Shown here: one piece after another, positions 1-64,000 of the stretch
Position numbering within the stretch: the first letter of the stretch is position 1
Layout of the letters: each line of letters begins with the position of its first letter
Source of the DNA: Phallusia mammillata
Taxonomy: Eukaryota
DNA length: 64,000 bases
Assembly: GCA_965637545.1 (NCBI GenBank)
Contig: OZ281498.1
Coordinates: 12,710,001-12,774,000, forward strand
Reading direction: 5' to 3'
Notes under the pieces: model-generated
What the model saw: only the letters and a program-made list of their open reading frames with translations
What the model was told of the DNA's origin: nothing
Database searches by the model: none
Made by a program: the position numbers and the translations under genes

Positions 1-403
1 TACAGAATCACGACTCATATTTTTTTTCTAGCGGCAGATTTAATCCGTTTCTCGGCGTACAAGTGGCCAAATCATAACCTACGCACATTTAACTGCCAGC
101 GGCGCAATAAACCTCAAGTGCCTGCTGTATGCTGCAATTTTGAGACAAAGGACACTTTTTAAGTCGTCATTCGTGGTTTATACCTCAGTTTTAAGCTTCA
201 GTGTGACCATTGTCCGTACATTGCATCAACTTATATCATTTGTCACAAAACCTGGTAGAACCGCTCAGCAAAGGCCTTTTCGTCATTGCTTTCGCCGTTA
301 AGTTGACAAATTATCGCCTGTTAGGTGTCGTATTCTCTATAACGTAGGTTCGTGGTCAATCAAATTATCAGGTGTCACCACTTTATGCGTTTATTTTGTG
401 TAG

Positions 404-3400
404 GTGACATCACTTAACGGCGTGACGTCAGAATCCAGCACCGCACCAGCTTACCAGAGCATCGAGTTCGCAACCAGTGAAGCAGGTATTTTATGGAAAT
501 TTTGATTTGTTTTGGAACAAAACTATTGTCTCCGTCCTTGGCTTAGTATGTCTGTTTATAGACTTTTCGGCAAAATTGTACCTTTAATCACCAACAATTT
601 TATAAATAATAGTATAACACCATGTTATCAACACAAAGCACATTCGTGTCCGTTTATTTTTGTCAGCCAATTTCAATTTTACAATACACGATCAATTAAC
701 ATAAAATTCGCTATCTTTAGTTCCTTCTGTGGTGAACAACCTCGTTTTGGTGGCAAGTGGTAAAACTAGCCTTACCATACAATGGGCCCCTCCCACTAAA
801 CCCAACGGACTCATCTTAGACTACGAAGTTCAGGCTGCCCCTGTTGAGAAATCGGGTGAAATTTCTGCTCCTATAAAGAAGCAGGTAAGCACGTGACAAT
901 CTTGTGACAATCTCTCAATTGAATCACGTCTTAATTGATCACCATAACTGAATGTGTTAGACTTTGACCTTATGTTGACTTTTTGAACTTTTCAGATTGC
1001 GTCACATAACGTTACTATTGAAGGATTGGCAAGTGGTGAGACGTATGTGGTCAAAATTCGAGCGCGTACTTCCGCTGGTTTTGGCCAGTTCAGTCAACCT
1101 CTCTCTTATACAACGCTTGAGGGTGAGTACACAGAAGTCTATGGTAGAAATTATGAAACCGCTACGCCGGTACAGCACCGACTTGATCCGACGTTAATGC
1201 GCACAGTCGTGAGTGGAAAGTACGCAGTATCCGAAAAACATCTGCATTGCGCTTTAAAGCTTAAGACTGTTTTAAGACAAAAGCTCAGTGGTTTGTGACA
1301 CATTAAAAAGGCGAAACATTCTACAAATTTGTGTTTAATACTGAGCTATCTCATCTCTTTATTTTAATTATTATAAAACCTATTAAATGTAACTTTTCGC
1401 TATATGTTTGTGCAGAAGCCGGAACTGGGAAGACGATTGTTTCTGAAGGAAGCAGCACAATTCTAATCATCATTATTGTAGCAGCCGTCGCCCTTATTGC
1501 CATAGCAGCAGTGCTATGTATTATGCGAAGACGAAAACTTCGCCTTCTCAAAGAAGCTGATATCCGCGCACGTTCCAAGCTACCTGACAACGAACAACTT
1601 ATCGTTAGAGATGAATTCTCGAGCAGCATGGGTGGTCAGTACATTTTAATTTCGTTTTGATCCCTTGGTGTTTGATACCAATACATGACACCTAGGCGCG
1701 TTTTCAGGGATTAATTTTATCCGATTTTTAGGTCGAAATGCGCGCAAGACATATGTGGATTACAGAGACCCACACAAAGGAGTGAAAGAAATCGCCCGTG
1801 AGATCGAAGTGTCTAAGATAAAGATCGACCGTGTGATTGGACGAGGTATGTGCACGTGACCTCATGCGGACGCAGCCATTTTGTTTCAAGCTCATTGTGT
1901 GCCGTTTGCTTAACGAAGAATGGCATTGGTTAATAAGTTACAACACGACCTCTTTAAAAGTTGAAGCCATTTTGTTTGAGGCCATGATGGCTCTGTTATG
2001 ATCTACGCTTTTGAATAGCACACACAAGAAAATGACTCTTATAGTAAAAATCAACGTTTCAGTTTACTTAATGGATACATTAACAGGTGAATTCGGTGAG
2101 GTATGCAAAGGCAAATTAGTGGAAGGACGAACTTCAGTTCCTGTTGCTGTCAAACGCCTGAAACACGGCGCAAGTCTCATCGACCAAACCAACTTTCTGC
2201 GTGAAGCTTGCACCATGGCTCAGTTCGAAGATTCCAATATTGTACAGTTACAAGGTGTTGTAACAAAAAGTGAGTTTAACCTGTGTATTATTTGTTCTGT
2301 TACGACATTCAAACAATCCATTTCTCGCTTATTTGCATGTTAGGATTTCCCTTTAATGGCCTCATGGGTGTTTTCTATTCGCCATAAATCAGTTCCGCGT
2401 GGGAGTGAGAGTCGTATAAACTTTAAATAACATGAATGGGAACTTAAACTATGGCCTAATATGCGCTTTGTGTTTACCTAATATGTACGTTATAATATGC
2501 TCTAAATTTGGTGGTTGAGAAATTTTAAAAGGACACCGAGAAAAATCCCATCTGACAGCAAGATGTAACTGCCAAATTTCGCATCAGGTTTCGGTGTCAA
2601 CTTTTTTGCGAGATGGCGTGCGCGTGTAATGTGGACCAGATAAAACTGACAGTTTTTCGAGCATATTAAGGCGATAAACTTGTCCGTAAATCAACACCTC
2701 CCCTATATCCATGCGTGCAATTTATTGTAGAGATATGTTAACAGACATAGGCATAATATGCTGACGCGCAATTTAAACATGACAGCATTGCACTTTTACC
2801 GCGACTTCCAAACCTCCTCATTCTGAATTTCCACTTAATATGAAAACTTTTGATTTTTGTAGGCGTTCCAGCCATGATCCTCACCGAATTTATGGACAAT
2901 GGTTCTCTCGACAAATTTCTGCAGGTACCATATGTCGCAATTATATGTAGTTGATCGATCCGTCATAAAACGTGTTAGCTTTGTGGTTCCATAAGAATGT
3001 GTACGTTTCGCAATACTGAACCAATTCTTTTGTTACTTCAGCGTATGCGGGGAGAATTGTCGATGGTTCAGCTGCTTCAGATGTTGAAAGGCATCGCAAG
3101 TGGAATGAGATATCTCTCCAGCATGAAATACGTCCATCGTGATTTAGCAGCCAGGAACATTCTCGTCAACTCGGATCTCGGCTGCAAAGTCTCTGATTTC
3201 GGTCTTTCCAGAACGTTGGAAAACGACCCACATGCCACGTACACGACACAGGTTGGGAAAATTACTTGTACTTGTTGGAATGCAATGACAACCGAACTGT
3301 TAACGATTGGACTCTTTCCTGTGTTTTGTTAATATGAAACAAAGGCACATTCGTTCTACTATTCCAGAATTATTCTAGAAAGTTAAACAATTGATTGAAA

Positions 3401-6400
3401 ATGTTAAGAATCTGTCTTAATGTTTATTCTTTATTCTAGTTTCATGTAAGATTCTTTTCGACGTTTAGACGAGCATTGGAGTCCTTTCAATACTAAATAT
3501 TTTAAAACAAACTGGCCTCTCGACTATTGTTTCCTTTTCGCTCAAGTCAAACCAAGAATGGTATTTGATGTTAATTCCAAACGTGCCTCCCTAAGCCTCG
3601 TTAACCCGTGAGTCAATTCAAACAATTCTTTGTTGTCACCGCAGGGAGGAAAAATCGCTTTGCGCTGGACTGCGCCGGAGTGCATTCGATATCGTCAGTT
3701 CACCTCGTTAAGCGACGTATGGAGTTTTGGCATCGTCATGTGGGAGGTGATGTCATACGGCGAAAAGCCTTACTGGGACATGAGCAATGATGACGTCACC
3801 GAGGTGATTGAGGACGGATACAGACTGCCAGCACCTTCGGTGAGTTCAGGCTTTCAAGCATTCACTGGATATGTTGTAAAACTAGCTATGTTCTAGTACT
3901 GGGTGTCGTAGGTTAAGAACTGGACACTCTGCCTCTTTTGTGCGGCATTTCGGACACGTAACCCATAGGATCGCGTAATTTGACACCAGAGTTTCTATTT
4001 CATGCGTGTCCTTCGGCTACGGCAGCGGATCTTCCCCACCCAGGATATATGTGCGGGTTGTGTCAGTTGGCTTTCAGCAAAACCAGGAATTTTAGCAATC
4101 CCTAGCTTTTCGTGTCATGTTTTTGCCTCACCACGACACGAGTATTGTTCAACCGTCGGCGCCTGATCGACTGTCTCGAGATTTAATCCGTCGCAGTCCA
4201 GCGCTCATGTGGCTTTCACACTCAACGCACAAATTAAGATAATGGTTCCATTCTATCCACTTTAATTTACGCACCGTGCTTGTAAAGGGTCTGAATCAGA
4301 AAGGGGTTTCCGACGATTGAGATCCTTGTCTGAACGATCCCTCTGTCGCACTCCCAGCTGAGCATTCTTTGTAATTTTGCTTAACTCAATCCCACGAGCT
4401 GCAGGAACAGGGAAAACCCTGTCATCGAAACGTTTTCTATTATGTAAACCAAAAGACGTAACCCTTAGCAGCCTTTAAGATCCTTTGCAAATCAGTGACC
4501 GCAAAGGTATTGGTTGATGAAATTATTTCATAGGTGGGCGTTAAGTCGTGATTTCCTATTGAACGGGCGCTGAATTTTGACTCAAACTTGCATTAGCTGT
4601 TGGCAACAGACGTGGCATTGTCCGTTCGTATTCGTGCGCAAATGTGGCGACCTCCGGGCGTCTGCGTGTCCCACCTCAGATCTATGGCTATTGTCGCCCC
4701 GTCACGTTGCTTCAGTTGCGAGGCTTATGAAAATATTTTGGTTGCGACTGGAGCGTCAATTTGATTTGTTAACATAAGGCCAGTAGTTCACCACCGCCGA
4801 CGCAACAAGCTTTCTAATTCGATCATAACGGCATATTTGTGTTCATTCCAGACTTCACTGTTTCGAACTTTTATACCAGGCAAGGTAAAAAAACACTTCA
4901 GTTACTGTTAGAATCGTTAATAAAATGTTTATAAATCACATTACTCCTAAACATTGTCCCTAAAATCCATTTTTTGCGTTTGGTATTTCAAAACTTGGCC
5001 TAATACGACGACTTGCTATTGATCCGCTTTGCTGTGGATGACCTTTTGTGCTTTCGAATCCGCTTCCGAGTGTTAGCGGCTGCTTAGAACATCGGAGCTT
5101 GTTTATTGAAACATCGCGTATGCGGTCGCTTATCTTATTGACGCTGCGCCGCCTAGAGTTGTCGTATAGTGCAGCATAGCACCTTCAACGATGCGCACAT
5201 CTAACCAGTGTTGCAAATTTGCTGCTTGAAATCGTTTTGACCTGCTTAATATCGGGAGTCGGGACAATGTTGACACATCGGTCGTGAACACGTTCCCATG
5301 GCTGGATTAGACACAACAGAATGTTGTTCGCTAGCTAACCGCTACATTGAAGCGCCGCCCGCCTAAATCACAAGGCGGCGTTTTGCTTTACTCGTCGCGT
5401 ATGATATGCCTTTCCCAGCAAGTGCTCATTTCATTATCGGCAAGGTGTTAAAGATTCTAGGCACCCCGCCTATTTTCGATGAATTTCGGGTTGAACGAAA
5501 GAACAGATGTAATCCCGTTAAGTGGTAGGACGGTGCCACTGGGCGTGGGCGGCTTATTTTTATCGTTCGTTTTGTCTCGCTTTTAGCGGTTACAAGCGAC
5601 TGGTAAGTATGCCGAGGTGCATCTAATCACCGGTTTTGCTTGTGACCCCGTGCGCCGGCCGCAAAATCACCACCCTGCCTTGAGTGCATTCCCTGATTAA
5701 GGCGGCTGTTGAGCGATCGGCGTTTAACCGCCCGGAAATGGCGCTCTTCATTCCCGCCTCATCTCTGCACTTCCAGTCAGGGAAAGGCGGTAGTTTAGGT
5801 GCTCGAGCAGAAATCGATTTGACAAAATATTCGGCAATTTGTAACGTGTAAATTTCGCACGCTAAGTTTCGATGTTCCATCGCCGTGCCTGTGTAATGAC
5901 CCGCCCTCCTCACTAACTCCCACCATTTGCTCTCATCAGCACAATTTGCGGCAGCCGATGCGTGTGCTAACAAGTGATTAGTAAATCTTGGCCACCGCGA
6001 GGCGTTTTAAGCGAATTTTGATTTTGTGGGGATAATTTTGCATTCGCGTTCGAAGATGCGATATCGCCTATGACGAGCGCACTTCACTAACCAACAATTG
6101 CCAAACGTTCCTCGGCAAATTTGTTGGCAATCCTTGTTTCCGCTTGTTACAAAGTAGCGTTATTTTTTTAAACCAGAGGAATCGAGCACACAAACTCTTT
6201 TGTTGTATTTTCTGTTTTCTACAACAACGTTTACGTTCATTTCACAATTTTTTTGAAACATCTGCGACCGAGTCACCTCAGTGGTGTTCGTGCTTGAGTT
6301 GCCACGTTCCCTATTTTCCGCTTGCCCGAGAATTGGCGCCAATCCCTTGCCTATAGTTTATGAGCCCAGCTTCACATAGTTACTTTAATAGACCGACGTG

Positions 6401-7873
6401 GAGGAAAAGGGCGTTGTGTCGGGATCCCTTGGAAGCGATTCACTTGAAAGGCAGTTTATGAATCGGTGAAATGCTCCATGCACAGTTAAACCTGTGTGTC
6501 AGGAAACTTTCCGTCCATACCCCCTTTCCTCTCCACCGAACCTAACCTTGTATTGTGTTTAATGTGGCTTAGTATTGGGACCCAGGCATGACCGCGGTCT
6601 GTACTAAACTTGATTGCGTTTCGCTGCATCCTGTTGCTTTTTGAGCCATTTTTCCCGTCTGGCAGTTTTCTTAGACAACTAGTTTTATAATCGACTCAAT
6701 CCAATTGATTATTTGGTTTAAAGCTCGCATTTTTAAACTTTAAATTATTTACGACATGTGTGCAGTGATCGTTTTATGCGCAGGGTTGCCCACAAGCTTT
6801 GCACAACCTCATGCTGCAGTGCTGGAGTTATGAGCCTCGTAGACGTCCATCTTTCAACGAAATCCTTGCCCAACTTGATGACTTTATTCGTCAACCATCT
6901 CTGCTTAACGACGATATGTCTGCGACCGATCAAAGGTATGCGCACTCAAATTCCCTTTGCAACAGTCTTTGGCACGACTTGCGTATTTCAAAGTTACTTA
7001 ACCATATGTCTTAAACGTCGCAATATCATGCGTTTATCGTTCAACTTAATACCGCTTATTATCTAAACAAAAAGAGTGAACCTCTTTATTGTTGAGTTTT
7101 TGTCCTTCGTAAAGGCATATCCGCCTATCAAAGGCGTTATTTATAGCGTGGTCGTTACAATTGTCCTGGCACATATGCGCACTTGTAACTAAAAGGGCCT
7201 GGCATAATAACAGTGATTAGTTGTATGTGTTAAGCAGGGGCAAATTTAACAAATTAGTCTTTTGTTTTTTCTTAGTGCGCCGCTTTTGAACCCGGACAGC
7301 CCAACCAGCCTACAGGAAGTGACCACACTGGAAGAATGGCTGGACATGGTCAAGCTTGGTCGTTACCGTCAGAGCTTCTACGCACATGGAATTGTTGACC
7401 TCGAAACACTTGCACATCTTTCTTCCAGGTAAATATGCGAATGATTAAAACGCCATCAGCGCCAATCGATCTGGTATTTACGAAAAATTGGAAACAGTAT
7501 TTTCAACAGTTGTTGGTATTTACAAAAAATGTTTAACCTTAATCGAAAAGTATTCGTGCTAAAGTATTTACCCTTAAAGTTTTTGTTACAAAGCTAACTG
7601 AAATTGACGTTTTTTAGTGACCTTGAACGATTCGGAATATCGTCATCAACTCATCTCAATCGACTGCAAGGTGGCCTCGATACACTCCGGCGCCACCTGA
7701 GCACTGGAAGCGCCGCTGAAGGCGGAATGGCGCCACACCTATCCAACACCATGCGCCCCTCCTCTGACGTCACTACTAACCCATCGGCGCGTCAAAGCTT
7801 CACCCTCCCTCCCCAACGACAGTCGCCACAGCGGGAGCCTGGATCACGTGATGTGTCTGTCGCCATCGTGTGA
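404..7873 (+). CDS. Eph: Eph receptor tyrosine kinase, paralogue 1 (5' part lies upstream of the window): end of FN3-1, FN3-2, TM, kinase, SAM, PDZ-binding-like tail
   Basis: Hand-spliced GT-AG exons with consistent phases: 404-485, 721-884, 996-1122, 1416-1634, 1732-1845, 2087-2269, 2863-2924, 3042-3251, 3645-3839, 6784-6935, 7276-7428, 7618-7873. Motifs: FN3 ([25 protein letters not shown]), TM ([26 protein letters not shown]), [68 protein letters not shown] ([12 protein letters not shown]), C-terminus VAIV-stop. Confidence 0.95.
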
Positions 7874-10800
7874 CGCGGAAAACTGACTAAGTCATAAAGG
7901 CGCAAAATGGCGTCGGGCCATAGTAGTGTTTCCTCTCTGAAGTACCTGCGAAGTGAGATTGGACTTTGGATGAGAGCAAGGGTTGTGCAAGGAAGCATTT
8001 TTTAGTGGGACTCTTGCGCCTTGGATGAAGGCGACGTATTTATCGTTTTACCTTTTATTTATGTACCAAGTTTCATATTTTCCCTTTTCTATTTTGTTTA
8101 TTGTCGACGTTAACTGTGCATCGCTTGTCGCGTATTGCGTGCTGCTTTAAGTGGAAGAAAATGTGAAACGAGCATATAAAGCTCCCAATCCTAACACCGT
8201 AAAAAGCTAAACTATTCCGAGATCACGACCTTACGTAATCCATCATGTATTTTGTCCCGTCACGTTTACACAATCCACATCCTACAGAATTGTTTTTGAA
8301 GTGAAAAGGTTAAAGTCGTAAGCATAAGTCCGCGTGACTCTATCTCCTGTTCAGCCCACGCATGTCGCTGTAGGTGAAATGGCAACCTATCAGACAAGCA
8401 AACAGCTACCTCAACGGCTGCCTTTGGTGTGTGAAGTAATCCGCAGTCTGTCTCCAAGAAACAATGGTGGCTTGAACCGCTAGAAAATTAAATTCCATTT
8501 TGACCACACTAAACTCGGTAAACTCACGCCCCATTATAGCTCAACTAAATGCAACCCTTGTACCTGAATTTGCTCTTTGTTGAGCGTTTTTGTTGATTAT
8601 GCGCTGTGAGCGCAACTTTCCGTAATCTACACGCGCCTCTTATTTATTTTTCATGACTGCACGCAGTTGTGAGTGGCTGCTTCTATTCAATTGTAGACAT
8701 TTCGTTTTATGTCTGCGTTTTTTTCGCTTTGAGAATATATTGTCCCAAAAATCTATTTGTATTTTTTGTAGATTTAAAATACCAGACTAAGTTTTACCAG
8801 AGTGTGTACGTCATTATGGAAGACCTGATTAAGGATGAAGGTGTACTAAGGAAACGTATAAGTTGAAACAGTTTGCCTCAATAATGACTTATTTTTGTCT
8901 GGCCAATAGAAATAGAATGCGGACAAGGACACTTTTTTTACATACAGACGAAAGAAAATAATTTAGTAAAAGAGTGGGCAAAAAGTCATGCCGTAATTTT
9001 TTAAAAAACTGTAGTCTCACAATAAGCAACTTTAGCTTACCACTACAAGTCCAAAAATGTATCAATCAGCAAATAATTTAATCTTGCCGCCTGTTGGCGC
9101 AGTTACGCCACAAAACAAAGCACATGGATGAGCATCGAATTTCCTTGAAAAAAATTACTTCTCCTAGCAACTCAATGAAATTGTTTCCTGAAGCCAAACC
9201 AACATTAAACAATTTTTTTTTGCAAAAACAACATAGTTTCTTGTCATGTGTGCACAGGGAAAGGTATCAAAGAATAAAGATTAGGGCAGGATTTTTCGTA
9301 TTCGGTTCGAAATTGTACCTGGATTGTGGTTGAAAGTCAAGAAGGTCAAATTTTTAAACTACGCTAAATTAAAACAAGTATGATGTAACTGTAAATATTC
9401 TTTTCATAATCGATTCTTTTTAAGAGTTTAACAACCGACACATTAAATAGGAAACTTTAAATAACGCAAATAAGTTTAGTCTCATTTATGAATGTAGTTG
9501 TTTTCCACTCTATCTTCACTCTAAACAACTTTTTAGTAGAAGCGTATAATTTAATTAAGTGTAAATTCTTGTTTAGCACTGATTTACAGTACACTTTGTC
9601 TGTTTATCCATCAAGTGCATCATCCGTCAATGTCGCTTGGGGGCGTGTAACCTTATATATTGTGGACAGAAAAGGGCATTCCCGCTTATCCAATAAGCCA
9701 GGAATTCAGGGAGAAATTTCAAGTGACAACATACAAAGAAACAACTGTTATGTAGTTTGTTCTATTCCCACCAAGTTGGATAACGACAACCATAATGTCT
9801 GGGGAAATGTGTAATCTTTTGCGGCAGAGGCTTTTGGTTTAACAAATAGAACAACGAATTTGATTTGTCATGTTGAGATATTTTAATATGCATTTTTGTG
9901 CACTCCCGTGTATTTAATATCAGCGATTATTAGTTTTTGGTGTTTTTTAATAATCGGATTAAAGTAAATTTTTAATTAAAGCACCATCACCTAAAACTCC
10001 ATTGTTTCCAAGAATACTTAATATCGCGTGATACCCAGGGGATTGAATTCTAGCTGTTTCGACTTTGGAAGTCAACAAAAGAAAAGTTTGCCTTTGTTCC
10101 AATGCGATGCATTCGTCATGTCTGTCAAGCACTGCGCATGGGAGGCGCATAAATTTTCCACATTGTAACGTAAGACGTATGGCAAACACAGAAGCTGAAC
10201 AGACCGCGCTCTGCTGTTTGTCTATTGCACCACATCAATACACGAGCACTGCTGGTTCAGCGCTTATTAATTGCACGTAATGGCACACAACAGCTTGAGA
10301 TTCAGAGGTTTCGTTCATGCCACCTCCGTGCTGGGCGAGGGATTAAGTCCAAACTTTCGTTCCATGTAACAATAGTGCCACATTTAGTTTAAACTGGTGA
10401 ACAAAACAACACTTTCGCCCAGTGGGACACCTGGTTGACGCACTAGCCAAATCGCATCATGGTGGGGTATTGTGTAAGTTTAAACGGTGATTAAATAAGC
10501 GAAAAAATCCAGTTAATGTTTCGATGTTTTTTGTCTTGTTTATTTTACCTGTTTGGTTGTCTTTGCTTATTATTTACCGGGGCATAAAGTTGGTATTTTC
10601 TGTTTTGCCGCACAATGAATGTACCTGCTCAAGTAACAGTAATTGGTAATTCAGTTAATAGTGCGGAGGGAACAAATAAAATATTGTTAAGTTCCGGAAT
10701 ACATAGTAAACTGTTCCTTTAAAAACAAACGCCTTGAACAGTGTTCCCCATTTCCAAAACGGGGATCGCCACGCCTTGACAAGGTTGTTTGCAGATTACG

Positions 10801-12132
10801 CAATCCCTAAGTCTGTGGTGCAATTTGCGCACATTAACTTCGAAACCTTCAGCTGCTGCTGCTTGGTCTGTTAGGGTGCTGACTAAACAAACTGTTGTAC
10901 TAGAAAACAATCCAGTCATCCAAACATTACTAGCAGTGCAAGTGATGCAATTTCTAAATTTTGTTCTGTTGGTAGTGGTTTAACAGTTTGTCAAGATATG
11001 TCAGAGCGGTTGTTGTTTGACTGATTAGATGAAGATTAGGACGAACTCAATTCAGTGCGGTCCGGGTTGCGTACCATCACTGGCAAGTTATCGTACCTTG
11101 CGATCACCCCGTATTAGTGTTTTACCTGAGGGCTTTTGGTGAAAAACATCGCTACTATTGTTTCATTTCAAAGTAGTTGTTAGATCTCTAACGTTTCCGT
11201 CCCCATTTGCCTTTTAAAACAAACTGTAAAACTGATATTTTCTTACATAAAAAACCTTGGGTTTCAAATTATGTAACGTTTTAAAAAAATGTTCTTGAAC
11301 ATTAACGGTTTGTCAGTTTAATTTTACTTGGTATGCAAAAAAACAGGTTTTGACATTTCCAACAAATTAGTGATATGTTTACACACTCGACAGAGTGCAG
11401 GATTATGTTACCATTCAAATTCAAATATGAAGCATATGACTTTGTGATCCAAAATTTGAATCAATTCTTTTTATTAGCAAGGAAACACCCGCTTGGGGAA
11501 ATGTCAAGTAGGATTTGAAACAAAAACAAGCGTAAAACTGTACGATAATCGTGGATAAGAAACAGATCAAGTCGACCGAGGGATTTGTATAGGAAGCAAA
11601 TTGAATTGTTTTCGTTGTAAGTCTTAATCACGTTTGACTTAACACCATATGCATGCCATGTGACGCCCAAAAACAATCTCCTGAACTTATTAACCGATCT
11701 CGACTTAACCCCAAGGCTGCTGGTAACGAGAATTTCGTTTCGCCGCCGAAGGTTTGAGCGAGCGATTGCCTTTTTCTTTTCGCTTTGCACAATTCGAACG
11801 AGATGCCATTGAAGAGCGCAGTTTGTTATCAGACTGGAGTTGGAGCTATCTAACGTCGGCTTGTTTCATACACGATAAAGCGTCTTGCAACCAACTTGCA
11901 AATTTTAGACACGTGTGTTTGAAGGTGTTGAGAAAAAAGTTTGTAGCCATGCAGTCTAGTGTGTTACTTTTAAGTTTTTAAGTTACTGTGTGCCAGTGAT
12001 AAAGTGAGTGCATGTGCTTTGGTTGTTGCAGAGCACATCTACAATCTTCTACCTAGTGCTAATGCTTAGGAGAATACCTGAGACTGAGATCTTGTTTCTC
12101 TGAGCAGAGTGTATTATTGTATTAGCGATAAA

Positions 12133-15100
12133 ATGATAAAGCAGTTGCTTTTCTTGATCATATGCTTCAGTTGGAATACACAAATCAATGCAGACATATG
12201 TAAGTACATTTGAGCTTTTTGGTTTGAACCCATAGGTGTATGAATGGAAGTTGGTGTGTAAAGTTAAGCTGTATTGCTAGGTATACCATTGTAAGTGGCT
12301 GTTTACACACGTAGCAGCCACAGCATAAAGACTAATGTTTTCAAATGACTGCACATGAGATGTAGTAGGAAAGGTTTCGTGTAAAACGACGTATATATAT
12401 TTAAACGACTTCCTAAAATTGGGAAAGAGTCCGGACCCGTTTGGTCTAAGGAATTCCGAGCCTTTGTCGGAAGGTTCCGGTTCCGGTCCCGGTCGAGACT
12501 ATTATCACGCTTATGAGCCTGCTTTGTACCAAACCGGAAAGTTTTCTTTTCATACAATTGTCAGTCAGGCGCAGCCAGCCACATTCCAGTTCGCTTTACA
12601 TACCCTGTGTCTCTAGGTCGAATGTTTTGCCTGATACAGATTTCCCCCATCGACATTTGCTTGTGAAGTGCCTCTGAAGGTGCCGTAATGCGCTTACCGC
12701 ACTGTTGAGAATGCATTGGTTCGCAGATCATATGGTCTTCCAGCATATGTCGCGTTGCCAGGGGTTAACACAAGTTGCTTAAACCTGCATTTGCCAGATG
12801 CTGCACTTTGCACATGAAAGCCTTCATCCATTTACAGTATTCGATATTGCCATGGGTTTGGGGCTTTTTGACCCGTAATGACCCTGTTTGACAGAAGACC
12901 GTTAATCACGTGGTCACGGTCTGGTAGCGTCGTGTGATAGCACTAAGTTGTTTTCCGGATTACCTATTTCTGTTGTTGGTGTCACCCATTACACTTCGCG
13001 GAATTTGAGGCAAATAGTAACGCGACTACGATAATCTTCTTAAACAGTCAAAGATGCGCTGTCCTTGCTTCATATTGAATCCCAGTGGGCTTTTGTGCGC
13101 ACTCCGTCACCGAGTAATTCGATTACTTTCTCACTGTAATTGAAGAAACTAACTGATCCACACGAGAGCCAACGGTTTTGTCATTCACAAACCTTACCAG
13201 CTGGCTTTGTAAACAAAAGAACCTGTAGCCTGGATAGTTAGTAGAAGTTTGTTCTGTTGCAGAAGCACAAGGTAATTCTCAGCTAGTGGGGTAACTTGAA
13301 ACCATTCGCAATCGGAACAACTTGTGTCGTAGTTTTTAACACATGTTTGCACTAGAATCAACATAATGGTCCATCATATGTTTGCTCATTAGATAAACAA
13401 TCCATCGAGAACGTTAAATGATGTTTTAACTCAAACTGTGTCAAGTGGGTGTTGATGCAAACAATAAACAGGACACACGACAATTTGAAAATCCGGCAAA
13501 TTCCCGCCCTTTGAGGGGAAGTAATTAAATAAGGATTTTATGTTTCGACTCACACCAGAAGTCAGTGTAAACTAGAGCGTTAAATCCGGGTCAAGCGAAG
13601 GACATTTCAAAGTGCGCGCGAAATCGACCGATATTTCTTGCTTGAAACACATTTGGGCCAAGTCATAGTGTTACCAATTATATCACAATCTTTTGTCACA
13701 GTGTAAAAATCAATTACACGATAAGGGGTAGTATATACGACAACGACTTGTTGTGGAATGTTAGTAAACTTTCGTTGAAGTATAAATAGACAGATGGGTC
13801 TATGGTTTTACTTTGTACAATTTTCGGCTTGTTAAGAATGTTTATTGTAACCAAGCATGTATACCTTACCCGACGCACATTTACGAGCGAAGCAGGCTAA
13901 GATCGTTGACTAAGTTAGTCATAAAGATTTTTGGAATCTTTGTAACTTTTGTGCTTTCCATATGTTGTGATTACAAATGGTAATTATCTGTAAACAGAAA
14001 GGCCCTTGTTTGGAAAAATAAATGTCATACGCACCCTCGGGCAATGTTTTTGTAAACACAATAGCAACGACCAACGAGATACACTTAATCGTCACACTTA
14101 AGTAACAAAGCTTGTGTATCCAACACCATCAACATATGGTTACATATTTCATGTTTTACCTTTTAGATGAAATATACAACACGAAACAAGCAACCACAGA
14201 CCTGGACTGGACGAAGCACGCCACGAAAGGAGATGGGGTAAGCGTTGGTCTCTTAAAGCTGCAACAATTTTGTTCGGCAGCAAATACTCGCTCCCGGGTC
14301 CGTGTTAGCTTTTGCTATTTTGCTTCCGCAATGAAAATACCCCGGCTGTAAACCTTTGTTAAAGTGTAACTGACTTGCCCACATACATTCCTGGTTTATT
14401 TTCCCCGCTTGTAAAGGATCGAAAGGTCGGTAAAACTTTACATACAAGAAAACGAACGATACACAAAGAATAATGTGATAATAACGCGAAAACGGTGAAA
14501 TCATCCAACACGGATGAGTGGATTTGGTGAAAACAACATCGTAAGAGCATGAAGTAACAGTGACCTTGCCATGAATCATTGCTTGGGCATTAGTGTTGAA
14601 CGTAGACACGGCAAGCTTGGAATCTGTTGCCACCCGCACTCAACGCTTTGTTCTGCCTTTACCAAGCGATAATTGCTAGTTTCTCTCGCTTCAATTCGTT
14701 CGGACATGCGAGAAAAATGCACTCCAAATTGCGTAATCCCACATAGACCAAAAAGATCGGAGAAACACGACATAATGTGCTCGTGACTCTTTGCTGGTCA
14801 ATAATTAACCCGCATTTTTTCATTCGACGCTTTATACTTCTATGCGGGCTTGAACCACTACGAAGAAATGGTGAAGTGTCAATTACATGTTTTTTTCTTT
14901 CCCTGACAACATACAGCTTATTCATCGTGTTGTTGAAATACACCCCTGTCAACACGTATGTTAAACTGTTTGAAAAGTTACTCATCACATACATAACCCT
15001 AATCTATATGATTATTGTGTGTGATATCTTTGGACATAAATCATTTTCAAATGTAAAATATACCATTCAGTGCTTTTTTACTGTTTACTGCGTTTAGGAC

Positions 15101-18100
15101 AAATACCTGTCGGAATTCCTCTCACCTACATGTGTATTTTCGTCACTCAAACACAAGTGGTGTTACTGTGGCAACGGCTCGTAAACGGAACGATTTACAA
15201 ACATTAAAGGCGTAATCAGATTTTCTCGCGCGTTAAGTACCGCTAGAACACAAACGACAAACATACTTGATTCGGGTCGGCTGAAGACAAAATGTAATAT
15301 CCTGTCGCACGAGCGCAACACATAATACACACATATCAAAGCTATTGCGTCAAAGCGAAAACAGGGCCCTGAAACGATTCCAATCGACTAAATATTGACA
15401 CAAGGCGGCGGTTGTCATTCTTACAATAGGGGCCGGGTCAGGAATGGCCTTATCCTTTTGGAAGGTTGGTTAGGAAAGCTCTGGCATTATACGATTGGCA
15501 GATCAGAATGAACACCCTTTTTTGAACGCTGGGCAATGCCGGATAAAATCAACATCAGGTCTTTAACTCCGTCTATTGTTGCAGTGGGAAGAAGTAAGCA
15601 GCCTTTATGGCCACGGAACAGTGAGATCGTACCAGGCCTGTCCGGAAGAGGACGACATATACCCAAAAGACAACTGGATAAGATCTCCTTACATTTCAGC
15701 AAAGTATGTATTTTAAATTGATATAAGTCCAACACACACAAAAAAAACAATACCAGACTGTTTTAGGAATTTTGAAACTGAATTCTTTGTGCCTAATCAC
15801 CTTTACATGTGTTTTGGTAATTAAAAACATCATTCCATAAGTTATTGACCCTAATATACGAAATCACCTTTTCGCTTGCTTCCGGATGCAAGGGTCATCC
15901 ACCTCTTGATTTCATTGGATATATTTTTACATTTTCGGTCACGTTTGTTTGACTACCGGCAAGAACACATGTCAGCATGCATGTTGTTTATATATCAACA
16001 GGGAAGGGGAACGCATTTACATTGACTTGGAATACTCAATTGACCAATGTTCGTCGGATAAAAAGGACGCAAAATGTAAGGAGACTTTCAACTTGTTTTA
16101 CTACCAAGCGAAAGCCGATGTTGCGTCAAGCACGTTCCCACCATGGCGGGAGAACCCATACAAAAAAATAGACACCGTTGCAGCTAATGCCGGATCACAG
16201 GAAATTAACAGAAAGACTTTTAGCGTTGGTTCACTAAAAAGGTATGTTTCAAACTAACTACATTTAAATTGCAAGAAAGTGTGTAAACTGTGTCTCTTTT
16301 TGCAGGAAAGGACTCTACATTGCTATCCAAGATCAAGGCGCTTGCATGTCCATCCTGTCGGTCCGTTTGTACTATTACTACTGCAATATGGTTTACAAGA
16401 ACCTGGCTGTGTTTCCAAGAACGGTTTCAGGCGATGGGCCTGCCTCATTAGTTACTGCACCCGGTACTTGCGTCGCAAATGCAATATACCAAGGTACGTT
16501 GTTTTGTTTGCATTTTTTTGAGTAACGTATTGGCCTTCAAATCGCATCAGTTTAATTCACTGTTGTCTTTAACATGATTAACAGTTTGGGTTTAATTGAC
16601 AGTAAGAGTTTCTACAAATTGTATCCTAAAAAAGCAAAAAACAATTCAAATAATATCGACTTTTTTATTGTTCTCGTTGTTAATGTTTGTTTATCATAAT
16701 TATCTTGTAGGTGACAAGCCACTATACAGATGTAGTAGCAATGGGAACTGGAAAATTCCAACTGGAGAGTGTAGTTGTGGCGAGGGTTATGAGGAAAGCG
16801 ACGATTTGACAGAATGTATTGGTAAGTGTGTAAAATGAAATCATTTAGCAAAATTGCGGTTTTGGGTGGTTACCACAAATCACTTTAAAATCGACGGAAA
16901 CCTTTAAATCCGATAAAACGCATGATATTAAACAAATGTGGTGATTGTCCTGAACTTAATGACTCGGTGCTGGGTCATGTGCATGTGGTGAACTTGTGAC
17001 AATTGGTAGCGGGAAAGATGATCCCAATTAAATATGGGTGATGAGATTATTTTCTCCACCCAAAGGCGATTATCAAAGGATACACCTTTGTCGAATAGGC
17101 CGTGTTTCGGAAGTGGACTACCCAGTCCCTTTGTCTCACGCTAATCTCCTTTGTTTTTTAACTCTGGTGTCGTGAAAAACACTTCAAATCGTTTACGGGT
17201 GTTACGTAAATCATGTCAGCTCCAAACAGAACTGAACAATTTGGTGTTAGATTTACGACTATTGTAATAATTATATTTGGAAAATGTAAATTCTACGTAG
17301 GCATCATTAGGTCATGCTCGCCAGATGACATGTTAGGCCGTAAATCCTGTCTCCTAAAACCTGCCGTTAATTTAACAATCACTCAGGAACGCAACTGCAT
17401 TACGACAACCGGTTGCTCGGTACACAAATCCGCATTCCACTCCTATTCAGCAGTTCCATACTTGTCGAGACTTTGGCAGGTCACCTTGTAAAAATATTGG
17501 CTAAATGCGCTCGTTAGTATTCCATTCAATACAACAGTGGACAGTTGCTGAATGGAACAGTAGCCCGCAGTCCTTTTGTGACAGTTTCTCTCGTTGACAA
17601 AGTGTTAGTGTCGCGAACTCGCATACCAGAATATTATCTCCAACTCGTTTGCCAGCTCAAGTACCCCTCACACGTGGCTCTATTGTACGACGTCCTTTAT
17701 TCTGCTGAATTCTTGTCGGCATCTTCTGCTTGACAAGGAGGAGTTGAACCTTGCTACGATCCAAAAATAGAGTCTTATTCCCGATCGACATTTTTTATTC
17801 ACCTTAATAGAACTGTTGGAGATCATGTTGACGCGATAGAACCTGCCATCACGAAAAAACCAAACAATCGTAATATTCCTTGTGATGACTGACCCGCGTT
17901 TCGTCTGGCATAGGTGACGTAGGGTATGACGGAATGGGATTGCACGCCGGCGACTACAAGTCTACGCCGCGACCATTCAGTGACGCCACGCAAAAAAATA
18001 TGGATAAAATCTTGGTCTTTGCGCACCGGGCGCCCCGCAGTCAATATTTGCTTATGATTTAACGCAAAATGCCACTGGGGAACCTAAATACCGACCGGGC

Positions 18101-21100
18101 GCTCCTGGAAAACTTTCTTTGATCTCCACACAACCAATTATTAAGTCGTTTCTTCCGCCCCTCTAGAGGTCCGCGTTTGTTGTCGTATGAAGGTGTTCAG
18201 TATGGAAACACTTGGCTTTCTCTCTGAGGGCTCAAGTTGCAAATGATTTCGTATCTTTGCGTCAAAACTGTGAATGACTCAAAGGCATTAAATCCCTCTC
18301 GATGGGTTTACGCTGACTGGTCAGCCTCTTATCCACGCACACTTGGCCACTGTACAGTCGCCGGTAATTGGACCTGGCGCGCGATGAAGGTATCAAGCAC
18401 TGTCGAGTATTGGCTACGGCGACTTGAAGCGCATTTATATTACGGAGAGTCGCGATGAAAGTCTATCAAAGCCAATCGAAATTCTTCTGCCATGATTTGA
18501 AAGCTCGGGTTTGTCCCTACTCTCGTATATGCGCCTAGATCGTGTTTTCGGTTCACGGTTTTAGCTGCAAAATTATACAAAATAATCCCTCGGCGAGAAA
18601 ATTTATCATCGTGTTCACATACCGGCGAAGCGTTGGTGCCTGCACATGACGCCAATGCAAGACTGGGCAAACACTGCACTTGGCTTTCGTCCCTAATTGA
18701 AGCATCATTGAGACTCGCTTGGTGCCAAAAATGGTTCGCAAACTTTTCTTGCTTTCGGATAGCACGTAATTGGCGTTCGCTGCAAGAGCAAAAAATGGTG
18801 CGGCATGGCATGTTGCAGATACTTCATTTAAGCAGAACACTTGGCGGTGTCCATTAAAAAGTTTCACAAGGCTAGGCTGAGGTCAAGCTCAATGACCTCA
18901 ATGGCAGTGGACCAATGAAGATAATTTGGCTGTAGGTTGCCGAACACAAAAACTCGCATTCCGTTTTTCGTGTTTAACAAACAAAAATGTTGCCCTCAAC
19001 AACAAGTTGTAAAAAAATCAAACTCCCTTATTGTTTTGTATGGAATTTCGCATCACTATTCACAATGCAAATTGACTTTTTCGAACATCGGTCGTCAAGT
19101 TTAAGATCTCTTGGCATTCCATCACGTAGACCAGCCATATATATCCCAACCTACGATATGTTACCCCGACAACGTCATTCAACAAGTTATTTCGTCCCGA
19201 AATGCTGAGCTATAAAACACAATAGTTGGCACGTGAAAACGCAGAACCGAAATTTACAGGAACCTGGAATTTTCGCACGAGAACTTCCGGTCCTTCTCTT
19301 TGTGCTTTGCTTTGTAGGGCGTGGTGGGCCCGACGTAGCTCTGGACCAACAAAGGGCTCTTTTAAATTGTATTGTGCGCCCAATAAAGCAATTGACGACA
19401 TTTTGTGCGATCTCGCTAATCCCTGACGTCACCGTTTTGCGTGCGCTTTACGCGGTTATGCTAGGCCACGGTTTCTTGGCATTTCACACAACACGACAAG
19501 ATAAGGATGTAAATCATCCGATTCCAGTTGTGGCGTTGCAAAAACACGCTTCCTGGATTAGTTAGCGCCACAACAACAACAAAAACAGGGCGCGCGACTA
19601 ACAAAGGACAAACAAGCACCAGGTTTCCATTTTCATTGCTGTATTCCCATTAACTGATACGAAGGCCCTACGTCGTTGTTGTCAATCGTAAGTTCTCCAA
19701 ACTTTTCCATTCATAAATATCAAGCGTCGGACATGTCTGGGCGTGCCCCGTGACCCAACATGCAACAGGTCAATACAACCTTGCGCTGTTTGCGAACTCA
19801 GGAGAACACACAAAGTGCTGGTTGCATTGGGCAACTGTACTATTTTAAACATCGCTTTTGTTAGAAACCACACACAAAGGTTTTTGTCCGATAGAATAGT
19901 TATCTACAGTTCCAATCACTTTTAAATATTTAACAAGCGTTCCACCTATTGCCACAGCTATACCTTGTTCCTCTTCTTCGTGATTTTACTTTTGCGGCGT
20001 CAGTGATGATATAGCGCGATGTGCTACATTGTAAGTAGGTTAAAGCACCGAACCCATTTTTATCAGAATCACGCAGCCGATTTTGACGACAAACATTGCA
20101 CCGCTAATGTTGTCTGACCTCTATTTTAAACGCATGGCAAACAGTTGGTATTTGTGTATACGTCATTCCGAAGCAGTCAAATTACCCGTGAAAATTTCAC
20201 AGAGTAGAAACTCTCTTGTTTGTGTGGCAATCTCGGTGAAATTCCAAAGCAGTTGAATTTGTGTATTAGGCGTAACTGGTTCAATGTTTAAGGTAACGTC
20301 TAAACAATTGCGTCAGATTCGTCTAATCTTGTCGTCGGCAAACAGGATAAGGTTGACAAATCCTGCGTGCCATCGTTTGGTAAAATGAGTCACTTCTTGT
20401 GTGCCGGAGCTCCACCTGTTAAACGGGTTTTTCCTGAACTGTTTTGTTTTTCAGAATGTTCGGCTGGAACGTACAAACTTGGAGCTGGAAAGCACAAGTG
20501 CACGCAGTGTCCGGCCAACAGTGGCCTTCCGGCCCTAAAACTTCCAAGGCTTTCTGCCCAGGAAGTTGAGAAGCGGACCATAAAGCACAACGACTGTCCA
20601 TGTTGGTCTGGATATGCCAGGGCTGAACACGAACCAATCAGCATGGCTTGCACAAGTAAGAATTTAAAATAATAATGTATACTGTGCTTCACAAAACTTA
20701 CCTCCAGGTTGGAATTAAACGCAAGAGACTTTTGCTGCTATAACATATTTTTAAAGAAACTTCCTTTTCACGTCATACCGATAGTGTGGTACATTTTTGA
20801 CTTCATTTAATAATGGCGCGCGTTAAGAGCCAAAACGCAGTGGACCGATACGTTTACCTTACCAATATCGTTTAGAAGAATTCCGGCGCTTGTAACGCGT
20901 CACTGATCACATGATGTCGCAATATACCTCTGCGTGACATCGATAATCCGCTTGTATTGTGACGATACTGGGCGGTATATCGCGTGCGACAACATTGTAA
21001 TTTCGATTCAAAAAGCGTATAAAGCACAAATAATTCCCGACAAATGCCGCACAAAGGTCTTTTTCCCGGCGAATTGTTACACCAACACCGTGCAATTACG

Positions 21101-24100
21101 CATTTGAGACATCCCATCAACTAAGAAAACGTACAGGTTTAAACACGTGCTCTGTAATGCTGGGAAACTTCTGTGGGCGTTGCCAGAAGTAGAGCAGCCC
21201 TGTCTAACCTAAGAGGTCGCCGTATCGCGTTGTCAAGTGATTACATTCAAGTCCATGCGGTGATTACATAGACTTCGTGCCCTGCTGAATGGTCTGAAGC
21301 GTGTTTGGCTTCTGTCTTGGCGAAGTGGTCTTTTGCGTAATGATAAGGCAAAGTCTTGTGCAACACTCTATTATCTATGTTTTCCCGCAACAGGATACAT
21401 GGTAATGTTTTGCGCTTGTTCTTTATCAGCGGCCACGCCTGACCGCATGAACAGGTCGAAAAGGTAAAAGACAACTACCATGCAAGTTGTGCAAAACTCG
21501 CAGTAATGTAGTCACGTCCCTCTTAAAGACGACAGCGTTCCACAAAAATCATAAACAACTCTTTCGCTATTTTGATTCGTGTTTAATCCCATTCTGTCAC
21601 GCTGGCACCTTTTCGTGGAACTTTGGCGAAAGGCGTAGACTCAGCAGAAATAAACATGTACTTTTTTATCTTTTTACAATGTCCAATCACAACGTGCGGT
21701 ACACCCGTTAGTCCTGGCCCCTGCCCTCGGTGACACACACAAACTGCTTGTAACATATTAACGAGAAAAGAAGTATGAAAGTGTACGCAGTGGAAAGTGC
21801 ACTCAAACAATGAACTTGCGATAACCTGCGCTGTCGGGTTAATATTTGACCATTTTCCGGATGTTAGAGCAGCCATATTGCGAAACTGCACCTGATTGAA
21901 TCCGCCATTTTGGTTTCGATTAAGATGTAGTAGGTGCCAAGGAATGACGCAACGACAGGACAAGTAGCAAGACAAACCAAAGTCAGTTTTGTTGCTCATT
22001 TCCCGCTGCTAAAACCGGTAACATGATCTGAGGCGGCGGGAGTGTGCAACTGTTTCACCGCCAAACCTTCGCCATAACTTACCTGTCAACAGCCGTTGAA
22101 CCCAAACGACATTTTTCGCTGCCTAGGTTCTGCTTGACTTTTCGCAAATGTAGTTGCTTGTGAAGTTGAATAGGCGATGCTTATTTGCCGACATAGCCGC
22201 GATACGCATGGTTACCGTACTGCGCGAAAGCGGTATGTATCTAGCCAAAACTGTGGTGTTAACATTCTTTTTGGGGGGCTTTCAGGCATTGTGCTGTTAA
22301 TACTGACATAAAGCAAAGCGGCGTGTTTATCATTCGTCAGACACCCCTGTGGGCTGAAAACAAATTATGCCTGTTTCTTATCAGTCGCAGCAGGGCTTCG
22401 ATCAGCCTTCGCGACAAGTTGCGCTTACGGCTCGTTTATCATTCCGGTGATCGGTGCCGGCTCTTAAAGACATGCTCTGTCAGCATGCATGTCACTTGGA
22501 CAGGACTGGTGCGTTTCGGGCAGCTGATGGCGAAATTCGATCGCAATGTGCTGCCTGGGTTGCGCTTTTGAGGGGCAGATAAGATATCTGAAACACGCAT
22601 AATATGCGATGACTCCAACTCGAAGCGATGGTTTCAAACAGGAATTTCAAGTTTTGCTGTGATACAACAAAACAACTTGTTTTAATCAATTAAGAGACTC
22701 TTATAATCGGGTTCGCAACTATTTTGACTGAATGACTAATCATTTTTCGAAAATATCGTAATACCACAGACTGCCAATTCGTGTTACTCGTTGGCATCGC
22801 CTCATCACCCAAATGCCATGCTTATATGTCGCGGGTCGTACACTGTACCGTAATCGCGATTTAGCGGTTGTAATAGAATCATCGAGGAGAAAGTTTAACT
22901 TGGTAACAACCGATCACAATTTGAAAACACCCTTAAATCTCATCTACACAATCTTTTGAGAAACGACTTGTGCAAGGCTGAGATATATTCACATGAAACT
23001 GTATCCATAATGCTTCGTTTGACATGCAGTCACCCGAATCGATGCCACAACTGGAACCTGTAGGTGTTGAAAGCTAACTGGCACCTTGTTGTGTTAACGG
23101 ACATCTGTGGGGTTTCGTGAAAGGCCAGCTCGTCTCGAAACGATTGAAATTGTTTTAGACCGGCGCCTAATCTAAAACCCCTATTTCCAAGAGCCTTTGT
23201 TACTGCGAGTTTGCTTGTCTTGTATCGCGACGTTTAATGAAACAGGAAAGCCGGAATGGGCCGGTTTGTACTTAAACGTTTATGTTTTGTGTTTTTAGGG
23301 CCGCCAACTGCACCTCTTACTCTCGGCGCGAGCTCTCATAATTCAACCAGCGTCCGACTAACGTGGGAAGAGCCGCAAGATAACGGCTCCCGCGATGACT
23401 TGTACTACAGGTAAAATATGGACGTTAGTTAAAGCTTATGTGTCTAGTGCACGGACTAAACCTTGTGTCTTACTTTAGTGTGGAGTGCGAGCAGAGCGAT
23501 GTTGATGTGAAGAAATTTCAACCTTGTTCTTCGTCTGTGGTTGTCGTCGCCCCAAAGAGAAATGGAAAACTGTACACAGAACGTGCGATCATGGTTGGCC
23601 TCACACCACATAAAAAATACCAGTTTACAGTTGTTTCACACAACGGAGCTTCCGACGCCCTTCAAGGCCCGGCGAATCTCAGAGAATCCAAAGTAGAAGT
23701 CAATACCAGTGAAGAAGGTAAACACTTTGAATTCTCAAATTCACAGATCTCTTTCAACGTGTATTGTCGACCTTCGTACCTATAGTGGATTTCCTCTCCC
23801 GCCCTTGGCAAGTTTATTAGCTTCCGTGGTCTGGCGATAACATTCCTCGTAGATCAAGTCGACCGACCAAAAATTCACCAATGTGATGATGTTTAGTTTA
23901 TGCATTCTACGCCGCGCCTCGTTCCAGACCCGACGTAGGCGTTTATTGCGATATTTACGACATGTTTAAGGCGCAAAACCAGGTGTTTCAACAGGTTTTT
24001 GTTCGAACTTGAGCCGATCAAGTCTTTCAGTATTGTTTGTGGGCGCCACTTGGGTGTCTTTAAAAAAATGCTTTGTTCAGTTTAATCCACACTATCGGGC

Positions 24101-27100
24101 ACAGATCGAAGTTTGTAGTGTTTATCTTTTACCATAAGCCGGACACCATCCGATCTTCAGTGAACTTTACATTAGTTTTAACCGCCTGGAAGCGGATTTC
24201 CAACTCATTAAATTTAACCCCTTGCACCTTTTTAGCTTTAAATCGCAGCTGTGCTCTCAAAAAGTATTTTTTATGATATTGGCTTATGGGATAACGCCAG
24301 ACTGGATAATATATTTTACAACAGTTTGAGTATTGATCTTTGTGAAGGCATGTTTCATTTAATTAATCTTGTAGCATCGACGATTGGTCGAAAGCGATTC
24401 GGTGTAGTTTGTATATAAGCTACTTAATCTCTTACGCTTCGATTCGTTGACCACGAGCGTTCGAGATTTATCTCAAAATCACTTGTTATAAATAGCAATA
24501 TGACAGCGCGCTCACATCTCAGCGAGCTCGCGCCTACCGAAGACGACTTGTTTTTCGCGCAGAAACATTCCGCGGACGTGGTTTAAACCTCGTATGACGC
24601 AATGAACGAATTCCGGCATGCGCCCGATTGAACTAGTCAAACGCGTGCGCTGAGTTCCACCCTGGTTGTGACCGCGAGTTTGGGCTGCTTGAGGCAAAAT
24701 ACCACCGGCGCGATTATTTCATAATCCGTCTCCTGTCAAGTTTGATTCCCACAATATTGAATGTTGATCAAACGCGTTAATGCATCAGCGATCTGTTTTT
24801 GACCTTTTTCTTCGTATTTCCAGCTCCATCGCAAGTCCCAAACATTCAAATGACCGCTAGAGACGAAACGTCGGTGACAATCTCCTGGCCAAAACCAACC
24901 CGACCCAATGGCCTCATCTTGGCGTACGAAGTTGTCTCTCAAAGAAAACAAATTCTAAATGTTCATGCTTTGAAACAGCCTGATGCACCTTTTGTGCAAA
25001 CAGTAAGCAAAACTTTTACGAATCTTTTTTAATTTGTCAAAATAGTACGTTATTGTTGTGCGGCACCGAGTTGCATCCCCTCTGTTGGTTTACTTTCACC
25101 TCAGGTCGAAAAGTTGTGATGTTTTACACTCAAAAATTGGCTTGTATCTTTTTTCGAATACAGTATTTAGAACCGTACTTTAGAATTTTGTGCCTAAGAT
25201 TAACGTTGAATTTTCTAACACAACTCGCTGACAGTTAAGATGAACATAAATTCATAACGTGGATCAGCCCTAAAGCGTCGATGCAGACCAGCGATCACGG
25301 CACACTCATGTGTAAATCACATTACGCCATTAAAGGCGTCATACCGAATCAGCCGGTCACCAAGCATTCACCACCATATGGCACCATATGGCAAGGCCTG
25401 CGGTGGGATTCGAACCCACGACAAGTCGCTGACATAGCAAAAGGCCTGCTTGTGATTTATACTGACTTCATCTGTTTTTCGCAGACTACCGAGAATAAAC
25501 TTACCCTGACGTTGAAGTCCAACGTCGACTACAACGTGCGAGTTAGGGCAAAAACATCAGCAGGGTATGGCCCGTACAGCCCATGGACCACCGTCCACAC
25601 AGCCTCATCTACAAATACACCCTCTGAACCAGTTACTGGATCGAGCAACAACATGGTCATAATCATCGCGGCTGTATGCGCAATTCTTTTCATCGTTCTC
25701 GTTGCCTTTATTGTGATACGATATAGAAGCACGGGAAAGCTTCTCTGTCTCAACACCAGTCGGGTGCCGAAAAAGCAGCAGGACAAGAACGCATTGAAAA
25801 AGCTGGGAAATGACATGCTTCCAAGGGAGCCGTTGATAGGTATGTAACGACCTCCTTTATTGTTTGATGTTTAACTAGTGACGTCTCAAGTGTTTAAGAG
25901 AGGCACCTGTGCTTACTGGATTTCGCAATAGCAACCGCCCAGTTCTTAAATGTAGCTTGTGGCTCGATGGGTCTTGTATAAATGACTCTTCTCACAGTTG
26001 ATCTCCCACCGCCAGGCCAACGTCTCTACGTCGAGTACCCGGATCCACAGAAAGCCATATCTGAAATCGCTAAAGAATTCAACATCCGGGACATCGTAAC
26101 AGATGACGTCATCGGTGTCGGTAAGTGTCGATCAGGCTTTCTGTATCGAGTTTACAACAACAAGTGTATAGCGTGATTCACATTTCAGGTGAATTCGCTG
26201 AAGTTCTACGTGGTTCGTTGCGTGGCAACAGGTGTCCACAAGGCCAGGTTGTGGCGGTAAAACGACTGAAACCCGGTCACACCAAACGCGATCAGAGCAA
26301 CTTTTTGCGGGAAGCATCGACCATGGCCCAGTTTAAAGACCCAAACATTGTTCAGCTTCTAGGCGTGGTTACCAAAGGTTCGTTAAGCTCTTATTCTTGC
26401 ATCGGCTAATGCTAAAAATAACACGAAGTCTAATGTGGAAGTATATATTCTTACAGCTCCTCCAATTATGATCATCACTGAATACATGGAGAATAAGTCG
26501 CTGGACAAATACTTGGAGGTAAGTAATCGTGTTCGTGTTTATTTTGTTTCATATTTGGACAGTGATTCATGGGTAATCATTTATGTAATAAATTTGTGCA
26601 TGTGTAACAAGACCTGAATCGGCCATTTTGTTCTGTCACTAATAATGTAACGACATACTAAGCTATCTTGTTGTTAGTAATGATTTATTATGGGTCCCCT
26701 TCCCTGAAGGGGACACATATTGATTTTACTCGAATTGTTTTTGTTTGTTTTTGTTTTTTTTTGTTTTTTTTTGTTTTTTTTTCTTCCTTTTTTTCTTCCC
26801 AAAGTTTGTCCGACTCGTTTTTCTATCAAATGTTTGATGGGTTTGGCTGAAATTTACACAGATGGTAGATATAGTTATGTAGATGTGCATCCCACTTTGT
26901 TTTTGTTGATAACCCCAGTATTTACCCCGCTAGCCCCCTAAAATGCGTATTTTTTCCCGGAAGTTTGTCCGACTCATTTTTCCATCAAATGTTTGATGTG
27001 TTTGGCTGAAATTTACACAGATGGTAGATATAGTTATGTAGATGTGCATCCCACTTTGTTTTTGTTGATAACCCCAGTATTTACCCCGCTCGCCCCCTAA

Positions 27101-29590
27101 AATGGGTGTTTTTACCCAAAGTTTGTCCGACTCGTTTTTCCATCAAATGTTTGATGGATTTGGCTGAAATTTACACAGATGGTAGATATATTCATGTAGA
27201 TGTGCATCCCACTTTGTTTTTGTTGATAACCCCAGTATTTACCCCGCTAGCCCCCTAAAATGGGTGAGTTTTTAAACAGTGTTAGAATTGGCTGAAATTT
27301 GGATTTCTTGTATAGTATGCCATTTATAGGTGTCGATTGTTGTGTTTAACCCTGTAGTCCTACATTTACCCCACAAGCCCCTAAAGTGTAAAACGTATTT
27401 GTATGTTACTGGGCACCATAGACGAAAGATTTCTTTGGAGCAATAGTGTTACAAGGGCAAGTTGTATGTTGCTCGTTGGTGGGTTGCTTGGTGGTTGTTT
27501 TTGCGCCATGGCAGTTAGGGGCTTGTTAACAGCCCTATGACGTCAGAAACAGTAACGGTTGTTGCTCAAAACACCTCTAGTGGTCGAAATTTTAAACATT
27601 GGCGGATTGGGCTGAAATTTTGCAGTACTATTGATTGAGTCATTGTGGTTTTTATATATTTTTTAGTTTGTGTGTCGAACCGAATTAGTTGCCCTACTAG
27701 CCCCCTAAAATGGGTCAGTTTTTTAAAACATTAAATAGGACATACTTCAAACAATATCTGGGGTGAATCTAATTTTGTAGTTTGTATTCTACATAGTATT
27801 ATTATTTAAGCCCAGTGCCAGTCACTGTGTTTTACCTTACAACACCAGACTTTCTCATGGTTATCTCTTGAATTGCATTATTTTCAACTTTACATGTGTG
27901 GGGACCCATGAGTTTTTGCCTGCAGAAACGACTAAAGTTATAAAAGACGATGGCTAATATGGGACTCAATACAAAATAAGCATAGGAAATATATTTATGT
28001 TTTAAAATAGGTTATAGTGTATATGCAAGGGCAATATGTGCTAAGCCACCCTTCTAGTTTTTGTTTAATTTTGAAATGCTTTATTTTCAGGACAATAAAG
28101 GACAGTTGTCAATCATTCAACTTCTGACAATGCTTCGAGGCATCGCAAGTGGAATGAGATATCTCTCCAGCATTAAATACGTCCACCGTGATTTGGCAGC
28201 CAGGAATATTCTCGTCAACTCAGATCTCGTCTGCAAAGTCTCCGATTTCGGTCTTTCCAGGACTCTCGAAAACGACCCCCATGCCACGTACACGACACAG
28301 GTACCTTTTTGTGGTCCTTAGCAACCATGGAACTGTAGCAAACAATTTTTGATTCATTGATGTATCGGATCGGTGTTTAATTACAAAACAAAAGTGTGAC
28401 GCTTTTATGGCGTAAGTTGTAGGACGTGGCGCAACTAATAAGTGTAACATAAGCTGTTGTTGATCGCGGCCTAAAATCTTCATAATAGACTTTTCTAACG
28501 GCAGTCAACACGATTTTTTTTCACGCCAACTGTTTTAGCCCCTTAAAACCTTGTGTAACAAGTTTTATTGTATTAAACAACAAATCCAATTTTAGGGTGG
28601 AAAAATTGCTATCCGTTGGACGGCACCAGAGTGCATACATTACCGTGAATTTACGTCAGCCACGGACGTATGGAGTTTCGGTATTGTCATGTGGGAGGTG
28701 ATGTCATACGCGGAAAAACCTTACTGGGACATGAGCAACCAACAAGTACTGGAAAACATCAATAAGGGAATGAGACTTCCTGCCCCAACTGTAAGGACTA
28801 TTTCATAGTCAAATCCAAAATTCGTGTTTTCAAAACCATAGTTTTAAACACTTATGTTTGTTCACAGGGTTGTCCTAAAATTCTCCACGACCTTATGTTG
28901 GAGTGCTGGTCAGCAGAAGCTGCAAAACGACCCCCATTTGCAGATTTAGTTCGCAATCTCGACTACTTGCTTGAACATCCTGAAGAGCTAAGTGACGTAC
29001 CAGCAGGTACATCACAAAGGCCTGATTATTCCAGAATCAGGTGAGTTTTGAAACTAAAGCACTATCTGATACAACAATCCACATTTCATAATTTTATTTT
29101 TTGTAAGATACGTTCCAAAAGTCTAACAATTTATTTCTCTAAAGGGCTACACCGAATCTTGGCCGTGCAATGGACAGAGGTCAAGTCAATACAGTGGAAC
29201 AGTGGCTTGATTTCCAACGTTTAAGTGGATACAGCGATCAGTTTCGGGAACGCGGAATCGACAGCCTTGAAAAAGTTTCAAATTTGACAATCAAGTAAGT
29301 TGGCTTCATTGTTATGCCTCGTCTGTTGTTAGTGTTTTTTTTTATTTAACATGTACTGTTTGTTCAAATTTTGTTCAAAAGCATTAATATTTGTTCGTTG
29401 CAGCGACTTGAAAAGTCTCGGAATCAACGTCACAATTCACGTGGATAGACTTGAAGACGGAATAAGGACATTAAAGCGCCACATGAGCACGTGTGAAAGT
29501 ACTCCGTGCAATTCAGCCAGAACATCCAACGTGTCAGACGCAATAGCGGAGGAAACTGATCCCCTACGTATGGAAAGCGCCGCTGTATGA
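12133..29590 (+). CDS. Eph: Eph receptor tyrosine kinase, paralogue 2 (complete, about 1056 aa): signal peptide, ephrin-binding domain, Cys-rich region, 2x FN3, TM, kinase, SAM, tail ESAAV
   Basis: 19 coding exons: 12133-12199, 14167-14237, 15585-15703, 16002-16241, 16306-16493, 16711-16821, 20455-20655, 23299-23410, 23479-23717, 24824-25002, 25485-25839, 25998-26120, 26189-26377, 26457-26518, 28091-28300, 28596-28790, 28868-29040, 29145-29294, 29404-29590. Total 3171 nt, in frame. Signal peptide [20 protein letters not shown]; ligand-binding motifs [33 protein letters not shown]; intact HRD and DFG. The first exon is the least certain. Confidence 0.93.
25380..25450 (-). mobile_element. tRNA-derived SINE-like fragment (Pol III B-box) in an Eph2 intron
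   Basis: The minus strand reads GTCGTGGGTTCGAATCCCACC (B-box/T-arm like), flanked on the plus strand by a 9-bp direct repeat AAGGCCTGC. No cloverleaf could be formed and the boundaries are uncertain. Confidence 0.45.
26686..27915. mobile_element. Helentron/HINE (DINE-1/pearl-like) non-autonomous element with internal satellite array, copy 1
   Basis: The left end ATGGGTCCCC-TTCCCTGAAGGGG-ACACATATTG contains the hairpin CCCCTTC/GAAGGGG. It is followed by a T-rich tract and three 158-159-bp repeats. The right end CATGTGTGGGGACCCAT (27893-27909) is the inverted counterpart of the left end minus the hairpin insert. The same termini recur at 40202 and 42211. Family assignment is by structural analogy. 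Confidence 0.7.
26802..27265. repeat. Tandem repeat, 3 copies of a 158-159-bp unit
   Basis: The unit start AAGTTTGTCCGACTC recurs at 26802, 26961 and 27119, with near-identical units. Confidence 0.95.
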
Positions 29591-30305
29591 CGTCAACAGT
29601 ACAAACAATGGTCATCCATAATGTCACTTGCTTCAAAGTCGGAAAATACTGGGCAGAAGTACGTGGAGGTGTAACTGAAACACGGCCCACTTCTATGTGG
29701 TGCCTTGAGAGTGTTTAATGCAAGAGTGTTCATTTGTTCCCTTTTTGTACCGTATTTATGTTCGGCTGCACCGGTGTTTTTGCCTCATTGCTTTCTTTAG
29801 TGCTTGGCTTTCCACAGGAATTTTCTGTCAAGGCTTGGGCTAATGGATTATTTTCTAAGCTTCAGCCCCAAGTATTAACTTCAGACCGTTAAGCCTCTTT
29901 ATGGGTCGCCCCTGAAAACGCAACTATGTAAAAGTGCATGGCGTCCAATTACGGATTAGCAGCAGTGGCAAGCGCTTATTGGTTGGCTCTTACTATTCAC
30001 TTTTTCCAAACGATATATATGCTCGCCTATGCACTGGTGAGCTGCTGTTTATCTATCTGCTTTGTTGTGCGCAATCAGTGCTTGATACCACATGTGTACT
30101 GACGTTCATTGTGATATTTTTCCTATTTCTTTTTTTTGCATCTTTCGTTAATAGACTATTCCTTCAAAGAAAAAAAAGTTTGGTGTTGTTGTTAGAAGCG
30201 ATTGAAAAGAAAGAAATGGCAGCATTCATTTATATCTTTCCAATTACCTTTAACTTTGGTATTCTTTGACAAAAACAAAACAAAATCTTGCACTCTTCAA
30301 TCTGG

Positions 30306-30311
30306 TTTATT
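30306..30311 (-). promoter_or_regulatory. Candidate polyadenylation signal (AATAAA) of astacin A
   Basis: TTTATT on the plus strand, 75 nt past the astacin A stop codon. Confidence 0.45.
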
Positions 30312-30385
30312 TCAATTCCACATAAGATACACAATATTTTTTAAATCCGGTCAATTGAGACAAAAATACATACAGTTTATAACTT

Positions 30386-33300
30386 TCACTTGAATTGGTT
30401 GTACAACACAACAAGTTTTCCATAGCGGGATTTGCAAACAAGGTCATCAAGGTTGTCACCATCAACGTCCATCAGCATCAAGCTGCTTTGCTGATCGATG
30501 CAAAATTCAGGAAAACTCCCTTTCCAGCTTAAATCTTCAGTGAATCCGTCAGCATTAGAAAAGGACACACGAATACTTCTGAAATAGATAAAAACAATGA
30601 ACTCAATTGGCCTAAATGCAGTGATTTGTTTCAGAATATTTTTAGAATAAACTATCCTCTTTTTAGTATGACTTAAAGTGCAAACGAACTAAAATGAGTG
30701 AAGAAAAGGTAAATAACCCACATCTGACCTTTATAAACTTTTTCCCGTTTTTAGTTCTTTTATTAGGGTGGTATTGTAACATATTGTTTGCCTATTTTTA
30801 CCTGCAATAGTACCAACTTTATAGAGCTCTTCTGCCAATTGTGTAGTTAATATTATGCCTGGCAGCAACATGCCTTTACATGCAGTGTAAAACCTTATCA
30901 CACAATATTTAACATTTTTACTGCCAAAACTTTACTTACCCTCTGCTTGGGCATTGACACAGTAAATCGTCAAGTCCATCTCCATTCAAGTCACCAGTTA
31001 CCAGAATTCCAGGCCCATTAAATGCTTTGCAAGTGGTCACAGGCTGCTGCCAGTCAACCGATGAAAATCTGCCGCTAGATGACGCCAGATACACAACCCT
31101 GAAAAACAGCTCGTTAATCTGGTTGTGGTTGAAAAAAAAACATTCAGTTAAATCAAAGCATTATTTTAAAATACTAACGTCCAGTGATCAGCATAATAGC
31201 ACAACAGATCTTCTCTGCCGTCGCCATTAAAATCTCCAGAATAAATACTTCCGTATCTGCAAATGTGTTCAGTTGAATTCCATTGCTCTTGGCCGAAGAT
31301 CAAGGTTTCTGGTAACAAAATAGGAGATTAAAAGACACTGTGAAATCTGAAAATTATTCAATATTAAAACTCACGTGACACGGAAGTGCAGTCATTCGTG
31401 TTGCAGGTTGATGATTGCCAAGCCTGGCCACTACATCCATTGTCTTTTGAAAATCCACCGGTACACTGTCTTTTTCTAAAACATTAGGTTCAATTAAAAC
31501 TCAAATTCTGCAGTGTCAAAAGTATAAATTGTGCAGGTATAATTTTATGCACTGAGACGTTTTTGCTAAATACCTCCATCTCACTCCACTTCCGCATGAT
31601 TTTGAGCAGTCTCCCCATGTTTGCCAGGATTCCCAAGTTCCTGTATTGGGATTCGTTGTCGTTGCGATTAGACATCTTTTCATTGCACAACTTTCTGTTT
31701 CCACCACCGAACCATTGCACTTCTTACTGATGCGTCCGTCACCCAAGCGACAAGTGCGTGTCCTAGTGTAAACTCCATTGCCACATGTTACCGAACAAGT
31801 GCCCCAAGGACTCCATTCGCTCCAGGTAGCTAAAAATAACAAATACGCGTTTTAAAGGACATGTTTATGAAGTAATAGTGACATTACAAAAACATGTTCT
31901 TAAAATTGGCAAGGCTTAGCGAAATTTTTATGTTGTAAAATTACATGTATCTCCCAAACATATCATTAACAAACAGAGGTGGCTGAAAAATTGGGAGATA
32001 TGTAATGTACACATAAATTACCTTGTAAAACTGATACAGGATTCACTGTAGCTGGACACTCGTACATTTTATTGATCTGACTGCTGTCATGTTCGGTGAA
32101 GCCATCGCGCTGAGATTGGACTGGTTTGTTGGTCGATCTTATCAAAATGGTTGGTTGAAGGTTTTTGGAAAACGCATAACCTCCATAATGCATCAGAGAG
32201 CCGATATCGTAGGGAGAACCAAAGGAGTTGACTGAGTTTCGAACGTTGAAATTATTTTCCTTTCCTATTGTGATTCAAGAGTTTGAAAACAAAGCATAAT
32301 AATATTGCATTGTAGATCAGTGCCATTTGTTGCTACCCTTAGCAATCCAGATATGGTACAATATATATATATTGACTACATTAGCGCGTATTGGGTCATG
32401 ATAATGTTCTTTATTTAGTAGCATATACTGTTCGGTCTTATCTACCTGCCATAACATTATCGATTTGTATGATAACATGTTCATCTCTATCCGGCCGAGA
32501 TTGTTCATGCCAGAATCCTAAAGCATGCATAAGCTCATGTTGTACAACTCCCTTCCATTCACAACCATTGCCTATGGATACATCTTGTCGGCCACCTCGA
32601 CGTCCAATGTACGACCTATAATACAAACTAGTATTTCCATTGGTGTCATGTAGAAAACCGGTAATTATTAGTGCTTTGTTTTGAACATTTGAATATATAT
32701 GTATCGTTATTTGCTTACTCACCAGCATCCTCCTCTAGAAACAAAATGAATATAATCTTCTTCATCGCTTCTTTCTACAAAATCTACGCAAGTACTATCG
32801 CCGTACGCTGATATCGCTTCTGAAATAGCTTCTTTAGCTTTGCTTGCTGTTGCAAAATAACGTATGGCGTCATGATAAACTGACGATTGTTTGGCGGAAA
32901 AAGAATCATACTTACACATTCCATCGCTAATTACATACGGGACCTTGACACGACCTTGCAAACGATTTTCATTCCAACGCAACAAACCCAATGAAGCCGC
33001 GTCTTGTGCACCGCTTGGCACTTTGAGATAATTCTGCATTTAAAAAACTTTACTTAATGTTTTGGTTTTGAAAAACATTCGTTATAGTCGAAAAACCAAT
33101 AGGAGGCGCATATATGCAGAAAATCCCAAGTTTGAGTACACTTTTTCAAATCAGTAGTTTTCTTAAAACTCAAAAAAGAAACTGTACGGTCGAAAAGGTA
33201 CATAAATATTAATTAGTTTGATACAAATACTTAAACCTAATAAATTCTTAAATTTACTCTTATTAGAAAGTCGTGATTAGATTTGACCTGTGATGTAACA

Positions 33301-33872
33301 CATAAGATAACTTTATTTTGTTTTATTTACCGTTTCAAATACAGGAACATCTTTAGCATCATATTTAATGTCCTCTTCGAAAAATCCACTTGATTTGCAA
33401 CTGCAACTTGTCTGACATCCGGCTTCGTCCATTTCAAAACCCATCACTTCACAATCGTTGGTGCATTGTGTCACATCAAAAGTGCAATCAACACTGCTTT
33501 GATGGTGAACCATACCTGTAAAGTATAACAGCAAATTTCCAAATCAGAAAAAAAATCTTTATCACAATTACTAAATTTATGCTAAAACTTGCCTGTGCTG
33601 ATTTGGAATTTTTTTAGTAAGAAATTTGAAATTTACGAGCTTACCCATGCAGAAGTTAATATCTATTGGACTTGGAGTATCAGCTCCGCTGGATTTCCTT
33701 AATTGCAAAGTTCTATAAACTTCATCACATACATCATAGCGCGTTGGGTTACCTGCAGAAAACAAAAATTATATAATTCAAACTTTACACAAACCCTAAG
33801 AGTAATAAAATATTCACCTAATACCGAACCAACTGCCAACACAGCAAAGATGCAATAGATGTAGGAGGACAT
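30386..33872 (-). CDS. Secreted astacin (M12A) metalloprotease A, about 613 aa: signal peptide, antistasin-like Cys module, astacin domain, 2x TSP1, 3x FG-GAP/VCBS-like repeats
   Basis: 12 exons (minus strand): 33872-33818, 33752-33645, 33515-33331, 33033-32916, 32846-32723, 32615-32446, 32264-32022, 31829-31574, 31475-31375, 31308-31179, 31098-30940, 30578-30386. Total 1842 nt, in frame. Zinc motif HELMHALGFWHEQSRPDRD, Met-turn SLMHY, TSP1 WSEWSPWGTCSVTCG, repeats GDFNGDGREDLLC / GDLNGDGLDDLLC / DVDGDNLDDLVC. An upstream in-frame ATG at 33902 is an alternative start. Confidence 0.93.
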
Positions 33873-34058
33873 TTCGTCTTTAGTGTTGTGAATTATCACC
33901 ATCTGTTAAAAACTTATGCTTGTTTGACAAATGAAATCGCATTTTTATGTAATTGCACGGAAGCACGTGATTCAATTACTTTGAATCACTTTCCTATTGT
34001 TGTGGTTGGATGAGGATTATCAAGTGACTGGATAACTAGATGACGTAATACCATAGAT

Positions 34059-34258
34059 CAGTGGTCGGCAACCGCTGGGCCGCGGCCCGGTACCGACGAG
34101 TTCGTTACCGCGCCGTATACTTTTTGAGGTTAAATGCTTCAAAACATTTTGCCCATGTATCCTGGGGATAATAAATTAATTTAGGCGTTTTCAAATATTT
34201 GTAGTTTTTGAAGGCCGGTCCGAGATAAAATTTCAGTTTTGAAAACGGTCCGCAGTAG
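34059..34258 (-). mobile_element. Truncated hAT-type MITE (same family as 63340-63574) between the two astacin genes
   Basis: Begins CAGTGGTCGGCAACC and aligns colinearly with the reverse complement of the 63340-63574 element. It stops at GGTCCGCAGTAG, lacking about 21 bp including the second TIR. Confidence 0.85.
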
Positions 34259-35150
34259 AAAACAGAATGACGATAGTAAAAACAAAAAAGATATTTTTGT
34301 TGTGGAAGTAAAAAAATTAAAATTGTTTGTAAAATACAATTATACTATGGAAGATCTTCTAAATAGGGACCTAATGTTGTGTCAATTTTGTCAGTTTGCA
34401 AATTACTACAAATATTGCTTACCATCACTGTTAAACAACTGCGCGGTGCCGATTTATTTTAAACCAGCTAACCACAATTTTTCTGTTGGTAGGACACTGT
34501 CAAATTTGGGTCGTGAGAAACGTTGCAAACAGCTGATTACTAGGTCAATAGTATTCGGAAGTTCGTTACTGCAATGACTTTTGTTCCATGCTCATATATC
34601 CCAAATTAAGAAAAATTGTGTTCGTGTTTTTTTTAAAGAAGAACTGTTTTGCTTTATTTGTTGTTTTCCACACAAAAAAACAACAAAAATATGATAACAA
34701 TTAGTAATTTCTCAAAACACCCAAAAATACTAATTAGAATAAATTTTTATTCATAGAAATGTGTTGGGGTTCCTTTGACAGAGATAAACAAAATATAAAA
34801 TATAAAACAATAAATTTGATTTATTTCATATATTTTACGGTATAAATCTTTTTTAAATCAAATTACCCATGCGGTTGTTGCGGTGGGCGAATGCATTAGT
34901 TTTAAATATGGTGTTATTGCAGAATCAGTGTTGTGGGAACGGAAACGGAAATCAAACCTTTGTTCCGATGACACATGTCGGTAAGTGCGAAAAAATGATT
35001 TCATTCGCTAAATGTTTTATCAGATGTTAATCCTGTGCTCATCTGGTTCGGGTTTCCTCAGTGTTGAAATGGAATTATGACAAATTGTGTTATGCTTATG
35101 CTTAGAAAGTCTCTTAATTTCAAATTAGGTATTTTTCTGTAAATCACAAC

Positions 35151-38100
35151 ATGACAACCTGCTACATTATTGCGTTTTTTCTTATTGTATTCAGCTCATC
35201 AAGAGGTAAGACTTGTTGCGTCGTACGATGTCAATAATTTTTTTAATGAAAGCTTTTTTTAGGCGAAGATTTGGGTTTTGATTTGTGTGAAGAAGTTTAC
35301 CGCATGATACGTACTGGGGAAGTCCCGGATGACGGTGAAACTCCAAATCCAATAGACATCACATATTGTTTAAGTCAGTTTAAATAAATACTTTGCAAAC
35401 TGATTTAAAACGGTTCATCGTTGTTCAATGTCACCCATTGATCAATTTAAACTAAAATATTCAGCAACTAAACTAAACGAATAAGTTACTACATTTTTAC
35501 TTGTGTTTTTTAAAAACTGAAAAAGATTACCCAATACCAAAACACTCCACATGACAAACTGGTCTTCGTTTCAAAACAAAACAGCAACAATACATTTGAG
35601 TAGATTGTTTTCAGCTAAACTTTGACGTTTACAATTTGTGGACGGACAGCTGGAGAGAGAGCAATTTTGAAAAAAAATGGGCTGAGGAAACCGACTTAAA
35701 AAAAATATTTGACTATATTTTTTGTAGGGAAACTGGAAAATGTACAAAAAGGTGAGTGCACTTTCAACACATCGACATGTACACGTGACTGCCACGTGCT
35801 GGGTTACGTCACTGATGAGCTGGGATGCGAGAAAAGTTGCGAATGTCAATCTAGCGGATTTTTAGAGGAAGACATAAAATTTGACCCGGCCGATTTGCCA
35901 GTTATTTTAAAGGTAAACTTTATTAATTAAGTTTGTATATAGCACTTGATAAAGCAAATACTTATTATTGTTCATAACACTGACAAGGGCTAGTCAATAT
36001 TTCATAAAAACGGCCAGAGAGATAGAAACATCGACGTTGAACGCAGCTGCTGAATGTGTTACGAAATACGAAGATCAGGACAAAACTGTTTCTATGTACA
36101 AATTACGTTTTGCTTTTATTGGCGTAATAACAAAGCATACATTTTTTTAACTTAAACTTGACCACAGAACTATGGAAAAGTTGGAAAATCTGCTCAAGAA
36201 GGTGCATCTGTGGGTCTGAAACGATGGGACGAAAAGCGAGTGCAGGGTCGAGTAAAAGTTGCGTATGTGATAAGCAGCGAAATGAGTACGTTTACTGTGT
36301 CTGCTCAAGTGCTGTTATCGTGAATTTTAACTTGGACTTGTTTAGACGACAAAGCCCAAAAATCGATAGCAGATGCGATCAGTGGTTATGCCACTGACAC
36401 TTGCATTGATTTTGTGGAACGCACTACAGAGAGGAACTACATTAAAATTGTGTCGAAGGGCGGATGCTGGTAAACCATGTATTTTTAATCGATAAAGAGA
36501 AGCAATAATAAAAATATTGCAAGACACCTTATTTCTGTTTCTATCATGTTGAATCTGGACACAACGCACTTTGGGCACCACAATACGTCGCTGTTGGGCA
36601 ATTACAACGAAATCTTATAGACCAGTGGTCGTCAACCTATGGGTCGCGACCCCAAGTGGGGTCGCCTAAACTTTTTCTGGGGTCGCAATAAGTCGCCGAA
36701 TTTAATTTATTGCATTTTAAAATTGATTACAGAAAATGAAACTAATATTATGTTCGTTTAGATCGCAAATTTTGCTCTTGTTTTGTAGCACAACTTGCTA
36801 CCTCCTGTTGCAATTAAATCGTGGTAGTGGAAAAACGGAAAATACCTTTACGCGTAACAATGGGTTTCGACAACGTGTATTATGACTCAACACTATAAGT
36901 TTGTGTTATTTAAGGTGACATCAGAACCAGTGAATTGTTATTTATACCCTACTATGCCAAATTTTTTCAATCCCGTTTTCAACCACGTGGCTGTGCGAAG
37001 CAGGATTTAGTGCAGTGAGTGTATTAAAAACGAAACATCGTAATCGATTGGAAGTGGAGCATGACATGCGGTTAAGCTTGTGCAAAGTCAAGCCGTGGCT
37101 TCAAAAACTTGTGGACAGTATACAGGCGCAACCATCTCACTAACAGTGCAAATTAAATGTTGAACAATTTGACAAGTTTGTGTTCCGAAAATTGGGTTTA
37201 TGTCTTAAAATTTAAGACTTAAATGAAACGCCTTAAAAACTTTTTTCGTAATACTTTGATATAGCCATTTTTTCGTAATAGGCCTACTTTTGTATCGCCA
37301 TATTTGTTTGTAATTATGTACAGTTTGTGTAATTGTTCTTTCGGTTCAGCATTACTTAAAACATTTTTCTCAGTGTTGAAAAAAATGGGGTCGCATGTAA
37401 ATTCTGATTACATTTTCCCTTAAATTGGGGTCGCCTATAAAAAAGGTTGAAGACCACTGTTATAGACTATAAACTATAAAGAGTATAGACGAAGTATAAG
37501 CAAAAACAAAGCACAATTTAACAACTTTATTGTTACTAAAAGCGTTCTGAAATGATTTGTAGGTCGTATGTTGGAAGACATGGTGGACCACAAGAGGTGT
37601 CAATCGGCAATGGTTGTGAATGGAAGGGAGTTGTGCAACATGAATTCATGCATGCTTTGGGATTCTGGCATGAGCAATCACGACCGGATAGAGACGAACA
37701 TATTTTAGTCAAATTTGAAAATGTGGCACAAGGTAGTTTGTCCATTACAAAATTTTACAAATTAGGTCCAACACGATATTAAAAATTGACAAATATACAC
37801 ACATAAAATTACTGAGTTAAATTCACACAGCCTTAAATAATTGGTTGCTTTTAGAATGTGAGTTTTGGCTAAATCTTAATGATGTCCTGACAAATATTTA
37901 AGCGCAGCTACCATTTTCAGGAAAAGAACACAATTTCGAAAAACGTGTTGCAATCAATTCATTGGGATCACCTTACGACATTGGTTCAGTTATGCACTAT
38001 GGCGGATATTCATTCACAAAAAATCGCCAACCTACAATCGTTGTTAAAGCGACAAACCAACCAGTGCGATCTCAGAGAAACGGTTTATCGGAACATGACA

Positions 38101-49500: not shown

Positions 49501-52500
49501 TACCATTCATAAAGAGTAAATGCCACGCCAGATTTTCATTAGGCAATTATAAGTTCGACATATTTTTCCATTGGCAGATCATTAAAGCAAGCCACCAAAC
49601 CTAAGCTGTCACTCTAGCGGGGCTAAAAGATCATGCGCAAAACACATTAAACAAAAACTTACTTATATCCAAACTCTTTCGATTTCGGCCACGCTTAAAT
49701 GCTCGCGAAAGAGATCCCGACAGATGTTGGACCAATTTCTTTTTTCTTGCGTAGGATGGACCAAGAGATCCTCCGTTCGAAATGGGATCAATCTGGACAT
49801 CTTCACTGGAGGAAGAGTGAGTTCCTCCTGGAACCTGACCGAAGCAATGACGTGGGGAGACAGGAGATGGAGTCGGGATGAGAAGAGGATCCTGACTGTG
49901 TGAGGATGTGTTCGGCTCCGTCCCTGCATCCAAGGGAACAGTTTTTTTTCAATTGTAGAAATACAGAAAAAAACTAAATTATGTTCGACGTATTATTGTA
50001 AAATATATTTGTGTTTGTCGTAAGCAACAAATCGCTTAAACGGGTCGGGGACATGGAATAATTTAATAAAAGAAAACGATCGGCAGCAAATTTGCTTTAC
50101 ACCAACGTTTGAAGTAGGCAAAATCAGCATGTGTTTCTGGGTCAATATTGCTTAATATTGGTTCAATATCGCTTAACACACAAACAGATTAAAGTCCACC
50201 ACCACCCATAGGCAGAACGCGTCGCATTTACAAGGGCCTCATATTGAAATTGCATATTCAAACTAGGAAGTATTTGCTCGGTTTGGATTTGCTTCCCTAT
50301 TGTTTGCTAAGTTTCGATAGCCACTTATCGAAATTTCTGTTTGCAGTTAAGCAATTAGCTTTTTATTAGTTTCGCCTGTAAACAGAACTTTCACACGCCC
50401 CCGTGCAAGCAATTAATGCTCGTTGAGACAAACGTACCTGGCAAGTTGATTGATTTATGATTGGTAAAGCTTTCTTCCACTGAGACATGCATTGAACGAC
50501 GTTTTGAACTTTGAACTTGAACAGCTGACTGCCGCACCTGGATTTCAAAGAGTATTGCTAACGTTTGCAGTTCTAATTTGGGATAACGTGTAAGCACCGT
50601 AACATTTTTTTTAAATGAGCAACAAAGCTGATTTAAAAAATAAATAGGCGATTATTAAGCTTACCGCCTGTAACTCAGATTCAAGTTCCTTTATCTTGCG
50701 TTCGTTACAAACGAGTTCGTTTCTCAGTGAACTGACGACCTCGGTAAGATCCTGATGACGTCGTGATATGTCGTTACGCTCACGTGACAAGCGACTTCGT
50801 TCGTCATCGCCTTCTTTCATAATGTCTTCGCTTTCCTATAATTCAAACAGTTTAATTTAAAAAAATCAAATACAGGGTTGTAAGATGTTAAATTCTCAAC
50901 AGCAATCGAGTTTTGTTAAAAAACAGATGATTTACTTTCATTTGTAGTTCAAACTCTCGGATAAAATCGCGCAGTTGTTCCTCTTTATCTTCTATTGTCT
51001 TCTGCATCTCATGGATCTGATTGAGAAGTTCAGTCTTGTCTTGTTTCAGACGTTGCCGCTCGCTTTGCAGAGCTATCACACAAAAAGACAGAACAATGAA
51101 AACCTTGTCAGCCTTTTGTGTTTGCCAAACACAATAAGAGTTTGCACACAAGTGCATTGTTGACCTCAATCTACCAAATTCGGGGACGATTATCCTGGGG
51201 CATACCAGCGCTTTTAGTCTGCACTGACCTGGTTGGTGGTCAAATTGCTGTTTAAATAACAACAGATCACTGGGAACAATGGCGATTTCAAGGTAATCTG
51301 ATTTACCTTGTAACGAGTCCTTGTTCCGGATTTCGCTGTTACTGATTTGTTGCTTTAGATTTGCGATCTCCTTCAGCAGCTGCCGATTGCTTGAGCTCAG
51401 TGCCTTGTTGTCTTCCATCACTTTGTTCATTTCCCTTGTTTCTGCGCAAAGTCAACCACCCTATTGTAAATTTTGCGCGGAACTAGGTCAAATCCTTTAA
51501 ATCCCGTGCTTGCGAATGAAACATATAGTTTGAAAGTATAACCTGGGTGTTTCCCTTAGTCGCCTTCCAATCGCTTTTACTGCAGGAACTGTGAGTTAAT
51601 CTGTGCGATTTCCGACGATTTAGTGCCAAGCTATATTTTTGTGCTTCAGTTTTATAAACAAAGAAAACTCCAGCGTAAACAACAGATTTTCTGCACCACT
51701 CGCCTACAAAACTATTTAATAGCCTCAACCATATAGTTGGTTTAGCGTTTATTGTGTTGTGGACTCAAAATGAGAAAAAGGTCTCCACAGGCCCACATGT
51801 TGCACTTTCGACATGGTCTTTCTTAAATGTCAACATCCCTGCTCTATCAATAAATCGATGCCTACGTGTTGCTTTGATCAAATATTGTTTTACCTTGGCA
51901 ATGGGCACAGACGTCTTTCACCATCGATAACTCGCGCAGTTTTTGGTTTGTCATGTTCAGCTCAACGCGGAGGGTGTTCACTTCGTGATTGGCAGATTGA
52001 ATTGTGCCGTCTATATGCGTTGCCAGACGTTTATTGTTATCGACCATCTTTTTAAATTTTGTCTGCAAATATTGGCAGAGTAATGTTAAGCCTGCCCTGT
52101 TAAGCACAAAGGCGAGAGCAAGGTGTGTTTTAACGATAATGAGAACACTCAACATGGTTAAAAACATTTTAAATTTAACCCTGTAAGTTTTTTTTATAGA
52201 TAATTTTATAGATACCTGTGCATCCATAAGAAGACCACGCATCAACGTCAGTGAGGCATGTAAAGCGTCACGTTGCTGTGGTAACAAAGCGCTGTGGTCG
52301 AGAACAGAGTTGGTAAGATCAGACACGTTCTTCCGGTTTGTACTGTTCAGCGATGAGCTGAATATGAACTGCAGAATCTGTTCACTTAATGAGTCCAAAG
52401 ACTGAAGTGCTGTAAGAAAAAAAAGAGGGGATTTCGCACATTGCGTTCGTTTTGCAACACCAAAACAATGAATGAATTTGTTCAAACGGCTGTCTGCAAT

Positions 52501-55500
52501 GCTTTATGCAGGTTTATCAACGGTTTTCTGGTTCGAAATACTATTGCAAGGGTGCTAAACGTGGTCATGCAAACTGTGGTGACAAATAAGAATGATGTCC
52601 TGACAGACACTACTCGTTAATCGCACTTCAGGCATTCAGTGCCATCCTCGTGCTGACGAAAAACAGCAACAATGAAGAACAGCCTATCACATTTCACGCG
52701 CCACAAGCACCTAAGATCGTTCCACACTCAATCACGAGTTGTGACCGGAAAAAAGGGGGAACAAAAAGCGGCAAACTTGCGGCTGCGAGGTGTTAACGCG
52801 ATCGCAGCGGGATAAAACCCTGGTGACGACTGAACGGTAAACAGTCAAGTTGGCGCTTTTCGCGTCGGTCGGTCAACAACAATTGTCTGGTCGGATCCAC
52901 GGGCAGCAAAAACACAAGGGGGCTTACTGTGTCTTGGCGACTGGCAAATTATGATCAAGTGCGCTGGTGTGTGTCATACAAACAAGACACAAACCGCTGG
53001 TATCCGACTGTCAGTCAAACTAAACCTGGCTGCAGGCCACTGACCAACGGCATTGATACCACTCAACGTCGACCTCGTCTGAATCACAATGATCGACAAC
53101 TAAGCACTACATACATTGTATCTGCTGAAATCACAAGAATATTTGTGGTACTCAATATACACTGCAACCTGCAACACAACAATGACTGTTTGTCTTGCAT
53201 GCAGTGACTGTAACGATTTCAATCACAGAGGCCGAAGGCTCGTTGCGGTCGTTTGCTGGTTCGCCTTGAATAATTGATGCTAGACTGGTGCACTGCCTTG
53301 TCTTCTACATTGTACGTCGCAACGCCAACTTGCATTACCCATGTTCATTGTGCGTTGATTGGGATCAGTCAGTACCTGCGTTTTGTGTACGTTCGGTCGA
53401 ACATGAGTGCCTGACTCACCGCGTAATCCCACCCCCGGCTTGTGAGCTTTCATTTCCATGCCAACAGCAGCGCCTGCTCGACTGGTGACGAAAAGTTGAG
53501 GCAATAACAACAATGTTCACCCATGCGAGTCGACACGGGTGTCCGTTTTCGCGCATAAACATTCTGATGAAAAACACTGAGTTGCCTTCATACCACAATA
53601 CAACAGTACTTTGACCCGTAGTTTGTAAATCGGTCTATATAATTACATACCTGCTTTTAATTTCGGGTTCTATAACAGCGCACTCGCTTTACTTTAATTC
53701 ACCTCCTTCAATTTGCTGGACTCCTACAAGCCTGCTATTATAAACTGCATTAACTCGCACAGTTGACTGCCTTGAAAGGATTTTAAATCGCTACCTCTGA
53801 ATCCAACCTACGTATCTAATCAGAGGCTTTGTTGGGGAGTACTACCGCTAAACGAGAATTCGATAAACAACACAGTCTGTGCGAGAATTCCCATGACAAA
53901 TCATTGTAATAATTCTTGATCCCAGCTGTGTTCATTATCGAATCGACGACAATCAACGTTGATTACGAGATTGGTCGCCTCTAAAATCAAGTTTGTCTTA
54001 AAATTACTAAAAATCTCGTCCGGCCCTTTTTGTGCATAAACACTTGCCATAAACCTTCCAAAATGAATGGATCGTTTTTGGGGGCAGCGCGATCTGGCTG
54101 AAATGGTTCCTTGAACTAATTTTAGCAGCTAGTTTAAGACAAGTATAAAACAGGCTGTAAAGCTCACCGACGTGACTGGCACTAGGGTAATGTGTTACCT
54201 ATTAATATAAGGATATTGGCATTACGCAAACTCCAAGACTGAGAACAAACAAATGACGCGACACTCAAGAGCAACGACTATCAACCGACCATATGTGGGC
54301 TGATACCTCGCGACCAAAACGGTAAATTAGATAATAGCACAGATGATGTTTCGAATTCGAACATTGTTTGGTTTGAAACAAACAGCACAAAAACGTGTCG
54401 TGTTACTCTTTAATCTGAGCACTCTTTCGCAACGCCGGTTAGAACTGACATCATTGGTTTAATTACGTTGCGTAATGGCGTAACCGTCACCCCGTGTAAA
54501 AAGTGTGACCCGTTAGGCAATTTATTTAGTTACCTGTTTATCTCAACAAACATTTTTGCTGACAGATTAGTACTATTGCAAGTTTTGACAGAAGTTTTGG
54601 TATCAACGTTTGGCCCAAAAACATGGCAAGCCAAAAAACGTCAAAACACATGTAAACAACTCACACATTTTCCGGTGTAGTTGTTGCATGCTATTAGTAT
54701 CCAATTTTTTGAAACGAAAACTACAAATGTCGAAACAAATTGAATTTACATGTTGAATGAATACACTCTCCAGACTTTAAGCACACAAGTTTGTACAAAA
54801 AACGTTTACTTATTACGTCGCCGCGCACAAGATGCAATACAATACCTGTTTCCACAGCTCCAAATTTACTTGTATAAGCCGATACGAAAGAAACTTCATG
54901 TCTGTCGTTTGGTGGTTGTTCTTCACTTTCTGCAGACTCGCTCTTGTCTGGTACATTAGCAACTTGCTGAGCCTTGCGAGTTGAAATAACAGTCACAGTA
55001 TCGGCAAAAGACACACTGCGCTTGGGCGTCGAACGGTAAGTACTTTCCATCAGCAAGCATGATGTCATTTTGCCGACTCGACAAGCACTTGAGCTGGTGT
55101 GAGTTAGGAGATAAGACAGAGTTGAGGACTGTACTTGTGTGTTCAAGCAATCCCTATTTGAGCTGCATAAAACACAAACCGCTCGATTACGCTCTTGCAC
55201 AGGTGAACGTTTAAATACTTCAATTCTCCGTCAAAACAACCTGCATCTCGACTGTCAGTCCTCTGGGATAACAAACTAGCACTTGCGTCGTAATAGACAA
55301 GCTTGTTGACTGCTGTACACTATTGATTGCGGATTGTTATCAACAGTAGAAGGTTTCACCTACGTCGCGACAGTATAACAGAAAAAGGGCGTCGCCAAAC
55401 ACAATCGAGTGCCAAAGCTGTTTGTTGAAACAGAAGAGATTATCTCCGCTGTCCTACTGTGCGCCAAAAGCCGCCAACGGGCAGAGGGGCAAGGCAGCAT

Positions 55501-58500
55501 TTGTTTGCTTTTGCGCCAGACGAATTAAACGCCTGTTCCTGACCTGCCAACACAACAACATACACTGGCAAGATATTGTCTACGTCACAAAGGCCTTGCC
55601 ACACGCGCAGTTGCTTGAAAACACGGGTTCGCGTTGTCCCGTTGTTAGCTAAGAGCAAACATTACGCGTGGTGCACAGTCAATGCTAACAGGATGTTCCA
55701 GGATCTGGTAAACAGCGCCAAAACCATGTACCGTTTTAAGTTAATTGCATTGCGCAATGTTATACACACACCATAAAGTATTTGAAACCGTTATACATGT
55801 ACTAAAAAGACATGGCCAGTGTGCTTGCCTTTCATTAAAATTTTGCCAAACTAGACGAATAAAAGCGCAACGTTTGTTGAACGAATGATTTATCTGTAAG
55901 TACTGACAACTGGCTTCATAAGAATCTTTTAGGTTGTTGATTATAGTGTACATTTATTGCCAAGCGGCGACACACAAAATACCTTAACAGCCGACTGCCC
56001 TAAACAAGAAAAAAATTAAAGTTAAACTTAAATCTGTTTGCGTAAGCAGCTGTGCTTGGCAGAAGTCTAAACAAGCTGCGGCTAAGTTAAACATAAATCA
56101 TAAATGTCAAAACTTTTTGATATGTATACTTTAGCGTCTGGTGTTTCACGAAGGTCCCCCTGAAGCTCTTTGAAGTACCACAGAGCGACAAGAATAGGAG
56201 CGGGGCAAATCACGTACGATGTCGGCCGGGATTTGGGTCGTTAATTGTGAGCAGCAAATTGTTAATTGGTACTTATGCGCCGCCGTTCCCAGGCAACCTA
56301 TTCACAGTGACACCACAGCTTTTCGTAACTACGTCGCGTTGGGTAAATAATATCACCAGGCGACTTGCAACGTTTTTTTTTGTTGCAAGGTAAATTAACA
56401 CGGATGTTTCAAAGCCGGAAACAATATAACAGAGTAGTTTAAACCGCCTTGAAATTTCATAAACCGATCGCAACGATAGGTTTAGTTGACATTCGGTTAC
56501 AAAAAAACGTTTCGAAACAAGTTTCTGTGAAAATGTTACAGAAAATAAAACCATTAGTAAACCATTGCATGCACTACGTTGAAAGCGCAAAATAAAAACG
56601 TAAAGCGAGATTATTTGCACTTATACAAATAGTACAACCCCCGTAGCAAGAAGACTTCGCCTCGCAATTTCAGTAAGCTTTCCCTACGTTTTTACAGTAA
56701 AACTTATATTAATGTCCTGCTTATATTAGAGATCAGACGGTCCCTATTTGTAGCAATGCAGTGAAAAGTTCAACTGACGCCAAATGCAAAAGCGACGCTT
56801 GGAGCTTTGATCAAACCAGGTCCTGACCCTATTGAACTGAGTAAAGAAAATAAACCGACTTCCTCCGAAAGCTTCATGGGTGACATAAATCCATTGAGCT
56901 GTCGGTCCAGCATCTATTCATTTGCTGGAAAGCGTCTAACTTAATTTCTGTTTTTCTATAGCTCTGCACCTGCCTGATAGCTCAAAGAAGCTTTAGATGC
57001 CCAGTGTTGCAATGTCATTGCAGCAATAAATACCCGAGTCCCGTTAAAGTTCAGTGAAGCGTTAGAGAGTAATAACTAAAATCGGAAACTATAGTCTAAA
57101 ATGGTGGAACATGTCATGCAGATAAAATTAAATCAAATCGGACGATTTTCAAGCAACCAAACTGTGACATTTCCGTAATCAAAGCAGCAAGGTAAAAAGT
57201 TTACTACCGTATAAAAAAGCTTTCGAATAAGTTGTTGCGATATACTGGTCAGAGACCGAGCTTAAATAAACTTAAACCCTTTTTTAAATTTTTGCTAGGA
57301 TAATATGACAAAACGATCATACCAAAAATACAGTAGGTTATTTGTAGGCTAAACTGCGACTGCAACAAAAACAACAAACATGCTAACACTCTTCAAATCT
57401 CGTCTGAGCAAGTTCAACTTCGAGCAAACGGCAACAACATTCCATGTCTAAGCGTCTGCTTGGTTAAATGGCTCTCTGGTGAGCTTGCTATGGAGTGAGG
57501 GAGTTTGTACATCTGTCAACTTGACTTTTGGATTCGTACTTGTTCTTTGGCTAACGTTTGGCTTGCCCAAGCACGCTGCAAGGGTTGTTCAAACTGACCC
57601 AACTCTACAGGCCAAGTGGGCTTTTGCTATCATAGCTTCGTGAAGTTGAAAAGCCTGTTAGAAGTGCATCGACACGACAGGCATTGCGTCATTTTTTCTT
57701 TGTGTAAGAATGCGAGAAATATTATGCAATTATACGACGCAATGCATATATGCACCATTTGGAATGATTTGATTCGGTTTCATACTACGTCAAAACGTAT
57801 TTTTTAATGTTTTCCGTTGGGAGTACTTCAAGATGTAGAAACGCTTGTGACGTTCATCTTTAGTCAGACCAAATGCAAACCATGCTACAAAACCCAAACC
57901 ACATCAAATCGGCCTGAAGCTGACAGATACTTCAACGTGACCCTCCACGCAAATTCCTGTCATTTGCAAATTAATGCCAATGGCGGATTATACGATTAAT
58001 GACTTCAAAGCGCTGTCCATCAGCTGTGGTTCCGGAGTGAGCATTTTTCGAAGTGTTGACCAAATAAGTCAATGCAAAACGCGACGCGGTTCAACCTTGC
58101 AAAGTTGCAACGCCCGGGGTCGCAGCAAAGCGCCAATCGTAAGTGCAGAGACCGTATCTGGCATCCCAAACAAAAACTCGTTTTTCGCATTCGATTTGGA
58201 GGCTTCTTAAACGAAATAAATGGCTTTTGGACGCGAATAAAAGTCACTTAATCAACAGACTGACATTCATAACAATTCATGGCGTAAATTGAGTATGCAT
58301 ACATGTTATTATACCGACATTAGACCAGAACACCTTATCACATTGAAACTATTGTAATGCCCACCCCAACCACATGTATGAAGATAACATTATTTATCAC
58401 ACATATAATTGGCTCTTCACCAAAAATCTGTTTGGGAAAGTTGTAAGTATTTTAACATTGCCTCGAATTTTTAATCAAACTAGTTTAGGACAGCAAACGC

Positions 58501-59367
58501 AAAACTAAGTTTTAGGAAACGGAACCAAACAAACAATACTGCACATTCCTGCCCATGTTAAATTGCTCAAGCTTGTTATTTCAATGGAGGAGATGCCACA
58601 TCCTCATTGGCATGCGATGTTAAACACAAATTGTAGTGTTGGAGGGCGCAACTACTTGAGACAGAAGTGGACGAACAAGCACGACTCGCCATTGTCATTA
58701 GGCACAACTGCTGCGATAAACGGCTGACGCAGTTTTTAAATGCGATACTGCCACATCGAACTGTCCTCTAAGCAAAGATAAAACAGGCTTCCGTTCTTTG
58801 GGATTGTTTGTCTTTGCCCCAGCGCACACCTTGCGTTGAATTGTTTTTACTGGAACTGCTAATGAAAAGCACTACACATTCCAAGCTACTTGTGCGCACA
58901 AAGCGATTTGTCCATAGTCAACACATAGGTAAGAACTCATTCAAAAGTGCACAACGGGTGTCCATGACAGACGAGAATTTAAACAGATACATCACAGTGC
59001 CAGTTTCCCAGGATTTACACCCTTATGTCTACCACCAAACTGACGTCTAGCCGACAGTGTTTGGATCCACTATTGAACAGTGGACAGTCGGCTCAAATAA
59101 CTTGGAGAATTGTTTGACGCTAAACACCTAGAGCGTATGTGTGTTTGGCTTCCTTTGCGTGTCACATAACTGCTACAAAAATGTCTATTTTGAAACAATA
59201 AACGACGGCAAAGGGGCTTAGACTAGCTGAAATCAGCAGTTGCTGGCGAAACCCTCCATGGCAAACATTATCAAGTTTACAACGTAAGATGAACAAACAA
59301 ACTTACCGGTAGACAAATATTCTTTTGAAGCTGATTTTGATTCATTGTCTGGCACAGCGTCTTCCAT
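43503..59367 (-). CDS. KAZN: Kazrin (coiled coil plus three SAM domains, liprin-related), about 739 aa with the distal first exon
   Basis: 16 exons (minus strand): 59367-59307, 52409-52216, 52062-51894, 51441-51307, 51072-50936, 50835-50665, 50537-50438, 49923-49663, 46874-46772, 46314-46221, 45567-45449, 45059-44822, 44636-44534, 44425-44260, 43964-43859, 43565-43503. Total 2220 nt, in frame. Recognisable kazrin strings: MVDNNKRLATHIDGTIQSA, EEQLRDFIREF, GSLSRAFKRGRNRKSLD, WKADAVLVWLELVM...CAENIKSGKVLL, LDHWWVSEQWLRDIGL, GVHGA...MASALGIP...RRHL. The first and last exons are less certain. Confidence 0.9.
54846..55068 (-). CDS. KAZN: Candidate alternative first coding exon of kazrin (MTSCLLMESTYRSTPKRSVSFAD...AVET)
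   Basis: An ATG-initiated, stop-free 223-nt segment ending in phase 1 at donor CAG|GTATTG, matching the phase-1 acceptor at 52409. A polypyrimidine-CAG acceptor lies upstream at 55163. No transcript evidence. Confidence 0.45.
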
Positions 59368-60410
59368 TTGGAACCATTAAACCAACAGCAAAGGCAAAGT
59401 AATTATCACTGTAGCCTAAAACAGCCTTTAAACATCAAAAGTGCCTTGGGGTAATGTTAAAAATGTTAACGAAACAGTGCAGTGCTGAACAGGGCAAGCA
59501 CTATATAGCTTACTTATTCAGCATTGTCAGTAGCAAATCTTTTAGATCAGACTTACCACAGTTTTATTATTGACTGCTTACAATTCTATTCAGACAAACC
59601 TGCTGGAATTGCCATGCTGATTCTGTCTAAGTTATACATCCTGAAAATGCAGCATAAAACTAAACTGTGCCTCTATTTAACACGATAGCATGTTCCTAAT
59701 TCAGTCGTTAAGTATTTTAGGTCTTGAGCTTTACCCTGCACACAATTCCACAGCACTTCTCATACAACTGACCAAAGCGCCGCTTATCAGCCCTTCCAGC
59801 AGCACGTTTAACACATCACGCCGCTTCAGACAATTGTCTTCCGCGCGCTCAGTTTGAGATGAATAATTGTTCGCCCCTGCCCTCTGCTGGAATTGTTTTA
59901 TTGCTTCAAATTCCCAGCGGGGTACAGCAACGCTCTCGATCTCATTAAATATTTGACGAAACCGTTTTATCGTTCACACAACAGCGACGAGTTTGTCGCA
60001 AAATTTACTCAATGTTATGAGTATTTTCAAAAAGAGATTTTTACATTAGAAAATATGTAACCGAAAAACTCTACCATTGAAATACTTCTACGGATCTTAT
60101 ATAACTTACTAATAATATGTTTCACAAAATTTCCTCGTTTTACTAAAAGTCATTTGAAACGTTTTTATGATTTCTTTAGGTGTCCACAACTTTTTATTTG
60201 GGGAATGAAAAGAAACCTAAAACTGGAAACACCCAACACAAGAAGTAGCATAACATAGCACCCATTGTTCATGCGCCATACCGAGGGGTTTTAATGTCTA
60301 GCTCAATTCACATTTTTCAGCTTTTGTGTTTTATCTTTTGTGTGAACTCGGTGTTGTGTCTTCTATCAAAGTAGCTAGTGATCCCGTATCTGGTTGTAAG
60401 CTTTTACGCA

Positions 60411-62801
60411 ATGTTAAATTTGGAGGCAGATGAACTGATGCAAAAAAGACAAATGAGCATATCGATTGGTAAAAACGCCAACATTATAGGCAGTCCAATT
60501 GGAACAAACGGTGATGTCACGATTACCAATAACCGTAAGTAGTTGTTTGTTTTTAAATTGTGCCCCTAATTGATAACCGAAGTTTTTGGTGGTACGAATC
60601 CACTTTTTTGTCCTTTTGAAAACAGTGCTTGCTTGGTCGGTGAGTGCTGTGTGTTTCATAGCCCCTGTAGTTCTGGTCGTTGGGCAGTGAAACACTAGGT
60701 TATCGGTGTCTTGCACAGTGTCCTCACAACTGGGACAGAAAGGCTGGAAAATGTCCCCTTTATGTAGTTTAGGTGCAGTAAGACATGCAGTATATGATCG
60801 TATGCGATTCGCTACAACCCATTCATTTCGGGTTGGATTTGAAATTACATCCCCATCTCTTTAGGATGCCTTTTCACTAGTACTTGTTCCAATCTTCTTT
60901 TAGGTGTAAACGGCAATGTCTGTCGTTTTGTATATTGACTGCAACCATTAAACATTGTTTGCTAGCTGACGGACTAAACTTATTAAAAATCAAACACCAC
61001 CATCCAAATATAGATTTTCAGAATGTAGGTAAAATATTTTTTCAATGCAGCACAACATTTTGCTTTGCTGCGATATATCATCTCACAGTATGGCGCAAGT
61101 CTTATTAAAAGTAACTTGTGATTGGAAATTCACTAGTGTCAGGTTGTAGTGTTTGCATTGTTACAGAAGTACAATGAATCAAACCAACACCTTAATTATC
61201 GCCAATTACTGGCAATTTTTTTCAGATTATTTTGTCATTCAGTTTGCGATTTTATTATATTGGAACCAACTGTTTATTGTATTTTCAGCACTCAAAGTGT
61301 AGCTTAAGGTTCTTGGCAATAGGAACAACTATTCCGCACTATCAAACGGGATATTATTTTCTTGCATTTATGAATTGTTTAGATAATGGATCTCCACATC
61401 AGCCAAATATTCTGAGAGTCCCTATTCCTTATCCACAACGATCACAGATAGTTAGTCCAACATCTGATGACAGCAGTGACAGATCTTTATCGGATGTAAG
61501 CTCTGCATCTGATGATATATCTTTTACGTCTTTTCCCAAAGTGATGTTAAGTTACAATTGGAACTCTTCTTCAACTGTAAACAAGGTACAAAATATATTA
61601 TTATTCAGTTTTGACCACAGTGATATCTGTAGTGTTTTATATTTTACTCAAGTTCTGGTCTCCGAATGGAGTCGTGGGTTCGAATCCCACTTCTGACACG
61701 ATGTAGTGTTTTATTGCCAGGAGCCAAAAGCACAACCGCACAGCACGCGCGCGTAACTAGAGTGACCTCCGAGGTAGTCGAGAGGTACAAGAAAGACTAC
61801 GTAGTATAAAACCACTCAAGCGTATAAATACGTTGTAAATTCACTACAACATCTATTTTGTATCTTTTATTTTTATCGCTCACTAAAACCCCCTAATTAG
61901 TTGACACTATTGTTTAACAATAGCCTACACTTCTATCGCTTAACATCGAGCACATCCTAAAAATCCGCAATGATTTGGTCACATTTTGTGACTCATAAAC
62001 AACATATATATGTACAGATTTGTTTGATCAGTTTGTTTCACATCTTTTTTTGGCGTCAAACAGATTTACAAGAACTTGAGACGAGCAGGGTTTCAAGTTT
62101 GGTTGGATAAAAAAGATATGGAAGGTGATATGTACGAAAGTATGGAGAAAGCAGTAAGACAGTCCGACGTGGTTATTGCGTGTCTATCAGGGGATTATGA
62201 AAACAGTGCGAACGCCATGAAAGAAGCCAAACACGCTGCGGTGAAAAATAAACACATCATACCTATTCTTGTGGAGGAAAACTATCGTCCGAGCGGAGCT
62301 GTCGGTAAAATATGTTTTCAGTAGAGCGTTGAAGTTTAGTAACTTATTAAAACTTATTACATCGGTTATGGAGTATGTTAACTGCCATGTACTGTACTCT
62401 ACAACAAAACCGCAACTTGGTACGCATAAATTTTTTATAAAAACCATGGCGAGATTATCGTTTTATAGTGATATGTTTTTTTTTCTTTTCTAAACAGTAA
62501 AACATATATAACACAACAAAAGGTTTGACGGTTACGAAAGACCGCTTTTTTAACTATCTCAAAATCAAATGTAAACACCAGTTTCACTAGCAAGATCATT
62601 TACTACTAAATTACAACTTTAATTTTTACAGATTTTATTATATCTGGGACGATCTACATAGATTTTTGTTCGGGATCGTTTGATCGACAGATGAAGGCAC
62701 TTAAGACTCGACTTTCAATGTTAAAACCACGTCAAGTTGTCAATCGGTCAAAACCAAGCCAAACAAAACCTATGAAATCTTCAGTTTGCGTTGTTTTGTA
62801 A
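60411..62801 (+). CDS. TIR-domain (TIR_2-type) protein, about 245 aa, with an N-terminal Ile/Gly/Asn-rich pseudo-repeat and a C-terminal CaaX box (CVVL)
   Basis: Exons 60411-60534, 61383-61585, 62064-62304 and 62632-62801 total 738 nt, in frame, all GT-AG. TIR strings: VMLSYNW, GFQVWLD, MYESMEKAVRQSDVVIACLS, SANAMKEAKHA, IIPILVEENYRP, IYIDF. Exons 2-4 are well supported. Exon 1 rests on its ATG, a strong GTAAGT donor and matching phase. A 63-nt cassette exon at 60966-61028 is possible. Confidence 0.85.
60560..60850 (-). mobile_element. Degenerate 3' fragment of a non-LTR retrotransposon ORF2 in TIR-gene intron 1
   Basis: The minus frame reads PTRNEWVVANRIRSYTACLTAPKLHKG...PFCPSCEDTVQDTDNLVFHCP...KKW, resembling the W-x2-LNRLR...C-x2-C...H-x4-CP zinc-knuckle C-terminus of LINE ORF2 proteins. 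The His is replaced by Asn and there is an upstream stop. Confidence 0.6.
61628..61848 (-). mobile_element. Miniature LTR-retrotransposon derivative: 147-bp LTR, extended tRNA-Leu PBS and 13-bp LTR end
   Basis: 61702-61848 has TGTAGTG...CACTACA inverted ends and, on the minus strand, AATAAA just before the 3' end. It is followed on the minus strand by TCGTGTCAGAAGTGGGAT..., one mismatch from the Gypsy-type Leu PBS TGGTGTCAGAAGTGGGAT. A 13-bp repeat of the LTR end lies at 61628-61640. The flanks ATATC / ACATC look like a 5-bp TSD with one mismatch. Confidence 0.75.
61646..61698 (+). pseudogene. 5'-truncated, intronless copy of tRNA-Leu(CAA), part of the LTR element and not a functional tRNA gene
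   Basis: ACTCAAGTTCTGGTCTCCGAATGGAGTCGTGGGTTCGAATCCCACTTCTGACA matches the anticodon loop to 3' end of metazoan tRNA-Leu(CAA). The D-arm, A-box and 5' acceptor strand are absent. Confidence 0.85.
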
Positions 62802-63339
62802 AGAAAAGAAGAATATTCTTGCTAATAACGCAATACCTCTCACATACGACCGAATAAAGTGACTCTTCATATTTGACGCCTAAACAAATTTGTTTGTATT
62901 TGCTCTTTTATGCCCGTTAAGTTATTGTGTAGCGTATTATCTTTCTGGTGTACTAATATGACATGAAGTGGGCGTATCTCATTGTGTTGCAGTTTGCCGA
63001 AGCGCTTTTGTTTTGAGTGTAGGAGTTGAGTGTTTGTGGCAGATAATAAGCTACAATTGCATGTTTTTTTGTGGGGGTTGCTATCATGTTTTCTTGCTCA
63101 TTAGCTGAATTGCCCCAAATAATGATCTATACAAAAGTCGGTTCTAATAAAACTACATGTTTGGAAATAATTTTTGCATATCTCCTGTCTTACCCGACCT
63201 CGGAGATTTCAAATTCTGCTGATTAAAGTGAGCGGGACTCAAACGCAATATTTTTTTCCTACATCACACTTGGTAATTTATACCTAAACTACACAATTCG
63301 AGTTGTGATATTATAAATTTTGATATTGTATGTTTAAAG

Positions 63340-63574
63340 CAGCGGTCGGCAACTTTATCCCTACTGCGGACCGTTTTTGAAACTGAAATTTTATCGCGGA
63401 CCGGCTTTTAAAAAACTAGAATCATTTAACATGAAAAACGCTTAAATTAGTTGATCATCCCCGGGATACATGGACAAAATGATTTAAAGCATTTAACCTA
63501 AAAATTTATACGGCCCGGTAACGAACTCGTCGCGGACCGGTACCGGGCCGCGGCCCGGCGGTTGCCGACCACTG
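63340..63574. mobile_element. hAT-type MITE, 235 bp
   Basis: TIRs CAGCGGTCGGCAAC / GTTGCCGACCACTG (13/14) and a perfect 8-bp TSD GTTTAAAG (63332-63339 and 63575-63582). Confidence 0.93.
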
Positions 63575-63899
63575 GTTTAAAGGACTTCTACGTGTACGTG
63601 TATTTAATTGACGACGGAACGATCTTAATATGCGTCCGCTTGGTGTCAGTGCAGGTCATTTGTATTGGCCCATCTATTTTTTCTCTTCTTTTTTCCAAGA
63701 TATTTGTCGTACTTGATGGTTAACCACATTATAGTTCAGCGTAGTTTATTGTGAAATCAGACAATAACTTAAGGAAGTTTCTGTGATAATTGAAAATTAT
63801 AACCTGCTTTTAAGAACCAACAACGCAGAATAAATGGCTTGTTTAGTTGTTCATCTTTGTCTCTAGATAAGTAACAGAATAGGTACAAAAATCGACATT

Positions 63900-63981
63900 A
63901 TGAAGTGTCTTTATTTGCTTCTGATCACCACCGCTTTATTGTTTATGGAAACAAAGTCTCAGAACGCTGATGAAGAAGAAG
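63900..63981 (+). CDS. Probable first exon of a secreted protein (signal peptide MKCLYLLLITTALLFMETKSQNADEEE); the rest would lie beyond the window
   Basis: ATG, a basic residue, a hydrophobic core and a polar cleavage region, followed by a possible phase-1 donor G|GTTTGA. If unspliced, the frame stops 3 codons later. Confidence 0.5.
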
Positions 63982-64000
63982 GTTTGAAATAATAATGATT

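What the first reader, a model, noticed from the sequence alone, without database searches (positions are those of the whole stretch)
33397..33486. Antistasin-like protease-inhibitor module inside the astacin propeptide
Seen in both genes (33397-33486 and 35757-35846): C-x6-C-x3-C-x3-G-[FY]-x2-D-E-x-G-C-x3-C-x-C, followed within a few residues by F[FL]EEDI. Established: antistasin repeats follow C...C-x3-C-x2-G-F-x2-D-x2-G-C-x2-C-x-C and inhibit serine proteases. The astacin Asp-switch latency motif is F-x-G-D-I, here E-E-D-I. No furin-type R-x-x-R site precedes the catalytic domain, only single Lys residues. The P1-equivalent residue is Thr in both. Inference: a zymogen carrying its own inhibitor of the activating protease, or releasing an inhibitor upon activation.
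Basis: partly seen in the sequence, partly recalled or inferred. Interest (0 to 1): 0.7.

Follow-up and report, generated by a model that had tools for sequence, protein, structure and literature searches.

The report
Cysteine knot inside sea-squirt astacin propeptides
Two neighbouring sea-squirt zinc-protease (astacin) genes carry, in the piece that keeps the enzyme switched off, a small disulfide-knotted module related to leech protease inhibitors. It is fused at a fixed distance to the zinc-blocking aspartate, is shared by about half of this animal's astacins and by other sea squirts, and probably serves as a rigid latency plug rather than a working serine-protease inhibitor.

Summary
Window 33397-33486 (- strand) and 35757-35846 (+ strand) each encode a six-cysteine module. 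Four residues later comes F-[FL]-E-E-D-I, the astacin aspartate switch.

RNA contigs from two studies show the gene 1 exon spliced between the signal-peptide exons and the catalytic exons.

The module is a true antistasin-family (Pfam PF02822, MEROPS I15) relative:
- Pfam scores are 22.8 bits for gene 1 (cut-off 21.2) and 15.9 bits for gene 2.
- hhalign against free antistasin repeats of the same genome gives 96.3% probability.
- The only solved-structure sequence hits are guamerin, hirustasin, bdellastasin and antistasin.

It is a family trait. About 23 of about 49 astacin genes in this genome have it. So do 81 distinct homologues, and every named one is ascidian (Ciona, Styela, Clavelina), including the sperm protease Tast2b.

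The inhibitor idea is not supported:
- Only the six-cysteine C-terminal subdomain is present.
- The P1-equivalent residue is mostly Thr, Ser or Asp, and basic in only 5 of 81.
- The spacing from the last cysteine to the zinc-binding Asp is exactly 8 residues in 77 of 81.

I read it as a structural latency element. The papers I could search do not describe it. This scan noted the same arrangement on another piece of this genome (s1-388505).

The parts
33818..33872 (-). Gene 1 exon 1, coding part (ATG at 33872): short hydrophobic N-terminus, a signal peptide or signal anchor. The transcript 5' end reaches about 33919.
   Evidence: RNA contigs and GT..AG joints; in-frame translation
33645..33752 (-). 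Gene 1 exon 2: first part of the pro-domain, with two further Cys and a conserved P-x-P-I-D-I-N-x-C stretch
   Evidence: helix predicted at the equivalent place in the Ciona orthologue
33331..33515 (-). Gene 1 exon 3 (185 nt): antistasin-like module plus aspartate switch
   Evidence: Spliced into 1.94-1.98 kb RNA contigs in 4 runs from 2 studies; Pfam Antistasin 22.8 bits, cut-off 21.2
33397..33486 (-). Gene 1 six-Cys antistasin-like module; the loop after Cys2 reads T-N-D
33367..33384 (-). Gene 1 aspartate-switch motif FFEEDI (Asp codon 33370-33372), 8 residues after Cys6
   Evidence: Asp invariant in A1, A3 and A4; FXGDI motif of astacin pro-domains (PMC9848320)
32916..33033 (-). Gene 1 exon 4: linker, predicted activation site (about Q-D | A-A-S-L) and buried mature N-terminus up to the V-P-Y strand
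   Evidence: Mature astacin structures align from residue 126/127 of the Ciona orthologue model, and the region just before it has low pLDDT
32022..32846 (-). Gene 1 exons 5-7 (32723-32846, 32446-32615, 32022-32264): astacin catalytic domain with HELMHALGFWHE and the S-L-M-H-Y Met-turn
   Evidence: Pfam Astacin on each exon; joints
31519..31829 (-). Gene 1 next exon: two thrombospondin type 1 repeats. FG-GAP-like repeats follow at about 30939-31318.
   Evidence: Pfam TSP_1 2.5e-17; FG-GAP near threshold; joint 31829/32022
35151..35373 (+). Gene 2 exons 1 and 2 (35151-35205, 35263-35373): signal peptide and first pro-domain segment
   Evidence: GT/AG sites and the same phases as gene 1; no RNA in the four runs laid
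35728..35912 (+). Gene 2 exon 3 (185 nt): module (35757-35846; the loop after Cys2 reads T-R-D) plus switch FLEEDI (35859-35876)
   Evidence: Pfam Antistasin 15.9 bits, below cut-off; 68.3 bits against the paralogue profile, of which it is a member
36168..36469 (+). Gene 2 exons 4 and 5 (36168-36285, 36346-36469): activation region and start of the catalytic domain
   Evidence: Pfam Astacin match in the genome scan
37563..37732 (+). Gene 2 exon 6 (end set by analogy with gene 1): HEFMHALGFWHE zinc site
   Evidence: Pfam Astacin 2.6e-26; acceptor read

Best explanation
Both genes encode secreted astacin (M12A) zymogens of an ascidian with the architecture signal peptide, pro-domain, catalytic domain, two TSP1 repeats and FG-GAP-like repeats. 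The core of the pro-domain is one six-cysteine antistasin-family unit. It is homologous to the C-terminal subdomain of leech inhibitors such as hirustasin and presumably forms three disulfides. It is fused through an invariant 8-residue tether (consensus x-x-G-x-[FIL]-[EQ]-[GE]) to the aspartate that replaces the catalytic water on the zinc.

I propose that the knot has been recruited as a rigid, protease-resistant anchor. It would sit beside the active-site cleft (on the primed side, by analogy with pro-astacin) and hold the switch strand in place, giving a structured latency plug where other astacins have a floppy peptide. Activation would then need cleavage in the exposed linker downstream (low-confidence loop; single Lys sites, then trimming to the Ala N-terminus). 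That cleavage removes knot and switch together.

Shown: identity, position, splicing, conservation, spacing, and a zymogen-like fold for an orthologue model. Inferred: the docking site, the disulfide pairing, the activation route, and loss of serine-protease inhibition.
For: Homology to the antistasin family:
- Pfam PF02822 scores 22.8 bits, above the 21.2 cut-off.
- A profile of 12 paralogue modules hits only guamerin, hirustasin, bdellastasin and antistasin in the PDB.
- Its best non-astacin hits among 1.84 billion proteins are pure multi-Antistasin proteins.
- hhalign of module-only profiles against free antistasin repeats of the same genome gives 96.3% probability, E 1.8e-9.
- The only chain of 48,161 with Z>=2 to the module model is antistasin 1skz.

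Position in the pro-segment:
- RNA joints place the exon between the signal-peptide exons and the catalytic exons.
- Mature astacins align to the orthologue model only from residue 126/127, after the module.

Coupling to the switch:
- The Cys6-to-Asp distance is 8 residues in 77 of 81 distinct homologues.
- The six Cys, the Gly and the Asp are invariant.

Zymogen-like geometry:
- The AF2 model of the Ciona orthologue has pLDDT 77-92 over knot and switch.
- It aligns best with solved zymogens: pro-meprin beta Z 28.1, LAST-MAM Z 25.9, and pro-astacin Z 24.6 with 223 residues aligned against about 190 for mature enzymes.

Family trait:
- All 20 module-plus-switch exons in the genome lie upstream of astacin exons on the same strand.
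- All 35 long homologues carry Pfam Astacin.
Against: No coordinates or PAE could be read, so contact between the knot and the catalytic domain is not shown. The structural match of the isolated module is weak (Z 2.0; Foldseek not significant). Variable reactive-site loops are also typical of real inhibitors, and free multi-antistasin repeats also often carry S/A/T at this position, so the P1 argument is suggestive only. No biochemical data exist for any member. Gene 2 has no RNA support in the runs laid.
Confidence: 0.6

Rival explanations
1. One reading: the module is a working antistasin-type serine-protease inhibitor. It either blocks the protease that would activate the zymogen or is released as a free inhibitor when the pro-segment is cut off.
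For: Real homology to MEROPS I15 inhibitors, with the C-x3-C reactive-loop frame kept. The pro-segment is removed as a unit. The loop after Cys2 varies between paralogues, as reactive loops of inhibitors do. Ascidian fertilisation uses both Tast astacins and serine proteases (PMC11673157).
Against: P1-equivalent is Thr in both window genes. Across 81 modules it is T/S in 36, D/E in 13, P in 4 and K/R in 5, which is wrong for the trypsin-like cut at Lys that the linker would allow. The N-terminal four-Cys subdomain of all characterised I15 inhibitors is missing (one search aligns only hirustasin 20-52). The strict 8-residue tether to the zinc ligand is unexplained by this role.
Confidence: 0.15
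2. The knot works on the astacin itself, in trans. After cleavage, the disulfide-stabilised pro-domain (knot plus switch) stays bound, or rebinds, as a tight and long-lived inhibitor of the mature enzyme or of paralogous astacins. Activity would then depend on degradation or displacement of the pro-domain.
For: The same data as for the main reading: fixed tether and conserved switch. A disulfide knot would make the free pro-domain protease-resistant. There are many paralogues with similar switches.
Against: Nothing here separates cis from trans action. The solved astacin pro-segments are described as essentially unstructured peptides lying in the cleft (PMC9848320), and nothing read or tested here shows that a free pro-segment stays bound or inhibits after cleavage.
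Confidence: 0.15
3. The resemblance is convergent: a generic small six-Cys knot (EGF-, TIL- or granulin-like) with no common descent from antistasin.
For: Single-sequence scores are modest: E 1.4e-4 and 0.02. The fold searches are weak.
Against: Only Antistasin is hit in Pfam. Only I15 inhibitors are hit in the PDB. hhalign gives 96.3%. Reciprocal hits to multi-Antistasin proteins reach E 1.7e-31 to 1e-10. The G-[FY]-x-x-D-x-x-G-C core is shared.
Confidence: 0.05

Closest known systems
Antistasin-type inhibitors (MEROPS I15; Pfam PF02822): hirustasin, guamerin, bdellastasin, antistasin
   Same: Six-Cys frame C-x3-C-x10/11-C-x3-C-x-C with the G-[FYL]-x-x-D-x-x-G-C core. Profile-level homology, and the only sequence hits in the PDB.
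   Different: Only the C-terminal subdomain is present: 6 Cys, not 10. P1-equivalent is Thr rather than Arg, Lys or Met. It is embedded in a metalloprotease pro-segment rather than free-standing or tandem. No inhibitory activity is known.
Astacin zymogens with an aspartate switch (crayfish pro-astacin 3LQ0, pro-meprin beta 4GWM, Limulus LAST-MAM 8A28)
   Same: Signal peptide, pro-segment with F-x-[GE]-D-I, and catalytic domain with HExxHxxGxxHE and a Met-turn. The orthologue model aligns best with these zymogens.
   Different: The solved pro-segments are described as essentially unstructured peptides that share only FXGDI (PMC9848320). Here a disulfide knot is fixed 8 residues before the Asp. 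The window genes and their Ciona orthologue have Glu in place of the motif's Gly.
Tast proteins (tunicate astacin plus thrombospondin type 1 repeat sperm proteases; PMC6353882, PMC11673157)
   Same: Ascidian astacin followed by TSP1 repeats. Ciona Tast2b (AZM68748.1) falls among the module-bearing homologues. An AF2 model of HrTast2c in the 2024 paper also shows the pro-domain occupying the active site.
   Different: The term searches I ran in those papers (propeptide, pro-domain, N-terminal, cysteine) found no cysteine-rich or antistasin-like pro-domain module, and neither paper is among the 11 that hold both 'antistasin' and 'astacin'. Pfam does not flag it in the Ciona proteins at E<0.05. 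The window genes' closest Ciona relative is a non-Tast astacin with FG-GAP repeats (P0037). Tasts are reported as type II membrane proteins.
Pro-peptides homologous to free inhibitors (cathepsin pro-peptide I29 and CTLA-2-like inhibitors; subtilisin pro-peptide I9). This comparison rests on my own knowledge.
   Same: A folded pro-domain that shares ancestry with free-standing protease inhibitors.
   Different: In those cases the inhibitor and the pro-peptide target the same protease class. Here a serine-protease inhibitor fold sits in a metalloprotease zymogen.

Membership tests
Antistasin family (Pfam PF02822 / MEROPS I15) | Match to the family HMM at or above the curated cut-off | tested here: met
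   Gene 1 scores 22.8 bits against a cut-off of 21.2. Gene 2 scores 15.9 bits, below it. Eleven of the 12 paralogue pro-domain modules in alignment A1 pass the cut-off (the twelfth is gene 2). Profile-profile comparison with free repeats gives 96.3% probability.
Antistasin family (Pfam PF02822 / MEROPS I15) | Six-Cys spacing with the conserved Gly-aromatic and Asp-x-x-Gly-Cys core | tested here: met
   Alignments A1 and A5; residue-by-residue alignment to guamerin and hirustasin
Antistasin family (Pfam PF02822 / MEROPS I15) | Fold like the solved inhibitors | tested here: inconclusive
   The module model has pLDDT 74.6. VIA wide search: the single hit with Z>=2 is antistasin 1skz (Z 2.0, rmsd 3.0 A, 43 aligned). 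Foldseek is not significant, with hirustasin at rank 2.
Antistasin family (Pfam PF02822 / MEROPS I15) | Full ten-Cys, two-subdomain inhibitor domain as in the characterised inhibitors | tested here: not met
   Only hirustasin residues 20-52 (the C-terminal subdomain) are matched. The upstream exon has two Cys but no match.
Antistasin family (Pfam PF02822 / MEROPS I15) | P1 residue suited to a target serine protease, and measurable inhibition | not testable with these tools
   P1-equivalent is Thr in both genes, and basic in 5 of 81 homologues. Activity needs a bench assay.
Astacin (M12A) zymogen | HExxHxxGxxHE zinc site, Met-turn, and a Pfam Astacin match | tested here: met
Astacin (M12A) zymogen | Pro-segment aspartate switch (FXGDI) | tested here: met
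   F-E-E-D-I in both genes, with Glu for Gly. The Asp is invariant in all homologues, and the family consensus is F-[EQ]-G-D-[IV]. The motif is as given in PMC9848320.
Astacin (M12A) zymogen | Pro-segment lies in the active-site cleft with the Asp on the zinc | tested here: inconclusive
   The orthologue AF2 model aligns best with solved zymogens, with about 30 more residues aligned than for mature enzymes. No coordinates could be inspected.
Tast (tunicate astacin with TSP1 repeats) | Astacin domain followed by two or three TSP1 repeats, in a tunicate | tested here: met
   Two TSP1 repeats in the exon after the catalytic domain in both genes. All named homologues are ascidian.
Tast (tunicate astacin with TSP1 repeats) | N-terminal single transmembrane anchor (type II) and a sperm-surface location | not tested
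   Gene 1 has only an 18-residue hydrophobic N-terminus. No topology predictor or tissue data were available here.

The most novel reading that the evidence does not exclude
A serine-protease inhibitor fold (antistasin unit) was captured by an ancestral tunicate astacin and turned into a cross-class, structured latency domain. This knot-plus-aspartate cassette now gates about half of the ascidian astacin repertoire, including the Tast sperm proteases thought to open the egg coat. Because the freed, disulfide-stable pro-domain could persist, it may act as a second-stage regulator, of the astacin itself or of a non-trypsin serine protease, during fertilisation or hatching.
Probability: 0.3. Interest if true: 0.65.

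Novelty: new variant of a known kind. Interest (0 to 1): 0.5.

Why it matters
The current review of the family states that astacin pro-domains share only FXGDI and that the solved ones are essentially unstructured peptides (PMC9848320). A conserved, disulfide-knotted module of a known inhibitor family, held at a fixed distance from the zinc-blocking Asp, is a different way to build latency.

It is lineage-wide in ascidians and includes the Tast sperm proteases, whose activation mechanism is stated to be unknown (PMC11673157).

It gives a concrete, testable handle (knot deletion, Cys mutants, isolated pro-domain) on how these enzymes are kept silent and switched on.

It is also a clean example of a domain moving from one protease class's inhibitor to another class's zymogen.

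Tried and rejected
- Foldseek of the isolated module against the PDB gave nothing significant.
- The ESM Atlas look-up with the orthologue's pro-domain gave no usable hit.
- The word-indexed protein search with the pro-domain region of a Clavelina homologue returned only the query itself, so it says nothing about other phyla.
- Literature searches (antistasin with astacin; antistasin-like with ascidian; astacin pro-peptide terms) found no description of this fusion. The sea-star adhesion paper that mentions both words concerns separate proteins.
- I considered chance resemblance to other six-Cys knots and rejected it.
- I considered that the module might belong to the mature enzyme. I rejected this because mature astacin structures align only from after the module.
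Every search was run exon by exon by reference, and the full-length fold used a database orthologue from Ciona (P0037) instead.

Full report
**What is there.**
The window is eukaryotic. It holds two head-to-head astacin genes whose start codons lie about 1.3 kb apart: 33872 on the - strand and 35151 on the + strand.

- Gene 1, 33397-33486 (-): C-x6-C-x3-C-x11-C-x3-C-x-C, with G-F and D-E-x-G-C inside.
- Gene 2, 35757-35846 (+): the same frame, with G-Y.
- Four residues after the last Cys come FFEEDI (gene 1) and FLEEDI (gene 2).

**The exon is real and sits in the pro-segment.**
I laid RNA-type Logan contigs from four runs of two studies on 31800-37799. Each run holds one 1.94-1.98 kb contig covering gene 1, with seven GT..AG joints.

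The module exon (33331-33515) is joined upstream to 33645-33752 and then to the start exon. It is joined downstream to 32916-33033 and then to the catalytic exons. All gene 1 exons are in frame.

Gene 2 has matching exons of 55, 111, 185, 118 and 124 nt, with the same phases and GT/AG sites. It had no RNA in these four runs. The low-depth contigs inside its long intron carry mismatches and look like repeat copies.

All searches used single-exon references.

**What the module is.**
- Pfam gives Antistasin (PF02822) as the only family for both exon peptides: 22.8 bits for gene 1 (cut-off 21.2) and 15.9 bits for gene 2.
- A profile of 12 paralogue modules (A1) searched against all PDB sequences finds only guamerin, hirustasin, bdellastasin and antistasin. 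It aligns to hirustasin residues 20-52, the C-terminal subdomain.
- In a full HMMER pass over 1.84 billion representatives, the best hits that are not astacins are multi-repeat proteins. Pfam labels them purely Antistasin.
- Module-only profiles compared with free antistasin repeats from two other loci of this genome give hhalign probability 96.3%, E 1.8e-9.
- Structure adds only weak, concordant support. The AF2 model of the exon peptide has pLDDT 74.6, with its core at 83-88.
- Foldseek finds nothing significant.
- An all-against-all VIA search of 48,161 chains returns a single chain with Z>=2. That chain is antistasin 1skz (Z 2.0, rmsd 3.0 A, 43 residues).

I conclude the module is a genuine antistasin-family unit. 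It is only the six-Cys subdomain, not the ten-Cys domain of the characterised inhibitors.

**It is a family trait, not a curiosity of this locus.**
A Pfam Antistasin scan of the whole assembly gave 26 hits. The A1 profile gave 20 module-plus-switch exons.

Every one of the 20 lies 0.7 to about 6 kb upstream of astacin catalytic exons on the same strand. Three more have the switch split off by an intron. That makes about 23 of about 49 astacin genes.

Two other loci (C4 near 21.94 Mb, C1 near 25.59 Mb) are ordinary multi-antistasin genes without an astacin domain.

Outside this genome there are about 75 single-stretch, full-profile hits near protein N-termini. All 35 long ones carry Pfam Astacin, 23 carry TSP1 and 19 carry FG-GAP-like repeats.

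Of the 30 clusters looked up, every one that a source names comes from an ascidian: Styela clava, Ciona intestinalis, robusta or savignyi, or Clavelina lepadiformis. [quoted passage not shown]

The closest relative of the window genes is a 503-aa Ciona intestinalis protein (P0037). It is 55-59% identical in the module exon and 71-74% identical in the zinc-site exon. The source organism is therefore an ascidian.

**How it is built into the zymogen.**
Across 81 distinct module-plus-switch sequences, the distance from Cys6 to the conserved Asp is 8 residues in 77. The six Cys, one Gly in the knot, one Gly in the tether and the Asp are invariant or nearly so.

The review of the family states that astacin pro-domains of 34-486 residues share only FXGDI. 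It adds that the solved ones are essentially unstructured peptides lying backwards in the cleft, with the Asp on the zinc (PMC9848320).

An AF2 model of the Ciona orthologue, made with a 39-sequence alignment, has mean pLDDT 80.8:

| Region of the model | pLDDT |
|---|---|
| Knot | 77-90 |
| Switch | 90-92 |
| Residues 122-127 | below 50 |
| Catalytic domain | mostly above 90 |

In a second-look structural alignment the solved zymogens come first:

| Structure | Z | Residues aligned |
|---|---|---|
| Pro-meprin beta (4GWM) | 28.1 | 224 |
| Limulus LAST-MAM zymogen (8A28) | 25.9 | 217 |
| Crayfish pro-astacin (3LQ0) | 24.6 | 223 |
| Mature astacin enzymes | about 22-25 | about 190, starting only at model residue 126/127 |

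This places the mature N-terminus just after the low-confidence loop. In gene 1 that is about Q-D | A-A-S-L-G-L-L-R-W. It puts knot and switch wholly inside the removed pro-segment.

**What it most likely does.**
The residue aligned with hirustasin P1 Arg30 is Thr in both genes. Across the 81 homologues it is distributed as follows:

| P1-equivalent | Count |
|---|---|
| T | 23 |
| S | 13 |
| D | 8 |
| A | 7 |
| E | 5 |
| P | 4 |
| L | 4 |
| I | 3 |
| M | 3 |
| K | 3 |
| Q | 2 |
| R | 2 |
| N | 2 |
| G | 1 |
| V | 1 |

Basic residues are 6% and acidic residues plus Pro are 21%. Free multi-antistasin repeats have 19% basic residues at this position.

The linker offers only single Lys sites, so an activator would be trypsin-like. 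A Thr, Ser or Asp loop would not block such an enzyme.

Together with the missing N-terminal subdomain and the rigid tether, I favour recruitment of the knot as a structural latency element. This is an inference. I could not inspect coordinates, and no member of the family has been assayed.

I keep two rivals alive:
- A released serine-protease inhibitor of non-trypsin specificity.
- A long-lived trans-inhibitor of the astacin itself.

**Known or new.**
The Tast papers list only astacin plus TSP1 domains. In the 2024 paper, an AF2 model shows the pro-domain covering the active site. My term searches of those papers found no mention of cysteines or antistasin.

Pfam does not flag the module in the five Ciona proteins I scanned at E<0.05. 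That probably explains why it was missed.

Full-text searches found no paper describing an antistasin-like module in an astacin pro-domain. Automatic Pfam annotation would flag it in some Styela or Clavelina entries: 15 of 35 homologues at E<0.01.

Another report of this scan (s1-388505) noted the same arrangement at a different locus of this genome. I read it after reaching the same view, and my tests agree with it.

I class the finding as a new variant of a known kind.

Noticed in passing
window 30939-31318 (-) and the matching region downstream of gene 2 (about 39400-40100): After the two TSP1 repeats both genes continue into FG-GAP/VCBS-like repeats (G-D-[FL]-N-G-D-G). Pfam scores are just under the cut-off on single exons. 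The Ciona orthologue model's C-terminal part aligns with beta-propeller lectins and integrin alpha (Z 10-12).
   Followed up: partly
window 33645-33752 (-) and 35263-35373 (+): The exon before the module carries two more Cys (D-x-C at a predicted helix and I-N-x-C or I-T-x-C just before the knot). Most homologues have 2-3 Cys in the 60 residues before the module. A fourth disulfide in the pro-domain is possible.
   Followed up: partly
window 34040-34110, and 34000-34400 generally: A GC-rich, SINE-like fragment lies in the 1.3 kb divergent intergenic region. Low-depth RNA contigs touch it with loose ends, as expected of a dispersed repeat.
   Followed up: no
window 36620-37460: Gene 2's long intron 5 is covered by short, low-depth RNA contigs with several mismatches, a 14-nt deletion and non-canonical joints. 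These look like copies of a repeat expressed elsewhere, not gene 2 transcripts.
   Followed up: no
G000 C4:21935088-21940021 (L013) and C1:25588387-25589449 (L014): Tandem free-standing antistasin repeats with no astacin nearby. The C4 array has at least eight near-identical units with an unusual C-T-A-E-M-x-G-C loop (five residues between Cys2 and Cys3 instead of three).
   Followed up: partly
G000 C7:4951317-4951454 and C7:4954655-4954792 (L010): Two nearly identical module-plus-switch exons lie 3.3 kb apart. The upstream copy reads G-D-S-S instead of G-D-I-S at the switch, and no catalytic exons were matched next to it. It may be a recent partial duplicate or a pseudogene.
   Followed up: no

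Follow-up and report, generated by a model that had tools for sequence, protein, structure and literature searches.

Organization of the locus

The window, i.e. the whole 64-kb stretch of DNA that was analysed, carries a predicted gene for a small TIR protein. The gene model comprises four exons on the + strand, with GT/AG borders and matching phases, giving a coding sequence of 738 nt and a protein of 245 amino acids (Table 1). The features listed in the initial annotation (N-terminal motif, linker, TIR_2 domain, basic tail and terminal CVVL) were all found in the sequence, at the positions of Table 1. Pfam and the large databases were queried with exon or open-frame pieces, and the spliced 245-aa protein was used in local computation.

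Table 1 Features of the TIR gene (window coordinates)
Feature	Coordinates	Strand	Description
Possible 5' UTR	60320..60410	+	T-rich CAG acceptor-like site in front; putative, from sequence only
Exon 1	60411..60534	+	Start codon; 41 codons plus one base (phase 1); perfect GTAAGT donor
Ile/Gly/Asn-rich motif	60453..60533	+	Residues 15-41, reads MSISIGKNANIIGSPIGTNGDVTITNN
Exon 2	61383..61585	+	Pro/Ser/Asp-rich linker (residues 42-92) and first TIR strand from 61535 (PKVMLSYNW...)
Exon 3	62064..62304	+	TIR_2 core; Glu163 codon 62223-62225
Exon 4	62632..62801	+	End of TIR, basic tail, CaaX box, stop
Exon 4, first part	62632..62729	+	Final TIR strand and helix (FIISGTIYIDF...); in register with homologues
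Basic Ser-rich tail	62730..62786	+	Residues 223-241; includes Lys238 (-8) and Ser239 (-7)
CaaX box CVVL (Cys242) and TAA stop	62787..62801	+	Stop 62799-62801 directly after CVVL
Polyadenylation signal AATAAA	62853..62858	+	Begins 52 nt past the stop

In alignments to homologues, the TIR-coding parts of exons 2, 3 and 4 run gap-free and in register across junctions 2/3 and 3/4. Of the four-exon model put forward initially, exons 2-4 stand on their GT/AG borders and on this alignment, while exon 1 found no match in the probable-RNA sequencing runs. Predicted from its ATG, perfect GTAAGT donor, phase match and rare composition only, exon 1 appears to be the weak point of the model. The sequence is free of ATG from 60301 up to the start codon at 60411, a stop precedes that codon in frame by 11 codons, and the acceptor-like site in front of the possible 5' UTR could be a trans-splice acceptor or a portion of a longer first exon. 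None of the probable-RNA runs searched, all of them tiny, contains the exon 1 sequence. It occurs in only two runs, of unclassified kind, which are probably DNA because ~60% of the whole locus is also present in both of them. Intron 2 contains a repeat. The probable-RNA runs contain 7-8% of the locus words, a share that is equally explicable by this repeat. An antisense open reading frame of 100 aa across exon 1 has no Pfam match.

Another reading of this part of the locus leaves exon 1 outside the mRNA: with transcription start or trans-splicing nearer exon 2, translation would begin at the in-frame ATG at 61370 (MNCLDNGSPHQ...) and yield a linker-TIR-CaaX protein of ~208 aa devoid of the motif. 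The frame of exon 2 is indeed open from 61232, ATG 61370 lies 13 nt upstream of the proposed acceptor, an open frame of 55 codons is not rare at 40% GC, and exon 1 has neither homology nor a place in any probable-RNA run. However, the perfect donor of exon 1 stands in exactly the phase required by exon 2, the exon begins at the first ATG past the in-frame stop, with a good acceptor-like site in front of it, random frames of the window differ greatly from it in composition, and ATG 61370 has a T at -3. We regard the shorter protein as a doubtful alternative and describe the gene below by its four-exon model.

The TIR domain

Exon 3 alone was recognised by Pfam as TIR_2 (PF13676; E 7.3e-17, 62.4 bits against a cut-off of 28), the type of domain that had been proposed from sequence reading, and its search against the protein library returned 2048 matches. 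Ten residues are invariant across an alignment of 21 TIR domains and all ten are kept in the window protein. Glu163 is one of these ten; by alignment and profile it pairs with the Glu of Cat1 and with that of the SARM1 motif HKEIVTA, which we take to be the catalytic E642. A Glu of the catalytic type is present, an E-to-A form having been suggested initially. In the conserved N-C-x-x-E of the family, Ala takes the place of Cys in the window protein.

When the family profile was compared with the PDB, it matched Cat1 (8.5e-11), SARM1 (6e-7), C. elegans TIR-1, RPS4, AbTIR and TIR-APAZ, together with two SEFIR-type chains; no MyD88, MAL, TRAM, TRIF or TLR chain was among the matches. The profile and the alignment assign the TIR to the NAD-cleaving, SARM1/prokaryote-like type, and enzymatic activity would be expected of it. 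Non-enzymatic TIRs also carry the conserved Glu, so NADase activity is a prediction and not an established property.

The gene appears to encode little else in the way of domains, as had been claimed initially and as was borne out by Pfam, hydropathy and tblastn of the window. No Pfam domain besides TIR_2 was found in the pieces of the gene, no TM-like stretch occurs in the 245-aa protein (maximum Kyte-Doolittle value 1.19), and neither tblastn of 160 homologues nor Pfam detected a further TIR exon or a Death exon anywhere in the 64 kb. With one TIR and no Death domain the protein falls outside the Death-TIR-TIR-CaaX subfamily, defined by a Death domain and two TIRs. Matches to kinase domains in the tblastn search, at 3-7 kb and 26-29 kb, came from homologues that are kinase and TIR fusions and are unrelated to the gene.

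The same domain could instead belong to a membrane sorting adaptor devoid of enzymatic activity, with a lipid tail acting in the manner of the TRAM myristate or the PIP2 binding of MAL and a TIR whose one function is to link other TIR proteins, be they receptors or Death-TIR-TIR relatives. Vertebrates are known to have TIR adaptors guided by lipids, many of the relatives sharing the C-terminal tail described below have Death adjoining their TIRs, which is a MyD88-like adaptor layout, and the loss of the conserved Cys before the Glu in the window protein would fit such a role. Against it stand the profile matches, which are of SARM1, Cat1 and prokaryote-like kind plus the two SEFIR-type chains and include no TLR or TLR-pathway adaptor, and the catalytic-type Glu, invariant in 21/21 aligned domains. 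A pure adaptor is accordingly entertained as a tentative possibility, and the predicted NADase-type TIR is preferred.

The N-terminal region

The motif encoded by exon 1 contains three I-G dipeptides and the tetrad I-S-I-G. The fraction of I, V, G and N in it (0.59) was reached by one other six-frame open segment when 32,229 scanning windows were evaluated over the 64 kb, and no second copy of the motif was seen in that stretch. The motif occurs in 0/280 homologues fetched. A search of exon 1 against Pfam listed neither RHIM (PF12721) nor any other family even at E 10, with speed filters of the program removing the majority of matches weaker than about E 0.1. Against the PDB, no chain was matched at E up to 10. 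The RHIM core tetrad is (V/I)-Q-(V/I/L/C)-G (PMC13506858), and the I-S-I-G of the window protein lacks the defining Gln. Among the six open reading frames of at least 150 aa scanned in the window none contained NB-ARC or NACHT, this exon scan being non-exhaustive. A feature search with exon 1 gave sub-threshold bacterial and viral matches only (best 0.76), which were disregarded.

The initial annotation had read this N-terminus as an amyloid-like element. An amyloid or RHIM reading found no support, given the lack of a Pfam or PDB match, the missing Gln, the score of 0/280 in homologues and the lack of exon 1 in the probable-RNA runs, and templated clustering is for this reason hypothetical. 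In its full form, the idea is that the Ile/Gly/Asn motif serves as an amyloid tag and that a receptor with a matching tag (e.g. an NB-ARC-TPR NLR-like protein) templates a fibril and clusters the membrane TIRs, leading to NAD+ loss or death. It would suit the composition of the motif, rare in the window, and its place on an exon of its own followed by a long low-complexity linker. There are also precedents: bacterial amyloid-motif pairs include TIR2 effectors with NB-ARC-TPR receptors (bioRxiv 10.1101/2020.01.06.895854), and amphioxus places RHIMs where NLRs usually have death-fold domains (PMC4262963). However, besides the missing RHIM, other Pfam or PDB match and the Gln-less tetrad, neither a homologue with the motif, nor a second copy, nor an NLR-like open reading frame was seen (the last two in the window), exon 1 is in no probable-RNA run, and effector-side tags are usually C-terminal in the known systems. 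We therefore consider an amyloid tag unlikely. Quite unlikely, too, is the more specific proposal that the exon 1 peptide might be the effector-side copy of Asn/Gly-rich tags opening NB-ARC-TPR NLR-like receptors of the same genome, with non-RHIM amyloid templating and a geranylgeranyl-anchored, NADase-type TIR as the output. If the exon 1 tag did match such receptor tags, the gene would be the missing effector in a candidate system of amyloid signalling from a chordate relative, and animals would have NLR-to-effector amyloid templating outside the RHIM family.

The C-terminal tail and its conservation

The last 30 residues of the protein contain seven K/R and no D/E and end with CVVL, a CaaX box of the GGTase-I type with Cys at -4, aliphatic residues at a1 and a2, L at X (where L or F is expected) and the stop codon directly after. 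Among the 150 nearest TIR homologues Cys stands at -4 in 31 (binomial P 1.5e-25 against a Cys background of 1.5%). The consensus tail of these CaaX-ended proteins is K-S-[K/R/S]-[S/T]-C-a-a-[L/F], with Ser at -7 in 30/31, Lys at -8 in 18/31, L, I or V at a2 in 30/31 and L at X in 23/31; KSSVCVVL of the window protein agrees with it at 7/8 positions, the only mismatch being at -5. A second set showed K-S-R-S-C-V-L-F/L in 29/115 further proteins; those named are from rotifers, and X in this mostly rotifer set is L or F. The carriers named in the first set (20/31 were looked up) belong to molluscs, annelids, a nemertean, rotifers, a crinoid and amphioxus. On this comparison the CaaX ending is not a matter of chance and appears as a conserved trait of a wide invertebrate TIR_2 family.

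It is highly improbable that the protein ends in CVVL by chance or that the locus is an unexpressed pseudogene: exon 1 is in no probable-RNA run and a close orthologue was not found in the protein collections searched, but the tail fits a multi-phylum motif at 7/8 positions, the exons are all intact with canonical splice sites, and the ten invariant TIR residues are all kept.

The initial annotation knew of no CaaX-anchored TIR protein and had suggested a search for invertebrate TIR proteins with such an ending; the 31/150 and 29/115 proteins above are its outcome. They indicate that the putative anchor is conserved in evolution but not peculiar to the window gene, and that homologues keep the C-terminal one of the two terminal motifs (31/150) but not the N-terminal one (0/280). 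Keyword searching of a library of papers found no description of a natural CaaX box on a TIR protein, and the CaaX tail of invertebrate TIR proteins is apparently undescribed so far.

The window protein resembles uncharacterised invertebrate TIR_2 proteins in having the same invariant residues, including the Glu, and a basic, Ser-rich CaaX tail with Ser at -7; examples sharing this tail are Branchiostoma floridae XP_002608409, Antedon XP_071965604, Lottia XP_009043817 and Adineta A0A815MXG5. The layouts of most tail-sharing proteins are Death + TIR + TIR, ankyrin repeats + TIR or, with the helical domain at the N-terminus, helical domain + TIR, and most of these relatives have 400-1500 aa. The window protein differs from them in its single TIR, the lack of Death, a tail far shorter than theirs and an N-terminus unique to it, and its TIR is without the GGGD insert of the Death-TIR-TIR group. 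In the TIR tree a long branch (0.81) leads to it and no supported clade includes it; the tail may accordingly descend from the CaaX family or have arisen by convergence. Neither the protein nor a relative of more than ~48% identity is present in the two protein collections searched, word-index protein searches with the exon 2 open frame and with exon 3 gave zero matches, and the contigs of the two nearest single-TIR matches (L001 and L002) contained no motif exon and no CaaX exon.

Proposed mode of action

TIR proteins act when they are gathered at the right place, and their placement is known to be guided by transmembrane receptors, by myristate in TRAM, by phosphoinositide binding in MAL and by a mitochondrial signal in SARM1. 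We consider it probable that the gene is real and that its product is a small, cytosolic protein of the TIR_2 kind, prenyl-anchored and with an NADase-type TIR switched on by assembly. It would be a stripped-down member of an old invertebrate TIR_2 group with a common C-terminal module, composed of a basic patch, an almost constant Ser at -7 and C-a-a-L/F. Leu at the X position of a CaaX box directs geranylgeranylation. Cys242 of the terminal CVVL would be modified in this way after translation, which would place the protein on the cytosolic face of a membrane; both the lipidation and the identity of this membrane are things that we infer.

The lipid tail and the basic patch may then concentrate the protein two-dimensionally on the membrane, where a signal, received through the N-terminal region (should exon 1 have a role) or through a partner, would gather the TIR domains and turn them on. 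The assembled TIRs would use up NAD+ or produce a nucleotide signal. The conserved Ser beside the basic patch may be a phospho-switch that frees the protein from the membrane, in the manner of the tails of K-Ras4B, Rap1 and RhoA.

What is new here is the conserved module that basic patch, Ser and CaaL/F form at the C-terminus of proteins with SARM1-like TIR_2 domains, its named carriers extending from rotifers to amphioxus. It suggests membrane placement of TIR enzymes or TIR adaptors by a prenyl anchor, possibly with phospho-regulation. The window gene, with a single TIR and the tail, is the smallest form among those seen and for this reason a handy test object.

Comparison with known systems

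TIR activity through assembly is an established principle. SARM1 has the layout ARM-SAM-SAM-TIR, is regulated by ARM and oligomerised by SAM, and bears an N-terminal targeting sequence. SARM1 and C. elegans TIR-1 share with the window protein a TIR_2-type domain, the Glu of HKEIVTA aligning with Glu163, whereas the ARM, SAM and N-terminal targeting parts of SARM1 are lacking and a C-terminal CaaX box is present instead. TRAM (myristoylated) and MAL/TIRAP (PIP2-binding) are small TIR proteins placed on membranes by a lipid cue, as is proposed here. They have this cue at the N-terminus, however, and a TIR of TLR-adaptor type, and the family profile did not find them in the PDB; neither is known to carry a CaaX box.

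NWD2/HET-S of fungi is a receptor/effector pair built on an amyloid motif. The effectors of such fungal and of bacterial BASS pairs include TIR2, and their partners are NB-ARC-TPR receptors with an N-terminal tag (bioRxiv 10.1101/2020.01.06.895854). In these pairs the common motif is found in adjacent genes and the effector tag is C-terminal, whereas no adjacent partner was seen among the open reading frames scanned in the window. TRIF/TICAM-1 and the amphioxus RHIM proteins combine a TIR with a short interaction motif of amyloid type (PMC13506858, PMC4262963). In the window protein the motif is N-terminal and not C-terminal, and it matches neither the RHIM tetrad nor the RHIM profile; RHIMs have been reported absent from tunicates (PMC4262963). 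The tails of K-Ras4B, Rap1 and RhoA combine a CaaX box with a polybasic stretch and a Ser of regulatory function, and the tail of the window protein resembles them with its basic patch, Ser and CaaX box; those tails are carried by small GTPases and not by TIRs, and the likeness is functional, not homologous.

Gene model and protein layout

The four exons of the Phallusia gene join into a 738-nt reading frame encoding 245 amino acids. An in-frame stop precedes the start codon at 60411 by 11 codons and no earlier ATG follows it (the sequence from 60301 to the start codon is ATG-free), the exon 1 donor is a perfect GTAAGT in the phase required by exon 2, and the stop codon directly follows C-V-V-L, with AATAAA beginning 52 nt past it. 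When the four exon pieces were compared with Pfam, only exon 3 matched a family, TIR_2 (E 7.3e-17; score 62 bits, cut-off 28); exons 1, 2 and 4 gave no Pfam match. The final 30 residues contain seven Lys/Arg and no acidic residue. The exons, frame, domain and tail thus confirm what the initial annotation had observed (four exons, N-terminal motif, linker, TIR_2-type domain, basic tail and CVVL), and its single-TIR layout also holds, since Pfam detected no other domain and no transmembrane-like stretch was found in the protein (maximal 19-residue Kyte-Doolittle mean 1.19). The 64-kb window contains neither a paralogue nor another TIR exon nor a Death exon.

Features of the TIR gene, its product and the neighbouring sequence (nucleotide positions unless marked as residues)
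Feature	Position	Strand	Remarks
Exon 1	60411-60534	+	GT/AG border, phase matches exon 2
Exon 2	61383-61585	+	GT/AG borders, phase-matched
Exon 3	62064-62304	+	GT/AG borders, phase-matched; TIR_2 profile match
Exon 4	62632-62801	+	phase-matched; carries stop
Ile/Gly/Asn-rich stretch	residues 15-41		MSISIGKNANIIGSPIGTNGDVTITNN
Pro/Ser/Asp-rich linker	residues 42-92		
TIR domain	residues 93-222		
Intron 2 element	61623-61853 (including 61665-61701)		tRNA-like or repeat element
Kinase exon set	3024-6933	+	tyrosine/Ser-Thr kinase domain
Kinase exon set	26185-28969	+	tyrosine/Ser-Thr kinase domain
SAM exon	44807-45346	-	179-aa open frame (SAM_1, E 5e-11)
Two long open frames	50888-52485	-	180 and 207 aa; weak coiled-coil-type Pfam matches (Rab11-FIP3-like, E 2e-4)

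Exons 2, 3 and 4 are supported by homology: aligned with the TIR domains of 15 homologues, exon 3 in full, the last part of exon 2 and the first part of exon 4 stay in register, with no gap at the exon 2/3 and 3/4 junctions. Exon 1 does not share this support, and a shorter, motif-free protein could begin at an in-frame ATG (61370) located just before the exon 2 acceptor. Words of exon 1 were absent from both small putative RNA runs, which contain 7-8% of the words sampled from the locus; this fraction roughly equals the intron 2 repeat, which may account for it, and is therefore not proof of expression. Two runs do contain exon 1, but they are probably DNA, since about 60% of the locus is present in them and introns are covered as well. 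Translation without exon 1 is nevertheless rather unlikely, as its start codon, donor and phase all fit and its composition is rare for this sequence: the I/V/G/N fraction of 0.59 over the 27 residues of the motif was equalled by one other open segment in 32,229 windows (six frames). The motif is genuine as translated sequence and unusual in composition.

In the neighbouring sequence, the two kinase exon sets were matched in tblastn (E down to 1e-16) by the kinase part of the kinase-TIR fusion homologues P0012 and P0028, and probably represent two paralogous kinase genes. P0028 (1834 aa) has an unusual architecture, that of a receptor-kinase-like protein with TIR output, combining a 5′-nucleotidase C-terminal domain, an ANF-receptor ligand-binding region, a protein kinase and two TIR_2 domains. 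The SAM exon belongs to an unrelated neighbour gene, the two long open frames are the closest sequence on the upstream side of the TIR gene that looks coding, and 55.3-60.3 kb appears non-coding. On contig L002, which bears the homologue P0076, a retrotransposon gag/protease gene (PEG10_N-capsid, RVP_2; 1-2297, minus strand) adjoins the TIR gene.

Type of TIR domain

All ten residues invariant in an alignment of 21 TIR domains are retained in the Phallusia protein, including Glu163 (62223-62225). The profile of this alignment matched Cat1 (E 8.5e-11) and SARM1 (6e-7) in PDB, followed by C. elegans TIR-1, plant RPS4, bacterial PdTIR, AbTIR, TIR-APAZ and two SEFIR-type chains; chains of MyD88, MAL, TRAM, TRIF or TLRs were not among its matches. 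In the profile alignments the invariant Glu is paired with the Glu of SARM1 HKEIVTA, the catalytic residue, and with its counterpart in Cat1. Because of these matches and the paired Glu, the domain is assigned by sequence to the NAD-cleaving type; a non-enzymatic sorting adaptor is less likely. The Cys of the family motif N-C-x-x-E is replaced by Ala. In a tree of 210 domains (141 columns) the sequence lies on a long branch outside every supported clade; the GGGD insert seen in the Death-TIR-TIR group is missing from it, and by sequence it resembles the single-TIR group more closely.

The N-terminal motif

The initial annotation proposed a switch triggered by an amyloid motif, which is supported by none of the tests here. 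Neither RHIM nor any other Pfam family was listed for the motif at a cut-off of E 10 (with filters dropping most matches above about E 0.1), no PDB chain was matched at E up to 10, and an Atlas feature search with exon 1 gave nothing usable. The RHIM tetrad is defined as (V/I)-Q-(V/I/L/C)-G (PMC13506858); the sole RHIM-shaped tetrad of the motif, I-S-I-G, is devoid of the Gln. Occurrence of the loose form [IV]x[IVLC]G, of which 0.045 are expected per 41 residues of this sequence, is a hint, though a weak one. A similar sequence is carried by none of 280 fetched homologues and the window holds no second copy. Many RHIM proteins are reported from amphioxus, but tunicates appear to be without them (Kajava et al., PMC4262963). 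The idea is kept alive because bacterial amyloid-motif pairs include TIR2 effectors with NB-ARC-TPR receptor partners (bioRxiv 10.1101/2020.01.06.895854); that the exon 1 peptide is an effector-side tag matching NB-ARC-TPR NLR-like receptors, with amyloid templating of the anchored TIR, seems improbable.

Conservation of the CaaX tail

A phmmer search of 1.84 billion representatives with exon 3 gave 2048 matches at E up to 0.001; a near copy was not found, the best identity being about 48% (exon 3) or 41% (trimmed TIR alignment). Cys occupies position -4 in 31 of the 150 best matches (binomial P 1.5e-25 against an overall Cys frequency of 1.5%), and adjacent positions in just 2-11 proteins. 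The 31 tails share Lys at -8 (18 proteins), Ser at -7 (30), Lys/Ser/Arg at -6 (27), Ser/Thr at -5 (20), Leu/Ile/Val at a2 (30) and Leu at X (23), a rule with which K-S-S-V-C-V-V-L of Phallusia agrees at seven of eight positions. A chance CVVL ending, or a pseudogene, is most improbable.

Taxonomy and annotation were looked up for 20 of the 31 carriers. The named ones, all annotated as uncharacterised, come from molluscs (Mercenaria, Ylistrum, Bulinus, Lottia, Haliotis, Aplysia, Dreissena, Mizuhopecten), the annelid Dimorphilus, the nemertean Tubulanus, bdelloid rotifers, the crinoid Antedon and amphioxus. Most carriers have 700-1500 aa, with Death followed by two TIR_2 domains and the tail; in others, a single TIR is preceded by ankyrin repeats or by a helical N-domain. 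Shorter relatives were sought with a profile, which brought in another 115 proteins, the named ones mostly from rotifers; 29 of the 115 end in K-S-R-S-C-V-L-F/L. By sequence, the CaaX ending is a trait of the TIR family beyond the Phallusia gene. Leu or Phe at X denotes a CaaX box of the geranylgeranyltransferase-I type.

The homologues P0166-P0196 and their relatives (the named ones bdelloid rotifers) represent a greatly expanded set of single-TIR proteins, about 160-430 aa long, in which the C-terminus is almost always K-S-R-S-C-V-L-F/L; the helical domain at their N-terminus matches no Pfam family.

Proposed mechanism and comparison with known systems

The most likely mechanism, judged from tail and domain, is that of a geranylgeranyl-anchored SARM1-like TIR. 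The predicted anchor would hold the TIR at the cytosolic face of the membrane, where the basic, Ser-rich tail may strengthen binding and possibly provide regulation. NAD+ cleavage or nucleotide signalling would be turned on once TIR domains come together, whether through the N-terminal peptide, Death-domain relatives or something else.

Each ingredient is already known separately: TIR_2 proteins, CaaX anchors and TIR adaptors guided by lipids. A literature keyword search returned no paper that describes a TIR protein with a natural CaaX, and the initial annotation likewise knew of none, with an earlier mention possible in the invertebrate ecTIR-DC classification; a K-S-x-x-CaaL/F module that is conserved across Bilateria on SARM1-like TIR domains appears to be undescribed, and the Phallusia gene is the smallest version of it encountered in this analysis. 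The homologues P0074/P0157 (469 aa, Logan), with ankyrin repeats, TIR_2 and a coiled coil, end in G-C-C-L-L-L, with a second Cys ahead of the CaaX as in tails of the RalB or RhoB type, which are also palmitoylated. The near-invariant Ser at -7 may, by analogy, be a phospho-switch, recalling the phospho-switch Ser in the tails of K-Ras4B, Rap1 and RhoA.

What the first reader, a model, noticed from the sequence alone, without database searches (positions are those of the whole stretch)
62715..62801. C-terminal CaaL box with an upstream basic patch on a TIR protein
Seen: ...LKPRQVVNRSKPSQTKPMKSSV-CVVL-stop (Cys codon 62787-62789, TAA 62799-62801). Established: C-aliphatic-aliphatic-Leu termini are GGTase-I substrates, and nearby Lys/Arg residues supply the second plasma-membrane signal, as in Rho/Rac/Rap GTPases. 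The motif, its exact terminal position and the basic linker together make chance unlikely.
Basis: partly seen in the sequence, partly recalled or inferred. Interest (0 to 1): 0.75.

Follow-up and report, generated by a model that had tools for sequence, protein, structure and literature searches.

The report
Lipid-anchor tail on a TIR protein
A small invertebrate immune-type signalling protein (TIR domain) ends in the four-residue tag that cells use to attach a lipid anchor. The same tag sits on related TIR proteins from rotifers and molluscs to amphioxus, so it is probably a real way of tethering TIR signalling to membranes, and the papers I could search do not describe it.

Summary
A four-exon gene on the + strand (60411-62801) encodes a 245-aa protein. 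Residues 93-215 form a complete TIR domain, and a 30-residue acid-free tail ends ...MKSSV-CVVL-stop (Cys 62787-62789).

The best support is comparative. Of the 150 closest TIR relatives among 1.84 billion proteins, 31 have Cys at -4 (2.3 expected), and 29 of those end in a prenylation-type box (last residue L in 23). These 29 share K(-8)-S(-7)-[K/S/R](-6)-[S/T](-5) before the Cys, and the window tail, K-S-S-V-C-V-V-L, fits that motif. They include a coiled-coil/Death-TIR-TIR family in molluscs, annelids, a nemertean, a crinoid, a hemichordate and amphioxus, and single-TIR proteins in rotifers.

The genome has three prenyltransferase beta loci and ICMT.

Limits:
- No close ortholog exists in the library.
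- The three tandem copies are too young to show selection.
- The tree does not place this TIR in any CaaL clade.
- The basic linker is diffuse (+2 in 10 residues, +5 in 20), not a Rac/K-Ras-type patch.

Verdict: very likely a real geranylgeranylation signal. It is a new variant of a known kind. I found no paper describing a natively prenylated TIR protein.

The parts
60411..60534 (+). Coding exon 1 (41 codons plus 1 base). It starts at ATG 60411, or at the second in-frame ATG 60438. It holds the Ile/Gly-rich pseudo-repeat and ends at a GTAAGT donor (60535-60540).
   Evidence: Sequence read. There is an in-frame stop upstream. In tandem copy 2 a 1-nt deletion removes the first ATG from the frame but leaves the ATG equivalent to 60438 in frame. 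No Pfam match.
61383..61585 (+). Coding exon 2: a Ser/Asp-rich acidic linker and the first strand of the TIR domain (KVMLSYNW...).
   Evidence: AG acceptor at 61381-61382 in the phase needed by exon 1; GT donor at 61586-61587. No Pfam match on its own. It aligns to positions 2-17 of the TIR profile in the spliced product.
62064..62304 (+). Coding exon 3: the core of the TIR domain.
   Evidence: PF13676 TIR_2 E 2.1e-16; PF01582 E 4e-5. AG at 62062-62063 and GT at 62305-62306. 2048 relatives at E<=1e-3.
62632..62801 (+). Terminal coding exon: the last strand and helix of the TIR domain (to 62708), then the tail, the CaaL box and the stop.
   Evidence: Its first 26 codons align to TIR profile positions 98-125.
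62709..62786 (+). Linker of 26 residues, RLSMLKPRQVVNRSKPSQTKPMKSSV: 6 K/R, no D/E, rich in P/S/Q/T. Lys(-8) is at 62775-62777 and Ser(-7) at 62778-62780.
   Evidence: charge counts. (Ser at -7 in 28 of 29 and Lys at -8 in 18 of 29 CaaX-ending TIR relatives).
62787..62798 (+). CaaL box Cys-Val-Val-Leu, the predicted geranylgeranylation site (Cys242).
   Evidence: It fits the box composition of the relatives: V/T/L at -3, L/I/V at -2, L at -1 in 23 of 29.
62799..62801 (+). TAA stop directly after the box.
62853..62858 (+). AATAAA polyadenylation-signal consensus, 52 nt after the stop.
   Evidence: It is identical in all three tandem copies.

Best explanation
The gene encodes a small cytosolic TIR-domain protein (245 aa, or 236 aa from the second Met). 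I propose that its C-terminal CVVL is a working CaaL box. Inferred steps: GGTase-I attaches a C20 geranylgeranyl group to Cys242; RCE1 removes -VVL; ICMT methylates the new carboxyl end. The lipid, together with a flexible, acid-free, mildly basic linker of about 26 residues, would hold the TIR domain at the cytosolic face of a membrane. There it could meet the TIR domains of receptors or other adaptors. This would be the job done in mammals by the myristoylated adaptor TRAM and the PIP2-binding adaptor MAL/TIRAP, reached by a different lipid. Which membrane is involved is open. The basic charge is too dilute to predict the plasma membrane, and endomembranes are as likely. Shown here: the motif, its exact terminal position, the gene model by homology, the recurrence of the same tail on related TIR proteins, and the presence of the enzyme genes. 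Inferred: lipidation, processing, membrane tethering and the adaptor role.
For: (1) The sequence ends ...K-S-S-V-C-V-V-L-stop. (2) The same exon carries the last strand and helix of the TIR domain, so a transcript with a complete TIR domain also carries the box unless a cryptic donor lies inside the exon. (3) Among the 150 best TIR relatives out of 1.84e9 proteins, 31 have Cys at -4 where 2.3 are expected (binomial 1.6e-25, though the sequences are not independent), and 29 end C-x-[L/I/V]-[L/I/M/V]. (4) These 29 share Ser(-7) in 28, Lys(-8) in 18, K/S/R at -6 and S/T at -5, while positions -14 to -10 vary. The window tail matches at -8, -7, -6, -4, -3, -2 and -1. (5) Carriers span several architectures and phyla. 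One group is coiled-coil/Death-TIR-TIR-CaaL in bivalves, gastropods, the annelid Dimorphilus, the nemertean Tubulanus, the crinoid Antedon, the hemichordate Saccoglossus and amphioxus. Others are single-TIR proteins in the rotifer Adineta, TIR-TIR in Rotaria, and ANK-TIR. On a TIR tree the label needs at least 4 changes. (6) Between tandem copies 1 and 2, the 24 nt coding K-S-S-x-C-V-V-L differ at 3 sites. Two are synonymous (Ser -6, Leu -1) and one is Val to Ile at the variable -5 position. (7) The genome has three prenyltransferase beta-subunit loci and an ICMT locus. (8) A run guessed to be RNA holds 0.46 of the sampled words of the last exon plus 3'UTR, against 0.07 of the whole 2.7-kb gene.
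Against: No relative above 50% identity exists in the library, so conservation of the Cys in true orthologs could not be tested. The three tandem copies are about as alike in introns 1-2 and the 3'UTR as in the tail (96-97%), so their shared CVVL says little. The tree puts this TIR on a long branch with no supported CaaL-bearing clade. Only 3 of 68 short single-TIR relatives carry a box. More distant TIR paralogs in the same genome show no box in the open frame of their last TIR exon. The RNA label of the supporting run is a guess.
Confidence: 0.7

Rival explanations
1. The CVVL end is a neutral or chance C-terminus that is not used. The protein would be a soluble TIR-only protein, and its likeness to the tails of other TIR proteins would be coincidence.
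For: A few C-a-a-L ends per proteome are expected by chance (1.9e-4 per protein). The tree does not link this TIR to a CaaL clade. Only 3 of 68 short single-TIR relatives have a box. Conservation among the paralogs is uninformative.
Against: By my own arithmetic from rough amino-acid frequencies (C, L and aliphatic), the joint match to K(-8), S(-7), [K/S/R](-6), C(-4), aliphatic(-2) and L(-1) has a chance of roughly 1e-6 per protein. The box is enriched more than tenfold in this TIR class. Both silent differences between copies 1 and 2 in the tail fall inside the motif.
Confidence: 0.12
2. The box is real sequence but is seldom or never at the end of the expressed protein. Either another last exon or an internal donor dominates, or this young tandem cluster is decaying and the copy is poorly expressed.
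For: No reads could be laid. No run on record as RNA holds the stretch. One of the three copies is already broken: it has a stop in exon 2, a disrupted exon 3, and Lys(-8) changed to Asn. Copy 2 has lost the first ATG.
Against: The exon is needed for a complete TIR domain and joins in phase. The TIR core between copies 1 and 2 has pN/pS 0.13. AATAAA follows 52 nt after the stop in all copies. A run guessed to be RNA is enriched for the last exon and 3'UTR. The next gene starts only 1.1 kb downstream on the same strand.
Confidence: 0.1
3. The Cys is lipidated, but the purpose is not stable membrane anchoring of an adaptor. The prenyl group could serve as a handle for a lipid-binding chaperone or partner protein. 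Alternatively the enzyme could be FTase, or the protein could go only to endomembranes.
For: The basic charge is weak (2 K/R in the last 10 residues). From my own memory, not checked here: the Cdc42 tail reads KKSRRCVLL, and a nearby Ser in Rho-family tails regulates extraction by RhoGDI. The near-invariant Ser(-7) after Lys suggests regulation. Some relatives end in M, I, V or Q.
Against: X = Leu is the GGTase-I choice, and 23 of 29 relatives have it. From general knowledge, a C20 lipid alone gives stable membrane binding. Nothing in the data points to a chaperone.
Confidence: 0.08

Closest known systems
Hypervariable CaaL tails of Rho/Rap-family small GTPases (Cdc42, RhoA, Rap1, Rac1; tail sequences recalled from memory)
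   Same: Cys at -4, an aliphatic a2 and a terminal Leu. A flexible, polar, basic stretch with a Ser just upstream. The K-S-x-x-C-V-x-L pattern resembles the Cdc42-type tail.
   Different: The cargo is a TIR domain, not a GTPase. The basic charge is far more dilute (2 K/R in 10 residues). No GDI-binding domain is present.
Uncharacterised bilaterian coiled-coil/Death-TIR-TIR proteins ending K-K-S-K-S-C-a-a-L (for example Branchiostoma floridae XP_002608409.1, Aplysia californica XP_005098116.2, Saccoglossus kowalevskii XP_077861425.1, Tubulanus polymorphus XP_074660439.1)
   Same: A TIR_2-type TIR domain about 35-40% identical. The same C-terminal motif, with Lys(-8), Ser(-7), Cys(-4) and Leu(-1).
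   Different: Those proteins are 900-1600 aa, with a Death domain, two TIR domains and a 100-230-residue linker before the box. The window protein has one TIR, no Death domain and a 30-residue tail. The tree gives no supported grouping.
Rotifer single-TIR proteins ending ...S-R-S-C-V-L-L (Adineta ricciae CAF1424241.1 and a Logan-derived relative)
   Same: One TIR domain followed by a short tail (51-59 residues) and a CaaL box. They are among the 11 best single-domain matches to the window TIR.
   Different: They have a 240-residue helical N-terminal region unrelated to the window's 92-residue N-terminus, and only about 40% TIR identity.
Mammalian membrane-bound TIR sorting adaptors TRAM/TICAM2 (N-myristoyl) and MAL/TIRAP (PIP2-binding basic region); from general knowledge
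   Same: A TIR domain held at a membrane by a lipid or lipid-binding signal placed outside the domain.
   Different: In those adaptors the signal is N-terminal and of another chemical kind. They are not detectably closer in sequence than any other TIR.
Prenylated innate-immune proteins GBP1/2/5 and the OAS1 p46 isoform (from general knowledge)
   Same: An immune-pathway protein targeted to membranes by a C-terminal CaaX box.
   Different: The domains are unrelated (dynamin-like GTPase, oligoadenylate synthetase). There is no TIR.

Membership tests
CaaX prenylation substrates, GGTase-I class | Cys exactly four residues from the C-terminus, followed directly by the stop | tested here: met
   TGC at 62787-62789, then GTT GTT TTG TAA.
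CaaX prenylation substrates, GGTase-I class | An aliphatic a2 residue and X = Leu (or Phe), which directs GGTase-I rather than FTase | tested here: met
   a1 = Val, a2 = Val, X = Leu. The selectivity rule is taken from general knowledge of CaaX prenyltransferases.
CaaX prenylation substrates, GGTase-I class | A flexible, polar, unstructured stretch of about 10 residues before the Cys | tested here: met
   SQTKPMKSSV lies outside the TIR profile match, which ends at residue 215. This was judged by composition only. No disorder predictor or PrePS was run.
CaaX prenylation substrates, GGTase-I class | The organism encodes the enzymes (GGTase-I, plus ICMT for processing) | tested here: inconclusive
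   There are three PF00432 beta-subunit loci (C8:10.79 Mb, C2:29.20 Mb, C2:9.45 Mb), as expected for FTase, GGTase-I and RabGGTase, and ICMT at C3:17.88 Mb. I did not determine which beta locus is GGTase-I.
CaaX prenylation substrates, GGTase-I class | Covalent geranylgeranyl thioether on the Cys | not testable with these tools
   Needs metabolic labelling or mass spectrometry.
Polybasic second signal for the plasma membrane (K-Ras4B, Rac1, RhoA type) | A dense cluster of about six or more Lys/Arg within about 10 residues of the Cys | tested here: not met
   2 K/R in the 10 residues before Cys, 5 in 20, and none acidic. The CaaX-ending relatives average 2.45 in 10.
TIR domain (Pfam TIR_2, PF13676) | A profile match over the whole domain | tested here: met
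   Exon 3 alone gives E 2.1e-16. The spliced product covers positions 2-125 of a 127-position profile built from the relatives (the window sequence was 1 of 167 rows in that profile).
Bilaterian Death-TIR-TIR-CaaL family | A Death domain N-terminal to the TIRs | tested here: not met
   No Pfam match in exons 1 and 2. No coding-looking + strand ORF lies between 55.4 and 60.4 kb.
Bilaterian Death-TIR-TIR-CaaL family | Two tandem TIR domains | tested here: not met
   There is a single TIR, residues 93-215.
Bilaterian Death-TIR-TIR-CaaL family | A C-terminal K-S-[K/S]-[S/T]-C-a-a-L motif | tested here: met
   The window reads K-S-S-V-C-V-V-L. Position -5 is Val, as in Ylistrum XP_060072233.1, which ends ...QSSVCVLL.

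The most novel reading that the evidence does not exclude
Invertebrate bilaterians may carry a class of geranylgeranyl-anchored TIR signalling proteins that I did not find described in the searchable literature. The class comprises the large coiled-coil/Death-TIR-TIR-CaaL proteins found from amphioxus to molluscs, and several small TIR-CaaL proteins, of which this gene is a lineage-specific short member. Their near-invariant Lys-Ser three residues before the Cys may act as a phosphorylation-controlled membrane on/off switch, as in Rho-family tails.
Probability: 0.4. Interest if true: 0.72.

Novelty: new variant of a known kind. Interest (0 to 1): 0.6.

Why it matters
TIR adaptors must be brought to the membrane where receptors signal. 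The two mammalian solutions, myristoylation of TRAM and PIP2 binding by MAL, are textbook cases of sorting adaptors. A C-terminal geranylgeranyl anchor would be a third solution. The comparative data here suggest it is old, being shared by deuterostome and spiralian invertebrates, and that it recurs in several architectures. I found no paper that mentions it in four full-text searches; subscription journals are not covered.

It gives a simple, testable handle on the function of the large and mostly uncharacterised invertebrate TIR repertoires. One can ask where these proteins sit, whether statins or GGTase inhibitors blunt invertebrate TIR signalling, and whether the conserved Ser is a switch. 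For this gene alone the gain is modest: a well-supported annotation of a prenylation site.

Tried and rejected
- **Read evidence.** After that, no database, pattern, genome, paper or findings search received letters of 61665-61701. Local scripts that handled whole loci or the whole gene region (for example) did contain that intron stretch. Nothing from it was printed or interpreted.
- **Paralog conservation as evidence of selection.** Rejected. The tail is 96.5% identical between copies 1 and 2, while introns 1-2 are 96% and the 3'UTR 97.5%.
- **Word search with the last exon.** No candidate was found.
- **PDB sequence search with exon 3.** No match.
- **Tree of 157 TIR domains.** The window lies on a long branch and joins no supported clade, so inheritance and convergence of the tail cannot be told apart.
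- **Other TIR genes with a CaaL end in this genome.** Pattern scans for K-S-x-x-C-x-a-L-stop give no genome-wide excess (218 against 188 in the control). Only the tandem copies lie next to TIR exons. Four identical hits on C2 (KSSVCIIL-stop) sit in a 9-codon open frame and look like a repeat, not a gene. L032, L035, L037 and L040 are tails of non-TIR proteins.
- **More distant TIR paralogs.** None shows a box in the open frame of its last TIR exon, within the 1.5 kb of flank I held.
- **A Death-TIR-TIR ortholog in this genome.** A search with the Tubulanus protein hit only the window gene, its copy and two other TIR exons.
- **Structure prediction.** Not run, because the spliced protein has no reference and I did not type long sequences.
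Full report
**What is in the sequence.** The window is eukaryotic and intron-bearing. On the + strand four exons join in phase:
- 60411-60534 (GTAAGT donor)
- 61383-61585
- 62064-62304
- 62632-62801

They give a 245-codon reading frame. Exon 3 alone is TIR_2, PF13676, at E 2.1e-16. The spliced product aligns without gaps across both junctions to positions 2-125 of a 127-position TIR profile built from its relatives (residues 93-215, 152 bits). Homology therefore supports the gene model, although no reads could be laid.

The last exon encodes the final strand and helix of the TIR domain. It then runs on for 30 residues, RLSMLKPRQVVNRSKPSQTKPMKSSVCVVL, to a TAA at 62799-62801. An AATAAA follows at 62853-62858. 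The next gene on the same strand starts at 63899, so there is little room for further exons. Upstream, 44.8-55.2 kb holds a minus-strand gene with a SAM domain and coiled coils. No coding-looking + strand frames lie between 55.4 and 60.4 kb.

**Is it more than chance?** By composition a random end reads C-aliphatic-aliphatic-L about 1.9e-4 of the time. That allows a handful per proteome, so the motif alone is weak evidence.

The decisive evidence came from relatives. A full HMMER scan of 1.84 billion cluster representatives with exon 3 found 2048 TIR proteins at E<=1e-3. None was above 50% identity. Among the best 150, 31 have Cys at -4 where 2.3 are expected. The binomial probability is 1.6e-25, with the caveat that many belong to one family. 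Of these, 29 end C-x-[L/I/V]-[L/I/M/V], with Leu last in 23.

In those 29 tails, positions -14 to -10 vary freely. Closer to the Cys the picture changes:

| Position | Residues in the 29 tails |
|---|---|
| -9 | Lys in 12 |
| -8 | Lys in 18 |
| -7 | Ser in 28 |
| -6 | K, S or R in 26 |
| -5 | S or T in 19 |

The window reads K(-8) S(-7) S(-6) V(-5) C V V L. It matches every well-conserved position. One scallop protein even ends ...QSSVCVLL.

**Who carries the tail.** Pfam scans and source look-ups show several architectures.
- The largest group is coiled-coil/Death-TIR-TIR, then a 100-230-residue polar linker, then K-K-S-K-S-C-a-a-L. It occurs in bivalves (Ylistrum, Mizuhopecten, Mercenaria, Dreissena, Mya), gastropods (Haliotis, Bulinus, Aplysia, Patella, Lottia), the annelid Dimorphilus, the nemertean Tubulanus, the crinoid Antedon, the hemichordate Saccoglossus and amphioxus. 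The box has therefore been kept since before protostomes and deuterostomes split.
- Single-TIR proteins of the rotifer Adineta (and a Logan-derived relative) end ...SRSCVLL or ...SRGCVLL after a 51-59-residue tail. They are among the 11 best single-domain matches to the window TIR.
- A Rotaria TIR-TIR protein ends CVIL.
- An ankyrin-TIR protein ends CCLLL.

On a tree of 157 TIR domains the label 'last TIR before a CaaX end' needs 9 changes, at least 4 of them forced by well-supported branches. The association between this TIR class and a CaaL tail is therefore recurrent, not a single inherited quirk.

**What the comparison does not show.** The window TIR sits on a long branch and joins no supported clade. 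I cannot say whether its tail is inherited or convergent. Only 3 of 68 short single-TIR relatives have a box.

In the window's own genome only three tandem copies have it. These are the window gene, an intact copy 13 kb downstream (C5:12785349, ending ...KSSICVVL) and a broken copy 7 kb downstream (C5:12778940, ending ...NSSVCVVL). The broken copy has a stop in exon 2, a disrupted exon 3, and Lys(-8) changed to Asn.

These copies are young. The tail is 96.5% identical between copies 1 and 2, introns 1-2 are 96% and the 3'UTR 97.5%. Their shared CVVL is therefore not evidence of selection. The one hint is that the 24 nt coding the motif differ at three sites. Two are silent (Ser -6, Leu -1) and the third is Val to Ile at the variable -5 position. 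My rough estimate puts the chance of such a harmless set at about 0.05. The TIR core has pN/pS 0.13, so the gene is under constraint.

More distant TIR paralogs (about 30 TIR exon loci) show no box in the open frame of their last TIR exon, within the flanks I held.

**Machinery and expression.** The genome has three prenyltransferase beta-subunit loci, the number expected for FTase, GGTase-I and RabGGTase, and an ICMT locus. I did not establish which beta locus is GGTase-I.

The one expression hint comes from a small run guessed to be RNA. It holds 0.46 of the sampled words of the last exon plus 3'UTR, but only 0.07 of the whole 2.7-kb gene. A second run of the same study holds 0.25. That pattern fits exon-only contigs, but the RNA label is a guess.

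**The basic patch.** The tail has 6 K/R and no acidic residue in 30 positions. Only 2 of them lie in the 10 residues before the Cys, and 5 in 20. It is at least as basic as the tails of the CaaX-ending relatives (mean net +1.8 in 10, +2.0 in 20) and clearly more basic than TIR relatives without a box (net +0.2 in 10). It is far from the dense blocks of Rac1, RhoA or K-Ras4B.

From general knowledge, a geranylgeranylated protein with so little charge and no nearby palmitoylatable Cys may stay on endomembranes. Several relatives have a second Cys next to the box (CCVL, CCLLL, CCIVM), which suggests that the family uses varied second signals.

**Most likely mechanism.** I infer the following sequence:
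- geranylgeranylation of Cys242 by GGTase-I;
- removal of -VVL and carboxyl methylation;
- tethering of the TIR domain to the cytosolic face of a membrane through a flexible linker of about 26 residues, where it can engage other TIR domains.

The profile consensus of the relatives has a Glu in helix C (S-x-N-C-x-x-E-A). The window keeps that Glu as S-A-N-A-M-K-E-A. From my own knowledge this is the position of the catalytic Glu of NAD-cleaving TIRs. An enzymatic role at the membrane is therefore not excluded, but it was not examined.

My confidence that the box is a used prenylation signal is about 0.7.

**Comparison with what is known.** The tail works like the hypervariable tails of Rho/Rap GTPases. 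Its K-S-x-x-C-V-x-L pattern is closest to the Cdc42 type (from memory). Functionally it parallels TRAM (myristoyl) and MAL/TIRAP (PIP2). It also parallels prenylated immune proteins such as GBP1/2/5 and OAS1 p46, but with a different domain or a different lipid.

The protein is not a member of the Death-TIR-TIR-CaaL family, because it has no Death domain and one TIR. It shares only that family's tail motif.

Four full-text searches combining TIR domain with CaaX, geranylgeranyl, prenylation or isoprenylation found no paper on a natively prenylated TIR protein. The hits use CAAX tags as experimental markers or discuss Ras. The papers that name the conserved invertebrate 'ecTIR-DC' families, and the one paper that names the amphioxus adaptors bbtTIRA and bbtTIRC, do not mention prenylation. 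The original classification paper is not in the searchable library, so I cannot rule out that it noted the motif.

**Verdict.** The motif is real, correctly placed and very probably functional. It is a new variant of a known kind: a CaaL-anchored TIR protein. The wider observation is the more interesting result and is directly testable. Many invertebrate TIR proteins, including a family conserved from amphioxus to molluscs, end in K-S-x-x-C-a-a-L.

Noticed in passing
L002 (G000:C5:12783849-12787085) and L003 (G000:C5:12777440-12780586), just beyond the window's end: The gene is one of three tandem copies. Copy 2 is intact (a 235-aa frame) but has a 1-nt deletion that puts the first ATG out of frame, so it must start at the Met equivalent to window 60438. 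Copy 3 looks like a pseudogene: stop in exon 2, exon 3 disrupted, no exon 1 found.
   Followed up: partly
window 60411-60534 compared with L002:275-394: The N-terminal Ile/Gly-rich exon diverges much faster between copies (83% nucleotide identity with indels) than the TIR core exon (99%). Exon 2, the acidic Ser/Asp linker, is 91.6% identical.
   Followed up: no
P0001-P0150 tails (relatives, not the window): Ser at -7 is present in 28 of 29 CaaX-ending TIR relatives, usually after one or two Lys. This holds across different architectures. The pattern equals the Cdc42-type tail (from memory) and suggests a kinase site beside the lipid.
   Followed up: partly
G000:C2:5967183, 5974248, 6023494, 6175500 (+ strand): Four identical 27-mers read KSSVCIIL-stop. 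Their first 15 nt equal the window's tail codons, but the open frame is only 9 codons. They look like copies of a repeat, not a gene.
   Followed up: partly
L035 (G000:C4:21706069), L037 (C7:19042432), L040 (C2:24632379), L032 (C1:22664868): These are long terminal open frames of non-TIR proteins that also end K-S-x-x-C-a-a-L/F: ...VKKSKTCTIL, coiled coil ...KSKCCVIL, coiled coil ...SKSSTCVLL, and Pro-rich ...KSSACVIF. They are probably other prenylated proteins of this genome, not identified.
   Followed up: no
window 61650-61700 (intron 2): A tRNA-like stretch lies in the intron.
   Followed up: no
window 63333-63581: A MITE-like element lies between this gene and the next. It has 21-nt terminal inverted repeats (90% complementary, 207 nt apart) and a GC-rich palindromic core.
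   Followed up: partly
window 44807-52485, minus strand: ORFs with a SAM-domain-like stretch and long coiled coils suggest a liprin- or kazrin-like gene running opposite to the TIR gene.
   Followed up: no
window 63899-63990: Start of the next + strand gene, with a signal-peptide-like N-terminus (MKCLYLLLITTALLFMETKSQ...).
   Followed up: no
G000:C4:2.00-2.13 Mb and C6:25.596-25.608 Mb: Clusters of TIR_2 exons (at least 8 and 3 loci) show local expansions of TIR genes in this genome.
   Followed up: no
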